Notes: generated from the sequence alone by a model not told the origin. A stretch of DNA of 64,000 nucleotides from an uncultured Actinomycetota bacterium (GCA_963753435.1 CAVWCF010000001.1:1024001-1088000); one strand, 5' to 3'. Positions 1 through 64,000 are shown, counted from the first letter of the stretch. Made by a program: numbers and translations.

Positions 1-250
1 CGATCTCCGAGCCGGCGATGGCCTCGTAGCCGGCGCCGTCCTTGGTGGTCGTCTGCCCCACGAGCTTGGTCTCGAAGCCTTCGATGGGGCGGGACTGGTT
101 CATGTCCAGGGCCAGGCCCTCGGCTTTTCCGTCCACGATGTCCGTGAGGACAACCGTGTCGAAGATGTCGTACTCCGCTAGGCGCTGGGCCGTGGTGGAA
201 CCGTAGAAGCCGGCTCCGACGACCGTCACCTTGCCGCTGCGCTCAGACAT
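1..250 (-). CDS. mdh: Malate dehydrogenase (LDH-like, tetrameric type), N-terminal part; runs off the window edge
   Basis: Manual translation from ATG at 250 gives MSERSGKVTVVGAGFYGSTTAQRLAEYDIFDTVVLTDIVDGKAEGLALDM, with a Rossmann GAGxxG and the G(K/L)ALD motif; located downstream of folD-DUF3017. Confidence 0.85.
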   Translation of the reverse strand, partial: MSERSGKVTVVGAGFYGSTTAQRLAEYDIFDTVVLTDIVDGKAEGLALDMNQSRPIEGFETKLVGQTTTKDGAGYEAIAGSEI

Positions 251-276
251 GAATCAGTGACCTTCCGCATGGGGAT

Positions 277-294
277 GTCTCGGCATCAAGAGAC
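277..294. promoter_or_regulatory. Palindromic operator-like site upstream of mdh
   Basis: GTCTC-GGCATCAA-GAGAC, lying between a minus-strand -10 TAGGCT (304-309) and the mdh start. Confidence 0.45.
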
Positions 295-317
295 TGTTGG
301 ACGAGCCTATCCGGGGC

Positions 318-668
318 TCAAGTCGGCACGACGAGGGCTACCACGACCACGCCCATCCCGGCGGCCAGGTAGAGGCCGACATCGACCTGGCGCGAGCGCA
401 CCGCCAGCAGACCGACCCGGTCGGTCGGCAGGAACGCCCGCAACCAACCGGCCAGCACGGCCGCGGCCCCGATGATCACCGTGCCCAGCCGGAACCCCTC
501 GGTCAGCGCCACCAGCAGCAGCCCAAGTCCCAGCGCCGCCAGCACCAGGGCGAGCGGCCACTCGCCGCCCAGCGGCTGGGCTGACGGCGTTGGCTGGGAC
601 CTCTCGGATGACTCGGGCGGCCCGGCGGTGCCGGGCGGCTCGATCGGGTCAGCGCCGTCGCTGGTCAC
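318..668 (-). CDS. DUF3017 family membrane protein
   Basis: Motif [22 protein letters not shown] with 3 TM segments; GTG start overlaps the folD stop (GTGA); usual folD neighbour. Confidence 0.8.
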
Positions 669-1525
669 GAACGTGCGGGCGCCAGCGCTTCGGCGGCTTC
701 GACCACATTGGACAGCAGCATGGCCCGGGTCATCGGGCCCACGCCACCGGGCATCGGGGCGACCCAACCGGCAACCTCAGTCACGTCCGGATGCACGTCG
801 CCGACGAGACCCGCGTCCGTCCGGGTGATGCCGACGTCAAGCACGGCCACGCCGGGTTTGATCAGGTCTGGAGTGATCAGGTGCGGCACCCCCGCCGCGG
901 CCACCACGATGTCCGCGCGCTTCAGGTGAGCTGCGAGGTCGACGGTGCCGGTGTGGCACTGGGTCACAGTGGCGTTCTCGCTGCGCCGGGTCAGCAGCAG
1001 CGCCAAGGGGCGGCCGACGGTGACACCGCGGCCGACGACCACGACCTCCGCACCGGCGATCGGCACGTCATAGCGGCGCAGCAGTTCCACGATTCCCCGA
1101 GGCGTGCACGGAAGCGGAGCAGCAACCCCCAGCACCAACCGGCCGAGGTTGACCGGGTGCAGGCCATCCGCGTCCTTGTCGGGGTCCACCAACTCCAGCG
1201 CCGCAGCTGAGTCGAGCCCGCCGGGCAACGGCAGCTGGACGATGAATCCCGTGCACTCGGGGTCCGCGTTGAGTTCGGCGATGGCCTTCTCGACGTCTGA
1301 CTGAGTGGCCGAGGCGGGTAGGTCGCGGCGCAGGCTGGCGATGCCCACCTCGGCGCAGTCGCGGTGCTTGCCGGCCACGTAGGCGTGACTGCCCGGGTCG
1401 TCGCCGACCAGGACCGTCCCCAGGCCCGGAACCACGCCACGAGCAGCCAGCGCTGCCACCCGCTGCTTGAGCTCCGCCTTGATTTCGGCCGCCGTCGCCT
1501 TGCCGTCGAGAATCGTTGCCGTCAC
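665..1525 (-). CDS. folD: Bifunctional methylenetetrahydrofolate dehydrogenase/cyclohydrolase
   Basis: [33 protein letters not shown] and [12 protein letters not shown] motifs; real start is the GTG at 1525, overlapping the upstream stop. Confidence 0.97.
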
Positions 1526-2619
1526 GAGTCGGGATCCTCCCAGGTCGCCACGGCGGGCGTCTCCTCGGAGCCCGCCTGGGCGGCCGATCCCGGCGGGGTT
1601 GTCGATCCCGGCGGGGTCGTCGATCCCGCGGGGGTAGCCGGGGTGGTCGATCCAGCGCGGGTGGACGACCCGACCCGGGCGGCTGCCGCTAGGGCCCAGC
1701 GTCCGGGCATTGAGGCGATGCTTACCGCGATCATGAGCAACACGGCGCCGACCAGACCCCAAACCGTCACCTCGCGGCCGGCTACCGGCGCCAGCCAGTC
1801 CAGGGTCACCGACCCGAGCAACTGACCGGCGACCAGGGACAGCGTCACGATCAAGACGCCGGCGATCGGAACGGCGATGACGATGGTGCCAACTACGACG
1901 AGCCCCATCGGTCCGCCCAGCCACACCCAGCCGAAGGCGGGCAACTGCCACTCGGCGCCGGCGGCGCTGCTGACGCCCAGAATCGCCGCGAGGATCAACG
2001 AAGCCCCTGCGAAGTTGACCCAGATGGCCGCCAACGGCTGGCCCGTGGCCACCCCCAACCGACCGAGCATCGCCGACTGGGTCGCCGCACCAATACCGGC
2101 CAGAACTGCGACAACCGCAGCGCTGACGACGAGGGCGCCCTGGGATAGGTCGGGAGCGGCAGCAATCCCAACCGCCACGACCGCCAGAACCGCCCCACTG
2201 ACCCGGGCCGTGGTGATCGGCTGCTTGCCTGCCGGACCCAGGCCGAAGGCGTCCACGCCGAGCCCGCCCCCGGTCTGCGCCGCGACGATCAGGACTGAAT
2301 ACAGGGCCACGCCCAGGGCGGGCACCGAGTAGGTCTGGCTGAAAACGAGGAAGCCGCCGAGGCCACCGGCTAGCAAGGCCCATCGGGGCAAGGAGCCGGA
2401 ACGGATTGCCGCCGGTACCGCGATCACCGCGGTACGCAGCGGGGCGATCGCCAACACAATCGGGGTGAGGACAACCAGTCCAGTGACGACGGACAGGGTG
2501 GCCGCCGCCGTCGCGCTGCCCGCTACCTCGCCGAATTCACCGTTGATCCGGGCCTGGGTAGCGACGACCAGGCCGCCTCCGAAGGCGAGAAGGACCGCTA
2601 ACAGGCGGCGACGGCGCAT
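1522..2619 (-). CDS. DMT family transporter (YdcZ/DUF606-like, two repeats)
   Basis: About 10 TM segments; QARING, W..L.GGLGG and GQLLGS..LD motifs in two repeats; low-complexity tail. Confidence 0.85.
1585..1637. repeat. 18-bp tandem repeat (about 3 copies) encoding (TTPPGS)n in the DMT tail
   Basis: CGATCCCGGCGGGGTTGT / CGATCCCGGCGGGGTCGT / CGATCCCGCGGGGGTAG. Confidence 0.8.
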
Positions 2620-4012
2620 CCAGCAAGGCTAGGGCCAGCGAAGGGCGTTGCTGGCACGCCCGCAGAGCGGCTCACCTGCTGGGACTGCGACTCGTCACCG
2701 ACCCCTGGCGCCGTGGTTGCGTACTGGCGCGCGGCCGGGCTGGTCCAGACAAGTCGGTTCGGCTCGCCATCCACTCGCACATCCCAGTCGCTTTCGTGCT
2801 TGAGCCGGTGGTGAGCACGACAAAGCGCGTGCAGGTTCGCCGCCGACGTTTCTCCGGCGGGGAAGGGGACGGTGTGGTCAAGGTCGCAAGCGCTGGCCCG
2901 ACGGCGGCAACCGGGAAACCGGCAAGTGCCATCGCGCGTGCGCACGAAGTCATCCAGACCAGTTGGCGGTTCGTACCGAGTCCGGCCCACGTCGAGGACG
3001 GTTCCGGAGACGGGGTCGGTGAGGATGCGCCGCCAGATCCCATCCGCGGCGAGACGGCGGGCAAGAACATCTGGGATGGGGCCGTAGCCGGCGAGGTAAG
3101 CCGGCTCGTCGCCGAGGCCGAGCAAAGTGCCGAGTGGCACCGTGATGGCGACCTCCGGCCGACGGCGCTTGACCCCACCACTAGGACCAACACCGCTGGG
3201 ACCAACACCGCTGGGACCAAGGCCGCTGGCGGCAGTCCCGCGCAAGGACGACCCAGCCGCAACCAAGTCGACGAGGGCGTCGGCGCGCCGCTGATCCGCA
3301 CTGACCCCATCCGCCGATGCTGCGCGGTTCGCAGCGGCGTTCAGATTCGCCTCAAGCTCGACGGCTGCGTCGGCCGACAACAGAGCCCACAACTCGGTCA
3401 TGCCGTCGGGCAGTGGAGTGAAGACAACGCGCCGATCTTCGAGAGCGGATCGATGCCGTTCATCGGCGCTGCGGGCATCGTGGCGGGCCACCTCGCGGCG
3501 GAGGAAGGAGCGCAACTGCGCGGGCGTCTGCTGGGGAGCGCGCTGCAATGCTTGCGACTCGACCAATGCCGCGGCGTCCGCTTGAGTGGCGCCAGGGCCT
3601 CAAGAATGGCCCGCATGCGCGGCCAATCGATTCGCCCATCGCGCAACGCCGCCAGCGTCGCGATTCGATCCGTGACCAGGTCGACGGCCTCATGCGCTCT
3701 GGTGCGCGCGGTTGCGGCAGACCAGTTCAAGGCGACCCCGACTTCCAGAACGGCCGGCTCCACCGGGGACAGCCCCGCGGGGGCTTGAATCGGCGGTTCG
3801 CGGCGAACGACCTCGGCGATGAGTTCGACCTGACGAGCCTGTGCCCAAGAGATCAGCCGGGCGCTGGCCTGCAGCGCGTCGATCAACTCGTCCGCCCCAG
3901 CCCGTCGCTCATCGAATGCGCTCAGGTCAGCGGCTACCCGCGGGTCCGACACAAGGTCCGCGGCGCCCGGGGGACGGTCAGCCTCGGTGGCGAGTGGGGC
4001 GTGCTCGAACAT
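2598..4012 (-). pseudogene. DUF222 (13E12-repeat family) HNH endonuclease, frameshifted near 3585
   Basis: The N-half (3398-4012, MFEH...ALRDGRID) and the C-half (2598-3566, QRRADAL, LAGYGPI, RDGTCRFPGC..CDLDH..NLHALCRAHHRLKH) are in different frames. Confidence 0.85.
3184..3228. repeat. 15-bp tandem repeat x3 encoding (SG[L/V]GP)n linker
   Basis: GGACCAACACCGCTG x2 followed by GGACCAAGGCCGCTG. Confidence 0.85.
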
Positions 4013-4020
4013 GTGTTCGA
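4005..4020. promoter_or_regulatory. LexA SOS box overlapping the start codon of the DUF222 gene
   Basis: TCGAAC-ATGT-GTTCGA is a perfect actinobacterial consensus; minus-strand -10 CATAAT at 4019-4024 overlaps its edge. Confidence 0.9.
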
Positions 4021-4063
4021 TTATGTTGATTCGGCAAGGACGTGGCTAGACCGGCCCTTCCCC

Positions 4064-4072
4064 TGTGGACAA
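4064..4072 (-). promoter_or_regulatory. DnaA-box consensus TTGTCCACA
   Basis: Plus strand TGTGGACAA, about 50 nt upstream of the DUF222 start. Confidence 0.45.
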
Positions 4073-4102
4073 CAGTGAGATGGGATCGGGCCCATCCCCC
4101 GG

Positions 4103-5596
4103 TTAGGCGCTCGTAATGCCCGCCTGCAACTTGGCCATCACCTGATCCAAGGAGAAGCTCGCTGGCTCCTGCGACGGCGGGAACTCGACCAGCGTCTGCA
4201 ACATCTGCGCGACGAACGCCTGCGCCGGCATCAGGATCCAAGCGCGGTCCAGCATCCAGTCGTAGTAGGTGTTCGAAGTGATGTCGGCGCGCTCGTATGG
4301 GTCCGTACGCAGGTTGAAGATCTTGGGTACGCGCAGTTCCGTGTAGGGCTCGGCCCACACTCGCAGCGTCCCGGTCGCCCGCTGCTCCAGGAAGACGACC
4401 TTCCAGTTGTCGTAGCGAAGAGCGGTGAGGTCGCCGTCGTCGGAGACGTAGAAGAAGTAGTTGCGGGCACTGGTGTCCGATTCCCCAGTCAGGTAGGGCA
4501 ACTGGTTCTTACCGTCCAGGTACACCTTGTAGTGCTTTCCGTTCAATTCGTGGCCGGCCCGGAGTTTCTCGGCGATGTCCGGAACACCGGCCGCCGCGAG
4601 CAGAGTCACGAACCAGTCGTTGTGGGCGACGATCCCGTTGAGCACCGTCCCAGCCGGAATGTGTCCGGGCCAGCGCACCATCGCCGGGGCGCGATAAGCG
4701 CCTTCCCAGTTGCTGTTCTTCTCGTTGCGGAACGGAGTCATTCCCGAGTCGGGCCAGGTGTTCATGTGCGGGCCGTTGTCGGTGCTGTACATGACGATCG
4801 TGTCCTCGGCGAGGCCCATCTCGTCAATCGCATCCAGCAAGGCCCCGACCACCTTGTCGTGGTCGACCATCGTGTCGTGGTACTCCGACTGCCACCGACC
4901 GGCCTGGCCCTTGCTCCCGGGCTTGACGTGCGTGCGGAAGTGCATGTGGGTGGTGTTGAACCAGACAAAGAAGGGTGTGTTCGACTCCTTTGCATCGCCG
5001 ATGAAGCGCAGGCTCTCGGCCAGCACCTCGTCGTCGATCGTCTCCATGCGCTTGCGCGTCAGCGGGCCGGTGTCCTCGATCCGGCCGTCGGCCCAGGTAT
5101 GTAGGACACCGCGGGGGCCGAACCTGGCGCGGAAGTTCGGGAACTCCTCCTCTGACGGGTAGTCCTCGTGCTCCGGCTCCTCCTCGGCGTTGAGGTGGTA
5201 CAGGTTGCCGAAGAACTCGTCGAACCCATGATTCGTCGGCAGGAACTCGTCGCGGTCACCTAGGTGGTTCTTGCCAAACTGCCCAGTGGCGTAGCCGAGG
5301 TCCTTCAGCGCCGTCGCGATCGTCGGGTCCTTGTCCTGAATCCCGAGGTTGGCGCCGGGCATCCCCACCTTCGTCAGACCAGTCCGGTACGGGTTCTGGC
5401 CGCAGATGAACGCGGCCCGGCCGGCGGTACAACTCTGCTCTGCGTAGTAGTCGGTGAAGCGCACGCCTTCGGCTGCCAGCCGATCGATGTTGGGCGTTCG
5501 GTACCCCATCAACCCGTCGCTGTAGCAACTCAGGTTGGAGATCCCGATGTCGTCACCCCAGATGATCAGGATGTTCGGCTTCGACTCAGCTGACAT
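4103..5596 (-). CDS. Arylsulfatase (Cys-type, cytoplasmic)
   Basis: KPNILIIWGDDIG, SCTAGRAAF (CxAxR), GKNHLG and STDNGP motifs; no signal peptide. Confidence 0.93.
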   Translation of the reverse strand: MSAESKPNILIIWGDDIGISNLSCYSDGLMGYRTPNIDRLAAEGVRFTDYYAEQSCTAGRAAFICGQNPYRTGLTKVGMPGANLGIQDKDPTIATALKDLGYATGQFGKNHLGDRDEFLPTNHGFDEFFGNLYHLNAEEEPEHEDYPSEEEFPNFRARFGPRGVLHTWADGRIEDTGPLTRKRMETIDDEVLAESLRFIGDAKESNTPFFVWFNTTHMHFRTHVKPGSKGQAGRWQSEYHDTMVDHDKVVGALLDAIDEMGLAEDTIVMYSTDNGPHMNTWPDSGMTPFRNEKNSNWEGAYRAPAMVRWPGHIPAGTVLNGIVAHNDWFVTLLAAAGVPDIAEKLRAGHELNGKHYKVYLDGKNQLPYLTGESDTSARNYFFYVSDDGDLTALRYDNWKVVFLEQRATGTLRVWAEPYTELRVPKIFNLRTDPYERADITSNTYYDWMLDRAWILMPAQAFVAQMLQTLVEFPPSQEPASFSLDQVMAKLQAGITSA

Positions 5597-5698
5597 GGCA
5601 ACTCCTAGGTGAGGACCGGTCCTGCTCGGAAAACCTATGGGAATCGCGCCACTCGGCAGCTGCAGGAGTCGACCACCGCGCCTCGCCCCTCGCCCTGG

Positions 5699-6118
5699 CT
5701 AGGACGCCGGGCAATCCAGGTCTCTGGTCGCCGTCGACACGATCTGATTCAGCTGCTGTTCCGCGGAATCCAGAGTCGAGCCGAGTTCCTCAAGGCTTGT
5801 CGCATCGGTGACCGATCCGACGGTGGTCCGCAGTTCATCCACCAGAGGTGCGAGTTCTTCTCGGGTTTCGGATGCCAGCTCAGCTACCGCAGCCTGCAGC
5901 TGCGCTGCATCGTCCTGAACGGTCTGCCAGTTGTCCCGCGCCTGTCCGAGGTTGACGGCCTTCACGTCTTCGACCACCTGGTCAACGGAGGCAGACAACG
6001 CTGCCTCGGCAGTGCAGACCTGCTCCTCCGCCGTGGGGCTGCCCGACTCCGAATCGCCACATGCGGCAAGCAGAGTGAGTAGGACCACAGCCAGGGCCCC
6101 GGCGCGCATGAGATTCAC
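5699..6118 (-). CDS. Putative lipoprotein, helical
   Basis: Lipobox LLAAC after a hydrophobic stretch; GGAGGA RBS upstream. Confidence 0.7.
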   Translation of the reverse strand: MNLMRAGALAVVLLTLLAACGDSESGSPTAEEQVCTAEAALSASVDQVVEDVKAVNLGQARDNWQTVQDDAAQLQAAVAELASETREELAPLVDELRTTVGSVTDATSLEELGSTLDSAEQQLNQIVSTATRDLDCPAS

Positions 6119-6277
6119 AAGTCCTCCGTTGGTAGGTCACTCGCTCGGTTGCGCGAGATAGACGACAAGTATGGGCCCAGCCGCCTTCCACGGGACAGCG
6201 TGCCGATCGACTCGCGGCGCCGTCACGCCAATCTCTACGTTTGCGCTGTGCGCACTCCTGGACCGTCCGCAAAGGGC

Positions 6278-6853
6278 ATGAGCGAACGCAGGGCTTTGGG
6301 AATCGCGCTTGCGCTCAATGCGTCGCTGTTCGTGCTCGAGTTCACCACCGGCCTGCTGGCCCAGTCCCTGGGCCTCATTGCCGACTCCCTGGACATGTTC
6401 GCCGACGCCGCGGTCTACGCACTGAGTCTTGCCGCCGTCGGAACGATCGCAGCCAGACAGCAGCGGCTGGCCCGCGCCAGCGGGGTACTCCAGATCGGGC
6501 TGGCCGCGTTCGGTCTGTTCGAGGTCCTACGCCGTGCGTTCAGCGAAAGTCCGCTACCCGATCCACGGACAATGGTGGCCATCTCCCTTGTCGCGCTGGC
6601 CGCAAACCTGGCCACCCTCGCCGTTCTGAGGAAGCAACGGGGCGGCGGGCTGCACCTCCAGGCGAGTTGGATCTTCACCGCCAACGACACCCGCGCGAAT
6701 CTGCTCGTCATCGCAGCCGCTGTTCTGGTGGCCGCGACCGACAGCAGATGGCCGGACCTGCTGGTCGGCGCCCTGATCTTCGGCGTAGTCGCTCGCGGGG
6801 GCCTCAAGATCCTGCGCCTGACAAGCACTAGCGCCGAGGAGTCATCCGGCTAG
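6278..6853 (+). CDS. Cation diffusion facilitator (CzcD-like) TM domain without cytoplasmic CTD
   Basis: SLGLIADSLDMFADA, ASWIFTAND and WPDLLVG motifs; start uncertain (GTG 6248 or ATG 6278). Confidence 0.85.
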   Translation: MSERRALGIALALNASLFVLEFTTGLLAQSLGLIADSLDMFADAAVYALSLAAVGTIAARQQRLARASGVLQIGLAAFGLFEVLRRAFSESPLPDPRTMVAISLVALAANLATLAVLRKQRGGGLHLQASWIFTANDTRANLLVIAAAVLVAATDSRWPDLLVGALIFGVVARGGLKILRLTSTSAEESSG

Positions 6854-6863
6854 GTTCGCGGTC

Positions 6864-7100
6864 GTGGCTGTGCTGCTGAGTACCGAGCGGATGGCCCTTC
6901 GTGACTTCACGCTCGCCGACGAGGCGCTCTTGGTGGAACTCGACTCCGACCCCAGTCGCCGGGTCATGGAGAAGTGCGGGATGCGGCTGGTGCGAAGTTT
7001 CCGGGCGGATTGGCCCTTTCGGATCCCTGGCGACGAAGCCGGAGATGTCGAGTACGCGATCGAACGCGCCGACTGGCTGCGAGGGGCCACCGAACGCCCT
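6864..7100 (+). pseudogene. RimJ/RimL-type GNAT acetyltransferase with large in-frame internal deletion
   Basis: N-terminal LSTERMALRDFTLAD...ELDSDP is joined directly to C-terminal SRRVMEKCGMRLVRSF...GDVEYAIERADW; the ORF reads on to 7289 into the convergent gene. Confidence 0.75.
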
Positions 7101-7132
7101 AGCCAGCTCAGTCAGCGAGTCAGCGCCCCCGC

Positions 7133-7642
7133 TCAGTCACGCTCGACCCACCTATCCACTGCCCACAGCACCGCCAACGCCAGTCCCGGATCCACGTCCT
7201 CGGCGACATCGAGCACGTACGCGTCGCGAATCGTCACCCACTTCTGGGTGATCTGGACGATCGGGCGACCGCCACTGCTGACCGCGTAGTTCTTCTCGAT
7301 CAGCGAACCCACCAACTCCCACGGCTCGCCCGCTGCCACCTCCAAGGTCATCTTGTCCTTGACCACGCGGAACGCCTTCGCCCGCAGCGACGCCACCTCA
7401 CCGCCGTCGGCGTCGTAGATGGTCATGTGCTTGGGGATGCCCAGCAGCGTGCCCCGAACGGTGTAGACCGTCGCCTCGGCAGCGTCGGTGATGTCCGCCT
7501 TCGGCCGAGTTCCCATCTTTCCGTCGACGAAGTACCGCTGCTCCTCCGTCTCCGGGTCCAGAACCGCGAAGTCCCGACCGGCACCGAACTTGCTCTTCAC
7601 CAGGAACCGCGTCCAACCCTCTGGGGCTGCTGGTATCGCCAC
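7133..7642 (-). CDS. LURP-one-related/scramblase (Tubby C-like) protein
   Basis: RFLVKSKF-G-GRDFAV, YFVDGK, ITQKWVTIRDAYVLDV and LALAVLWAVD pattern. Confidence 0.8.
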   Translation of the reverse strand: MAIPAAPEGWTRFLVKSKFGAGRDFAVLDPETEEQRYFVDGKMGTRPKADITDAAEATVYTVRGTLLGIPKHMTIYDADGGEVASLRAKAFRVVKDKMTLEVAAGEPWELVGSLIEKNYAVSSGGRPIVQITQKWVTIRDAYVLDVAEDVDPGLALAVLWAVDRWVERD

Positions 7643-7887
7643 TACTGCCTCCTCGACGGAGTCGCCGGCCGTCCCGGCAACGCAAGATTACGGAGGGCGG
7701 CGCCGTAGGTCACGGCGGCGGCGCAACCCGAACCCGCACCGGATACCGCAGGCAGAGTCTGTTTACGGATTCCCAGGGGTCGTGCGATCAGAGGTGGCTA
7801 ATCCCGCTGTTGGTGAAGAGCTCGACTCGGCCGCAGTTTCTTGAGGAATGCAGCGGTGAAACCATCCGGCGAAGAGACACTTCCGTA

Positions 7888-8250
7888 GTTCGCAACAGGT
7901 AGGGGATCAGCCGATAACGTCAACCCAACGACGGCCGCCCGCGCAGTGATCGGGCCGGAGAGGACTTGCGCATGTGCTGCATTGCCCTAACCGCCGGGTT
8001 CGCCGGACCGCGGATCGCATTCGTGCTCGTCTGGATCTTCACCGACCTGGTCACTCGTGCGTTCGACACTTTCTGGTGGCCGCTTCTCGGAGTCATCGTC
8101 CTGCCGTGGACGACCCTGCTGTTCGTGCTGGCCTACAGCCCGATAGATGGGGTCAGCGGGTTCGGGATCTTCGTCGTCCTGCTCGGCGTTCTCGCCGACA
8201 TCGCGACCTACGCCAGTGGGGCGCGGGGGCGTTCGTACTCCTGAAGTCCA
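7888..8250 (+). repeat. Direct repeat copy 1 (about 360 bp; partner at 9860-10222)
   Basis: Ungapped alignment at offset 1972; 7949-8244 has only 3 substitutions. Confidence 0.95.
7972..8244 (+). CDS. Small 3-TM membrane protein, copy 1
   Basis: MCC...GPRIA..LVWIF...WPLLG.I.LPWTTL; GGAGAGGA RBS; start ATG 7972 or TTG 7966. Confidence 0.8.
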   Translation: MCCIALTAGFAGPRIAFVLVWIFTDLVTRAFDTFWWPLLGVIVLPWTTLLFVLAYSPIDGVSGFGIFVVLLGVLADIATYASGARGRSYS

Positions 8251-8265
8251 CCTACTTGTGTCGCC

Positions 8266-8664
8266 TTACCGGACAAGACCCTGAGCGGTCCAGACCGCGC
8301 CCTTGTTTCGGCATAGGCAGAACGGGTGGCCAATGGGGTCGGTGTACACGCGCCAGCCGTAGCCGTCAGAGCTGATCGAATCCCGCTGCAGGGTCGCGCC
8401 GAGAGCCAAGATGCGGGTCTGCTCGGCCTCGACATCATCGACTTCGAAGTCGAGATGGAACTGCTTTGGGTGCTCACTGTCGGGCCACTGGGGGGCGCGG
8501 TAATCCTCCACGCGGACAAAGGCCAACTCGATCTCCCCGAACTCGATGCTGGCCCAGTCCTGGTGGCTGCCCGCCTTCACGGGGCGCCCCGTCATCTCGG
8601 AATAGAAGGTCGCCAGCTCCATCGTGTCCGGGCAGTCGATGATGAAATCAGTGAGCTGCAGCAT
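8266..8664 (-). CDS. VOC/glyoxalase family protein
   Basis: IIDCPD..LATFY, PQWP..EHPKQFHLDFEV and WRVYTDPIGHPFCL motifs. Confidence 0.9.
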   Translation of the reverse strand: MLQLTDFIIDCPDTMELATFYSEMTGRPVKAGSHQDWASIEFGEIELAFVRVEDYRAPQWPDSEHPKQFHLDFEVDDVEAEQTRILALGATLQRDSISSDGYGWRVYTDPIGHPFCLCRNKGAVWTAQGLVR

Positions 8665-8702
8665 CTCCCGACCCTGCCACACACGCCGACGTTCACGACT
8701 GC

Positions 8703-8736
8703 CCTATTGACAATAGGAAGGTATATGCCTATAAAT
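8703..8736 (+). promoter_or_regulatory. SigA promoter of padR (TTGACA-N17-TATAAA) with palindromic operator
   Basis: CCTATTG-A-CAATAGG (8703-8717) is centred on the -35; ATG at 8742 is at leaderless spacing. Confidence 0.75.
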
Positions 8737-8741
8737 GCGCC

Positions 8742-9119
8742 ATGGCACGTCGCCGAGCCGATGAGTTGATCCCGATTGAGGAGCAGATCCTCGAAGCGGG
8801 ACTCGAGTTCCAGCGCCGCGACGGTGCCTTCCACGGCTTCGCATTGGCCAAGGCGATGGCCCACCGATCGGACAGCAAGTCCCTCATCGGGCACGGCACC
8901 CTCTACAAGGCACTTGCGCGACTAGCCGATCGTGGACTGCTGACCGATGAGTGGGAAGACCCGGACGTAGCCGCAGCCGACGGGGGCCGTCCAAGGCGCC
9001 GGCTGTATCGGGTGACCGGGGCCGGCGAGGTCGCCCTCACCCGCGCCCGAGCAGTGCCGGCCAGGCGCGCGCGACTCGGTGGACCGATAGCCCACTCGTT
9101 CGGAACGAGCTCCTTGTGA
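8742..9119 (+). CDS. PadR family transcriptional regulator
   Basis: HGFALAK, GTLYKALARL..RGLL..EWE and RPRRRLYRVTGAG motifs. Confidence 0.92.
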   Translation: MARRRADELIPIEEQILEAGLEFQRRDGAFHGFALAKAMAHRSDSKSLIGHGTLYKALARLADRGLLTDEWEDPDVAAADGGRPRRRLYRVTGAGEVALTRARAVPARRARLGGPIAHSFGTSSL

Positions 9120-9748
9120 CCCGGCAGCGAACCGATGAGCGTGCTACCGACATGGTCGGTTCGTGGTGCCGCTGGTACACCCGCGGGCTGCCCGAACACG
9201 TGGCCCAAGCTCGGCGCGAAGAGCTGAACTCCGACCTCTTCGACCAACGCACCGACGCAACCACATTCGGGGCAACCCCAGCGCAGGCGGCGCGAGCGAT
9301 AGTCGCCCGCGCCGCTCGCGGCGTGCCCGCAGACCTCTCCTGGCGAACCCACCAGTTGCGGGCCTCACGGTCCGCTCGAGCCAGGGAGACGAGCATGACC
9401 AGTACGACGCAAAGCAGCCGGCTGACGCTTACGGCACGAGTTCTCGCCGCCATCGTTGCCGCATGGGCGGTGTTCGCCACAATTGCCCTCGGCGTCACTT
9501 CTGATGGCACCTCGTGGGCCATCGGCTTCACGGTCGTGTTCACCGGCGGCGCGGCGCTAGCCCTCTACGGCGTTTGGGTCATCGGCCGTCGGCCGGTCGC
9601 CGGTGCCACTTCGGCGGCGGTTGCGGCATTGCTCACAACCCTGCCGCTGGTTTGGTTCCTGGTCTTCCCCGTTCTTGGCGTCGCTATCGCAGCTGGCCTA
9701 ATCGTGTGCGCCGTCCTAGCCCATCGAACCGGATTGGGGACCGTGTAG
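9116..9748 (+). CDS. PadR-associated membrane protein (N-terminal W.RWYTRGLP...RREEL.SDL domain plus about 4 TM)
   Basis: GTG start overlaps the padR stop (GTGA); architecture typical of PadR partner membrane proteins. Confidence 0.75.
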   Translation: MTRQRTDERATDMVGSWCRWYTRGLPEHVAQARREELNSDLFDQRTDATTFGATPAQAARAIVARAARGVPADLSWRTHQLRASRSARARETSMTSTTQSSRLTLTARVLAAIVAAWAVFATIALGVTSDGTSWAIGFTVVFTGGAALALYGVWVIGRRPVAGATSAAVAALLTTLPLVWFLVFPVLGVAIAAGLIVCAVLAHRTGLGTV

Positions 9749-9765
9749 GCCCCGAGCCACCGCTT

Positions 9766-9807
9766 AGGTGGGGGTCGGGATCCCGCCAGGAGAGCCGACC
9801 CCCACCT
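9766..9807 (+). terminator. Stem-loop after the padR operon
   Basis: AGGTGGGGGTCGG-N16-CCGACCCCCACCT, perfect 13-bp stem. Confidence 0.6.
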
Positions 9808-9859
9808 GGACCCAGTGCTCATGGGGCAACAACCCGCCCGGCGCAGAGATACGCACTTC

Positions 9860-10222
9860 GTTCGCAACAGGTAGGCAATCAGCCGCTAACGTCAGTCAAG
9901 CGAGAGCCACCCACAAGGGAATCGGGCCGGAGAGGACTTGCGCATGTGCTGCATTGCCCTAACCGCTGGGTTCGCCGGACCGCGGATCGCATTCGTGCTC
10001 GTCTGGATCTTCACCGACCTGGTTACTCGTGCGTTCGACACTTTCTGGTGGCCGCTTCTCGGAGTCATCGTCCTGCCGTGGACGACCCTGCTGTTCGTGC
10101 TGGCCTACAGCCCGATAAATGGGGTCAGCGGGTTCGGGATCTTCGTCGTCCTGCTCGGCGTTCTCGCCGACATCGCGACCTACGCCAGTGGGGCGCGGGG
10201 GCGTTCGTACTCCTGAGGTCCA
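9860..10222 (+). repeat. Direct repeat copy 2
   Basis: Matches 7888-8250. Confidence 0.95.
9944..10216 (+). CDS. Small 3-TM membrane protein, copy 2
   Basis: Identical to copy 1 except one D->N change. Confidence 0.8.
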   Translation: MCCIALTAGFAGPRIAFVLVWIFTDLVTRAFDTFWWPLLGVIVLPWTTLLFVLAYSPINGVSGFGIFVVLLGVLADIATYASGARGRSYS

Positions 10223-10289
10223 GGCCGCGAACCGGACAAGTCGACTGCAGTTCGCCGCGGCGTGCGCATCCAGACCGCTGTACTGGGGC

Positions 10290-11423
10290 TCAGCCCTGGG
10301 CTAGATCTGGTGAACGACTCGTCTCACGTCGGATGCGCCATCGCCACGCAAGGAAAGCAGCACCGCCTACCGGCATCGGCAGGAGCCAGGTGAATACGCG
10401 ATAGAGGAAGAGCGCCGCCGTGAATGCTGCGGTCTCCTGAGAGGTCGAAAACGAGGCAATAGCTAGCAAGCCAGCCTCGGTAACTCCAAAACCACCCGGG
10501 ATCGGTATCGAGTTCAGAGCCATCGCCGCTCCCGCAAGAAGCACGGTCTCGGTAGCGGTCAAGGTTGCGGGATCGAGCCCGCAGAAGCGCACTGCCAGCA
10601 GCAACACCAGGGCATTCGCCAAGCCCCAAGACAGGTTGGCGGCCACGATGCTGCGGGAGTTGTCTGCCAGAGTCCCACGAACCCGATGTGAGAAGTCGAG
10701 GACGCTGTCCTCAAGATCGGTGGGCGGCGTGCGACGGAAGAGATGAATGATCCGGGTGGCCCAGCGCTGGAGCACCCGCCCCACCGCGTGGGCCGCACGG
10801 TCGCTGTGGACCACCCTAAGCAGCAGCGTAAGCAGGAAGAAGAAGACCGCGCTGAGTCCGATCAGCCACCACAGGTAGCTGGCTGATCCGTTCCCGCTTA
10901 CTAGAACGAGAACCAGACCGATGATCGGCATGAAGAACACCGCGGCATACCGCGCGATCATCGCGATCAGCACCGCAGCAGCGGACTGCTCGTCCGTGAA
11001 GTTGTACGTGCGGTACATCGCGAACCTGACGACCATGTCGCCAGGTGGTGGGACGACAAAGGCGGTCACCTGGCTCGTCGCCGACGACTCGGTGCCCTGA
11101 TAGATCGTCAGCCCAGGAAGCGAAGCCTTCGAACCCCATCCCAGGCAGAGCATGACCAGCAATCCCGCTGCCGTGAGAAGCAACAAGTCGATGACCGACA
11201 AGTCACCAAGAGAGCTGCGGACCTCGGCGGTGTCGACCTGGCTGGGGAGGACAACGAACAACGAGTACCCGATGATCGACAGGATGACCAGGGCGCCGAC
11301 CGCACGTACGACACGCCGTCTGAGTCTGGCGGGCTGGGGCAGTTCGCCCGGCGAGGGCGCATCACTGGCATCCCGGTCGCTCACGGGTCCGTCCCTATCC
11401 GTTGGGAGCGCCGCACCGACCAA
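10290..11423 (-). CDS. Lysylphosphatidylglycerol synthase TM-domain (flippase-like, YbhN/UPF0104) protein
   Basis: IPIPGGFGVTEAGL and ALFLYRVFTWLLPMPVG motifs; multi-TM; start uncertain. Confidence 0.8.
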   Translation of the reverse strand: MVGAALPTDRDGPVSDRDASDAPSPGELPQPARLRRRVVRAVGALVILSIIGYSLFVVLPSQVDTAEVRSSLGDLSVIDLLLLTAAGLLVMLCLGWGSKASLPGLTIYQGTESSATSQVTAFVVPPPGDMVVRFAMYRTYNFTDEQSAAAVLIAMIARYAAVFFMPIIGLVLVLVSGNGSASYLWWLIGLSAVFFFLLTLLLRVVHSDRAAHAVGRVLQRWATRIIHLFRRTPPTDLEDSVLDFSHRVRGTLADNSRSIVAANLSWGLANALVLLLAVRFCGLDPATLTATETVLLAGAAMALNSIPIPGGFGVTEAGLLAIASFSTSQETAAFTAALFLYRVFTWLLPMPVGGAAFLAWRWRIRRETSRSPDLAQG

Positions 11424-11728
11424 CTGGGCGAAGCGCTGACGTGATGATGCCGCAATTTAGGTGTCGGATGTACCCGCTTCGCCACCTTGTGAACCCCAGA
11501 TGCCCGCTGGGGGCTTCCCCGCGTGGGCAGGGACGCGATAGCAGTGATTTGTAGGCGTGATTGTGCCTATGTGGGTCATGTTTCACATCACACCGGGAGT
11601 TCTGAAGCCAAGGTTGGCAACCCCATTATGCGTTCGGCCGTTCACTGAATCCTGCTGGCGCGGGCTGGTGCGACCGGCGCAGCCGGCTCCGTGGTCTGGC
11701 ACTATCCCGGCCATGGGGCCGCACGCGG

Positions 11729-13021
11729 ATGCCTAATGGCAAGGGCGCTGAACTGGTACGAGCATTGGGCATCGCCAGTGTCGTGGCCATACCGATCTCC
11801 TTGGTGGCGTTGGCGTTCCTGGCGATCGTCGAGTCGCTGACCGACTGGCTGTGGAGCGACGTCCCAACTGCGGTTGGCTTTGCGGCTGATTCGTGGTGGT
11901 GGGTGCTGCTGATACCAACGATCGGCGGGGGGCTAGCCGGCCTTGCCGTCAGGCACTTGCCAGGAAGCGGTGGGCATGACCCCATCAACGGCTTTTCGGC
12001 GAAGCCCGTTTCGCCCAATGCCATTCCTGGGGTCGCGCTCGCCGCGCTGGCTTCACTCGCTTTCGGTGCGGTCGTGGGACCGGAGGCACCACTGGTGGCG
12101 TTGGGCAGTGCACTCGGGCTGTGGGGGGCGCACCTGTTTCGCCAGTCGGGGAACGTCGCCGCTCTGGCCGCGTCGGCGGGCATCTTTGCGGCGATTTCAG
12201 CTCTCTTCGGCAACCCACTCCTTGCCGCTTTCCTCGTCCTCGAAGCGGTCGGTGCGACGGCGCTTGCTACTCCCCTAGCAGTGGTGGTCCTACCCGGGCT
12301 GCTGGCGGCGGGACTCGGCTATCTCGTGTTCACCGGGGTGGGCGAGTGGGCCGGCATCGCGCCGACGTCATTGGCCATCGACGGCTTGCGTGCCTACCCC
12401 ACCGTGCGTCTGGGCGACGTGCTGTGGGCGGCGGTCATCGGTGTGGCAATGGCCCTTGTGGGGTTCGTAGTGCGCGAAATCGCCGCTCGCTCCCATGCGC
12501 TCGCAGCGCCTCGCCCGGCTGTCGCCGGACCCATTGGTGGCCTGGCCATCGGCGGCGTGGCCCTGGCGTTCGGCGTCTCTGGTGAGAGTCCCCTCAACGT
12601 CTTGTTCTCCGGGCAGTCGGACCTCAGCACGATCGTGGCCCAAGGTCCGGCTTGGGGGGCCGGGATCGTGGCGCTACTCATCCTCACCAAGGCCGTCGGC
12701 TACGGGGTGTCCCTTGGTAGCGGGTTCCGCGGGGGCCCGGTCTTCCCAGCGCTCTTCCTAGGTGCAGCGGTGGGCACCTTTGCCTCGCTGGTCGTGCCTG
12801 GCCTCGACCTGACACCGGCCGTGGTCGCTGGGATGGCCGCCGGTTCGGCAGCGATGCTCAAGTTGCCGGTTTCGTCGGTCATGCTGGCCGTCGTGATCGC
12901 GGGCAGCGCCGGGTTGCAGGCCTCGACTCTGGCGATCGTCGGTTCCGTAGTGGCTCTCCTCGTGACACTGGCGGAGACTTCCCTGCAGTCGCCGCAGACG
13001 CAATCGGCAGACGACGGCTGA
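11729..13021 (+). CDS. ClC family chloride channel/H+ antiporter
   Basis: PGSGG, VVGPEAP (gating Glu) and GFRGGPVFPALFLG signatures. Confidence 0.92.
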   Translation: MPNGKGAELVRALGIASVVAIPISLVALAFLAIVESLTDWLWSDVPTAVGFAADSWWWVLLIPTIGGGLAGLAVRHLPGSGGHDPINGFSAKPVSPNAIPGVALAALASLAFGAVVGPEAPLVALGSALGLWGAHLFRQSGNVAALAASAGIFAAISALFGNPLLAAFLVLEAVGATALATPLAVVVLPGLLAAGLGYLVFTGVGEWAGIAPTSLAIDGLRAYPTVRLGDVLWAAVIGVAMALVGFVVREIAARSHALAAPRPAVAGPIGGLAIGGVALAFGVSGESPLNVLFSGQSDLSTIVAQGPAWGAGIVALLILTKAVGYGVSLGSGFRGGPVFPALFLGAAVGTFASLVVPGLDLTPAVVAGMAAGSAAMLKLPVSSVMLAVVIAGSAGLQASTLAIVGSVVALLVTLAETSLQSPQTQSADDG

Positions 13022-13042
13022 CCTGTCCCCGCGGTGACCAGT

Positions 13043-13819
13043 TCAAGACCGGCGGCCTTCGCCCATCGTTAGCACCGAAGCGATCAGGAAGAACACCGCG
13101 CCTACGAACGTGCCGCCGTTGGACCAAGTGGCGTTGGTCAGATCGCCAGACGGCTGGACGTAGGCGCCCACGGCGGAGAAACCGAAGAATACCGAGCCCC
13201 ACATGTTGAGTGCGGTGATGTGCCAGTCGCGCTCACCCGGTCGCCACGACCACCACCGGTGCCCGGCCTCGGCGAACGCCAGGGCGGAAGCGACAAGGAA
13301 GCATGCCGAACCGATGGCGTCGGGACGCCAGATGACCCGATCCACCATGTCGGGAGGGACGTCCAGCAGCGCCGCGAACGTGGTGACGTTGAAGTACAAC
13401 GTGCCCACCAGCTGGACAAGACAGGCCCAGTAGCCGATCTCGCCCGGCTCCCACGCGAACCACCGGTGGCTGGCCTGACGGATCACTTGCATGAACGCCA
13501 GATACGAAGCAACGGTGAAGAACAGCGAGCCGACGAAGAAGGTCACCGCCGTGGCCCGGGCGCCCACGGCGGTGGAGTACGCCGGCACCGGGCCGAGGAC
13601 GAAGCAGGTGGAACCGACGATGAAAAGCGCCCCGATCCACCAGGTCAGTCCGCGCCGTTGGCCAACCTTGGCAGCCCGTCGCTCCGCCCGGGCGCCCCAG
13701 TGGTGGCGGCTCCCGTCCGGAAGGTCGTAACTGACTTGGGTGACGAATGGGCGTGGTCCGCTAGCCCGAACATTGGCCGACGCAGGAGGAACCCTGGCTA
13801 CGGCTTTCGCGGCCGTCAA
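13043..13819 (-). CDS. YrhK-domain membrane protein (about 6 TM)
   Basis: LFIVGSTCF, FFVGSLFFT and NMWGSVFFG..A..TFVGAVFFL repeats; start overlaps the gad stop. Confidence 0.7.
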   Translation of the reverse strand: MTAAKAVARVPPASANVRASGPRPFVTQVSYDLPDGSRHHWGARAERRAAKVGQRRGLTWWIGALFIVGSTCFVLGPVPAYSTAVGARATAVTFFVGSLFFTVASYLAFMQVIRQASHRWFAWEPGEIGYWACLVQLVGTLYFNVTTFAALLDVPPDMVDRVIWRPDAIGSACFLVASALAFAEAGHRWWSWRPGERDWHITALNMWGSVFFGFSAVGAYVQPSGDLTNATWSNGGTFVGAVFFLIASVLTMGEGRRS

Positions 13820-15210
13820 TGGCTGAAGGATGCGGTGTTGTTCGGGTCTGGCGGCAGTCGCGCAGGCAGATTCTCCAAGTACGCGGTGGCCGCCCGAAGA
13901 TCATCGAGGAACAGGTCGGCCAGGTCCCGCCCGAATCCGTTGCGAATGACGACGCGCAGCCCGGAGACGTCGGTCAGCGCTTCGGGCAACGAATAGGCCG
14001 GCACCAGCCAACCGCGTTCCCGCATTTTGGCCGACACGTCGTACACGGTGTAGTTGGAGACGCCTGACTTGAGCCGGAACAGGAACACCGGTAGTTGCGA
14101 GCCGTCCGACAGGAGCTCGTACGGACCAATCTCGGCTATTTGCTGGGCGGTGTACATAGCCGCATCGCGGCAAGCCTGCTGGATCTCGCGGTACCCCTCG
14201 AAGCCCAGCCTGATGAAGTTGTAGTACTGCGCAACCACCTGAGCACCTGGGCGGGAGAAGTTCAACGCGAACGTAGGCATGTCGCCGCCGAGGTAATTGA
14301 CGTGGAAGACCAGGTCCTCAGGAAGGTCTTCAGGGGTGCGCCAGATCACCCAGCCAACACCGGGGTAGACGAGGCCGTACTTGTGTCCCGACGCGTTGAT
14401 GGAGCGCACTCTGGGTACGCGGAAGTCCCACTCCAGGTCTGGGTCCAGAAACGGAGCGACGAATCCCCCCGATGCGCCGTCCACATGGATGGGGATGTCA
14501 GGCCCCGCCGAGTTAGCCAGATCGTCAAGCGCGTCAGCGATCTCCTTTACGGGTTCGTACGAGCCGTCAAAGGTGGAGCCCAGGATGGCGACCACACCGA
14601 TGGTGTTCTCATCGCACAACTTCAGCGCCTGTTCGGCGTTCAGTTGCAGCCGACCCTCCTCGATCGGCGCGTAACGAGGTTCGACATCCCAGTAGCGGCA
14701 GAACTTCTCCCACACCACCTGGACGTTGATGCCCATAACGAGGTTGGGTCGGTCACTCGCCAGACCGGCAGCTGTACGGCGTTGCCGCCACCGCCACTTC
14801 AGGGCAAGGCCTCCCAGCATGACGGCTTCGCTCGACCCCGTAGTTGACGTCCCCGTCGCGTTCTCGTGAGCTGGCGAGTGCCACAGGTCGGAGAGAATGC
14901 TCACGCAACGCCCCTCGATCGCAGCCGTCTGCGGGTACTCGTCCTTATCGATCATGTTCTTGTCGGAGGACTCAGCAAAGAGCCGGTCTGCTTCTTCCTC
15001 CATGTACGTGGTCACGAACGTCGCCAAGTTCTGCCGCGCGTTTCCGTCCAGCATCAGCTCGTCATGCAGCAGCCGGTAGGCCACCCGCGGGTCCATTCCT
15101 TCTGCAGGCAGCACGTTCTTTGGTATGCCCTGCCGCATCCCCGGTCGCGCGTATGCGGGCGCGATTGCGAGCCGCTCAAGGTCCAGGATCTCCGATGAAT
15201 GCAGCGCCAT
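13816..15210 (-). CDS. gadB: Glutamate decarboxylase
   Basis: NLATFVTT, KNMIDKDEYPQTA, HVDGASGGF, SINASGHKYGLVYPG (PLP Lys) and LNFSRPG motifs. Confidence 0.96.
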   Translation of the reverse strand: MALHSSEILDLERLAIAPAYARPGMRQGIPKNVLPAEGMDPRVAYRLLHDELMLDGNARQNLATFVTTYMEEEADRLFAESSDKNMIDKDEYPQTAAIEGRCVSILSDLWHSPAHENATGTSTTGSSEAVMLGGLALKWRWRQRRTAAGLASDRPNLVMGINVQVVWEKFCRYWDVEPRYAPIEEGRLQLNAEQALKLCDENTIGVVAILGSTFDGSYEPVKEIADALDDLANSAGPDIPIHVDGASGGFVAPFLDPDLEWDFRVPRVRSINASGHKYGLVYPGVGWVIWRTPEDLPEDLVFHVNYLGGDMPTFALNFSRPGAQVVAQYYNFIRLGFEGYREIQQACRDAAMYTAQQIAEIGPYELLSDGSQLPVFLFRLKSGVSNYTVYDVSAKMRERGWLVPAYSLPEALTDVSGLRVVIRNGFGRDLADLFLDDLRAATAYLENLPARLPPDPNNTASFSH

Positions 15211-15369
15211 ACGGATGAGACTAGGGCCAGACCAGGCCCCGTATCGGGCGAAGTGGAATTCGTTCAGGCGGTGCGAGGAGGCGTGGCACAGAGTCCGGGC
15301 TTCGTCAATACCTCTACTCGGCGGTTGGCGACGCTTGGTCGGCTAATTGCGTACGGCTAGCGTTTGTTC

Positions 15370-15780
15370 ATGCCCTCCACGGGTCGACGTGTACTCGTCG
15401 CGATGGTGGTGCTGTTCGTCTGCGATGCCGTCGGTGGTTTCATCGGCGTTGCCACAGGCGCGGAAACTTGGGGCACGGCATGGGGCTTCGATACCCATTC
15501 GACGGTTCCTCTGCCGATGGGAGCCATTCAACTGTTGCTGGCGTGGGTGGCCTCGCGAGACCTGCGCCCGCGCGCTGCTCGCATCGCTGCAGTTGTTCTC
15601 GGCGTGACTTGCCTATTGAGCGTCTTGTTTGGGGCGTTCGACGGCGACCTAGTTGGCACCGTCGCGTCGGACGGCTTCGTCTCGTGGGGGTTCGCCTGGG
15701 GGGTAGTTCTGTTGTGCGTCACCGCAGTGGTCGGTGTACTCGCCTTCATCCGCGCGAGGGAACTCAAACAGCTGCGCTGA
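15370..15780 (+). CDS. Hypothetical 4-TM membrane protein
   Basis: Hydrophobic ORF; TAGCGT -10 lies six nt before ATG 15370. Confidence 0.6.
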   Translation: MPSTGRRVLVAMVVLFVCDAVGGFIGVATGAETWGTAWGFDTHSTVPLPMGAIQLLLAWVASRDLRPRAARIAAVVLGVTCLLSVLFGAFDGDLVGTVASDGFVSWGFAWGVVLLCVTAVVGVLAFIRARELKQLR

Positions 15781-16027
15781 CCACGCACACTGGCCCGTCC
15801 TCAACAGCGAGGAGGGTGAGCACGCACAAGCACGCTGACTAGCCCCTGCGCCGACTCTTGGGAATCTATTCACCCTCATTGCGGAGCGCTAGGGCTCCAA
15901 CAGGCTCTGCCAACCCCTCTGTGCGTTAAGACATCCACTGAGACGAGGGTGGGTGGGCCCGTGCGCTGAGTAGCCCACATGCTTGGGCCCAACCCATCTG
16001 ACGGGAAGGCGCCCCTAGGGTCGAAAC

Positions 16028-16657
16028 GTGAAGCCACTGACTCGAAGGCTGTGGGACGAGCAGGCTGGCCGGCATCCGGGTGACCGGTCGGCCCTGTTCG
16101 GAGCAGTTGCGTCTTTCGCCCGGCCAGGGAGCGCTCTCTACCCCGGATCGTTCGTTGACGTGGTCCCCTCGTTCCTTATTGACACGGTGACCTACGTGGA
16201 CATGGACCACAGAGCTAGGCAGTTCTTCGAGGACCGACCCGGGGTCGACTCCATCATTGCCTCCAGCGGTCGAGGACCGGGATGGTGGTGGCGGTTCATT
16301 GCCCAGGACTACCGACAACCGCTGCCGGATGATTGCGCACCGGTCGATCTGCTCGTGTCCCTCTTCGCGGGTCCGGTGTCGGCGTACTGCTCAGACCTGC
16401 TCGCACCAGGGGGCTGGCTGCTGGCCAACACCAGCCACGGAGATGTGGCCCTGGCAGCGACCGACCCGCGGTACGAGTTGAGGGCCGTACTGAACCGCAA
16501 CCCTGACGGTCACTACCGAATCAAAGACCAGGAGTTGTCCGGCTACCTCGTTCCCCGCGCCGGCGAACCACCCTCCCGTGCCCAGATCATCGAAACCAAC
16601 CGTGGCATCGCCTACGAGCGCAGAGCGAACTACTACCTGTTTCAGCGCAACCACTGA
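16028..16657 (+). CDS. Hypothetical protein with class I SAM-methyltransferase-like fold
   Basis: LYPGSFVD, VTYVD, DLLVSLFAG and LAPGGWLLAN motifs; TAGGGT -10 before GTG. Confidence 0.6.
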   Translation: MKPLTRRLWDEQAGRHPGDRSALFGAVASFARPGSALYPGSFVDVVPSFLIDTVTYVDMDHRARQFFEDRPGVDSIIASSGRGPGWWWRFIAQDYRQPLPDDCAPVDLLVSLFAGPVSAYCSDLLAPGGWLLANTSHGDVALAATDPRYELRAVLNRNPDGHYRIKDQELSGYLVPRAGEPPSRAQIIETNRGIAYERRANYYLFQRNH

Positions 16658-16733
16658 CGGCCAGTGGGCACCAAGGTGGCTAACGCAGCCTGTGTCCCGC
16701 TATGGGCGGAGCCGGTTGACGAGGTGGAGGCGG

Positions 16734-18293
16734 TCAGTGGAAGAAGTGGCGCACGCCCGTCAAGTACATCGTCATGCCCGCGGCATCGGCTGCCGCTACG
16801 ACCTCTGCATCGCGCACTGAACCGCCCGGCTGTACGACTGCCCGCACCCCGGCGTCGGCGAGGACCTGCAGGCCGTCGGGGAATGGGAAGAACGCGTCCG
16901 ATGCGGCCACGCTGAGTGCGGCTCGCTCCGCACCGGCCCGCGCTACAGCCAGTCGCGCGGAATCGACTCGGTTCACCTGACCCATGCCGATGCCGGTAGT
17001 CGCCTGATCGGCTGCCAACAGAATGGCGTTGGACTTGACGGCGCGGACAGCCCGCCAGGCGAAGTGCAGGTCTGCGCGCACCTGATCCGACGCCGCCGGA
17101 CCGCAGGCCAGGGTCCAGCCGTCCGGGTCGTCACCAGTCGCGGAAATGTCGTCGACGCTTTGCATCAGCAGGCCCCCGCTGACCGCCCGGAACTCAGCCG
17201 AGGATGGCGCGGGACGAACGCGCAGGAGGCGCAGGTTCTTCTTCGCGGCAAGCAGCGGCAGCGCGTCCTCGTCGAACTCCGGTGCGATGAGGACCTCGGT
17301 GAAGATGTCGGCCAACTGCTCGGCCATCTGCCTGGTCACCGGCCGGTTGACCGCGATCACTCCTCCGAAGGCGCTGACCGGGTCACATGCATGCGCCTTG
17401 CGATGGGCCTCGGCCACGTCCACGCCAACCGCGATCCCGCACGGGTTCGCGTGCTTGATGATCGCGACCGCAGGCGCCTCGTGGTCGTACGCGGCCCGCA
17501 ACGCTGCGTCTCCGTCGACGTAGTTGTTGTACGACATCTCCTTGCCGCCGAGCTGCTCGGCTCGTGCCAACCCACCCGTGCCGTGCTCGTTGACGTAGAG
17601 CGCGGCTTCCTGATGCGGGTTCTCGCCATAACGAAGCACGTTCGCTCGCTGCCAGGTGGCCCCGGTCCAGCCAGGGAACCGCTGCCCCGCTTCGGGCGCC
17701 ACCACGCTGCTCATCCAAGACGCAACGGCGACGTCGTACGAGGCGGTGTGCTGAAAGGCCTGCGCCGCCAGCTGCTGCCGCTGGGCCAGCGTGAAGCCGC
17801 CCGAATCCAAGGCAGCAACGATGTCCGAGTACGCGTCCGGAGAAGTCACGACGGCGACAGAAGGGTGGTTCTTGGCCGCCGCGCGAACCATGCTCGGCCC
17901 GCCGATGTCTATTTGCTCAACGCATTCGTCGACCGTGGCACCGGAGGCCACGGTCTCTGCGAACGGGTAGAGGTTGACCACCACGAGATCGAAAGGTTCG
18001 ACATCCAACTCGCGAAGTTGCGACGCGTGCTCGGGAAGTCGCAGGTCGGCGAGAATGCCGGCGTGCACCCGTGGGTGCAGTGTCTTGACGCGACCGTCCA
18101 GACACTCGGGGAAGCCGGTCAGGTCCTCAACCGGGGTGACCGCCACGCCGGCGCCGGCGATACGAGCGGCAGTGGAACCGGTCGACACGATGGAGACGCC
18201 AGCAGCGTCCAGCGCCTGCGCCAGCTCCGGCAGCCCAGACTTGTCGTAGACACTGATCAACGCGCGCTTGATCTGGCGACGGCCTTCACTCAC
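16734..18293 (-). CDS. purH: Bifunctional AICAR formyltransferase/IMP cyclohydrolase
   Basis: [34 protein letters not shown] and TGVRHFFH motifs. Confidence 0.98.
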
Positions 18294-18891
18294 GTCCGAA
18301 CCTCGTCTTCCTGCCGTCGAGAGTCCATCCCTCGCTGACCAGCCTGGTGACAACCTCCACGAGCAAGAGGCGCTCGACTGACTTGATGCGCTCGTGCAGT
18401 TCCTGCTCGGTGTCGTCCGACTTCACCGCGACCGGCGCCTGCGCGATGATCGGGCCGGTGTCGACGCCGTCATCGACCCAATGCACGGTGCACCCGGTGA
18501 CAGTCACCCCGTAGGCAAGCGCGTCCGCGACCGCATGCGTTCCGGGAAAAGCCGGAAGCAGCGCTGGGTGGGTGTTGACGACCGGGAACGCGCCCAGCAC
18601 TCCGGGACCCAGCAGGCGCATGAACCCGGCCGATACGACCAGGTCGGGCCTAGCTGCTGCGAGCAGTTCAGCCAGGGCCACGTCCCAGGCGCCGCGGTCG
18701 TCGTAGTCACCCGGGGCGACCACGTGCGTCGGGATCCCCGCGGCTTCGGCCCGATCCAGGGCCAGCACGCCCGGGCGGTCGGAGACGACGCCCACGACCT
18801 CAGCTTCCAGTTGTCCGCTGCCTACGGCGTCGATGAGAGCGGCCAGATTGCTGCCAGTGCCCGAAACGAGTACGACGATGCGGGCGGCCAC
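18286..18891 (-). CDS. purN: Phosphoribosylglycinamide formyltransferase
   Basis: [22 protein letters not shown] and DTGPIIAQ motifs. Confidence 0.97.
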
Positions 18892-18913
18892 GGCGAGGAC
18901 CGTAGCCCGAGCC

Positions 18914-20305
18914 CTAGCGGCGCAATCGCCCGGTCACACCACGAGCCCGAGACCCGACGGCACGGCCCTGCCGGCCTAGCCACGCGGGCGCGGCCGCCGC
19001 CAAGGCCAGGGGGCGGGCCGCGAGACCGTCGGGCAACTGCGGAACCCGGACACGACCCGCCTCGACCGCCACGATCGCGGCCACACCGCCGACGATCACC
19101 GTCACCGAGAGAGCCACCGGCAAGACCGCCGGGCCCAGCCCGACCAGCCGCTGCGCCCCCATGGACACCTGACTGAGGGCCACGAGGATCCCAACACCGA
19201 GCCCGGCGAACAGACCGCTGAGGAAACCGGCGGTCAGCAGACCGCCCTCCTGGTTGGTGGTCGCGATGCGGCGCGCCACCAGTCCGGCGATCACCCCGGC
19301 GGCCACCGGAAGCAACAGCAACAGCAGGGACCCGGACGGCGCTTCGCCTGGCTGCGGCAACAGGCCGAAGAGCGGGAACGCCGGCAACTCAGCCGACCCG
19401 ACGCCGGTGGCACTCACCTGCACGCCCTCGCCGAGCAGGAACCCGGGCCCGGTAGCGAACGCGACGACCCAAACCGCGGCGCTGGGAATGGCCAGGACGC
19501 ACAAGACGGCGAGGCTCACCGTGCCCCACACGGTTGCGCCTACGTCCGAAACAGCCGAAGTCACCTCGCCGAAGGAGAACAGGACGGCGAGCAGCACAAC
19601 CGCCATGCCACCGGCAATCAGCACCGCAATGGCGGCCGTGGCACCGGCAAGGCCGGCCCGCAAGCGCTCGGGGAAGAGCGAAAGCAGATTCGTGCGACAC
19701 CCCCGGGCGGCACCCGGGATCGAGCCGGCCAGGGCTACACCGGCCACGACCAAGACGTCGGCCAGACCAAAGGTGGCCTCGGCCGGACCTGACAACATGA
19801 GCGGAACCGCGACCAGCAGGTAGCCGAATGTGACGGAGCCGGCGATCGCCCACGCGTCAGCGCTGCCCCGGCCCAGCGCCGAGACGGCGGCCCGCCGGGC
19901 GCTGACCGCACACACCAGCGCAAGCAGAAGGACGGCACCCAGCGGCGCCGCCTGAACCGTGCCGATGATCGGCTCGGGCACCCCCGGCCCGAGGACCACC
20001 GCAGCCGACGTCCCGTGAGCCAGCACCCAGGCCAGCACCCCAGCGCCAACCGGAATCGAAGCGTCCCCGGAGTGCGGGGCCAAAGCCCAGGTGCCGATTA
20101 CGAGGCCGATCATCACCGCGGCGGTACCCAAGGCAGCCAGTGCGCCACCGAGGACCCCGGTGGCCAAAGGTGACCAGGTCCGGACCGCGGGGCGATCCCC
20201 TGGTGAAGTTGCCGCACCCGACCCGCGCGCGCGCAGCTCACGGGCCTGATCGAGGGTCACCCCATGATCGTCTACGAGTCGTCGTGGCGCTTTGGACAGC
20301 GACAC
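18914..20305 (-). CDS. DUF6350/PerM-like multi-pass membrane protein
   Basis: WVLAHG, GPGFLLG and LPAFPLFGLLP motifs; conserved position between sucD and purN. Confidence 0.8.
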   Translation of the reverse strand: MSLSKAPRRLVDDHGVTLDQARELRARGSGAATSPGDRPAVRTWSPLATGVLGGALAALGTAAVMIGLVIGTWALAPHSGDASIPVGAGVLAWVLAHGTSAAVVLGPGVPEPIIGTVQAAPLGAVLLLALVCAVSARRAAVSALGRGSADAWAIAGSVTFGYLLVAVPLMLSGPAEATFGLADVLVVAGVALAGSIPGAARGCRTNLLSLFPERLRAGLAGATAAIAVLIAGGMAVVLLAVLFSFGEVTSAVSDVGATVWGTVSLAVLCVLAIPSAAVWVVAFATGPGFLLGEGVQVSATGVGSAELPAFPLFGLLPQPGEAPSGSLLLLLLPVAAGVIAGLVARRIATTNQEGGLLTAGFLSGLFAGLGVGILVALSQVSMGAQRLVGLGPAVLPVALSVTVIVGGVAAIVAVEAGRVRVPQLPDGLAARPLALAAAAPAWLGRQGRAVGSRARGVTGRLRR

Positions 20306-20315
20306 GCAACGGCAC

Positions 20316-21197
20316 TCAGCCGGTGACGATCTCCCGCATGAGTCGCGCGGTCTCGCTCGGGGTCTTGCCGACGCGAACGCCGACCGCTTCGAGGGCTTCC
20401 TGCTTGGCCTGCGCGGTGCCGGAGGAGCCCGACACGATGGCGCCGGCGTGCCCCATCGTCTTGCCTTCTGGCGCGGTGAAGCCGGCGACGTACCCGACGA
20501 CCGGCTTGGTCACGTTCGCAGCGATGAAGTCGGCGGCCCGCTCCTCGGCGTCGCCGCCGATCTCGCCGATCATGACGATGGCGTCGGTGTCCGGGTCGTC
20601 CTGGAAAGCGGCGAGGCAGTCGATGTGGGTGGTCCCGATGACCGGGTCACCACCGATCCCCACGCAGGTGCTGAAGCCGATGTCCCGCAACTCGTACATC
20701 ATCTGGTAGGTCAACGTTCCGGACTTGCTCACCAGCCCGATGCGCCCGGGCTTGGTGATGTCCCCCGGGATGATGCCCGCGTTGGACTGCCCCGGGCTGA
20801 TCAGACCGGGACAGTTCGGTCCCACGATGCGGGTGCCACCGGAGTTGGTCGCGTACTGGAAGAACTCCGCGGTGTCCCTGACGGGGATGCCCTCGGTGAT
20901 CACGACGCAAAGCGGGACCCCGGCGTCAACCGTCTCGATGACAGCGCCCTTGGCGAAGCGCGGCGGCACGAAGACGACGGAGACGTCGGCGCCCGTTGCC
21001 GCAACCGCGTCCGGCACCGAGTTGAACACCGGGATGTCGCCACTGCCGCCGTCGACGGCCTGGCCGCCCTTGCCCGGCGTCACCCCGGCCACGACGTTGC
21101 TGCCGGAGGCGACCATGCGCCTGGTGTGCTTGGTGCCCTCGGAACCGGTGATCCCCTGCACCAGGATCCGCGATTCGGAGTTCAGATAGATCGCCAC
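20316..21197 (-). CDS. sucD: Succinyl-CoA synthetase alpha subunit
   Basis: QGITG, GPNCPG and MGHAGA motifs. Confidence 0.98.
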
Positions 21198-21208
21198 GTC
21201 AACCCGCC

Positions 21209-22384
21209 TCAGGCCTGTGCGGCCAGTTCGGCCACCCGGCGGGCGGCACCGTCCATCGTGTCCACCATCTCGACGATGTCGTGCTCGGCTTCGTCGAGGA
21301 TGCGCCGCCCTTCGGCGGCGTTATTGCCGTCCAGTCGCACCACCAGCGGCTTGGTGATGGCCTGTCCGTGGCTCTTGAGCAGTTCCAGCGCCTGCACGAT
21401 CCCGTTGGCAACCGCGTCGCAGGCGGTGATCCCGCCGAAGACGTTCACCAGGACCGCCTTGACCTCGGGGTCGGAAAGGATGATCTCCAGGCCGTCGGCC
21501 ATCACCTCCGCGCTGGCCCCGCCACCGATGTCCAGGAAGTTGGCCGGCTTGACCCCGCCGAACTCCGCACCGGCATAGGCGACGACGTCCAGGGTGCTCA
21601 TCACCAGTCCGGCGCCGTTGCCGATGATCCCCACCTCGCCGCTCAACTTCACGTAGTTGAGGTCCTTCTCCTGCGCCCGCTGCTCCAGCGGGTCCGTGGC
21701 GGCGTGGTCGACCAGGTCGGCGTGGTGCGGATGCCGGAAGCCAGCGTTGTCGTCGATGGTGACCTTGCCGTCCAGCGCCACGACGCGACCGTCCGGGGTC
21801 TTCACCAGGGGGTTCACCTCAACCAGGGAGGCGTCCTCCTCGACGAACACCGTCCATAGGTGCATCAGCACATCCACGACCTGATCGAAGACGTCCGGGC
21901 CGAAGCCCGCCACCGTCGCGATCTCACGAGCTTTGGCCTCGTCGACACCGGTGAGTGCGTCCACGGCGACCTTGGCCAGCGCCTCGGGCCGTTCCTCGGC
22001 CAACTGCTCGATCTCCATGCCGCCCTCGACCGAGGCCATGGCCAGGTACGTGCGGTTGGCGCGATCAAGCAGGAAAGAGACGTAGTACTCCGTCTCGATG
22101 TCCTCCGCCGGGGTGACCAGGACCTTCTTGACGATGTGGCCCTTGATGTCCAGGCCCAGGATCGCCTCGGCCTTTTCCGCGGCCTCGTCGGGGTTCTGCG
22201 CCAGCTTGACGCCGCCCGCCTTGCCGCGACCACCGGTCTTGACCTGGGCCTTGACCACCACCAGACCGCCGTGCTCGGCGGCAGCGGCGCGAGCCGCCTC
22301 CGGTTCGGTGACCACGGTCCCGGATTGCGTTGGCACGCCGTGCTTGGCGAACAATTCCTTCGCCTGGTACTCGTACAGATCCAC
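21209..22384 (-). CDS. sucC: Succinyl-CoA synthetase beta subunit
   Basis: [21 protein letters not shown] and [10 protein letters not shown] motifs. Confidence 0.98.
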
Positions 22385-22428
22385 GCCTGGTGTCCTCTTT
22401 CGCGGGGGTGGGCGGCCTCGAACCCTAG

Positions 22429-22881
22429 TCAGGCGCCCACATTGGTAGTGACCCAGTCCACGATCTCCCGGGTCGGGGTTCCAGGGGTGAACACGTGAGC
22501 CACCCCGGCTTGCAGCAGTTCCGGGATGTCCGCCTGCGGGATGATCCCGCCGCCGAAGACCACGATGTCGGTGGCGTCCTTCTCCGCAAGCAGTCGCACC
22601 ACAGCGGGGAACAGCGTCAGATGCGCGCCGGACAGGATGGACAGTCCGATGGCATCCGCGTCCTCTTGGATCGCGGTTTCGACGATCTGATCCGGCGTCT
22701 GGTGCAGCCCGGTGTAGACGACCTCGATGCCGGCGTCGCGCAGCGCCCGGGCCACGACCTTGGCCCCACGGTCATGACCGTCCAGACCGGGCTTGGCCAC
22801 CACCACGCGCAACGGTGCCGCTTGCGCTTCCGGGCCCTTGCCGGGCGCAGAAGCTGCCGAACCTGATGGGGAGGCGGACAC
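22429..22881 (-). CDS. Cobalamin-binding small subunit of methylmalonyl/isobutyryl-CoA mutase (IcmB-like)
   Basis: [13 protein letters not shown] (DxHxxG), SILSGAH and GGIIP motifs; start GTG 22881 after TACGCT -10. Confidence 0.9.
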
Positions 22882-22971
22882 GGTGCGAGCGTAGTCGCGA
22901 CGAATCTGCGACGAACATTCGGGCACTTGCCCCTTTGAACAAGGCCGGCGCTGACCTAACGTCGCCTCGCT

Positions 22972-23937
22972 ATGCACGACATGGGCGCAGTGGGCGCACG
23001 GCTGGGACAGGTCGCCGACGACGTAGTGGGCGTGGCGCGCACGCTCATGACGCCGCGAGGGGTGATCGGGGCCGCCACCGAGTTCGCCTGGCAGGCGACG
23101 CACTTGGCCATCTACCCGTGGGGGCTGCTGCGGGACCGCCTGATCATTGACGAGGCCCGCCTGCGGTTGGACGACCTGCCGCCGATCCGGCGCAGCTTGG
23201 CCGTTGGTGATGTGGAGGCGGCGTCCACGCCGATCGTCCTGCTGCACGGTGTCGGGGACAACCGCTCCATCTTCGCCCTGCTGCGGCGCGGACTCCGCCG
23301 CCGCGGGTTCGACCGCGTGCTCGGCTACAACTACAGCCCGTTCTCCTCCGACATCAGGGACGTCGCGGCCGAGTTGGCCGATGTCATCGAGAAGTTGTGC
23401 GAGGAGACCGGGTTCGAGCGCATCCACGTGATCGGCCACTCCATGGGCGGCCTGGTTGCGCGGTACTACGTGCAGCGCCTCGGTGGCGACGCCCGAGTGC
23501 ACACGCTGGTCACCTTGGGAACGCCACACTCGGGCACCCAGGTGGCGCGGTTGGTCCCGCACTCACTGGCGCGGCAGTTGCGGCCCGACAGCGACCTGAT
23601 GTCCGAACTGACCGAACCGGCCGAGTGCCGGACTCGGTTCCTGGCGGTTTGGAGCGACCTGGACCAGGTCGTCATCCCGCAGCGGTCAGCGCGGGTGGAT
23701 CACCCGGACCTGGGCGCCCGCAACGTCCTCGTGCGCGGCGTCGGACACCAGTCGCTGCCGGTGCATGGCCGGGTAATCCACGAGATATGCACCGCGCTGG
23801 CCCATCTTGATCATGAAGGCACCCAGACCGCCGCGGGTGTGACATCCCTCACGGCGGAGCGCGGTCGGCGGCCCGGCCGCAGCGGCGCCGCCAAGAACAC
23901 CACGGCGGCGCCAGCGCGACGGGCCCGCCGCAACTGA
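22972..23937 (+). CDS. Alpha/beta hydrolase (lipase/esterase)
   Basis: LLHG, IGHSMGG nucleophile elbow and TLGTPHSG motifs. Confidence 0.9.
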
Positions 23938-23958
23938 CCTGCACGGACGTCCGCAGAG

Positions 23959-23974
23959 TGTGATCTGGGTCACC
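23959..23974. promoter_or_regulatory. CRP/GlxR-type site upstream of the M23 peptidase gene
   Basis: TGTGA-TCTGGG-TCACC, one mismatch to TGTGA-N6-TCACA. Confidence 0.6.
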
Positions 23975-24128
23975 GCCGATCACGGTCGCCGCGGCTCACT
24001 TGGCTGCTGAGCCAGGGCGTGTTGCGCTCTTCGGCCCTTCTGGCTAGCCGTTTGGCCCTGCCTACTCGTGGGTAACCCCGCCATGTCCCAAGGCCCCCGG
24101 CCGGTTCCCCTCCGAAAGGCCCGCCCCG

Positions 24129-24914
24129 ATGACCCCGCACCCCCGACACGCTCGCTCCGTCCACCACGTCCGGCAGCTGCGGTCCAACCGCGCCGTGCGC
24201 GTTGGTGGCGCCGGGATCGGCGCCCTGGCGCTAATTGGCGCGATCATCGGCAGCGGTAGTGCCGGCGCACAGGTCTCGTCCTACTCCCCGCTGGCTTCGG
24301 AACAGACCCAGGGCCCGGAGCGGCCTGTTGAAGGATCAGACGCGTGGGCGGAGATGAAGGCGGCCGCGGAACTGGCTGAGCGCCGGGCCGCGGAAGCCGA
24401 AGCAGCTCGACAGGCAGCAGCAGCCGCGGCAGCGAAGGCCGCCGCGGAAAAGAAGGCAGCCGAGGTCGCCGCAGCACGCAAGGCTGCTGCCGCGAAGGCT
24501 GCTCGTGCCGCCGCACGCGCCGCGTGGGTGGCGCCGCTCACCAACTACCGAATTTCTGCCGGTTTCGGCGCCGGTGGCTCACTGTGGTCTTCAGGCCAGC
24601 ACACCGGCCAGGACTTCTCCGCGCCCCGAGGCACCCCAGTCCGCGCAGTAGCCGCGGGCACGGTCATCAGCGCCGGCTCGGCCGGCCGCTACGGCAAGCA
24701 GATCGCGATCCGCCACAGCGACGGGACCGTAACGACGTATTCGCACCTGTCGTCCATCTCCGTGGGCTCCGGCACCGTCAAGACCGGCCAGAAGATCGGC
24801 GCCGTCGGCAGCACCGGCAACGCCACCGGTTCGCACCTGCACTTCGAGGTGCTCCGTGGCGGCGCCCAGGTCAACCCGCTGAAGTACCTGCGGGCAAAGG
24901 GCGCTCGCGTCTGA
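24129..24914 (+). CDS. M23 family metallo-endopeptidase (cell-wall hydrolase)
   Basis: HTGQD (HxxxD), YSHL and HLHFEV motifs; N-terminal TM plus Ala-rich coiled coil. Confidence 0.93.
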   Translation: MTPHPRHARSVHHVRQLRSNRAVRVGGAGIGALALIGAIIGSGSAGAQVSSYSPLASEQTQGPERPVEGSDAWAEMKAAAELAERRAAEAEAARQAAAAAAAKAAAEKKAAEVAAARKAAAAKAARAAARAAWVAPLTNYRISAGFGAGGSLWSSGQHTGQDFSAPRGTPVRAVAAGTVISAGSAGRYGKQIAIRHSDGTVTTYSHLSSISVGSGTVKTGQKIGAVGSTGNATGSHLHFEVLRGGAQVNPLKYLRAKGARV

Positions 24915-24929
24915 GCGGACGAGTTCGGC

Positions 24930-24965
24930 TTCGGCCTGCGGCGTGAGGGCACGTCGCAGGCTGAA
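24930..24965 (+). terminator. Intrinsic terminator between convergent M23 and pcrA
   Basis: TTCGGCCTGCGGCGTG-AGGG-CACGTCGCAGGCTGAA followed by CGCTTTT. Confidence 0.65.
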
Positions 24966-24986
24966 CGCTTTTCCGGCCGGTTCCCG

Positions 24987-27251
24987 CTACAGCCGCTCGA
25001 CGGGTGCGTAGCGCAGCAACAGCCGTTTGGTGCCGAGCTCACCGAAATCGATGGTCGCCTCGGAGTTCGCCCCGCCGCCGGCGGTGGCCACAACGGTGCC
25101 GAGACCGAAGGTGTCGTGGGAAACCCGGTCCCCCGGGGTCAGGCTGATGACCTCACGGTTGCCGGGACTAGCCGTACCGCGGCGGCTGGCCGCGGCGGCC
25201 AAACTGGGAGCGGTCCTGCCGGTGGCAACCGTTGCCGGGCGCTCCCACTCGATTAGTTCGGCGGGGATCTCCTCCAGGAACCGACTGGCCGGCCACGCCT
25301 GCGGCTGCCCCCACGCGGATCGGCTGAGTGCTCGGGAGACGTGCAGTCGCTGCCGGGCCCGGGTTATCCCCACGTACGCCAGCCGGCGTTCCTCGGCCAA
25401 CTCTGCGGCCTCCCCCAGGGATCGGCTGTGCGGGAAGACGCCGTCCTCCATGCCGGTCAGGAACACCACCGGGAACTCCAAGCCCTTGGCGGTGTGCAGC
25501 GTCATCAACGTCACGACCTTGTCGACGGCGTCGGGGATCTCGTCGGCATCAGCAACCAGGGCCACCCGTTCGAGGAAGTCCGCCAGCGTCCCGTCGGGGC
25601 GGGCCTGGATGAACTCCGAGGCGACCGCCTCCAGCTCGCGCAGGTTCTCCACGCGCGTTTCGTCCTGCGGGTCCGCGCTGCGCTCCAGTTCAGCCAGGTA
25701 CCCGGACTTCACGAGGATGTGCTGAATCAGGTCAGCGGGCGGAGCGCCGTCGGCGGTTATCTCCAGCAGTTCGTCCCACATCTTCACGAAGGCCTGGATG
25801 GCGGCCAGCGACCGCGACGCGAGGTGCTCTGACTCCTCGGCGCGACGCAGCGCCTGGCCGAAGCCGATCCCGTAGGTCGCGGCCAGCGCGTCAACTGCGG
25901 CCTCAGCCCGCTCACCGATGCCCCGGCGGGGGGTGTTCAGGATGCGCCGCAGGCTCACCTCGTCGTCCGGGTTGGCCAGGATCCGCAGGTAGGCCAGCGC
26001 GTCGCGAATCTCCTTGCGCTCGTAGAAGCGCACCGCGCCGACGACGCGGTAGGGCATGCCCGTGCGGATGAACACTTCCTCAAACACCCGGGACTGCGCG
26101 TTGGTGCGATAGAAGACAGCTACATCGCCGGGGACCGCCTGGCCCGCGTCGGAGAGCGCGTCGATGCGGGAGGCGACCCAAGCCGCCTCGTCGTGTTCGT
26201 TGTCGGCGACGTACCCGACGATCCGGTCGCCGGCACCGGCGTCGGTCCACAGGCGCTTCTCCGGACGGTCCGGGTTACGCGCAATCACCGCGTTCGCTGC
26301 GGACAGCACGGTCTGGGTGGATCGGTAGTTCTGCTCCAACAGGATGGTGCGCGCGGCCGGGTAATCCGCCTCGAACTGCAGGATGTTTCGGATCGTCGCA
26401 CCGCGGAACGCGTAGATGGCCTGGTCGGAGTCCCCGACGACCAGCAACTCCGCGGGCGGCAGTTTGGGGTTCGCAGTCCCGACCAACTCCCGGATCAGCG
26501 CGTACTGCGCATGGTTGGTGTCCTGGTACTCGTCTACCAGGATGTGCCGGAAGCGGCGGCGGTAGTGCTCGGCCACATCCGGGTGCGTCCGCAGCAGGTG
26601 CACTGTTCTGGCGATCAGGTCGTCGAAGTCGGCCGCGTTGGCTGCGGCCAACCGCCGCTCGTACTCGGTGAAGACGTCAACAGCGGTCCGTTGCAGGTGG
26701 TCGGCGGCGACGCTGGCCGCGGCCGATGCATCCAGGAGGTCGTTCTTCCACGACGAGATGCGGTTGGCGATGGCGCGCGGCGGGTAGCGGCGGGGGTCCA
26801 GGTCGCGATCGCGGCAGATGGCGGTGATGAGCCGCAACGAGTCGGTGGCGTCGTAGATGGAGAAGGACGAGGACATCCCCAGGTGGGCCGCCTCGCGGCG
26901 CAGGATCCGCACGCACGCGGAGTGGAAGGTAGACACCCACATGGACCGGGCGCGCGGCCCGACCAGGTCCACAACCCGCTCGCGCATCTCGGCCGCGGCC
27001 TTGTTCGTGAACGTGATGGCGAGGATCTCGCCAGGTTGGGCGTCACCGGAGGCCAGCAGATGCGCGATGCGGCGGGTGAGCACGCGAGTCTTGCCCGAAC
27101 CCGCGCCGGCGACGACCAGAACCGGCCCGCCGCGATGGGCGACAGCTTCGGCCTGCTGTGGGTTGAGTCCCTCCAGCAGCGCGGCCGGGTCCGCGACCGC
27201 GGGGCGGCCGACTGGAACCGGCAGGTCGAGGTCGTCGAATAGCGTGCTCAT
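24987..27251 (-). CDS. pcrA: ATP-dependent DNA helicase PcrA/UvrD1
   Basis: AGAGSGKT, VDEYQDTN, EERRLAYVGITRA motifs and C-terminal Tudor-like domain. Confidence 0.97.
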   Translation of the reverse strand: MSTLFDDLDLPVPVGRPAVADPAALLEGLNPQQAEAVAHRGGPVLVVAGAGSGKTRVLTRRIAHLLASGDAQPGEILAITFTNKAAAEMRERVVDLVGPRARSMWVSTFHSACVRILRREAAHLGMSSSFSIYDATDSLRLITAICRDRDLDPRRYPPRAIANRISSWKNDLLDASAAASVAADHLQRTAVDVFTEYERRLAAANAADFDDLIARTVHLLRTHPDVAEHYRRRFRHILVDEYQDTNHAQYALIRELVGTANPKLPPAELLVVGDSDQAIYAFRGATIRNILQFEADYPAARTILLEQNYRSTQTVLSAANAVIARNPDRPEKRLWTDAGAGDRIVGYVADNEHDEAAWVASRIDALSDAGQAVPGDVAVFYRTNAQSRVFEEVFIRTGMPYRVVGAVRFYERKEIRDALAYLRILANPDDEVSLRRILNTPRRGIGERAEAAVDALAATYGIGFGQALRRAEESEHLASRSLAAIQAFVKMWDELLEITADGAPPADLIQHILVKSGYLAELERSADPQDETRVENLRELEAVASEFIQARPDGTLADFLERVALVADADEIPDAVDKVVTLMTLHTAKGLEFPVVFLTGMEDGVFPHSRSLGEAAELAEERRLAYVGITRARQRLHVSRALSRSAWGQPQAWPASRFLEEIPAELIEWERPATVATGRTAPSLAAAASRRGTASPGNREVISLTPGDRVSHDTFGLGTVVATAGGGANSEATIDFGELGTKRLLLRYAPVERL

Positions 27252-27337
27252 CGCACCGCCACTTTAGGTGGCGGCGCCGACGCGGTGCCGGGCCATGCCG
27301 CGCCGGGCGCGCGGTCGCGGACAGTGACCGTGCCAGG

Positions 27338-28093
27338 ATGAGCGAGCCGCAGCAGCTACGGAGGGGAGCGATCGTGCTTAGCGACGCCGAGGTGGAGCGG
27401 GCACTGGTGGTCACGGCTCATCCGGACGACGTGGACTTTGGCGCTTCCGGGACCATCGCCACTTGGTCGGACGCAGGCATCGCAGTTACGTACTGCGTCT
27501 GCACGGACGGGCAGGCCGGCGGGTTCGACCCGGAGTTGCCGCGCGAGCGCATCCCGGAGATCCGGCGAGCCGAACAGATCGCCGCGGCGCGGGTCGCCGG
27601 GGTGACCGATGTTCGCTTCCTGGGGTACGTGGATGGCGAGTTGGAGGTGACCCGCGATCTGGTGCGCGACATCGTCCGGGTCATCCGCCAGGTTCGGCCG
27701 CAGCGCGTGATGCTCATGAACCCCGAACGTTGGTGGGATCGCATCGGCGCCTCCCATGCCGACCACATGGCGTCCGGTGAGGCCACGATCCGCGCCGTCT
27801 ACCCCGAGTCGCGCAACCCCTTCGCCTTCCCGGCGCTGCTGGCCGAGGAGGGGCTGGAGGCATGGACGGTGCCGGAGGTTTGGGTGATGGCCGTACCCGA
27901 CCCCAACCACTTCGTCGACGTGACCGAGCAGTTCGACCGCAAGATCGAAGCCATCATGGCGCATGAGTCTCAGCACCCGGACCGCGACAAGGTTCCCGAG
28001 ATGGTGCGCACATGGATGGTCGGAAACGCCGAACGCGCCCCGCTACCGGAGGGCCGGCTGGCCGAGGCGTTTCGCGTTCACAGCACCGGCTAG
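27338..28093 (+). CDS. PIG-L/LmbE family deacetylase
   Basis: AHPDDVD, RRAEQ, SHADH and HESQ motifs. Confidence 0.92.
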   Translation: MSEPQQLRRGAIVLSDAEVERALVVTAHPDDVDFGASGTIATWSDAGIAVTYCVCTDGQAGGFDPELPRERIPEIRRAEQIAAARVAGVTDVRFLGYVDGELEVTRDLVRDIVRVIRQVRPQRVMLMNPERWWDRIGASHADHMASGEATIRAVYPESRNPFAFPALLAEEGLEAWTVPEVWVMAVPDPNHFVDVTEQFDRKIEAIMAHESQHPDRDKVPEMVRTWMVGNAERAPLPEGRLAEAFRVHSTG

Positions 28094-28128
28094 ACCGCGC
28101 CGGCCAGCCCCGCCGGCCCAGGCCGGGA

Positions 28129-28470
28129 CTACCAGAGAACCGCGATTGCGATGTTCGCGACGGTGAGCAGCCCGATGGCCCACCACACCCCGGCGCTGAT
28201 GGAGTCCCGCTTGCGGTTGATCCATGCCAGCGCAGTGATGACCAGAATGATCACGGTCTTCACCGTGATCTTGGCGTTGTCCGGTTCGCCGTCGTCGGCG
28301 TAGATCAAGCCGACCAGCAAGATGCCGGTGACCAGCTGAGTGAGCGCGCCGTGCAGCATCGCGGAGTTCACGACCTTCGTGGGTGTCCGCAACTGGACGA
28401 AGAAGCCGCCGAACAGGGCAGACATGCCGATGAAATGCAGGATCAGGACCAGGTCACGAACGAAATCCAT
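28129..28470 (-). CDS. Small 4-TM membrane protein
   Basis: LHFIGM, MLHGALTQLVTG, KITVK and NIAIAVLW motifs; leaderless-type start. Confidence 0.75.
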   Translation of the reverse strand: MDFVRDLVLILHFIGMSALFGGFFVQLRTPTKVVNSAMLHGALTQLVTGILLVGLIYADDGEPDNAKITVKTVIILVITALAWINRKRDSISAGVWWAIGLLTVANIAIAVLW

Positions 28471-28542
28471 GGGCGCACCGTAGCCGCGAACGCACCCCGC
28501 TCGACCAAAGGGGACCCGATCGCCGGATAGGTGCCGTGAGAC

Positions 28543-28586
28543 CGGGGTCCTCGGGCCCTGACAGCGACGCCAATGGTTCCTAGGCT
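28543..28586 (+). promoter_or_regulatory. DosR/DevR-type box plus -10 of the hydrogenase operon
   Basis: CGGGGTCCTCGGGCCCTG (GGGNC-N4-GNCCC) centred about 41.5 nt upstream of GTG 28593; TAGGCT at 28581-28586. Confidence 0.65.
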
Positions 28587-28592
28587 GGATGT

Positions 28593-29726
28593 GTGACCAC
28601 CGCCGAGCCCCGGGTTCTGGACTTGGCAGGCGTGCAGGCACTGCTTGACGCCCTGCGCGCGCAGGGCCGCACCGTCATCGGCCCGCGGGCGCGCGATGGC
28701 GCGATCGTGCTCGGCGAAGTCGCGGAAGTGGCTGACCTGCCGGTCGGCTACCGGGACGAGCAGTCCCCAGGTCACTACCGGGCGGGCCCAGCCGCTTCGA
28801 GTACTGCGCTTTTCGCCTACGCGGCGCCGGCGCAGTCCTGGCGACGGTTCCTGCAGCCGGCCCGGGAGTTGTTGTGGGAAGCCAACCGGGCCGAGGACGG
28901 CTTCACCGTCAACCAGCCAGCCCCGCACGCGCAGCCAGTGGCGTTCATCGGCATTCGTTCCTGCGACTTGGCAGCACTGGGGATCACCGACCGGGTGCTG
29001 GGTGCTGGGCGTGACCGCGGGTACACAGCCAGGCGCGGCGACGTCTTCATCGTGACCACTTCCTGCACACACCCCAGTGAGGTCTGCTTCTGCACCTCCA
29101 TGGGGACCGGACCCGCAGCGGACAGCGGCTACGACCTGCGCGTGGTGGAGGTGTGCGACACCGACAGACACGAGTTCCTGGTGGACGCCGGCTCCACTGC
29201 CGGCGCGCAGATGTTGGACCAACTCCCGAACACGGCTGCGGAGCCTGGTCTCGTGCAAGCAGCCGCAGACGCCGTACAGCACGCCGCGGAGTCGATGGTT
29301 CGCGCCATGGACCCGGCCGCACCCAGGCTGGCGGCGCAGTACCCCGATCACCCGCACTGGGACGACGTCGCCTCCAGATGCCTGGCCTGCGCCAACTGCA
29401 CCTTGGTCTGCCCGACCTGCTTCTGCGGCGGGTTTGAGGACCGCACGGACCTGACCGGGCAGACGGCCGAGCGCTGGCGCAACTGGGACTCCTGCTTCAA
29501 CGAAGGCTTCTCGTTCCTGCACGGCGGCCCGGTGCGCGCCGACACCAAGTCCCGCTACCGCCAGTGGCTGATGCACAAACTCGTCACCTGGGAGGACCAG
29601 TTCGGCACGTCCGGATGTGTCGGCTGCGGCCGCTGCATCACTTGGTGTCCACCCGGAATCGATCTGACCGTAGAGATCGCCGCCCTGGCCGAAGCACCGG
29701 GAGGTGCCCATGAGAACCATTCGTGA
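28593..29726 (+). CDS. hyhB: Group 3b [NiFe]-hydrogenase (sulfhydrogenase) beta subunit, 4Fe-4S dicluster
   Basis: GIRSCD, CFCTSMGTG, CLACANCTLVCPTCFC and CVGCGRCITWCP motifs. Confidence 0.9.
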   Translation: MTTAEPRVLDLAGVQALLDALRAQGRTVIGPRARDGAIVLGEVAEVADLPVGYRDEQSPGHYRAGPAASSTALFAYAAPAQSWRRFLQPARELLWEANRAEDGFTVNQPAPHAQPVAFIGIRSCDLAALGITDRVLGAGRDRGYTARRGDVFIVTTSCTHPSEVCFCTSMGTGPAADSGYDLRVVEVCDTDRHEFLVDAGSTAGAQMLDQLPNTAAEPGLVQAAADAVQHAAESMVRAMDPAAPRLAAQYPDHPHWDDVASRCLACANCTLVCPTCFCGGFEDRTDLTGQTAERWRNWDSCFNEGFSFLHGGPVRADTKSRYRQWLMHKLVTWEDQFGTSGCVGCGRCITWCPPGIDLTVEIAALAEAPGGAHENHS

Positions 29727-30174
29727 CCTGCTGGCCGAGCAGCCCTTGTTCGCCGATCTGCCCGCGGCAGATCTGGACTTCCTGGCCGGATGCGGACGCA
29801 ACGTGCACTTCGACGCCGGTCAGCATGTGCTGCACTCCGGCGCCGCAGCGGACTACTTCTACTTGCTGCGCAAGGGTGCGGTTCGGCTGGAGATCGACCA
29901 ACCCGGACGCGGATCCCTGGCGGCGGAGACGCTGCGACCCGGTGACATCGTCGGGATCTCCTGGCTCTTCCCGCCCTATCGCTACGCCTTTGACGGCCTC
30001 GCCGTGGAGCCGTGCGACCTGATCGCCCTGGATGCCAAGTGCATGCGAACCAAGTGCGACGAGGACCCGCGGCTCGGCTACCTGTTGATGAAGCGCTTCG
30101 CGGCGCTGCTGACCACGCGGCTGCACCATCTGCAGTTGCGCGCCCTGGACCTGTACGCCAATGACGTTCGCTGA
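29710..30174 (+). CDS. Stand-alone cyclic-nucleotide-binding domain protein (no HTH)
   Basis: PLFADL, FYLLRKGAVRL and PGDIVGISWLFPPY pattern; overlaps both neighbours. Confidence 0.85.
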   Translation: MRTIRDLLAEQPLFADLPAADLDFLAGCGRNVHFDAGQHVLHSGAAADYFYLLRKGAVRLEIDQPGRGSLAAETLRPGDIVGISWLFPPYRYAFDGLAVEPCDLIALDAKCMRTKCDEDPRLGYLLMKRFAALLTTRLHHLQLRALDLYANDVR

Positions 30175-31003
30175 CACGGTGTCCGCCACCCCCGCCGCCG
30201 ACGCGCTTGGCGTGGCGCCGGCTCGGTACCGGGTCGCGTGGCGACGGCCGGACACCGCCGACACGGTGACGCTGGCGTTGGACCCCGTGGACGAACCGAT
30301 CGCACCCGGGCAGCCCGGCCAGTTCCACATGGTCTACGCGTTCGGTGTCGGCGAGGTTCCGTTGTCCATCAGCGGCACCGCGGACGCGTCCGGTCGGGTG
30401 GAGCACACCGTTCGCATCGTCGGAGCGGTCACTGCGGCGATCGCCGCCGCCGAGCCGGGAACCATGCTCGGCGTGCGTGGTCCGTTGGGCGTCGGGTTCG
30501 ACCCGGCACCAGGACCGCTGATCATCTTGGCCGGCGGGCTGGGGCTGGCCCCGCTACGACCCGTCATCCGCGCCGCGGCCGCACGAGCCGAGCCGGCCCG
30601 TCTGCTCATCGGCGCGCGCACGCCCGACCAACTGCTCTATACCGACGAGTACGAACAGTGGCGCTCGGCCGGCCTCGACGTACGGGTAACCGTGGATGCC
30701 GCCCCCGTCGGCTGGGACGGCAACGTGGGTGTGATCACCACGCTGCTGCCGGGCCTGAACCTGGACTTCGCCACCGCAGCGGCCGTCCTCTGCGGGCCGG
30801 AGCCGATGATGCGCTTCGCTGGCCGCGACCTCGTGGACCGCGGCACGCGGCCAGATCGAATCCAGGTCAGCCTGGAACGAAACATGCACTGCGGGGTGGG
30901 CACCTGCGGTCGCTGCCAGCTGGGGCCGTGGCTGTTGTGCACGCACGGCCCAGTTCTCAGTTACCACCAGGTTGATGACCTCTGGTCGGTTCGGGAGCGG
31001 TGA
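30161..31003 (+). CDS. hyhG: Hydrogenase gamma subunit, FAD/NAD(P)-binding with 2Fe-2S
   Basis: [31 protein letters not shown] and [11 protein letters not shown] motifs. Confidence 0.9.
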
Positions 31004-31782
31004 TGAGCGCGAAACCCACCCTGGCCGTCTGGAAGTTCGCCAGTTGCGACGGTTGCCAACTCTCCGTGCTCGACTGCGAACGCGACCTGATCGCCCTGTC
31101 CGAGCAAGTCGAGATCGCGCACTTCCTGGAGGCCTCCAGCGCCATCAGCGACGGACCGTACGACGTGTCCCTGGTGGAGGGCTCGATCACAACTGCCGCG
31201 GACGCCGAACGCATCCAGCGCGTGCGGGAGCAGTCCCGAACGCTCATCACGATCGGGGCATGCGCCACGGCTGGCGGGATTCAGGCACTGCGGAACTTCG
31301 GCGACACCGACGCCTGGGCCGCGCAGGTCTATCCGAGCCCGGAGTACCTCGACGTTCTGGGCACATCGACACCTATCGCCGAACACGTCCGCGTGGACTT
31401 CGAGTTGCGTGGCTGCCCGATCGACAAGGACCAGTTGCTGGAAGTGGTTGGCGCCCTGCTCGCAGGCCGCCGCCCCCGGACGCCGTCTTGGAGCGTGTGC
31501 ACCGAGTGCAAGCGGGCGGGTCAGGTATGCGTGACCGTTGCGCACGGCACGCCCTGCCTGGGACCGGTCACCCACGGCGGGTGCGGGGCGCTGTGCCCTG
31601 GCTACGACCGCGGCTGCTTCGGCTGCTTCGGTCCCAAGGAGCGCGCGAACACATCGTCGATGGCGGCGGTGCTGACCGCGGCCGAGGTGTCCGGCCCGAC
31701 GCGGTTGCGGCTCTTCCGCACGTTCAACGCCGGCGCTCCCGCGTTCGCGGAAGCCGCCGAGCGCGAGAAGGGACAGCCATGA
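31000..31782 (+). CDS. hyhS: Hydrogenase small (delta) subunit
   Basis: [20 protein letters not shown] and CLGPVT..GC.A.CP...RGCFGCFG motifs. Confidence 0.92.
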
Positions 31783-33068
31783 CACATCGGGAGATCCGAG
31801 TGGAGGCGTTACCTCGCGTCGAAGGCGAGGGCGCGATGCATGTCGACATCGCCGACGGCGTGCTGCAGAACGTGCAGCTGTCCATCTACGAACCACCGCG
31901 GTTCTTCGAGGCGCTCCTGGTTGGCCGGGAGTTCACCGAACCACCCGACATCACCGCGCGTATCTGCGGCATCTGCCCGGTCGCCTATCAGATGAGCGCT
32001 TGCCAGGCCATCGAGCAGGCCTGCGGGGTCAGCGTGGACGGGCAGCTGCGCGCACTGCGGCGGCTGCTCTATTGCGGCGAATGGGTGGAGAGCCACACCT
32101 TGCACATCTACCTGTTGCACGCTCCGGACTTCTTGGGCTTCCCGGACGCGCTACGGATGGGTGCGCAGCATCGAGGGGCGCTGGAGCGCGGGCTGGAACT
32201 CAAGCGAATCGGCAACCGCATCGTCGAGGTGGTGGGCGGCCGCGCCGTGCACCCGATCAACGTGGCCGTGGGTGGCTTCTTCCGACTCCCGACGGCTACG
32301 GAGTTGGCCGACCTGCGCGGGGAGTTGCTGACCGCTCGGGACCTGGCCGTCGAGACCGTGCACTGGGTGTCCGGATTCGACTTCCCGGACCTGGACGTGG
32401 ACCTGGAGATGGTCGCGCTCAGCCACGACGACGAGTACGCCATCGACTCCGGTCACGTGGCCAGCACTACCGGCCGACGGCTGGACGTGGCCGCCTTCGG
32501 GGATCTCACGGAGGAGTTCCAGGTTCCCTACTCCACCGCCAAGCACGCACGCCTGGCCGGATCAACCCCGTACCTGGTCGGCCCTATGGCGCGCTGGACC
32601 CTGAACTCCGAGCAGATCACCGGGTTGACCGCTGAGGTCGCCCGCGATGTCAAGCAGGACCTCCGGTGCCGCAACCCGTTCCGCAGCATCGTCGTGCGCG
32701 CACTTGAGGTGCTCTACGCCGTCGATGAGGCCATCCGGCTCATCGACGACTACACCGCGCCAGAACAACCGAGAATCCCCGTCATCGCTCGGGCCGGTAC
32801 CGGCCACGGTGCGACCGAAGCGCCGCGCGGCCTGCTGTATCACCGCTATTCGCTGGACCCGGACGGAATCATCACCGCCGCCGAGATCATCCCGCCGACC
32901 TCGCAGAACCAACCCGCCATCGAGCACGACCTATGGAACGTGGTCGAGGGCAATCTGCAACTGCCCGACGACGAACTGCAGCAGATAGCCGAAACGACAA
33001 TTCGCAACTACGACCCGTGCATCTCGTGCGCGACGCACTTCCTCGACCTGACGGTGACGCGCAGGTGA
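31779..33068 (+). CDS. hyhL: [NiFe]-hydrogenase large (alpha) subunit, group 3b
   Basis: RVEGEG, L1 [15 protein letters not shown] and L2 [12 protein letters not shown] motifs plus short cleavable tail. Confidence 0.95.
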
Positions 33069-33514
33069 AGTTGCTGTTGGGCATCGGCAATCCCGACCGC
33101 AGCGATGACGGCGTCGGCCCGCATGTCGTCAGGGCCGCCACCGACCTGCCTGCCGACGTAACCACGTTGGTCCTGGACGGGGAGCCCGCGCGCATCGTCG
33201 AGGCTTGGCGCGGCGCCGAGATCGCCGTCGTCGTGGACGCCGTCCGGACCGGGGCAGCGCCCGGCACCTTGCACCGGGTCACGTCGCAGCAACTGGCCGA
33301 TGACCTCCCGCCGGCAGTGTCCAGCCACGGAGCCGGTCTGCGCGAAGCGGTCGCACTGGGTGAACTGCTGCAGCGACTGCCACAACGGCTGCTCATCATC
33401 GGCGTCGAGGCCGCCGACGTCTCCCACGGATCCGCATTGACCCAAGCGGTCGCCGCTGCGGTCCCCCGCGCCGTCGAGATGGCCCGCGACGAGCTCCGCG
33501 GGGAGTCCGGATGA
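33065..33514 (+). CDS. Hydrogenase maturation endopeptidase
   Basis: GIGNPDRSDDGVG, VVDA and SSH motifs. Confidence 0.92.
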   Translation: MKLLLGIGNPDRSDDGVGPHVVRAATDLPADVTTLVLDGEPARIVEAWRGAEIAVVVDAVRTGAAPGTLHRVTSQQLADDLPPAVSSHGAGLREAVALGELLQRLPQRLLIIGVEAADVSHGSALTQAVAAAVPRAVEMARDELRGESG

Positions 33515-35853
33515 GGACCGCCACGACACCGGTCACCCGGGTCGCGATCCGGATCACCGGCCTGACTCAAGGCGTGGGCTTTCGGCCATTCGTGCACCGA
33601 TTGGCCCGCGCCTGCGGCGTCGCCGGTCACGTCGGCAACGACGGGTTGGGCGTCTTCTGCGAGGCCGAGGGTCCATCAGCAGCGGTGGCGGAATTCGTTG
33701 ACCTGCTGCGCCGGGATGCACCGCCGGCGGCCATCGTCCAGGACCTGCAAGCAGACGAGATCCCGGTGATCGGCGAGACCGGGTTTCGCATCGTGCCCAG
33801 CGACAGCGCAACGCCGATAGCCACTACTGCCCCACCGGACCGCGCGATCTGCGCCGAATGCGCCGGCGAGATGTTGGACGCTTCCGACCGTCGGCATGGG
33901 CACCCCCTCATCGCCTGCACCAACTGCGGCCCGCGTTACTCCATGGTCACCGGGGTTCCCTACGACCGGCACCACACGACCATGACCACCTTTGCGCTGT
34001 GCCCGACCTGTCAGGCCGAGTACGACGACCCGGACGATCGCCGATTCCACGCCCAGCCCACCGCCTGCCCCGAATGCGGACCACGACTGCACTTCGCCGC
34101 CGGAGCCGGATCGGAGCCGATCCACGGCGACGCCGACGCCATCGCTGCGGCACGCCGGGTGCTGGCCGAAGGCGGGATCCTCGCCATCAAGGGGGTCGGC
34201 GGCTACCACCTGGCGTGCGACGCCGGTGACCCCGATGCGGTCGAGCGGCTGCGCCGCCGCAAGCAACGTGGGCCCAAGCCGTTCGCGGTCATGGTGCGCG
34301 ATCTCGAGGTGGCGCAACGTCTGGGCGAACTGTCCGAATCCGCCCGGACCGCATTGGTCGCACCGGCGGCCCCCATCGTGCTGGTTGCGCCAACCCGCGC
34401 GGGGATGCAGGTGGCGCAATCGGTGGCGCCCGGTGCCCGCGCCGCCGCCAAGGGCACGATCGGCCTGCTGCTGCCCTACACGGGCGTCCAGATCCTGCTC
34501 CTGCAGCCTGGCCCGCCCGGCTCGCCCGCGGTGCCCGAGGCACTGGTCATGACGTCGGGCAACCGAACTGATGAGCCGCTGTGCACTGCAGCCGACGAAG
34601 CCGAGGCACGACTGGCCGACATCGCCGACGCCTTCCTGCACCACGACCGCCGCATCGTCGTCGGGTGCGACGACTCGGTGGTGCGTGTCGAAGCCGACGC
34701 GTCGATACCCATCCGCCGTAGCCGCGGGATCGCCCCGCTGCCGGTTCGGTTGCCAATGGACACCGAACCGCTCCTGGCCGTCGGTGGCGAACTGAAAGCG
34801 ACCGTCTGCTTGGCCGCCGACCGGCGGGCCGTCCTCAGCCAGCACCTTGGCGACGTCGGCTCCTGGGAGACGGTGCAGAACCTGCAACGCACCGTCGAGC
34901 ACCTGCAGCGGATCACCGGGATTCAGCCACAAAGCGTCGCCGCGGACCTGCACCCCGGGTACCAGTCCAGACGCTGGGCCGAGGACTTCGCCGGCGAGCA
35001 CGGGCTGGCGGTTCATCTGGTGCAGCACCACCACGCGCACCTGGCGTCGCTGTTGGCCGAGCACGCGTGGGCCGGCGGCCCGGTGCTCGGCGTCGTCTTC
35101 GACGGCACCGGTTACGGCGACGACGAGACCATCTGGGGTGGGGAGTTCCTCCTCGGCGGGTTCGCCGAGGTCCGGCGGGTTGGGCACTTGCGCCCGATCC
35201 CCTTGCCTGGCGGGGATGCCGCCATCCGGCGCCCGGCGCGCACGGCGCTGGCGCACTTGAACGCCGCCGGGTTGTCGTGGGCGCAGGCGCTGCCGCCGGT
35301 GGCGGCCGCCGATCCCCAGGAGCGGCAGGTGCTTGCGCAAATGCTCGCCTCCGGGGCCGGCTGCACACCGACCACCAGCGTGGGACGGCTGTTTGATGCG
35401 GTGTCATCGCTGCTGGGCGTCTGCCACGACTCCAGGTACGAAGGACAAGCCGCCATGGCACTGGAGGCGCTGGCCGCGGGTACCGCTGAATCGACGGAGT
35501 TAGCGATCGACGTGGCCGATGGCGACCCGGTGCTGCTTGACCCCAGTGGCCTGATGGCCGCAGCCGTGGCCGCCCTGCTTGGTGGCCGGCCCGCCGCGAC
35601 CATCGCCGCCGGGTTCCACAAAGCGCTTGCGGATTCGGTGCTGCAAGCAGCCGTCCTGATGCGCCACCGCGAAGGGGTCGAAACGGTGGGGCTGACCGGC
35701 GGCGTGTTCCAGAACGCGCTGTTGCTCCGCCTGTGTTCGCAGCGACTCGCCGCCGCCGGCTTCGTCGTCCTCACGCACCGCGAGGTGCCGGCCAACGACG
35801 GCGGGCTGGCGCTGGGGCAGGCTGCGGTCGTGGCAGCTGGCGGAGGGACCTGA
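33511..35853 (+). CDS. hypF: Carbamoyltransferase HypF
   Basis: QGVGFRP acylphosphatase domain, zinc fingers, [20 protein letters not shown] and NDGGLALGQ motifs. Confidence 0.97.
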
Positions 35854-35855
35854 TC

Positions 35856-36104
35856 ATGTGTCTGGGCATTCCCGGTCGCGTCGAGTCGGTGTTCGAGACC
35901 GACGGCACCCGCATGGGTCGGGTCGATTTCGGCGGCGTGCGCAAAGAGGTGTGCCTGGCGTACGTGCCCGAGGTGCAAGTCGGGGACTGGACCATCGTGC
36001 ACGTCGGGTTCGCTATCACCCGCCTGGACGAGGAGTCCGCGCAGCAGACCTTGCAGCTGTTGGCCCAGACCGGACAGCTGACCGAGGAGTTGGGGCCGGA
36101 GTGA
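35856..36104 (+). CDS. hypC: Hydrogenase chaperone HypC
   Basis: MCLGIPG N-terminus and VHVGFA motif. Confidence 0.96.
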
Positions 36105-37204
36105 AGTACCTGGACGAGTTCGCCGACCCCGAGCTGGCGCGGCGGCTGCTCGACGACATCGCCGGCTTCGTCACCGGGCCGTGGGCGCTGATGGAGGTCT
36201 GCGGCGGGCAGACACACACGGTCATCCGGCACGGCTTGGACCAGTTGCTCCCGGACTCGGTCGAGTTGATCCACGGTCCCGGCTGCCCGGTGTGCGTCAC
36301 CCCGCTGACCACAATCGAGCGCGCGCTGGCCATCGCCGCCAAGGAAGATGTGGTGTTCTGCTCCTTCGGCGACATGCTCCGGGTTCCGGGGACCGACGAG
36401 GACCTCTTCGGCATCAAGAGCCGCGGGGCCGACGTCCGGATCGTCTACTCGCCTTTGGATGCGGTGCGTATTGCTCAGGCCGAGCCGGACAAACAAGTCG
36501 TCTTCTTCGGCATCGGATTCGAAACCACGGCCCCGGCGAATGCGATGGCGGTGGTCCTGGCCGACCGGCTGGGCCTGAGGAACTTCTCGATGCTGGCCAG
36601 CCACGTCCTCGTGCCGCCGGCCATCAGGGCGATCATGGAGTCCGAACAGTGCCGCGTGCAGGGGTTCCTGGCGGCCGGCCATGTCTGCACCGTGATGGGC
36701 ACGTCGCAGTACGAGCCGTTGGCGCGCCAATACGGCGTACCGATCGTCGTCACCGGTTTCGAACCACTCGATCTGCTGGACGGCATTCGGCGCGCACTGC
36801 GGCAGCTCGAAGCCGGCGAGGCCAAGGTGGAAAACGCCTATCCGCGCGCGGTCAGCGACACCGGCAACCTGGAAGCACAGCGCGTGGTCAACGACGTCTT
36901 CACGGTCACGGACCGGCATTGGCGCGGTATCGGGCTGATCCCGGACTCCGGGTGGCGGTTGGCCGATCGGTGGCAGCAGTACGACGCCGAACACCGGTTC
37001 GCAGTGACCGACGTGACCGCGGAATCCCCGGTCGCCTGTCGCGCCGGCGAGGTGCTGCAAGGGCTGATCAAGCCGACCGAGTGCGCCGCATTCGGCACGG
37101 ACTGCACCCCGGTCCGGCCGCTGGGCGCCCCAATGGTCTCCAGCGAAGGCGCTTGTGCCGCCTACTACCAGTTCCGGCGCCTACAGCCCACGGCTGCACC
37201 GTGA
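36101..37204 (+). CDS. hypD: Hydrogenase formation protein HypD
   Basis: [21 protein letters not shown] and [12 protein letters not shown] motifs. Confidence 0.97.
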
Positions 37205-38298
37205 GCGCGGATCCAGCCGATTGGGTCTGCCCAACGCCCCTGCGGCATCACCCGAACATCGTCATGGGGCACGGCGGCGGCGGTCGGCTGTCCGCTGATC
37301 TCATCGAACACCTGATCGTGCCCGCGTTTACCGCCACCGGAGTCGGTGGCGTTGGTTCGGCGGCGACCCAGTCCGCCGACACGGAGTTGTTGCGACTCGC
37401 CGACGCCGCCACCCTGGACCCGATCGATGGACGCCTGGCCTTCACGACCGACTCCTACGTGGTGCGACCAAGGTTCTTTCCGGGCGGGTGCATCGGCGAC
37501 TTGGCGGTCAACGGCACGGTGAACGACCTGGCGATGGTCGGCGCTCGGCCGCTGTACCTGTCCGTCGGGTTCGTGCTTGAGGAGGGGCTGCCGCTGGCGG
37601 AGTTGGCTGCGGTTGTCGAAGCCCTGGCCGCAGCGGCTCGGGTAGCGGATGTGCGCGTTGTCACGGGCGACACGAAGGTTGTCGACGCTGGTCACGGAGA
37701 TGGCATCTACGTCAACACCGCCGGGGTCGGGGTCGTCCCCGATGGCGTATCCATCGGCCCGGACCGGGTGCTGCCCGGCGATGCGTTGATCCTCAGCGGC
37801 CCGATCGGCCGACACGGCATTGCGGTGATGAGCGTTCGGGAGGGCCTGGAGTTCGGAACTGAGATCCGCTCGGACACGGCGCCGGTCGCTGGCGCGGTTG
37901 CTGCGTTGCTGGCCGCCGGTGTCACCGTGCACGCGCTGCGCGACCCGACCCGCGGCGGCGTGGCGGCAACTCTCAACGAGTTGGCTGTCGCCTCCGCGGT
38001 CGGGTTCGAGTTCGACGAAAGCGCCGTGCCGGTTCCGGCGGAGGTGCGCGCTGCGTGCGGCTTCTTGGGCCTGGACCCGCTGGCCGTGGCCAACGAAGGC
38101 TGCTTCGTCGCGGCAGTTCCGGCTGATCAGTGCGATGCGGCCCTAGCCGTGCTCCGAGCCGTGGACGTGTCCGCAGCCGCGGTGCGCTTTGGCACCGCCG
38201 TCGCCGAGCACCCCGGGGTGGTGCTGGCGCGCACCGCCATCGGCGGTTCACGGGTGGTGGATCGGCCGCTGGCCGAGCCGCTGCCGCGCATCTGCTGA
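37201..38298 (+). CDS. hypE: Carbamoyl dehydratase HypE
   Basis: HGGGG, TTDSY, GDTKVV, RDPTRGG and C-terminal LPRIC motifs. Confidence 0.97.
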
Positions 38299-38302
38299 GC
38301 AG

Positions 38303-39037
38303 CTACCAGGGGATCGCTTCGCCGTTGTAGCGGACGAAGCGCCCGGAGTCGGCCGGGGTCGCAGCCTCGATGACTTCGGCGATGCCGTCGACCGATTCGT
38401 CCACTTCGACGGTGGCGCCGCCGATGCCCATCCGGGTCTTGACGTGGCCAGGACACAACGCGAAGACCACGACCCCGCGGGGGGCCAACTCCCTGGCGAT
38501 GATCGTGGTTGCCTTGTTCAGCGCTGCCTTGCTGGTCGTATAGGCGATCGCCGGCCGATCGCTGCCCCCGATCGAGCCGGCCGTGCTCGACATCATCACG
38601 ACGATGCGACGATCGCTGGCCGCGACGTTGTCCGCCAACGCTTCGGTTAGCCGTACCGGGCCCAGCGTGTTGGTCAGCAGGACATCCGTCCACAGGTCGT
38701 AGTCGATGCCGCCGAACCGCTGCCTGTGAATGTGCTCGGCCAACGGCTGCGGGCCCATCGTGCCCGCGTTGTTGATCAGGACGTCAATTGCCGTGTCGCC
38801 GACTCGTTCGGCGAACTCCGCCACGGATGCGGCATCAGCCACATCGAGTCGCTCCAGAGTCACTGCTGCCCCGCCGCTGCGCAGTTGTGCCAGCGAATCG
38901 GCACTACCCGGGTCGCGCGCTGTCGCGATCACCCGCCAACCGGCGCCCGCGTACTTGCGCGCGAGCCCAAGGCCGATCCCCCGATTCGCGCCGGTGATCA
39001 CCACCACCGGCGGCTCAGCGCCCAGGGCTACTCCCAC
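38303..39037 (-). CDS. SDR family oxidoreductase (CsgA/carbonyl-reductase-like)
   Basis: [19 protein letters not shown] (YxxxK) and PGHVKT motifs; start uncertain (GTG 39037 or 39007). Confidence 0.88.
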
Positions 39038-40596
39038 TCGATGGTGCCGGGCGGCTTGCTGGTTACGTCCAGCACGACCCGGTTCACTTCGCGAACCTCG
39101 TTGGTGATCCGCGTGGAGATGCGTGCCAGCAGGTCGTACGGCAGCCGCGACCAATCGGCGGTCATGGCGTCCTCGCTGGAGACGGGGCGCAGCACGATGG
39201 GGTGCCCGTAGGTGCGGCCATCGCCTTGTACGCCGACGCTGCGGACGTCCGCGAGCAGCACGACCGGGAACTGCCAGATCTCGCGGTCCAGACCGGCGGC
39301 GGTGACCTCTTCCCGGACGATGGCGTCGGCGGCGCGCAGAACGGCCAGCCGGTCGGCATCGACGGCGCCCACGATCCGGATGGCCAGACCCGGACCCGGG
39401 AAGGGGTGGCGCCAGACGATCTCCGGGGGCAGGCCCAACTCCAGTCCGACCGCGCGAACCTCGTCCTTGAACAGGGACCGCAGCGGCTCGACGAGCGCGA
39501 ACTCGAGGTCGTCGGGCAGACCGCCGACGTTGTGGTGGGACTTGATGTTGGCCGTTCCGGTGCCGCCACCGGACTCCACCACGTCGGGGTAGAGGGTTCC
39601 CTGCACGAGGAAGTCGACGCGCTCGCCGTGCGCGCCGGCATCGGCGACCACCTGACGCGCGGCGTCCTCGAACACCCGGATGAACTCCCGACCGATGATC
39701 TTTCGCTTCGTCTCGGGGTCGGCGACGTCGGCGAGCGCGTCCAGGAACCGCTGCCGGGCGTCGACGACCACCAGCGAGATACCGGTCGCGGCCACGTAGT
39801 CCTTCTCCACCTGCTCGGCTTCACCGGAGCGCAGCAGGCCGTGATCGACGAACACGCAGGTGAGTTGGTCCCCCACCGCCTTGTGCACGAGCGCCGCTGC
39901 GACCGCGGAATCCACGCCGCCGGAAAGCCCACAGATGACCCGGGCGTCCCCGATCTGATCGGCGATCCGACCGACCTGCTCGTCGATGACGCTTTCGGTG
40001 GTCCAGTCCGGCTTGATGCCGGCGATGTCGTAGAGGAAACGCTGCAACAGCTCCTGCCCGTGGGCGGTGTGCAGCACCTCTGGGTGGAACTGAACTCCCG
40101 CCAGGGACCGACCGAGATCCTCAAATGCGGCAACCGGCGCGCCCGCGGTGGTGGCCGTGACCGCGAACCCATCGGGCGCCCGGTGCACCGCGTCACCGTG
40201 GCTCATCCAGACGGTCTGTTCGGCCGGTGTTTCCGCAAAGAGCCGCGAATCGGTCCCGGTGACGGTCAACTGGGTGCCGCCGAACTCACTGAGCCCGGTC
40301 TGCACGACTTCGCCGCCCAGGGCTTGGGCCATCGCCTGGAAGCCGTAGCAGATGCCGAAGACCGGTACGCCGACTTCGAACAGCGCCGTGTCGATCCGGG
40401 GTGCGCCTTCGGCGTAGACGCTTGCCGGTCCCCCGGACAGGATCACCGCGGCCGGTCGCATCGCGGCGATCTCGTCGGCCGACAAGGTGCTGGGGACGAT
40501 CTCGGAGTAGACGTTCGCCTCGCGAACCCGGCGGGCGATCAACTGCGCGTACTGCGCCCCGAAGTCGACAACGAGGACCTTCTGGTGCGCGGCCAC
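39028..40596 (-). CDS. guaA: GMP synthase (glutamine-hydrolysing)
   Basis: DFGAQY, GICYG, SGGVDS, NIKSHHN and KPPGTIEWE motifs. Confidence 0.98.
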
Positions 40597-40724
40597 AGGG
40601 CGGACCCTAAGCGGTGGCGACCCTCGCCTGCGTGGGTGGGTGACGAGGGCGCCACCGACTGAAGTAACGCAGGTAGCCATGCGTCCCGCACCTTGACAGC
40701 AGCGGACTGAACCGGTTGTGACGC

Positions 40725-40773
40725 GATGCCTCAGAACCCGGGATGTCTCAGAACCCGGGATGTCTCAGAACCG
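40725..40773. repeat. 17-bp tandem repeat x3 including the choD stop codon
   Basis: GATG(C/T)CTCAGAACCCGG at 40725, 40742 and 40759 (third copy partial). Confidence 0.9.
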
Positions 40774-42441
40774 CAGCGCAGCCGGAGCGTCGGCGGGGAC
40801 CACGGGTGCTTTGGGGGCGACCGGCTCGACCCGCTGGTAGCCCGCGCCCGGTCGCGGCCTTGGGTCCGGCTCGTTCTTGTTCGGCCACATCGCGAAGGCC
40901 CGTTCCGCCTGCGCGGTGATGGTCAGCGATGGGTTCACGCCCAGGTTGCCGGTGATCGTCGACCCGTCCACCACCGACAGGCCGGGCTGCCCATGAACCC
41001 GGTGGTAGGGGTCCACGACGCTTTCGGCCGGATCGGTCCCGATCACGCAGCCGCCCAGGAAGTGCGCTGTGAACGGGCGACGCACCAGATCGCCGAGGTT
41101 TCCCGCGGGCCGGCCGCCGAGGCGAGCCGCCATCGCCCGGATGGCCGCGGCGCCGGCGGGGATCCAGGTGGGATTGGGGGCGCCGTGGCCCTGTTTCGAT
41201 GTCAGCCCCGATCCGAATCGTCCCCGCTGCAGCGAGACGGTCACCGAGTTGTCCAGGGACTGCATCACCAGCGCGATCACCGAGCGCTCCGAAGCCCGGC
41301 GCACATTCAGGAACGACAGGGTGCCGCGTGGGTCCCGCCGGGTGTCGCGAAGCCACGTTCGCCAGCGCGGCTCGCCCGGAACGGGCTCAACCAGGCGCGT
41401 CCCTAGCAGGTACATCAGGTTGCTGCCCTTACCGAAGCGGACGGGCTCAACGTGGGTGTGCTCGTCGGGGTAGAAGGACGACGTGATCGCCACGCCCCGA
41501 CTGAAGTCACGACTAGCACCGGCGCCGCGGGCGAAGGCGCCGCCCAGGGACTCCGAGTTCGACCGGGTCAACCGCCCCAGGGCGCTCGAAACGCCGGGCA
41601 AATGGCCGGCCGCGCGCATCCGGTGCAGCAACAGTTGGGTGCCGTACGTCCCGGCGGCCAGCACCACCTCATCGGCCGTGACCGTGCCCCGGCGTCGTCG
41701 CACCGACCAACCCGACGGCGCGCAATCCACCGCGAAACCGCCAGCGTCGAGAGCGCGCACCGCAGTGACGGTCGTGTCCGGCACGATCCGCACGCCGGCG
41801 CGCTGCGCCAGCGCGAGGTAGTTCTTGGTCAAAGTGTTCTTGGCGTTGTGCCGACACCCGGTCATGCACTCACCGCACTCGGTACAACCGCGGCGAGCCG
41901 GCCCGGCGCCGCCGAAGTACGGGTCAGCAGCAGGCTCCCCCGGTCCGTCGCCGAAGAACACGCCGACCGGGGTGAGTTTGAAGGTCTTTGCCACGCCGAG
42001 GTCGGCGGCAACGTCGGCCATCAGCTCATCGGCGGGTGTCGGGGCGGGGTTGTCGACAGAACCGAGCATCCGCCGGGCCTGGTCGTAGTGCGCAGCGAGC
42101 TCTGCGCGCCAGTCGGTGATCGCCGACCAGGCGAGGTCTTCGAAGAAGTGCGCACCCGGCTCGTACAGGGTGTTGGCGTAGACCAGCGAACCGCCGCCGA
42201 CGCCGGCGCCGGCAAGGACCAGCAGGTCGTCCAGAGCGTGGATGCGTTGGATACCCCGCAACCCGAGTGCCGGTGCCCAGAGGTAGCGGCGCAATCGCCA
42301 CGACGTCTTCGGGAACTCGTCGTCGGCGTAGTCGCGACCGGCCTCGACCACGAGCACCCGATAGCCCTTCTCCGCCAGGCGCAGCGCCGCCACCGAGCCA
42401 CCGAACCCCGACCCGACGACGACAACGTCGAAGTGGCTCAC
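40765..42441 (-). CDS. choD: GMC oxidoreductase, cholesterol oxidase ChoD-like
   Basis: VVGSGFGGSV, GVGGGSLVYANTL, TAHFLGG and NPSLTITAQAE motifs; conserved gua-locus position. Confidence 0.88.
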   Translation of the reverse strand: MSHFDVVVVGSGFGGSVAALRLAEKGYRVLVVEAGRDYADDEFPKTSWRLRRYLWAPALGLRGIQRIHALDDLLVLAGAGVGGGSLVYANTLYEPGAHFFEDLAWSAITDWRAELAAHYDQARRMLGSVDNPAPTPADELMADVAADLGVAKTFKLTPVGVFFGDGPGEPAADPYFGGAGPARRGCTECGECMTGCRHNAKNTLTKNYLALAQRAGVRIVPDTTVTAVRALDAGGFAVDCAPSGWSVRRRRGTVTADEVVLAAGTYGTQLLLHRMRAAGHLPGVSSALGRLTRSNSESLGGAFARGAGASRDFSRGVAITSSFYPDEHTHVEPVRFGKGSNLMYLLGTRLVEPVPGEPRWRTWLRDTRRDPRGTLSFLNVRRASERSVIALVMQSLDNSVTVSLQRGRFGSGLTSKQGHGAPNPTWIPAGAAAIRAMAARLGGRPAGNLGDLVRRPFTAHFLGGCVIGTDPAESVVDPYHRVHGQPGLSVVDGSTITGNLGVNPSLTITAQAERAFAMWPNKNEPDPRPRPGAGYQRVEPVAPKAPVVPADAPAALRF

Positions 42442-43994
42442 CGAACTCCCATTGCCTTCAGCGCGCGCACGTACCCGGTGAGCAACTTCGCCCACCCTTC
42501 GTAGCGCTGACCCGCCGGGCCACCCACCTGTATGAACCGCTGCACCACCACCGACTGCGGTTCGGCGTAGCGCAGCATTCCCTCCGGGCCATTGCGCCGC
42601 CCCAAGCCGGAGTCGAGGACGCCGCCCATCGGCGCATCGATGGTTGCCCAGATGCCGGTGTAGCCGTCGTTGATGTGCACCGTGCCGGCCTGCAGGCGCG
42701 CCCCGATGGTCTTGGCCCGGCCGACATCGCGGCTCCAGACGCTGGCGTTGAGGCCGTGCGCGGAGTCGTTCGCCGCGGCCACCGCAGCCGACTCGTCCGG
42801 CACCCGATACAGGGCTACGACCGGCCCGAACGTCTCCTCACGGCATACGCGCATCCCCTCGGTCACGCCTTCCAAGACAGTCGGTTCGTAGAAGTACGGA
42901 CCGATGTCAGGCCGGGTACGACCGCCGGTGATGGCCCGGGCCCCCGCGGCAACCGCCTCCGCAACATGGCCGGCGACCTTGTCGAGGTGTTCGGCCGAAA
43001 CCAGCGACCCGACGTCGGCGGAGTAGTCCAGCGCCGGGCTCAGGTGCAAGCCATCAACCTGCTTCAGGAACGCGGAGCGGAACTGGTCATAGACGGCGTC
43101 CACCACGTAGATGCGTTCGAATGTCTGACACAACTGGCCGGCGTTGGCGAAGGAACCGGTGGCCAGTCCCCGCGCGGCCTTGGCCAGGTTGGCGTCCGCG
43201 CACACGATGGCGGCGTTCTTGCCACCCAGTTCCAGCGACGCCCCGATCAGGCGGCTGGCGGCACGTTCGGCCACTGCACGACCCGTCGCGGTGGATCCGG
43301 TGAAGGCGACGTAGTCGACCCGGTCGATGACCGCGCCGCCGATCACCGGCCCATCGCCGGTGACGACCTGCACCGCGTCTTCGGGAACACCGGCCGCACG
43401 CATCAGCGCGGCGGTCCAAAGGGTGATCAGCGAGGTCTGCTCGTCGGGCTTGAAGACCAACGCGTTGCCGGCCATCAGGGCCGGGGCCGCGTCGTTGACC
43501 AGCAGGGCGAGGGGGTAGTTCCAGGGCGTGATCACGCCCACTACCCCCTTTGGTTGCTGGCGCACGGAAGCACTGAGCACACCCGGTGCCACGCTGCGGC
43601 GCCGATGCGGCCGCAGCAGGGACGGGCCCAGCCGAGCCGCGTAACGAGCGGCGTGGGCGACGTCGAGGACCTCCTCGGTCGCGTCCCGCCGTGCCTTGCC
43701 GACCTCCAGTTGCAGCAGGTCGAGAGCCTCCGACCGACGATCCAGCAGCAGGTCGTGCAGGCGCAGCAGCACCTTGGCGCGCTCGGCAAGGCTGACGCCC
43801 GCCCAGACCCGCTGCGCCCGTCGTGCCCGCTCGACCGCATCGTCAACGTCGCTCACCTGGGACAGGGGCAGGTCGACAAGCGGCTTACCGGTGAAAGGCG
43901 CGTAGACGGTGCGTCGGTCGGCACCGGGGGTCGCCGCCACCCCCGCCAGGAGCGCCGTGATGAGGTCCGACTCGATGTGGGGGCTGATGCGCAC
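42438..43994 (-). CDS. gabD: NADP-dependent succinic semialdehyde dehydrogenase (GabD2-like aldehyde dehydrogenase)
   Basis: PWNYP, FTGST, LELGGKN, NAGQLC and EETFGP motifs; GAGGAG RBS. Confidence 0.8.
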   Translation of the reverse strand: MRISPHIESDLITALLAGVAATPGADRRTVYAPFTGKPLVDLPLSQVSDVDDAVERARRAQRVWAGVSLAERAKVLLRLHDLLLDRRSEALDLLQLEVGKARRDATEEVLDVAHAARYAARLGPSLLRPHRRRSVAPGVLSASVRQQPKGVVGVITPWNYPLALLVNDAAPALMAGNALVFKPDEQTSLITLWTAALMRAAGVPEDAVQVVTGDGPVIGGAVIDRVDYVAFTGSTATGRAVAERAASRLIGASLELGGKNAAIVCADANLAKAARGLATGSFANAGQLCQTFERIYVVDAVYDQFRSAFLKQVDGLHLSPALDYSADVGSLVSAEHLDKVAGHVAEAVAAGARAITGGRTRPDIGPYFYEPTVLEGVTEGMRVCREETFGPVVALYRVPDESAAVAAANDSAHGLNASVWSRDVGRAKTIGARLQAGTVHINDGYTGIWATIDAPMGGVLDSGLGRRNGPEGMLRYAEPQSVVVQRFIQVGGPAGQRYEGWAKLLTGYVRALKAMGVR

Positions 43995-44008
43995 TTGTCT
44001 CCTCGGGG

Positions 44009-45703
44009 CTATCCGGCAGCCAAACCAGTATCGGCTGCGAGCACCCGTCCCGCAGCCGACTGCACGTAGGTAGCCACTTCCGCCGCGACCCGGTCCACAT
44101 CCCAACCGAGCACCTCGCCGAGCAGCGCCGCCACGTCAGCAGCAGCGGAACGGGCCGCATCGGGCAGCTGCAGCGCCAACCGGGTGCGGCGCATCAGCAC
44201 ATCGTCGACAGACATCGCCCCTTCGGCGGCCGCGGCGTAGACCACTTCGACGCGCAGCACCGGCGAGTCGGGGTGCACTCGTTGCATCAGATCGGTGCGA
44301 TCGGTGGCCAGCGCCAGCACCTCCTCCACGGTTGCGCCGTAGCGGTGCAGGAGCCGGCGCACTTCCGGCTCGGATAGCCGGTGTGCGGCGGACAGGAACT
44401 CACGGCTGTCCCACAACTGCGTGAACCCGTCGGCACCGACCAATGGCAGATCGGCGGTCGCCGACTCCGTCTGCCAACCCTCGGTGGCCGCGTCAACCGC
44501 GTCTGCTGCCATGACCCGGTAAGTCGTGTACTTGCCACCGGTGATCGCCACCAGCCCACTGGCCGGTCGCAGCACTTGGTGCTCCCGACTCACGGTCGTT
44601 GTGTCCGCCGCATCGTCGTCATCGACGGCGAGTGGCCGCAGCCCGGCATAGGTCGCAACCACGTCATCGGGGCTGAGGTTGTACTCCAACCACTGGTTCG
44701 CCTCGTCCAGCAGGTACTCGACCTCGTCGGCGGTGGCGTGCGGATCGCCGCGGTCGCCGGAATAGGCAGTGTCCGTCGTCCCGATGAGCCAGTGCTGGCC
44801 CCAGGGGAGCAGGAAGAGGACGCTGTGCGGCGTTCGCGCGACCATCGCCGTGCGCGAGTCGATCGCTGCGCGCGGGACCACGAGGTGCACGCCCTTGGAC
44901 GGCAGGACCGCGGACGGCGATGGTTGGCCCAGCAACCCCACCGTGTCCGGGGTCCAAACTCCGGTCGCGCTGATGACCCGCCGTGCCCGCACGTCGAAGG
45001 TCTGACCCGTGATCCGGTCCAGGACTCGGGCACCGACGACGTCGGTGCCGTCGCGCAGGAAGTCGACTACCTCCGCGCGGGTGGCTATCTGCGCCCCGAG
45101 CCCGGCCGCGGTCCGCGCCAACGCGAGCGTGTGCCGGGCGTCGTCGATCTGTGCGTCGAAGAAGCCGATTGCCCCGGCGACGACGTCGTGCCGCAGCGCC
45201 GGCGCCAGCCGGAGCGTGGCCCGCCTGGACAGATGCCGGTGCCCCGGCAGCCGACCGTCCTTGCTGCCACGGGCCAAGGCGTCGTACAGCGCCACACCGG
45301 CGCCGTAGTAGGGCCGTTCCCAACCGCGCTTGAGCGGCAACAGGAATGGGACGGGCCGAACCAGGTGCGGCGCCAGTTTCTGCAACAGCAGGCCGCGTTC
45401 GGTCAGCGCCTCGTGGACCAGACCGAACTCGCCCTGCTCCAAGTAGCGCAATCCGCCGTGAGCCAACCGCGACGATCGACTGCTGGTCCCGCCGGCCAGG
45501 TCACCGCGCTCGACCAGCCCCACCGACAGGTCCCGGCTCACCGCGTCCAACGCGCTGCCGCAACCCACGACCCCGCCACCGATTACGAGCACGTCCAGGG
45601 GCTCGGCCGCCATGGTCGCCAGGGCGACCCGGCGAGAGTCCGCGTTGAGCCATCCGCTGCTTGTCGGGGTTACGCCCACCGAGGATGGGCTTGTCTGGGC
45701 CAC
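44009..45703 (-). CDS. glpD: FAD-dependent glycerol-3-phosphate dehydrogenase
   Basis: GGGVVG, GTSSRSSRLAHGGLRYL, YAGLRPL and GGKYTTYR motifs. Confidence 0.93.
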   Translation of the reverse strand: MAQTSPSSVGVTPTSSGWLNADSRRVALATMAAEPLDVLVIGGGVVGCGSALDAVSRDLSVGLVERGDLAGGTSSRSSRLAHGGLRYLEQGEFGLVHEALTERGLLLQKLAPHLVRPVPFLLPLKRGWERPYYGAGVALYDALARGSKDGRLPGHRHLSRRATLRLAPALRHDVVAGAIGFFDAQIDDARHTLALARTAAGLGAQIATRAEVVDFLRDGTDVVGARVLDRITGQTFDVRARRVISATGVWTPDTVGLLGQPSPSAVLPSKGVHLVVPRAAIDSRTAMVARTPHSVLFLLPWGQHWLIGTTDTAYSGDRGDPHATADEVEYLLDEANQWLEYNLSPDDVVATYAGLRPLAVDDDDAADTTTVSREHQVLRPASGLVAITGGKYTTYRVMAADAVDAATEGWQTESATADLPLVGADGFTQLWDSREFLSAAHRLSEPEVRRLLHRYGATVEEVLALATDRTDLMQRVHPDSPVLRVEVVYAAAAEGAMSVDDVLMRRTRLALQLPDAARSAAADVAALLGEVLGWDVDRVAAEVATYVQSAAGRVLAADTGLAAG

Positions 45704-45724
45704 GCCCCCATTGTGCCGTGCTTT

Positions 45725-45740
45725 GTTACCCGCCGGTAAC
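45725..45740. promoter_or_regulatory. Palindromic operator GTTACC-N4-GGTAAC over the glpD-gabD-choD promoter
   Basis: Perfect 6-bp arms immediately upstream of the minus-strand -10 CACAAT (45710-45715). Confidence 0.6.
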
Positions 45741-45752
45741 CCGACCTGCCGC

Positions 45753-46862
45753 TCAGCGGGTAACGGTCAACTCCACGCGCTGGAAGCTCTTCAGGTCGGA
45801 GTACCCGGTCGTGGCCATTGCCCGGCGCAGCGCACCAATCCAGTTCATGGACCCGTCCGGGGTGCGTGAGGGCCCGTGCAGGATCTCCTCCAGCGAGCCG
45901 ACGGTGCCCAGTTCGACCCGTTCGCCGCGGGGCAGCAGCGGGTGATGCGCCTCCGAGCCCCAGTGCCAGCCGCGGCCCGGCGCGTCCGTTGCCCGCGCCA
46001 GCGGGGAGCCGACCATCACCGCGTCCGCACCGCAGGCAACCGCCTTCGGCACATCCCCGGACCGGAACAGCCCACCGTCGGCGATGACGTGCACGTAGCG
46101 GCCACCGGATTCATCCAGGTAGTCCCGCCGCGCCGCCGCCACGTCGGCGACGGCCGTGGCCATCGGCACCGCGACTCCCAGTACTGACTTGGTCGTGTGG
46201 GCCGTGCCGCCCCCGAAACCAACCAGCACGCCCGCCGCACCGGTGCGCATCAGGTGCAGTGCAGCCTGGTAGGTGGCACACCCGCCAACGATCACCGGCA
46301 CGTCGAGTTCGTAGATGAACTGCTTCAGGTTCAGTGGCTCGGCGCGACCGGACACATGCTCGGCGGACACCGTGGTGCCGCGGATGACGAACAGATCCAC
46401 GCCCGCGTCGACGACGGCCTTGTGCAACTGGGCCGTGCGCTGCGGGCTCAGGGCTGCAGCGACCGTTACGCCGCCGGACCGGATCTCCCCGATCCGCTGC
46501 ACGATCAGGTCCTCCTGGATCGGTTCGGCGTACACCTCCTGCAACCTCGCGGTCGCCCGCTCCGGATCCAGTTCGGCGATCTCGGCCAGCAGTGGCTCCG
46601 GGTCGGCGTACCTGGTCCACAGACCCTCCAGGTCCAGGACACCGAGACCGCCGTACTTGCCCAACTGGATGGCCACGTCTGGGCTGACGACGGAGTCCAT
46701 CGGTGCGGCCAACAGCGGGATCTCGAAGTGGTAGGCGTCGATCTGCCAGGACACCGAGACCTCTTCGGGGTCCCGGGTCCGCCGGCTGGGAACGATCGCG
46801 ACGTCGGCCAGCGCGTACGCCGCGCGGCCGCGCTTGGCTCTACCGATCTCGACTTCGGGCAT
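45753..46862 (-). CDS. guaB3: GuaB3 family IMP dehydrogenase-related protein
   Basis: IVPSRRTRDP, GTTVSAEHVS and RRDYLDESGGRYVHVIADG motifs. Confidence 0.93.
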   Translation of the reverse strand: MPEVEIGRAKRGRAAYALADVAIVPSRRTRDPEEVSVSWQIDAYHFEIPLLAAPMDSVVSPDVAIQLGKYGGLGVLDLEGLWTRYADPEPLLAEIAELDPERATARLQEVYAEPIQEDLIVQRIGEIRSGGVTVAAALSPQRTAQLHKAVVDAGVDLFVIRGTTVSAEHVSGRAEPLNLKQFIYELDVPVIVGGCATYQAALHLMRTGAAGVLVGFGGGTAHTTKSVLGVAVPMATAVADVAAARRDYLDESGGRYVHVIADGGLFRSGDVPKAVACGADAVMVGSPLARATDAPGRGWHWGSEAHHPLLPRGERVELGTVGSLEEILHGPSRTPDGSMNWIGALRRAMATTGYSDLKSFQRVELTVTR

Positions 46863-46866
46863 GGTT

Positions 46867-48995
<2,129 letters not shown>

Positions 48996-49002
48996 CTGTG
49001 CC

Positions 49003-49031
49003 GTATCGGCAGCAAGTACGCCGAACGTGAG
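49003..49031 (-). promoter_or_regulatory. WhiG/FliA (sigma28)-like promoter of bldM
   Basis: Minus strand CTCA-N17-GCCGATAC, 7 nt before the GTG start. Confidence 0.5.
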
Positions 49032-49064
49032 AGCTGAATGAGCTTTGGCTGGGACCCGGAAGTA

Positions 49065-50000
49065 TCAGCCCATCAGCGCGGCAACATCGGGTCGCGCCAA
49101 CCAGGCCGACCGCGCGTCCGGTTCCGCGGTATCAGCAGCCAGCGAATCAGCAATGTGATTGACGGCGGCGCGGGCCGAGGCGAGTGCGCGGGCGGACTCC
49201 TGTTCATCCTCAGTCAGGGCCGCCTGCAGCGCGCGCGCCGGCCACACCAGCGCCCGGGCACCGAGGGTTTCGGCCAGCGTCCCAGCCCGGCGAAGCGTCG
49301 CAAGAGCGCGATCGGGGCCCGGCTCGTCCGGGTCCGAAGCGGCCTGCAACTGCGCGACCGCAAGCAGCGTCAACGACCGGGCCACGTGCCGCGGCGCCCC
49401 GGCTTCCTCGGCGGCAGTCAGCGCCGCTGTGGCCGCTGCTGCCGCGGCCTTGGGGTCCTCGGCCAACAGCGCCAGGTCCGCCTTGACCCACTCAAGTTCC
49501 ACCCGCTGTCGCCACCATCCGGAGTTTCGCGCCAGCACCTTGTCGGCTGCGGCAACGCGCTCGCGAGCCGACTCGGGATCGGCCGTGGCGACCGCGTCAG
49601 CGGCCAGGCCGAGCAACGCTTCGAACGCCACCGGATCCAGATCGTGGCCAGCCAGTTCGAGGGCCTGGTTGTCCCGGTTCGCGGCCTCGGTGATGCGACC
49701 CAGTTGGCGTAGGTGGGCCGCCCGGGTGGCCAACGCGAGGCCGGGGATGAGCCGGTCGGAAGGCTCCGGTCCAACCGCAGCGTCCAAGAGGGGCCGCAAG
49801 GCAACTGCGGCTTGGCCGTAGTCGCCGGCTGCCCCGTGGGCGACACCCAGCAGCCAAGCGGCGGCGGCTACCTCAGCGGCGCGGCCCGCCTCCTGCGCCT
49901 GCGCCATTGCCTGCTGCAAAGGCGCGATGGCGGCTTGGGGAGCGCCGTGGAACGCGGCCCGCTCACCCTCGGCCAGCAACCGGGACAACGCGTCCGTCAC
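49065..50000 (-). CDS. Ala-rich helical (TPR-like) hypothetical protein, positional Rv3415c-like
   Basis: AAWLLGVAHGAAGDY, LRQLG and ALLGLAADAVA motifs; located between whiB3 and guaB. Confidence 0.65.
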   Translation of the reverse strand: MTDALSRLLAEGERAAFHGAPQAAIAPLQQAMAQAQEAGRAAEVAAAAWLLGVAHGAAGDYGQAAVALRPLLDAAVGPEPSDRLIPGLALATRAAHLRQLGRITEAANRDNQALELAGHDLDPVAFEALLGLAADAVATADPESARERVAAADKVLARNSGWWRQRVELEWVKADLALLAEDPKAAAAAATAALTAAEEAGAPRHVARSLTLLAVAQLQAASDPDEPGPDRALATLRRAGTLAETLGARALVWPARALQAALTEDEQESARALASARAAVNHIADSLAADTAEPDARSAWLARPDVAALMG

Positions 50001-50092
50001 CGGTTACCTCCTCAATGCCGACGGGGGCGGTGCCCACCGCGAAGACCGCTGCTGTCGCCGCCCTCCAGCGGCGCGGGCAGGCTAGCCGACGC

Positions 50093-51046
50093 TCAGGCGC
50101 CGGCGGATTGCGCCAACGCGGTGACGGCCTCGGTGAGGTCGCCCGCGTGCCGGGCATGCGGTGGCACTTTGGTCCAACCAGGGCCACCCAGAACCAGATC
50201 CGGCGCCGGCCGCATGGCGGGCAACGCCGCCAACTGTGGCAGGCCACCGGTCTGTTCCAGTTGCGACCAGATGAAGACGGCGCAAGGCCCGCTGCGCCGA
50301 ACCGCCGATGCCAACGCCGCCCGGGGAACGCGCGACCCCAGGACGCGACAGGCGACGTGCCGTTCCGCCAGTGCCGCCGCGGTGGCGTAGAGGGGCAGTG
50401 AGTGCAACTCCTCCTCCGCCGATGCCAGCAGGACCGGCCGCGGGTTGTGCGGTTGCGTCAGGCGGGCGATCACTGGTCGCAGCGCCGTCTGCGCCGAATC
50501 CGACAGCAGATGCTCCACCTCAATGCCTTCGCCGGTCTTCTCCCACCGCTCCCCGATGGCAATCATCACCGGGACCACGAGTTCATCCCAAGTGGCGATG
50601 ACTCCGCGACGGCTCAAGGCCTCGGAGATGATGTCCGTGCAGGCGCGGGCATCCAGCGCCATGGCCGCCCGGGTCAGCCCCCTGGTGCTGGCAGTGCCTC
50701 CGGGCAAGGCAACAACCCGACCGCCGCCGGCAGTGGCAGCCGGATGAATCGGCGCGGCGGCCCGCGCCGGCACCGGTAGCGCGTCGACGCCGATCTCCAT
50801 GGCCACCCGGGCCGCCTCCGCCGGCGCCACGCCCTGCTGCGTGAGGCGGCGCATCGTTTCCAACCGGGCGACGTCGGAAGGGCTGTAGCGCCGGTGCGAA
50901 CCCGGCGGGTGCTCCGACGGCCCTAGCCCGTAGCGGCGATCCCAGGTCCGCAGCGTCGCTGGTGCCACCCCCAGTCGCCGCGCCACCGCGGCAACCGTGA
51001 GGGCCGCGCTGAACTCAACGGGCGACTCGGTCACGAAGCGAATCAT
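50093..51046 (-). CDS. MerR-family regulator with B12-binding domain (CarH/LitR-like)
   Basis: VARRLGVAPATLRTWDRRYGL HTH; W-x9-EH (WEKTGEGIEVEH); ExH (EELHSLP); start ATG 51046 or GTG 51034. Confidence 0.85.
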   Translation of the reverse strand: MIRFVTESPVEFSAALTVAAVARRLGVAPATLRTWDRRYGLGPSEHPPGSHRRYSPSDVARLETMRRLTQQGVAPAEAARVAMEIGVDALPVPARAAAPIHPAATAGGGRVVALPGGTASTRGLTRAAMALDARACTDIISEALSRRGVIATWDELVVPVMIAIGERWEKTGEGIEVEHLLSDSAQTALRPVIARLTQPHNPRPVLLASAEEELHSLPLYATAAALAERHVACRVLGSRVPRAALASAVRRSGPCAVFIWSQLEQTGGLPQLAALPAMRPAPDLVLGGPGWTKVPPHARHAGDLTEAVTALAQSAGA

Positions 51047-51104
51047 CCCGCCTCTTGGCGCGTTCGGCATCCGGAGGCACGCTGCCACCCCCGATCCGTA
51101 TGTG

Positions 51105-51159
51105 GTTCATAAATTGTTCATCTTTGCCTCTTGACACGCTCTTGAAACGCTTCTATGTT
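51105..51159 (+). promoter_or_regulatory. whiD promoter (TTGACA-N17-TATGTT) overlapped by 11-bp-period direct repeats
   Basis: GTTCAT at 51105 and 51116; CTCTTGACACG / CTCTTGAAACG at 51128 and 51139. Confidence 0.7.
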
Positions 51160-51187
51160 TCTACCCAACCGCACCAAGGAGGAAGAA

Positions 51188-51484
51188 ATGGCCGACATCA
51201 CCCGACTCCCAGGCCCCAACGCCGATCTGTGGGACTGGCAGCTGGACGCGGCCTGCCGAGACCTCGACAGCTCGGTCTTCTTCCACCCCGAAGGCGAGCG
51301 CGGATCCGCCCGAGCGCGCCGCCAGGAGCAAGCGAAGGCCGTGTGCGCGACCTGCCCGGTGTTGCGGCAGTGCGCCGAGCACGCGCTCCGCGTTCGCGAG
51401 CCCTACGGCGTGTGGGGCGGTATGACCGAGGAAGAGCGAGCCGAGATGTACACAACTGGTCGCACGCTGCGAGCGGTTTCCTGA
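51188..51484 (+). CDS. whiD: WhiB-family Fe-S regulator, WhiD/WhiB3 orthologue
   Basis: RLPGPNADLWDWQ..AAC, FFHPEGERG, CxxC and EPYGVWGG motifs; AAGGAGG RBS. Confidence 0.92.
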   Translation: MADITRLPGPNADLWDWQLDAACRDLDSSVFFHPEGERGSARARRQEQAKAVCATCPVLRQCAEHALRVREPYGVWGGMTEEERAEMYTTGRTLRAVS

Positions 51485-51539
51485 CAGCACCCCCCCGAAG
51501 GGCCCGGCGGAACCCCCCCCTCCCCGCCAGGACCCGACC

Positions 51540-51577
51540 AAGCCGAACGCCCGGGCAATCGCCCGGGCGTTCGGCTT
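51540..51577. terminator. Bidirectional terminator between whiD and groEL1
   Basis: AAGCCGAACGCCCGGGC-AATC-GCCCGGGCGTTCGGCTT, perfect 17-bp stem. Confidence 0.85.
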
Positions 51578-51598
51578 TGCTGTGACTGGGGGTGCGGA

Positions 51599-53269
<1,671 letters not shown>

Positions 53270-53276
53270 TCAGAAG

Positions 53277-53315
53277 CAACCGCCCCTCGGGCCAGGACGG
53301 CCGTCGGGGCGGTTG
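53277..53315. other. Intercistronic stem-loop between groES and groEL1
   Basis: CAACCGCCCC...GGGGCGGTTG inverted repeat. Confidence 0.6.
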
Positions 53316-53336
53316 GGTGTCACTGTCGTGACTGGC

Positions 53337-53636
53337 TCACTTGTCGAGGATCGCCAGCACGTCGCGAGCGGACAGGATGAGGTACTCCTCGCCCTGGTAC
53401 TTGATCTCGGTGCCGCCGTACTTGCTGTAGACGACAACGTCGCCGACCTTGACGTCCACGGGGACGCGCTTTTCGCCGGCATCGTCGAAACGGCCCGGGC
53501 CCACAGCCAGGACCTTGCCCTCCTGGGGCTTCTCCTTGGCGGTGTCCGGGATGACCAGACCCGAAGCAGTGGTCTGCTCCGCGTCCAGCGGCTGGACCAG
53601 GATGCGGTCCTCCAGCGGCTTGATGTTGACCGACAC
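53337..53636 (-). CDS. groES: Co-chaperonin GroES
   Basis: [23 protein letters not shown] and YSKYGGTE motifs. Confidence 0.98.
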
Positions 53637-53714
53637 GGTGGGTTGACCTCCGGAAGTCACTGTCGAATAGGGACCCGACCGGTCCTGTCGTCGCGGGTGC
53701 CAGGGCCAGGTCGA

Positions 53715-53741
53715 TTGGCACACCCCGGGGGAGAGTGCCAG
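53715..53741. promoter_or_regulatory. CIRCE element (HrcA operator) 2
   Basis: TTGGCACAC-N9-GAGTGCCAG. Confidence 0.8.
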
Positions 53742-53760
53742 TCCGAACCCTAGCCAGGGG

Positions 53761-53787
53761 TTAGCACTCCGTCAACTTGAGTGCCAA
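53761..53787. promoter_or_regulatory. CIRCE element (HrcA operator) 1
   Basis: TTAGCACTC-N9-GAGTGCCAA. Confidence 0.92.
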
Positions 53788-53879
53788 GCGCGGCCCGTAC
53801 GGGAACGGGGCGCTCTCGATCTCGACACCCTGGGTGCGGCTCGCTAGCGTGCGATGAGACACCAACTCGGGAGGAACCG

Positions 53880-54650
53880 ATGCCCCACCGCCCCGGAACC
53901 TTCGGCTGGATCGACCTGTCCACGAACGACGTCGGCGCCGCGAAGGCCTTCTACGCGGGTCTCCTGGGCTGGCAGATGACCGACATGCCGACCGACGTCG
54001 GCGTCGACTACACGATGTGCAGCAAGGACGGAAAACAGGTCGCCGGGCTGGGTCCGCAACCGCCCGGCCTTGCCGAGGCGGGCGTTCCGTCCATGTGGAA
54101 CGCCTATGTGATCGTGAACAGTGCCGACGACGCCGTGGCCGCGGCGGTTCAGGCCGGGGGCACGGTGCCGATGCCGGCGATGGATGTCATGGACCAAGGC
54201 CGAATGGCCATGATCACCGATCCGTCCGGGGCCACGTTCGGGGTTTGGCAGGCGAACCAACATCACGGTGCCGAACTCACTCACGCGCCCGGGTCGCTGA
54301 CCTGGACCGAACTGCAGACTCGGGACCTCGACACCGCGCTCGCCTTCTACGAGACGGTGTTCGGCTGGGTGTGGCGCGACACCGACGGGTACCGGATCGC
54401 GTTGCTGGACGATGCGGCCGACCCCGCCAAAGACGGCATCGCCGGCGCCATGAACATGCCCCCGCAGGTGCCACCGATGGTCCCGGCCAATTGGCAGATC
54501 TACCTCGGTGTCGCAGACGTGGACGATGCCTTGACGCGAAGCCAGGACCTCGGCGCCTCGGTCTTCCTGCCCAAGATGGACCTCGACGGAATGACCTTCG
54601 CCGGCCTCAGCGACCCAACCGGAGCCATGTTCCTCATCGGTGACTTCTAG
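53880..54650 (+). CDS. Two-domain VOC/glyoxalase protein (CFP32-like)
   Basis: PGTFGWIDL, AFYAGLLGW and GRMAMITDPSGA motifs, duplicated domain. Confidence 0.9.
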   Translation: MPHRPGTFGWIDLSTNDVGAAKAFYAGLLGWQMTDMPTDVGVDYTMCSKDGKQVAGLGPQPPGLAEAGVPSMWNAYVIVNSADDAVAAAVQAGGTVPMPAMDVMDQGRMAMITDPSGATFGVWQANQHHGAELTHAPGSLTWTELQTRDLDTALAFYETVFGWVWRDTDGYRIALLDDAADPAKDGIAGAMNMPPQVPPMVPANWQIYLGVADVDDALTRSQDLGASVFLPKMDLDGMTFAGLSDPTGAMFLIGDF

Positions 54651-54675
54651 CAACCAGTACCTGGCCGAACCGGTA

Positions 54676-55731
54676 CTAAGCCCCGCGAGCAGTCACCTCG
54701 GTGACCGGCATGGCGGTGTCGGCGCCGATGTCCAGCGGCGACGGCGCCCGGCCCCGAGCGACCAGTTCGGCGCCCAGGGCGGCGACCATCGCGCCGTTGT
54801 CGGTGCACAGCGCCGGCCGCGGCACCCGCAGGCGGATCCCTGCCTCGGCGCAACGGGCAGCGGCCACCTCGCGTAGCACGGAGTTGGCTGCGACCCCGCC
54901 GCCGATAAGGAGGTCGTCCACCCCGTGTTCGCGGCAGGCCAGCACCGCCTTGCGTGTCAGCACATCCACCACGGCCATCTGAAACGACGCCGACACATCC
55001 GCTGTGGGCACCGGCTCACCGGATCGCTGGCGGGCTTCCACCCAGCGCGCGACGGCGGTCTTGAGCCCAGAGAAGGAGAAGTCGTACCGGTGCTCGATCA
55101 GATCGTGCGGTGCGGTCAAACCGCGCGGGAAAGCGATCGCCGCAGGGTCGCCTTCCCGAGCCGCTCGGTCGATCGGTGGACCACCGGGGAACGGCATCCC
55201 CAGCAGGCGGGCCACTTTGTCGAACGCCTCCCCCGCAGCGTCGTCGATCGTGTGCCCCAGCGACCGGACCGATCCGGTGACGTCCTCGACCAGCAGCAGG
55301 CTGGAATGCCCGCCGCTGACCAGCAGCGCCAAACACGGCTGCGGCAGCGGGCCGTGCTCCAGTTGGTCCACGGCCACGTGGGCGGCGAGGTGATTCACCC
55401 CGTAGAAGGGCTTGCCGATGGCCAGAGCAAGCGCCTTGGCCGCGGCCACCCCGACAAGTAGCGCGCCGGCCAAGCCCGGACCGGAGGTGACCGCTACCGC
55501 GTCCACATCCGCCAGCCGCACGCCACCCCGCTGCAGCGCAGTTTCCAAGGTGGGCAGCATCGCCTCCAGGTGGGCGCGGCTGGCCACCTCCGGCACAACG
55601 CCACCGAATCGGGCGTGCTCCTGCATGCTGGACGCCAACGCCTCGGCCACCAGCTCGTGGCCGCGCACCAATCCGATACCGGTCTCGTCGCATGAGGTCT
55701 CGATCCCGAGGACGAGCGGGGCGTCAGCCAT
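54676..55731 (-). CDS. tsaD: tRNA N6-threonylcarbamoyltransferase
   Basis: [24 protein letters not shown] and CTDNGAM motifs. Confidence 0.97.
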
Positions 55732-56215
55732 CGTCTGCCCCGTTTCCCGGACCCGCGGTGAACCCGGCCGGCCCGGCCCGCAGGAGTCGGCGCAGGATCA
55801 GCGCATCGGCACCGTCGGGGTAGTAGCGGCGGCGCACCGACAACCGCTCGAAGCCATGGCTGGCATACAGGCGCTGCGCCGCATCGTTGTCGGCACGGAC
55901 CTCCAAGAGAATCGATCCGGCGTCACGATCCCGGGCGGCGTTGACGAGTTCTTCCAGCAACGCGGCACCCAAGCCCAGCCGCTGGCGATCGCTTCGCACC
56001 GCGATCGTCTGCACGTCCACCTCCGAACCCACCTGATTGATCCCCGCATACCCCGTCAGCCCGGTCTCGTCGCGCGCCGCGAAATAGGTGCGGCTGCCCG
56101 GCACCCCAGCTAGCTCGGACCAGAACGTCGGCGCGGACCAGGCGCTGGTACCGAACAGATCCCGGTCGATAGCCACGGCTTCGTCGATGTCCCACCAGCG
56201 CATCGCCTCGATCAC
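55724..56215 (-). CDS. rimI: Ribosomal protein S18 alanine N-acetyltransferase
   Basis: QTIAV..QRLGLG, LEVRADN..A..LY...GF and RRYY motifs; lies between tsaB and tsaD. Confidence 0.9.
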
Positions 56216-56853
56216 GGCGTCACCGACTTGGGCCGCGACGGCATGGTCACGTCCGGACGCCGCAGGTATAGCGGTTGGGGCGCGGCAACCCGGCCCGCCG
56301 CCAGGTCGGCCGCCGCAATGCGGATGAGGGTCGCGGCCGACGGGTACACCGGCAGCTGGGCGCGGGGGAACGTTTCGGGGTAGAGCCCGGGGCCGGACCC
56401 GGCGACCGGACCCTGCCGAACCTGCGCCGGCAGGTCCGCCGGTGCGGTCACGTCCGGGCCCGATAGCCGTGCTCCGGACGGGCTGTAGGTCGCCCAGTAG
56501 ACCTCGCGACGGCGAGCGTCGGTGGCCACCGCGAACGGTTCATCGGATACGACGTCGGCGGCGATGACGTCCAGGGAGCAGACACCGTGCACGGGCACGC
56601 CGAGGGCGGAGCCGAGGACGCGGGCCGTCGTCAAGCCAACCCGCAGGCCGGTGAAGGGGCCCGGGCCAACTCCCACCGCGATGCCGGTCAACTGGACCAC
56701 AGTGACGCCGGCTTCGGCCAAGACCGCATCGATGAGCGGAACGAGGACCTCGGCCTGCCGACGCGGGTCGATTTGCGAGCGCTCGGCAAGCACCTGCGTA
56801 TCGGCGAGCGCAACCGCAACTGAGCCGGTGGCGGTGTCGATTCCGAGCAGCAC
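56212..56853 (-). CDS. tsaB: t6A biosynthesis protein TsaB
   Basis: IDTAT, GPGPFTGLRVG, DARRREVY and PLYLRRPD motifs. Confidence 0.95.
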   Translation of the reverse strand: MLLGIDTATGSVAVALADTQVLAERSQIDPRRQAEVLVPLIDAVLAEAGVTVVQLTGIAVGVGPGPFTGLRVGLTTARVLGSALGVPVHGVCSLDVIAADVVSDEPFAVATDARRREVYWATYSPSGARLSGPDVTAPADLPAQVRQGPVAGSGPGLYPETFPRAQLPVYPSAATLIRIAAADLAAGRVAAPQPLYLRRPDVTMPSRPKSVTP

Positions 56854-56862
56854 GGGGCGAGG

Positions 56863-57336
56863 CTACGTCCGGTCCGGGTCGAGCTTCACCGACTCGATTC
56901 GGACGGTTCGCACCTCCGAGTCGGCATCGCGCTCGATGAAGACCTCCCAGAACTGGCCGGGCCGGTCACCGGACGCGGCCAAGTGCTCGGCCTTGCCGGC
57001 GCCCCACTCGACCACGGTGACGGAGTCGGCCACGGAGGAGTCCAGGTCCAAGTCGTCCAGTTCCGCCATCGACCCCAACCGGTAGGCGTCGGCATGAACC
57101 AGGGCCGGTCCCCCAACCAGCGACGGGTGCACCCGGGCCAACACGAACGTCGGCGACGTGATCGGCCCTCGCACCTGCAGCCCCTCGGCGAGGCCCTGAG
57201 TGAACGTGGTCTTGCCAGCGCCCAAGGGTCCGGTGAGCACAACCAGATCACCGGCGCCGAGTCGACGGGCCAAGTCGGCGCCGAGCGCCCGCATCTCCTT
57301 GGCGTCGGGGACACGAACCGCACCGGCTGAACTCAC
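56863..57336 (-). CDS. tsaE: t6A biosynthesis ATPase TsaE
   Basis: GPLGAGKTT, TSPTF, HADAYRL and VEWG motifs. Confidence 0.96.
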   Translation of the reverse strand: MSSAGAVRVPDAKEMRALGADLARRLGAGDLVVLTGPLGAGKTTFTQGLAEGLQVRGPITSPTFVLARVHPSLVGGPALVHADAYRLGSMAELDDLDLDSSVADSVTVVEWGAGKAEHLAASGDRPGQFWEVFIERDADSEVRTVRIESVKLDPDRT

Positions 57337-58379
57337 GCACCCACCTCGGCCAGTACTGCCCGCACCGCGTCGGCAACGGGCTCGGGGCGTTCCAGTTGCA
57401 GTAGGTGACCGGCACCGGGAACCACGATCAACCGGCCGCCGCGGACCGCGGCGGCGATGCGCTCGCCATGAACCGGTGGCGTGATCCGATCCGACCCGCC
57501 CATCAGCACCGGCACCGGCCGCTGCCCCATCCGCAGCAATCCCGGCCGACCATCGAAATCGTCAAGTTGGCTCAGGAAGTCGGCAAGGACCTGCGGGTCG
57601 GTACCAACAATCATCCGCTGCACGTTCTCCACGACGCCGGCGGGCACATGCGAGTCGAACGAGTACTGCCGGGTGAGAACGTGCGTGAGGTCGGACTCCG
57701 CAACCAGCCGACGCAACTTCGAGTCCGGCGCAGTGGCCCCGACGCGGCGCAAGACCTCCGGCGCCAGCGTCCGGCCCCACTTGGTCAGGCGAGCCGGCAG
57801 ACCGAACGACTCGTTGACCAACTCACTGGCCGACGTACTAGCCAGCACGACGCCACCGACACGCTCGAACACGTCCGGGTGTCGCTCGGCCAGCGCCATC
57901 ACGGCCATGCCGCCCATCGAATGTCCAAGCAGCACCAACGGTCCCGACGGCGCGGTGGCATCGATTACGACCCGGAGGTCGTCGGCCAGTTGCTCGATCG
58001 TGTTGCGGCCGGAACCGCCGACTCCCGATCGGCCGTGACCACGCTGGTCGAAGGTGACCCAGCGTTGTTGAGCGAGCAGTTCGCGCTGGAACACCCATGA
58101 GTCCGAGGTCAGCGCCAGGCCGTGCACCGCCACGATGGTCGCCGCTGCGGATCCGACCGGATCGGCGGTCTCGACCCAGAGGTCGACCTGGTCGTCGGTC
58201 ATCACGACGCTTTGCTCACTTGGCGGCAAGTCCGCCAGCGCCGTCAGGGAGACGCGCTCGGCGGTCTCCCGCGGCCTGCCGACCAAGCGCCGCTCGGCGA
58301 GGCGGCCCGCGGCGGCGCCGACCGCGATGCCGGCGGCCAACGCGCCCACCGCCAACCCGGTCGCTCCCTTGTTGCTCAT
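57333..58379 (-). CDS. Alpha/beta hydrolase
   Basis: VHG, DQRGHGRS, GHSMGG and GAGH motifs; conserved position between alr and tsaE. Confidence 0.9.
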   Translation of the reverse strand: MSNKGATGLAVGALAAGIAVGAAAGRLAERRLVGRPRETAERVSLTALADLPPSEQSVVMTDDQVDLWVETADPVGSAAATIVAVHGLALTSDSWVFQRELLAQQRWVTFDQRGHGRSGVGGSGRNTIEQLADDLRVVIDATAPSGPLVLLGHSMGGMAVMALAERHPDVFERVGGVVLASTSASELVNESFGLPARLTKWGRTLAPEVLRRVGATAPDSKLRRLVAESDLTHVLTRQYSFDSHVPAGVVENVQRMIVGTDPQVLADFLSQLDDFDGRPGLLRMGQRPVPVLMGGSDRITPPVHGERIAAAVRGGRLIVVPGAGHLLQLERPEPVADAVRAVLAEVGA

Positions 58380-59497
58380 GCGCCGACGTACTCCCGCCGC
58401 ACCCGTGGGCCAATCCGCGTGACGATTTCGTAGGCGATGGTTTCCGCCGCCTCCGCCCAGTCCGCTGCCGTCGGCTCACCGGCAGTGCCCGGCCCGAACA
58501 ACACCACGTCATCGCCGGCACGCACATTCGCATCGCCCACGTCCACGACGAACTGGTCCATGCACACCCGCCCGGCCACCTGATGACGGACACCGGCCAA
58601 CTGCACCGGCCCACGGTTGCCGGCGTGGCGCGGAACGCCGTCGGCGTACCCGAGAGGGACCAGAGCCAGGTTCGTAGCCGCCGCCGTGTGGTAGCTGTGC
58701 CCATACGAAACGCCCTGCCCAGCCGGTACCCGCTTGACCAGCGCGACCGGCGCGCTCAACGTCATCGCCGGGATCAGGCCGAGGTCGGCAGCGGTACCCA
58801 ACTCCGCGCCCGGCGAGATGCCGTAAACACCGATGCCTGGCCGCACGAGGTCGAAGTGCGTCTCGGGGCGGGTCAACGTCGCCGCCGAGTTGGCCAAGTG
58901 CCGCAGTTCCGGCTCCAGCCCCGCCGCCGCGGCGGCATCCAGAGCCGAGTGGAATGCGTCCAACTGCGCGTCGATCGTCGGGTGCCGCGGCGAATCCGCG
59001 TAGGCCAGATGGCTCCACACTCCGACGACCTCGATCCAGCCGGAGTCCTGCGCGGCACGGGCTTGCGCCACCAACTGCGGCCAGTCAGCCGGCGTCGCGC
59101 CGGCCCGGCCCAGGCCGGTGTCGACTTTCAGGTGCACGCGCGCCCGGCGGCCGACGCTCTGCGCGGCCGCAGCGACCTCCGCCAGGGCCCAATCGGCGGA
59201 GACCGACAGATCCACGTCCGCATCGACTGCCGCCGCCCACTGGTCGCCCGGGGTGGCCAACCAGGCCAGGGTGCGCGCCTGGATCCCCGCCGCCCGCAAC
59301 GCCAACGCCTCTTCGACGAGCGCCACGCCGAGCCACTGGGCACCACCGGCGAGGGCGGCACGGGCCGACGGCAGCAAACCATGTCCGTAGCCATCGGCCT
59401 TGACGACGGCCAGCACCGCGGCCGAGCCGGCGGCCGACACCAGCCGCTCGGTGTTGGCCGAAATCGCAGCCAAGTCGACTCGCGCAACTGCGCCCAT
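58376..59497 (-). CDS. alr: Alanine racemase
   Basis: AVVKADGYGHG, VSYG, GYADG and GRVCMDQ motifs. Confidence 0.97.
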   Translation of the reverse strand: MGAVARVDLAAISANTERLVSAAGSAAVLAVVKADGYGHGLLPSARAALAGGAQWLGVALVEEALALRAAGIQARTLAWLATPGDQWAAAVDADVDLSVSADWALAEVAAAAQSVGRRARVHLKVDTGLGRAGATPADWPQLVAQARAAQDSGWIEVVGVWSHLAYADSPRHPTIDAQLDAFHSALDAAAAAGLEPELRHLANSAATLTRPETHFDLVRPGIGVYGISPGAELGTAADLGLIPAMTLSAPVALVKRVPAGQGVSYGHSYHTAAATNLALVPLGYADGVPRHAGNRGPVQLAGVRHQVAGRVCMDQFVVDVGDANVRAGDDVVLFGPGTAGEPTAADWAEAAETIAYEIVTRIGPRVRREYVGA

Positions 59498-60948
59498 CAG
59501 TCGCTCGCGTCCTGCACGACGGCGAACGCGTCACCGAGCGCTGCGGTCAGGTCGCTGGCCGAGGCCGGGCGCGCGCCGCCGACCAGTCGTCCGGCGAGGC
59601 CATGAATCCAGGCGCCGGCCGCGGCAGCGGCGACGCCAGACGTACCACCGGCAAGCAGGGCACCGACCAACCCGGTGAGCACGTCGCCGGAACCTGCTGT
59701 CGCCAGCGCCGGAGTGCCGGTGGGGTTGGCGATCACTTGCTGTTGACCGGGTTGGGCCACGAGGCTCGTGGAACCCTTGAGCAGCACGGTCGCCCCGAAC
59801 CGATCCGCCGCCTGCTGCGCGTGCCAAAGGCGCCGGGCCGCGACGTCGTCGGCAGCAACGCCCAACAGCCTTCCCAACTCCCGAAAGTGCGGAGTGAGCA
59901 CGGTATCGGCGCTGCGACCGGCGAGCAGGTCCGGCTGCTGCGCCAGGATGGTCAGCGCATCCGCATCGAGCACCGTCGGCACATCCGCTGCCAGAGCGGC
60001 GGCAACCCGCTCAGCGGCGGCGGCGTCGGTCCCGAGGCCCGGTCCGACCGCCCAGGCCTGCATCCGGCCAGCGGCGGCGGGGTCTTCGCCTACGACGACT
60101 GCTTCGGGGTGGGCCAACCGCACCGGCCCCGATACGCCCTTGCCGGCGCATACGCGGACGTAGCCGGCTCCGGAATTCAGCGCCGCGCCTGTGGCCAGGA
60201 TGGCCGCCCCCGGGTACCGGCTGGAGCCGGCGAGCACCCCCAGCACCCCGCGGCGGTACTTGTCCGCGTCCCGGTCCGGCGCCGGCAGGCATGCGGCCAC
60301 GTCGTCCACCTGCCAGGCGAGCACTGCGGCCTCGGGCAAATCGGCCAGGCCGATGTCAACCAGTCGAACGGTGCCGCAACGGCCGGCCGCCGGGTCGATC
60401 AGGTGGCAGGCCTTGTAGGTGCCGAAGGTGACGGTTACATCGGCCTGGACCGCCGGCCCGGAAACGGCCCCGGTGTCCGGGTCCACGCCACTGGGCAGAT
60501 CGACGGCGACGACGACTGCAGCCGGACCGATCGCGTCCACCAGGGCGGCGGCGTCGGCACGCAACGGACCCTTGGCACCGATGCCGACGATGCCGTCCAG
60601 CACCAGGTCGGCCCCAGCGAGGGCGGCGACCGCGGCAGCGCCGTCCACCGACCGAGCGCCGGCTGCGGTAGCCGCGGCCAGGCCGGCCGCGTGTGGTGCC
60701 GCCGTTGCCACGACGCGAACCGAGGCGCCTCGGGCAGCCAGGTGCGCGGCCGCGAACAATGCGTCGCCACCGTTGTCTCCGGAACCGACCAGGGCCACGA
60801 CTTCGGCGCCGTAAACCTGGTCCAGCAGGCTGGCGCAGGTGGCCGACAGGCCGGCCGCGGCTCGGCTCATCAGCGTTCCGGCCGGCAGCCGCTGCATCAG
60901 TGCGGCTTCGGCGGTGCGAACGTCAGCTACCGAGTGCGCGGCGCGCAA
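59497..60948 (-). CDS. nnr: Bifunctional NAD(P)H-hydrate epimerase/dehydratase
   Basis: GSGDNGGD, DLPSG, LTPH and AGSGDVL motifs. Confidence 0.93.
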   Translation of the reverse strand: MRAAHSVADVRTAEAALMQRLPAGTLMSRAAAGLSATCASLLDQVYGAEVVALVGSGDNGGDALFAAAHLAARGASVRVVATAAPHAAGLAAATAAGARSVDGAAAVAALAGADLVLDGIVGIGAKGPLRADAAALVDAIGPAAVVVAVDLPSGVDPDTGAVSGPAVQADVTVTFGTYKACHLIDPAAGRCGTVRLVDIGLADLPEAAVLAWQVDDVAACLPAPDRDADKYRRGVLGVLAGSSRYPGAAILATGAALNSGAGYVRVCAGKGVSGPVRLAHPEAVVVGEDPAAAGRMQAWAVGPGLGTDAAAAERVAAALAADVPTVLDADALTILAQQPDLLAGRSADTVLTPHFRELGRLLGVAADDVAARRLWHAQQAADRFGATVLLKGSTSLVAQPGQQQVIANPTGTPALATAGSGDVLTGLVGALLAGGTSGVAAAAAGAWIHGLAGRLVGGARPASASDLTAALGDAFAVVQDASD

Positions 60949-60951
60949 GGG

Positions 60952-61302
60952 TCAGCCCTCCGCCAGGACGATCGCGGTGGCGATGCCGCCGTCATGCGCC
61001 AACGACAGGTGCCAGCGGCGCACACCACGCAATTGCGCGGCTGCCTGCACCGTTCCGCTGATCACCAACTCTGGGGCGCCGCTTTCGGCGAGTACTACTT
61101 CGGCGTCGGTCCAAACCAACCCAGTGGGTGCCCCCAGCGCCTTGGCCAGCGCCTCCTTGGCGGCGAAGCGGGCGGCCAGCGACTGCAGCGACAGGGACTG
61201 CTCAGCCAGGGTGAACAGCCGCGCGCGCATCCGTGGGGTTCGCTGCAGGGTGACCTCGAAGCGCGCGATGTCGACCACATCCACACCGATGCCCACGATC
61301 AC
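60952..61302 (-). CDS. acpS: Holo-ACP synthase
   Basis: [19 protein letters not shown] and SLAHD motifs. Confidence 0.95.
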
Positions 61303-61309
61303 AGCAGGC

Positions 61310-63157
61310 CTACTCGACTGTTACGGACTTGGCCAAGTTGCGTGGCTGGTCAACATCATGGCCACGCGCGGTAGCCATCTCGCAGGCGAACACCTGCAGC
61401 GGCACCGTTGCCACCAACGGCTGCAGCAGGGTCGGCACGGCCGGCAACTCGATCAGGTCGGATGCGTACGGGTGCACCGCGGAGTCGCCTTCCTCGGCGA
61501 GCACGATCGTGCGGGCCCCACGGGCGCGCACTTCCTGGATGTTGCTCACGATCTTGTCGTGCAGCACCTGGCTGCCCCGTGGCGACGGAACCGTCACGAA
61601 GACCGGCAGCCCTTCATCGATGAGGGCGATCGGGCCGTGCTTCAACTCACCGGCCGCGAAACCCTCCGCATGCATGTAGGCCAATTCCTTCAGCTTCAGC
61701 GCACCCTCCAGAGCCACCGGGTACCCGACGTGACGTCCGAGGAAGAGCACCGACTGCTCCGTCACCATGCCCCGCGCCAACTCCCGAACCGGTTCCAGCT
61801 GCGCCAACACGGCGCTGACGGCGTCCGGCATCGCATGCAGTTCGTCGATCACGGTCGCGATTTCGTCGCCGAAGAGGGCGCCACGCACCTGGGCCAGGTA
61901 GAGACCCACCAGGTAGGTGGCAACCACCTGGGTCAGGAACGCCTTCGTGGAGGCCACGGCGATCTCGGGGCCGGCGTGGGTGTACAGCACCGCGTCGGAC
62001 TCACGCGGGATGGTCGCTCCGTTGGTGTTGCAGATGGCCAGCACCCGGCTGCCCTGCTCGCGCGCGTGCCGCAGCGCCATGAGGGTGTCCATGGTTTCGC
62101 CGGACTGGCTGATGGCCACGACGAGGGTGTCGCGGGTCAGGATCGGGTCGCGGTAGCGGAACTCGCTGGCCAACTCGACTTCGACGGGTATCCGCGTCCA
62201 GTGCTCGATTGCGTACTTGGCGATCAGGCCCGCGTGGAATGCCGTGCCGCAGGCGATCACCACGATCTTGTCCGTGTCGCGTAGTTCGGCCTCGGACAGA
62301 CGCATCTCGTCCATGGTCAGGCGCCCGGCGGCGTCCACCCGACCCAGCAGGGTGTCCGCGATCGCGCGCGGCTGCTCCGCGATCTCCTTGAGCATGAAGT
62401 GGTCGTACCCGGACTTCTCCGCCGCCGACGCATCCCAGTCGATGTGGAAGGGGGTTCCGTCGACGGAGTTGCCATCGAAGTCGGTGACTGTGACCGCATC
62501 TGCCGTCGCCGTGACCACTTGGTCCTGACCCAACTCCAAGGCGTCCCGCGTGTGCGCGATGAACGCGGACACGTCACTGGCCAGGAAGTTCTCCCCAGCG
62601 CCCAGGCCGACCACCAGTGGCGAGTTGCGACGGGCGGCCACGACCACGTCCGGTGCGTCGGCGTGGACGGCAACCAAAGTGAACGCGCCCTCGAGGCGCC
62701 GACAGACGATGCGCATCGCCTCGGACAGGTCGCCGGTCTTGTCGTATTGCTCGGCAAGCAGGTGCGCGGCCACCTCGGTGTCGGTTTCCGACGCCATCTG
62801 CACGCCCCGCTCGGCGAGTTCGGCACGCAACACGGCGAAGTTCTCGAGGATCCCGTTGTGGATCACCGCCAAGCGCCGGGCGGTGTCGGTGTGGGGGTGG
62901 GCGTTTACATCATTGGGGGCGCCGTGAGTGGCCCACCTGGTGTGACCGATGGCCGTGGCGCCGGCCGGCAACGGCTCCACGTCAAGCGCCGCAACCAGGT
63001 TGGCCAACTTGCCCGCCCGTTTGGTGACCGCCACCGTGCTGTCGTCGACGACTGCGATGCCGGCGGAGTCGTACCCGCGGTACTCCAAGCGCCGCAGACC
63101 ATCGAGGACGACCTCGACGCCGGGACGGGGTCCGACGTACCCAACGATTCCGCACAT
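61310..63157 (-). CDS. glmS: Glutamine--fructose-6-phosphate aminotransferase
   Basis: [22 protein letters not shown] and [11 protein letters not shown] motifs. Confidence 0.98.
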
Positions 63158-63183
63158 GGGGATTGAGCCTAGTCGCGACCGGG

Positions 63184-64000
63184 TCAGCTGAGGGCGGCGC
63201 GAACCGCCTGCGCCAGCCGGCCCGCCACCGACTCCGCGGCGTCCTCGGTGGGCGCCTCGACCATCACCCGGACCACCGGCTCGGTTCCGGACGGACGCAG
63301 CAGCACCCGCCCGGTGTCGCCGAGTTCGGCCTCGGCTTCGGCTACCGCCGCAGCCACCTCGCTGCTGCCGGCCAACTTGCCCCGGTCGACGCCGGTCACG
63401 TTGATCAGAACCTGGGGCAGACGCTGCACGACCGCGGCGAGGTCGGCCAAGGACCGACCGGTGGCGGCAACGCGGGCGGCCAGCAGCAGGCCGGTGAGCA
63501 GCCCGTCGCCCGTGGTTGCGTACTCGGCCAGGATCACGTGGCCGGACTGCTCCCCACCCAAGGCGAAGCCACCGGAGACCATCCGCTCGAGGACGTAGCG
63601 GTCGCCGACTGCCGTCTGCTCCAGCACGATCCCGTGCGACTGCAGGGCCAGCTTCAGGCCCAGGTTGGACATGACCGTGGCCACGACCGTGTCCGCGACC
63701 AAGTGTCCGGATTCCTTCAGCGCCAGCGCCAACATCGCGAGGATCTGGTCACCGTCGACGATGGCACCGTCGGCGGTGACGGCCAGGCACCGGTCCGCAT
63801 CGCCGTCGTGGGCCAGACCCAAGTCGGCGCCGGACTCACGGACGGCCCGCTGCAGCGGCTCCAGGTGCGTGGAGCCACAGCCATCGTTGATGTTGATCCC
63901 GTCCGGGTCACAGCCGATCGCGACAACCTCCGCGCCCGCGCGCCGCAGCGCCTCCGGGGCGAGGCGGCTGGCGGCGCCGTTGGCTCCGTCGACGGCGACC
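63184..64000 (-). CDS. glmM: Phosphoglucosamine mutase, C-terminal part (starts outside the window)
   Basis: [21 protein letters not shown] and RPSGTEP motifs. Confidence 0.96.

Follow-up and report, generated by a model that had tools for sequence, protein, structure and literature searches.

Characterised B12-dependent photoreceptor-repressors mostly control carotenoid genes. According to the accessible text of PMC9304148, photoreceptor CarH is distinguished from CarA by a Wx9EH motif, its lower-ligand motif is D/ExHx2G/P-x41-SxT/V-x22-27-GG, and the operators of characterised CarH proteins contain at least three tandem TnnACA repeats. The photoreceptor set of SignatureFinder comprises GxxW, EH, GxxH and GxxxP, and the position of the bis-His pair differs among proven photoreceptors (PMC11796333, accessible part). 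In Streptomyces coelicolor, light- and B12-dependent control is exerted via LitR, and the sigma-LitS consensus is GCATCCR-N15-CVGAAD (PMC11519972, accessible part). WhiB3/WhiD is known from mycobacteria and Streptomyces, which are lineages found here without the partner gene and the site described below; the EPY triplet is a feature of class III Wbl proteins (PMC6282962, in part), and RegX3 is one of the known whiB3 regulators (PMC7525159, in part). No description of a MerR-B12/whiB3 pair was found in the literature searched, which reached few subscription papers, and no paper combined CarH/LitR and WhiB terms among the part of the matches inspected.

The locus analysed here lies in a window of 64,000 nucleotides from an uncultured Actinomycetota bacterium. 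The original prediction had described a CarH-like regulator divergent from whiD/whiB3, with tandem repeats over the whiD -35, in a circuit possibly extending to a TPR-like gene and bldM. As a whole, that interpretation stands for a CarH/LitR-type protein paired with whiB3 and for a -35 site that tracks the partner gene, and is unsupported for the tandem operator and the TPR/bldM extension. Comparison of sequences indicates that the regulator-operator-target unit is real and widely conserved, with a LitR/CarH-like regulator that fails strict CarH operator and signature tests.

The regulator, its locus and its homologues

The locus comprises groES-groEL (minus strand), whiB3 (plus), the regulator (minus), a TPR-like gene, a response regulator gene in the bldM position, and guaB (Table 1). 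The whiB3 gene has the WhiB domain, four Cys residues, EPY-GVWGG and groEL-bldM-guaB setting of class III (WhiB3/WhiD) Wbl genes, and is about 70% identical to whiD-position genes in Streptomyces-like genomes. The regulator probably starts at GTG 51034 rather than at 51088, because in the relative L031, 90% identical, the same codon is ATG and follows a matching GATGAT -10; the promoter assigned to it is based on the comparison with L031 and on nAnAAT-like boxes ahead of start codons in relatives. Elsewhere in the window, a double glyoxalase/VOC-family gene (53781-54650, plus) lies between groES and a tsaD-like gene.

Table 1. Positions within the window of the regulator, the divergent whiB3 gene, the putative operator and neighbouring genes.
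Feature	Position	Strand	Description
LitR/CarH-like regulator	50093..51034	-	MerR winged helix (RTWDRRY), four-helix cap (GxxW-x9-EH), Rossmann B12 domain (ExHxxP...SxL...GG); P0001 read from ATG 51046
Inferred regulator promoter	51042..51070	-	-35-like ATGCCG 51070-65; -10 GATGAT 51047-42, 7 nt before GTG; probably leaderless
Outward-facing operator-like pair	51103..51120	-	Units TGAACAA (51120-14) and TGAACCA (51109-03); 11-bp period
Forward operator-like pair	51132..51149	+	Units TGACACG (51132-38) and TGAAACG (51143-49); 11-bp period; fills whiB3 -35 and spacer
whiB3 promoter, sigma-70/SigA-type	51131..51159	+	TTGACA 51131, 17 bp, TATGTT 51154-59
whiB3/whiD, class III Wbl	51188..51484	+	98 aa, four Cys, EPY-GVWGG, GGAGG ahead
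TPR-like gene, 3' of regulator	49065..50000	-	Syntenic neighbour; circuit membership unsupported
bldM-position NarL-type response regulator	48390..48995	-	Syntenic neighbour; circuit membership unsupported

The MerR helix-turn-helix and the W-x9-EH and ExH motifs of the original prediction are present in the regulator, whose Pfam matches to MerR_1 (60.5 bits, cut-off 21.6) and B12-binding_2 (39.4, cut-off 23) both pass, with B12-binding at 28.3, under its cut-off of 32.1. In P0001 numbering (start ATG 51046), the motifs read W168-x9-E178-H179, E213-x-H215-x-x-P218, S261-x-L263 and G287-G288. The closest solved relative is Thermus thermophilus CarH (E 1.7e-18). A single-sequence fold was dropped (pLDDT 47) in favour of a model built from a 98-sequence alignment (pLDDT 88.5), for which the best Foldseek matches were T. 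thermophilus CarH structures 5C8D, 5C8E and 5C8F (E about 1e-15). Pfam, model and Foldseek all agree with the LitR/CarH three-part architecture, in which a MerR winged helix is followed by a four-helix cap and a Rossmann B12 domain, and the modelled protein has the CarH fold.

The upper-ligand motif Wx9EH is present, and is found in 74 of the best 80 of at least 579 confirmed GTDB loci (hereafter the best 80 loci); RxW[DE]RR[YH] occurs in 78 of the same 80, and the W-H bis-His pair in none. The recognition helix reads RTWDRRY where CarH has RxWERRY, an E-to-D exchange that is nearly invariant across the group. Three loci (L013, L048 and L066) have a CarH-like RxWERRY helix together with TG[AC]ACAA in both units of the site described below, nearer to TnnACA; they belong to one clade and therefore represent a single event. 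The regulator matches the lower-ligand motif as given in the accessible text of PMC9304148, with L replacing T/V in SxT/V. A possible defect had been seen in ExHxxP, a doubt that is removed because D/ExHx2G/P is the published form of the motif (PMC9304148, in part) and P also stands in litR-like homologues of Streptomyces type. Three of the four SignatureFinder elements (GxxW, EH and GxxxP, as listed in the accessible part of the source) are found, and GxxH is replaced by EELH; the G of GxxH occurs in just 8 of the 62 pattern-matched proteins among the best 80 loci. Against the NCBIfam CarH equivalog model NF052513, the regulator scores 79.2 bits, the cut-off being 400. The regulator is a probable adenosyl-B12 photoreceptor from the LitR lineage of Streptomyces.

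Of 7997 candidates scored in a protein search with the regulator, 7312 matched at E of 1e-20 or lower. The nearest homologues without a whiB3 link are 40-50% identical and face a photolyase gene, crtE or a litS-like sigma gene. One group faces an ECF sigma gene and has genes for RskA, photolyase, a DUF2867 SDR and cyclopropane synthase close by, this being the litR-litS arrangement; Streptomyces sp. KN37 is the named case of a regulator facing the sigma gene, and the label "litR-like" is used here for gene arrangement, not for comparison with the S. coelicolor LitR sequence. Another group faces crtE-crtI-crtB. In a FastTree phylogeny of 75 proteins, which omits 4 of 79 that are partial or frameshifted (L021, L043, L059 and L032), the non-whiB3 homologues sit among the whiB3-linked ones on a backbone too weak to order events. 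Two further arrangements were observed. In Actinomadura flavalba, a 52%-identical homologue (L218:1067-3409) lies opposite a gene for DNA photolyase; a promoter-like element of GCAACC type is present there, and a site of whiB3 type is absent; L218 was rejected as a bldM locus, the response regulator being just 30% identical. At L103:1488-3896, a homologue faces a gene for a fusion of HemD and an OmpR-type DNA-binding domain, presumably NnaR-like.

The site on the whiB3 promoter and its probable owner

The survey covered 161 genomes across the class, in which related genomes, here as in all counts, are not independent samples. Among the 88 with a whiB3-like match, counting from coordinates placed the regulator divergent from whiB3 in 66 (two of them, G032 and G039, unpublished) and left 22 without it; in the best 80 loci, 73 regulators are paired with whiB3. 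The gene pair proposed originally is thus conserved, with Lentzea, Kibdelosporangium, Actinocrispum, Motilibacter and Ca. Planktophila as named carriers. A metagenome scan for the locus yielded 4 loci only, and four metatranscriptome runs gave word shares of 0.05-0.12 and just short contigs over the locus. A frameshift splits whiB3 in G075 (L096:2567-2831), where the site is intact, and the regulator is split in G002 (L012:1293-2220); either may be an assembly error.

Direct reading confirms two pairs of repeats with an 11-bp period in opposite orientation: GTTCA, which is TGAAC on the minus strand, at 51105 and 51116, and CTCTTGACACG at 51128 with CTCTTGAAACG at 51139. As had been claimed, the forward pair covers the TTGACA -35 of whiB3, within the sole sigma-70-like promoter in 50900-51620 (TTGACA-17 bp-TATGTT; mean 0.0 in 50 shuffles). 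A 23-nt matrix was derived from 57 paired promoters, two of them from the unpublished G008 and G030; its consensus is C TTGAAC AACTTnTGAAGCGGTT, and it ends 1-2 nt before a TAnnnT box. For the genome scan (2.17 Mb), a matrix of 53 sites from other species only was used, this species being left out. The minus-strand pair (19.0 bits) ranks first and the plus-strand pair (18.5) second in the genome, the third match scoring 15.6, so that the two pairs stand beyond chance. Comparison across promoters shows the repeats to be a single conserved two-unit site present in two copies, which face outward and lie 12 bp apart, measured between their first T's.

The operator is not of the CarH style first proposed. 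In place of tandem TnnACA units there are two inverted pairs with a TG-N3-[AC][AG] core, typical units in relatives among the best 80 loci being TGA[AC]CAA followed by TG[AG][AC]GCG. In the conserved register, one of the four units (TGAACAA) fits TnnACA, and the TTGACA -35 has to be moved by one base to do so. Of the CarH operator as described in the accessible source text (at least three tandem 11-bp TnnACA repeats over -35/-10), the 11-bp period and the -35 overlap are present.

The site tracks the gene pair closely. Leave-one-out scores exceeded 10 in 54 of the 57 training pairs, as did scores in 11 of 12 pairs of a first held-out set that includes several close kin of training genomes; in a second set drawn from the best 80 loci, the site scored above 10 in 69 of 69 pairs after removal of 4 duplicates. 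The site was found in none of the 25 whiB3-like promoters without the partner (0/19 and 0/6), where the maximum was 8.2 and the shuffle maximum 9.5; this unpaired set comprises genomes that gene order and size mark as Streptomyces-like or mycobacteria-like, some of the genes being paralogous copies, and includes same-family contrasts in f44 and f19 (G110 and G160 vs G045; G099 vs other f19 genomes), L094 being excluded for having no upstream DNA. Conservation of the site exceeds that of a -35, because seven mycobacteria-like promoters that keep TTGAC-17-TAnnnT score -19.7 to -29.0 over the spacer columns alone, against a minimum of 5.6 in paired promoters. In the mycobacteria-like loci L081-L085, a TPR-like gene (35-37% identical) is divergent from whiB3 where the regulator is missing.

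Two families separate the regulator from whiB3. In all three f15 genomes, which have no whiB3-like match, the regulator faces a DUF2867 SDR gene and the site is retained (9.0-15.4). In all seven f16 genomes that retain the regulator, it lies between groEL and TPR/bldM, without a divergent gene or whiB3, and no site accompanies it; in these genomes (L095, L097, L099-L102 and L114) the regulator follows groEL and the wing His is replaced by Arg in most. The simplest reading is that the site is the predicted operator of the regulator at the promoter of its partner, because it goes with loss of the regulator and stays when the regulator faces the DUF2867 SDR gene. The litR-like, crtE-linked and photolyase-linked homologues have no site at their own divergent promoters (windows at most 0.9, with one off-position score of 10.0 in L105); their specificity therefore differs.

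The site might instead be owned by another factor, either an OmpR-family protein (GlnR, PhoP, RegX3 or MtrA) or WhiB3-SigA through autoregulation, with the B12 protein as a syntenic bystander. The window's GACAC-n6-GAAAC resembles the GlnR box, which counts for such a factor. GlnR binds an a-site-n6-b-site box at Mycobacterium smegmatis whiB3 (PMC6361795, in part) and PhoP controls whiB3 (PMC6282962, in part); in addition, G024 has a site-like sequence without the regulator, two f16 genomes have a similar repeat ahead of an M23 peptidase gene, and the f16 family, where whiB3 is lost, the regulator kept and the site gone, also fits a model that needs WhiB3. However, a GlnR/PhoP-type box would be expected at whiB3 whatever its neighbour, and the site is missing at all 25 unpaired promoters, the 7 mycobacteria-like ones included; TGAAACG is the second unit in just 10 of 73 pairs among the best 80 loci, and the site stays with the regulator in the three f15 genomes without a whiB3-like match. 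Ownership by another factor is accordingly judged decidedly unlikely. The f16 repeat reads TGAACAA-N4-TGAACA and lies over the sigma-70-like promoter of the M23 peptidase gene (L156:1500-1518 and L157:1500-1518).

With the regulator as the probable owner, the outward copy bears on how it would act. That copy exceeds a score of 8 in 14 of 55 training pairs, lying at 11-13 bp in 13 of the 14, and in 21 of 69 held-out pairs from the best 80 loci, at exactly 12 bp in 18 of the 21. Its distance to the regulator gene, 89-403 bp in the best 80 loci, is not fixed, and it is assigned for this reason to the whiB3 promoter. Four loci (L008, L040, L067 and L071) have a second pair upstream in direct instead of inverted orientation. 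If the regulator were an activator or dual switch, the outward pair just upstream of the -35 could serve as an activator seat of the kind suggested for LitR in its light state at litS; the fixed 12-bp distance and the use of this pair alone at the DUF4397 promoter (see below) would suit such a role, as would the published model of light-converted LitR activating litS (PMC11519972 and PMC12705666, accessible text). Yet the copy found universally occupies both -35 and spacer in a promoter whose spacing is the normal 17 bp in 40 of 55 paired sites, and the outward pair exceeds 8 in just those 21 held-out pairs, which makes an activator or dual switch quite unlikely. MerR-type activators work on promoters with an elongated spacer.

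The suggested extension to the TPR gene and bldM would operate through autoregulated read-through from the regulator promoter. The genes point the same way with gaps of 92 and 69 bp, and a search of 48200-50300 gave no terminator-like site; nevertheless, the nearest downstream marker among the 73 pairs of the best 80 loci is TPR in 32, bldM in 8, guaB in 32 and none in 1, the site-to-regulator distance varies over the 89-403 bp given above, the outward pair here ends 32 bp upstream of the inferred regulator -35, and TPR and bldM remain where the regulator is lost (L087 and L093). Because the neighbours vary, both genes persist without the regulator, the regulator promoter has no fixed site, and the inverted pair keeps a constant distance to the whiB3 -35 and not to the regulator start, the extension is unsupported and a circuit driving these genes is very unlikely. 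A strict repeat pattern applied to 38 genomes gave 18 matches vs 11 in a reversed control and was set aside; no wide regulon is therefore indicated.

A candidate light switch and a possible second target

Light switching whiB3 on is suggested because the conserved four-part site occurs on the whiB3 promoter only where the genes are paired. In the dark, the regulator would likely bind this 2+2 site, with each of the inverted pairs perhaps occupied by one half of a single oligomer; on exposure to green or blue light, it would release the site and SigA would then transcribe whiB3. AdoCbl binding, light-driven release, and repression rather than activation are steps that we infer. We consider it somewhat more probable than its contrary that the regulator is a LitR-lineage AdoCbl photoreceptor that binds the whiB3 promoter in the dark and is released by light, with light-dependent repression as the most likely mechanism.

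Besides a gene for a PduO-type adenosyltransferase, the genome contains three more B12-domain genes, and CobS and CobN were not found in it (98% complete); B12 or AdoCbl therefore presumably comes from uptake. PduO was dropped as a correlate, being present in 153 of 161 genomes and therefore uninformative. Besides the regulator gene, the window has another gene for a B12-binding domain (22465-22809, minus; 100 bits). The input to the regulator might be the supply of B12 or the redox state of cobalamin instead of light, in which case B12 would be a corepressor and whiB3 would be de-repressed on B12 shortage or oxidative damage. Such an input would fit the missing GxxH signature and bis-His histidine (the former as listed in the accessible part of PMC11796333), a host whose B12 synthesis is not demonstrable from CobS/CobN matches, and a target that is a redox and NO sensor (PMC6282962, in part) and not a crt operon. 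It is made rather unlikely by the Wx9EH motif that sets CarH apart from CarA (PMC9304148, in part), which is kept in 74 of the best 80 loci, by the varying bis-His position in proven photoreceptors (PMC11796333, in part), and by close homologues that face photolyase, crt and litS-like genes.

If light is the input, whiB3 may not be its only outlet. A DUF4397-sortase-ECF sigma-RskA operon outside the window (G000:C1:325465-328500; L118:4465-7504) carries a copy of the site at C1:325491 (minus), which at 12.4 bits is only tenth in the genome. This copy adjoins GCATCCA-N15-CGGAAT, an exact match to the sigma-LitS consensus as published in the accessible text of PMC11519972 and one of four exact matches in the genome; a looser pattern, with 77 genome matches vs 50-66 in shuffles, gave way to the published consensus. 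The site scores at least 12 at the DUF4397 promoter in 9 of 18 genomes that have regulator, whiB3 and this gene, the present one included, and the outward-facing pair is the sole pair there. In seven genomes with an adjoining site and a matched promoter, scores for the columns outside the -35 are 14.2-22.4, where the 99.9th percentile is 2.0. The site is absent at the DUF4397 promoter of all five f16 loci, and one of five regulator-negative control loci has a site-like score (G024, 8.9). These comparisons are suggestive of the operon (C1:325550) as a second target of the regulator, in which case the LitR-to-LitS cascade would be reproduced in trans and WhiB3 and the ECF sigma factor would be two outputs of one light switch.

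As the original prediction had stated, no crt or photolyase gene is present at the locus; elsewhere in the genome, crtE, crtI and crtB-type genes are found near C1:39-44 kb, and a photolyase gene near C1:1.65 Mb. Neither the site nor a sigma-LitS promoter was found at this genome's crtE and photolyase genes. At C1:807854-808485 (L172), a fasciclin lipoprotein gene has a near-consensus sigma-LitS-type promoter (GCATCCA-N15-GGGAAA), and is likely a target of the ECF factor from the DUF4397 operon. A further exact sigma-LitS-consensus match at C1:1225519 (minus) lies 120 bp ahead of an 832-aa ORF with an N-terminus that we take to be ClpC-like.

Relation to known systems

If the proposed reading holds, light feeds a SigA-binding Fe-S regulator directly in many actinomycete families, including the small-genome freshwater Ca. 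Planktophila. It would also provide a defined operator for a protein of the LitR lineage, whose biochemistry in S. coelicolor is called unknown (PMC11519972, accessible text), with a geometry unreported for known CarH in the accessible sources. Because the pair occurs in cultured, harmless strains, the claim can be tested directly. More tentatively, LitR-type B12 photoreceptor control of whiB3 may be the ancestral and most widespread actinomycete light circuit, kept even in 1.4-Mb freshwater genomes. One symmetric oligomer, reading an inverted 2+2 operator, would gate both the Fe-S/SigA co-regulator and an ECF sigma factor of LitS-like type; Streptomyces litR-litS would then be a rewired descendant, and Streptomyces whiD and mycobacterial whiB3 would have lost the light input. 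We regard this wider history as possible, though doubtful.

The closest counterpart is the Streptomyces LitR-LitS system. Homologues in the litR-litS arrangement are 40-46% identical to the regulator, share Wx9EH and ExHxL[PA], and fall in the same actinomycete group on the tree (support 0.94 vs two distant outgroups, with a weak backbone); in this genome, a promoter of sigma-LitS consensus (PMC11519972, in part) carries the site. Unlike a Streptomyces LitR orthologue, which is divergent from the litS ECF sigma gene, the regulator here faces whiB3, the ECF-RskA operon lying about 750 kb off at C1:325-328 kb, and its site differs from the repeats in litR-like intergenic regions.

With the CarH proteins of T. 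thermophilus (PDB 5C8D/5C8E/5C8F), Bacillus megaterium and myxobacteria, the regulator shares the three-part architecture, the fold, Wx9EH and D/ExHx2G/P, as well as 11-bp-period repeats that overlap the -35 (PMC9304148, in part). It differs in an identity of about 26%, in RTWDRRY rather than RxWERRY, in the absent bis-His histidine, and in having L and R at the R176 and D201 positions; the operator here consists of 2+2 inverted TG-N3-[AC][AG] units, and the target is a regulator gene rather than crt.

As at the whiB3 genes under GlnR (PMC6361795, in part) and PhoP (PMC6282962, in part), the proposed circuit is a direct transcriptional input into a class III Wbl gene via a two-part box. GlnR, PhoP and RegX3 are, however, phosphorylation-type OmpR-family activators in mycobacteria, whose promoters are without this site, and a light or B12 input is undescribed in the accessible parts of these reports. 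Finally, WhiB is among the transcription factors encoded near actinobacterial B12-domain photosensor genes in photoglobin/B12-domain operons; the proteins concerned are photoglobin-fused, a domain that the regulator lacks, and the accessible text of that report does not describe the MerR-B12/whiB3 pair or the site (PMC8717448).
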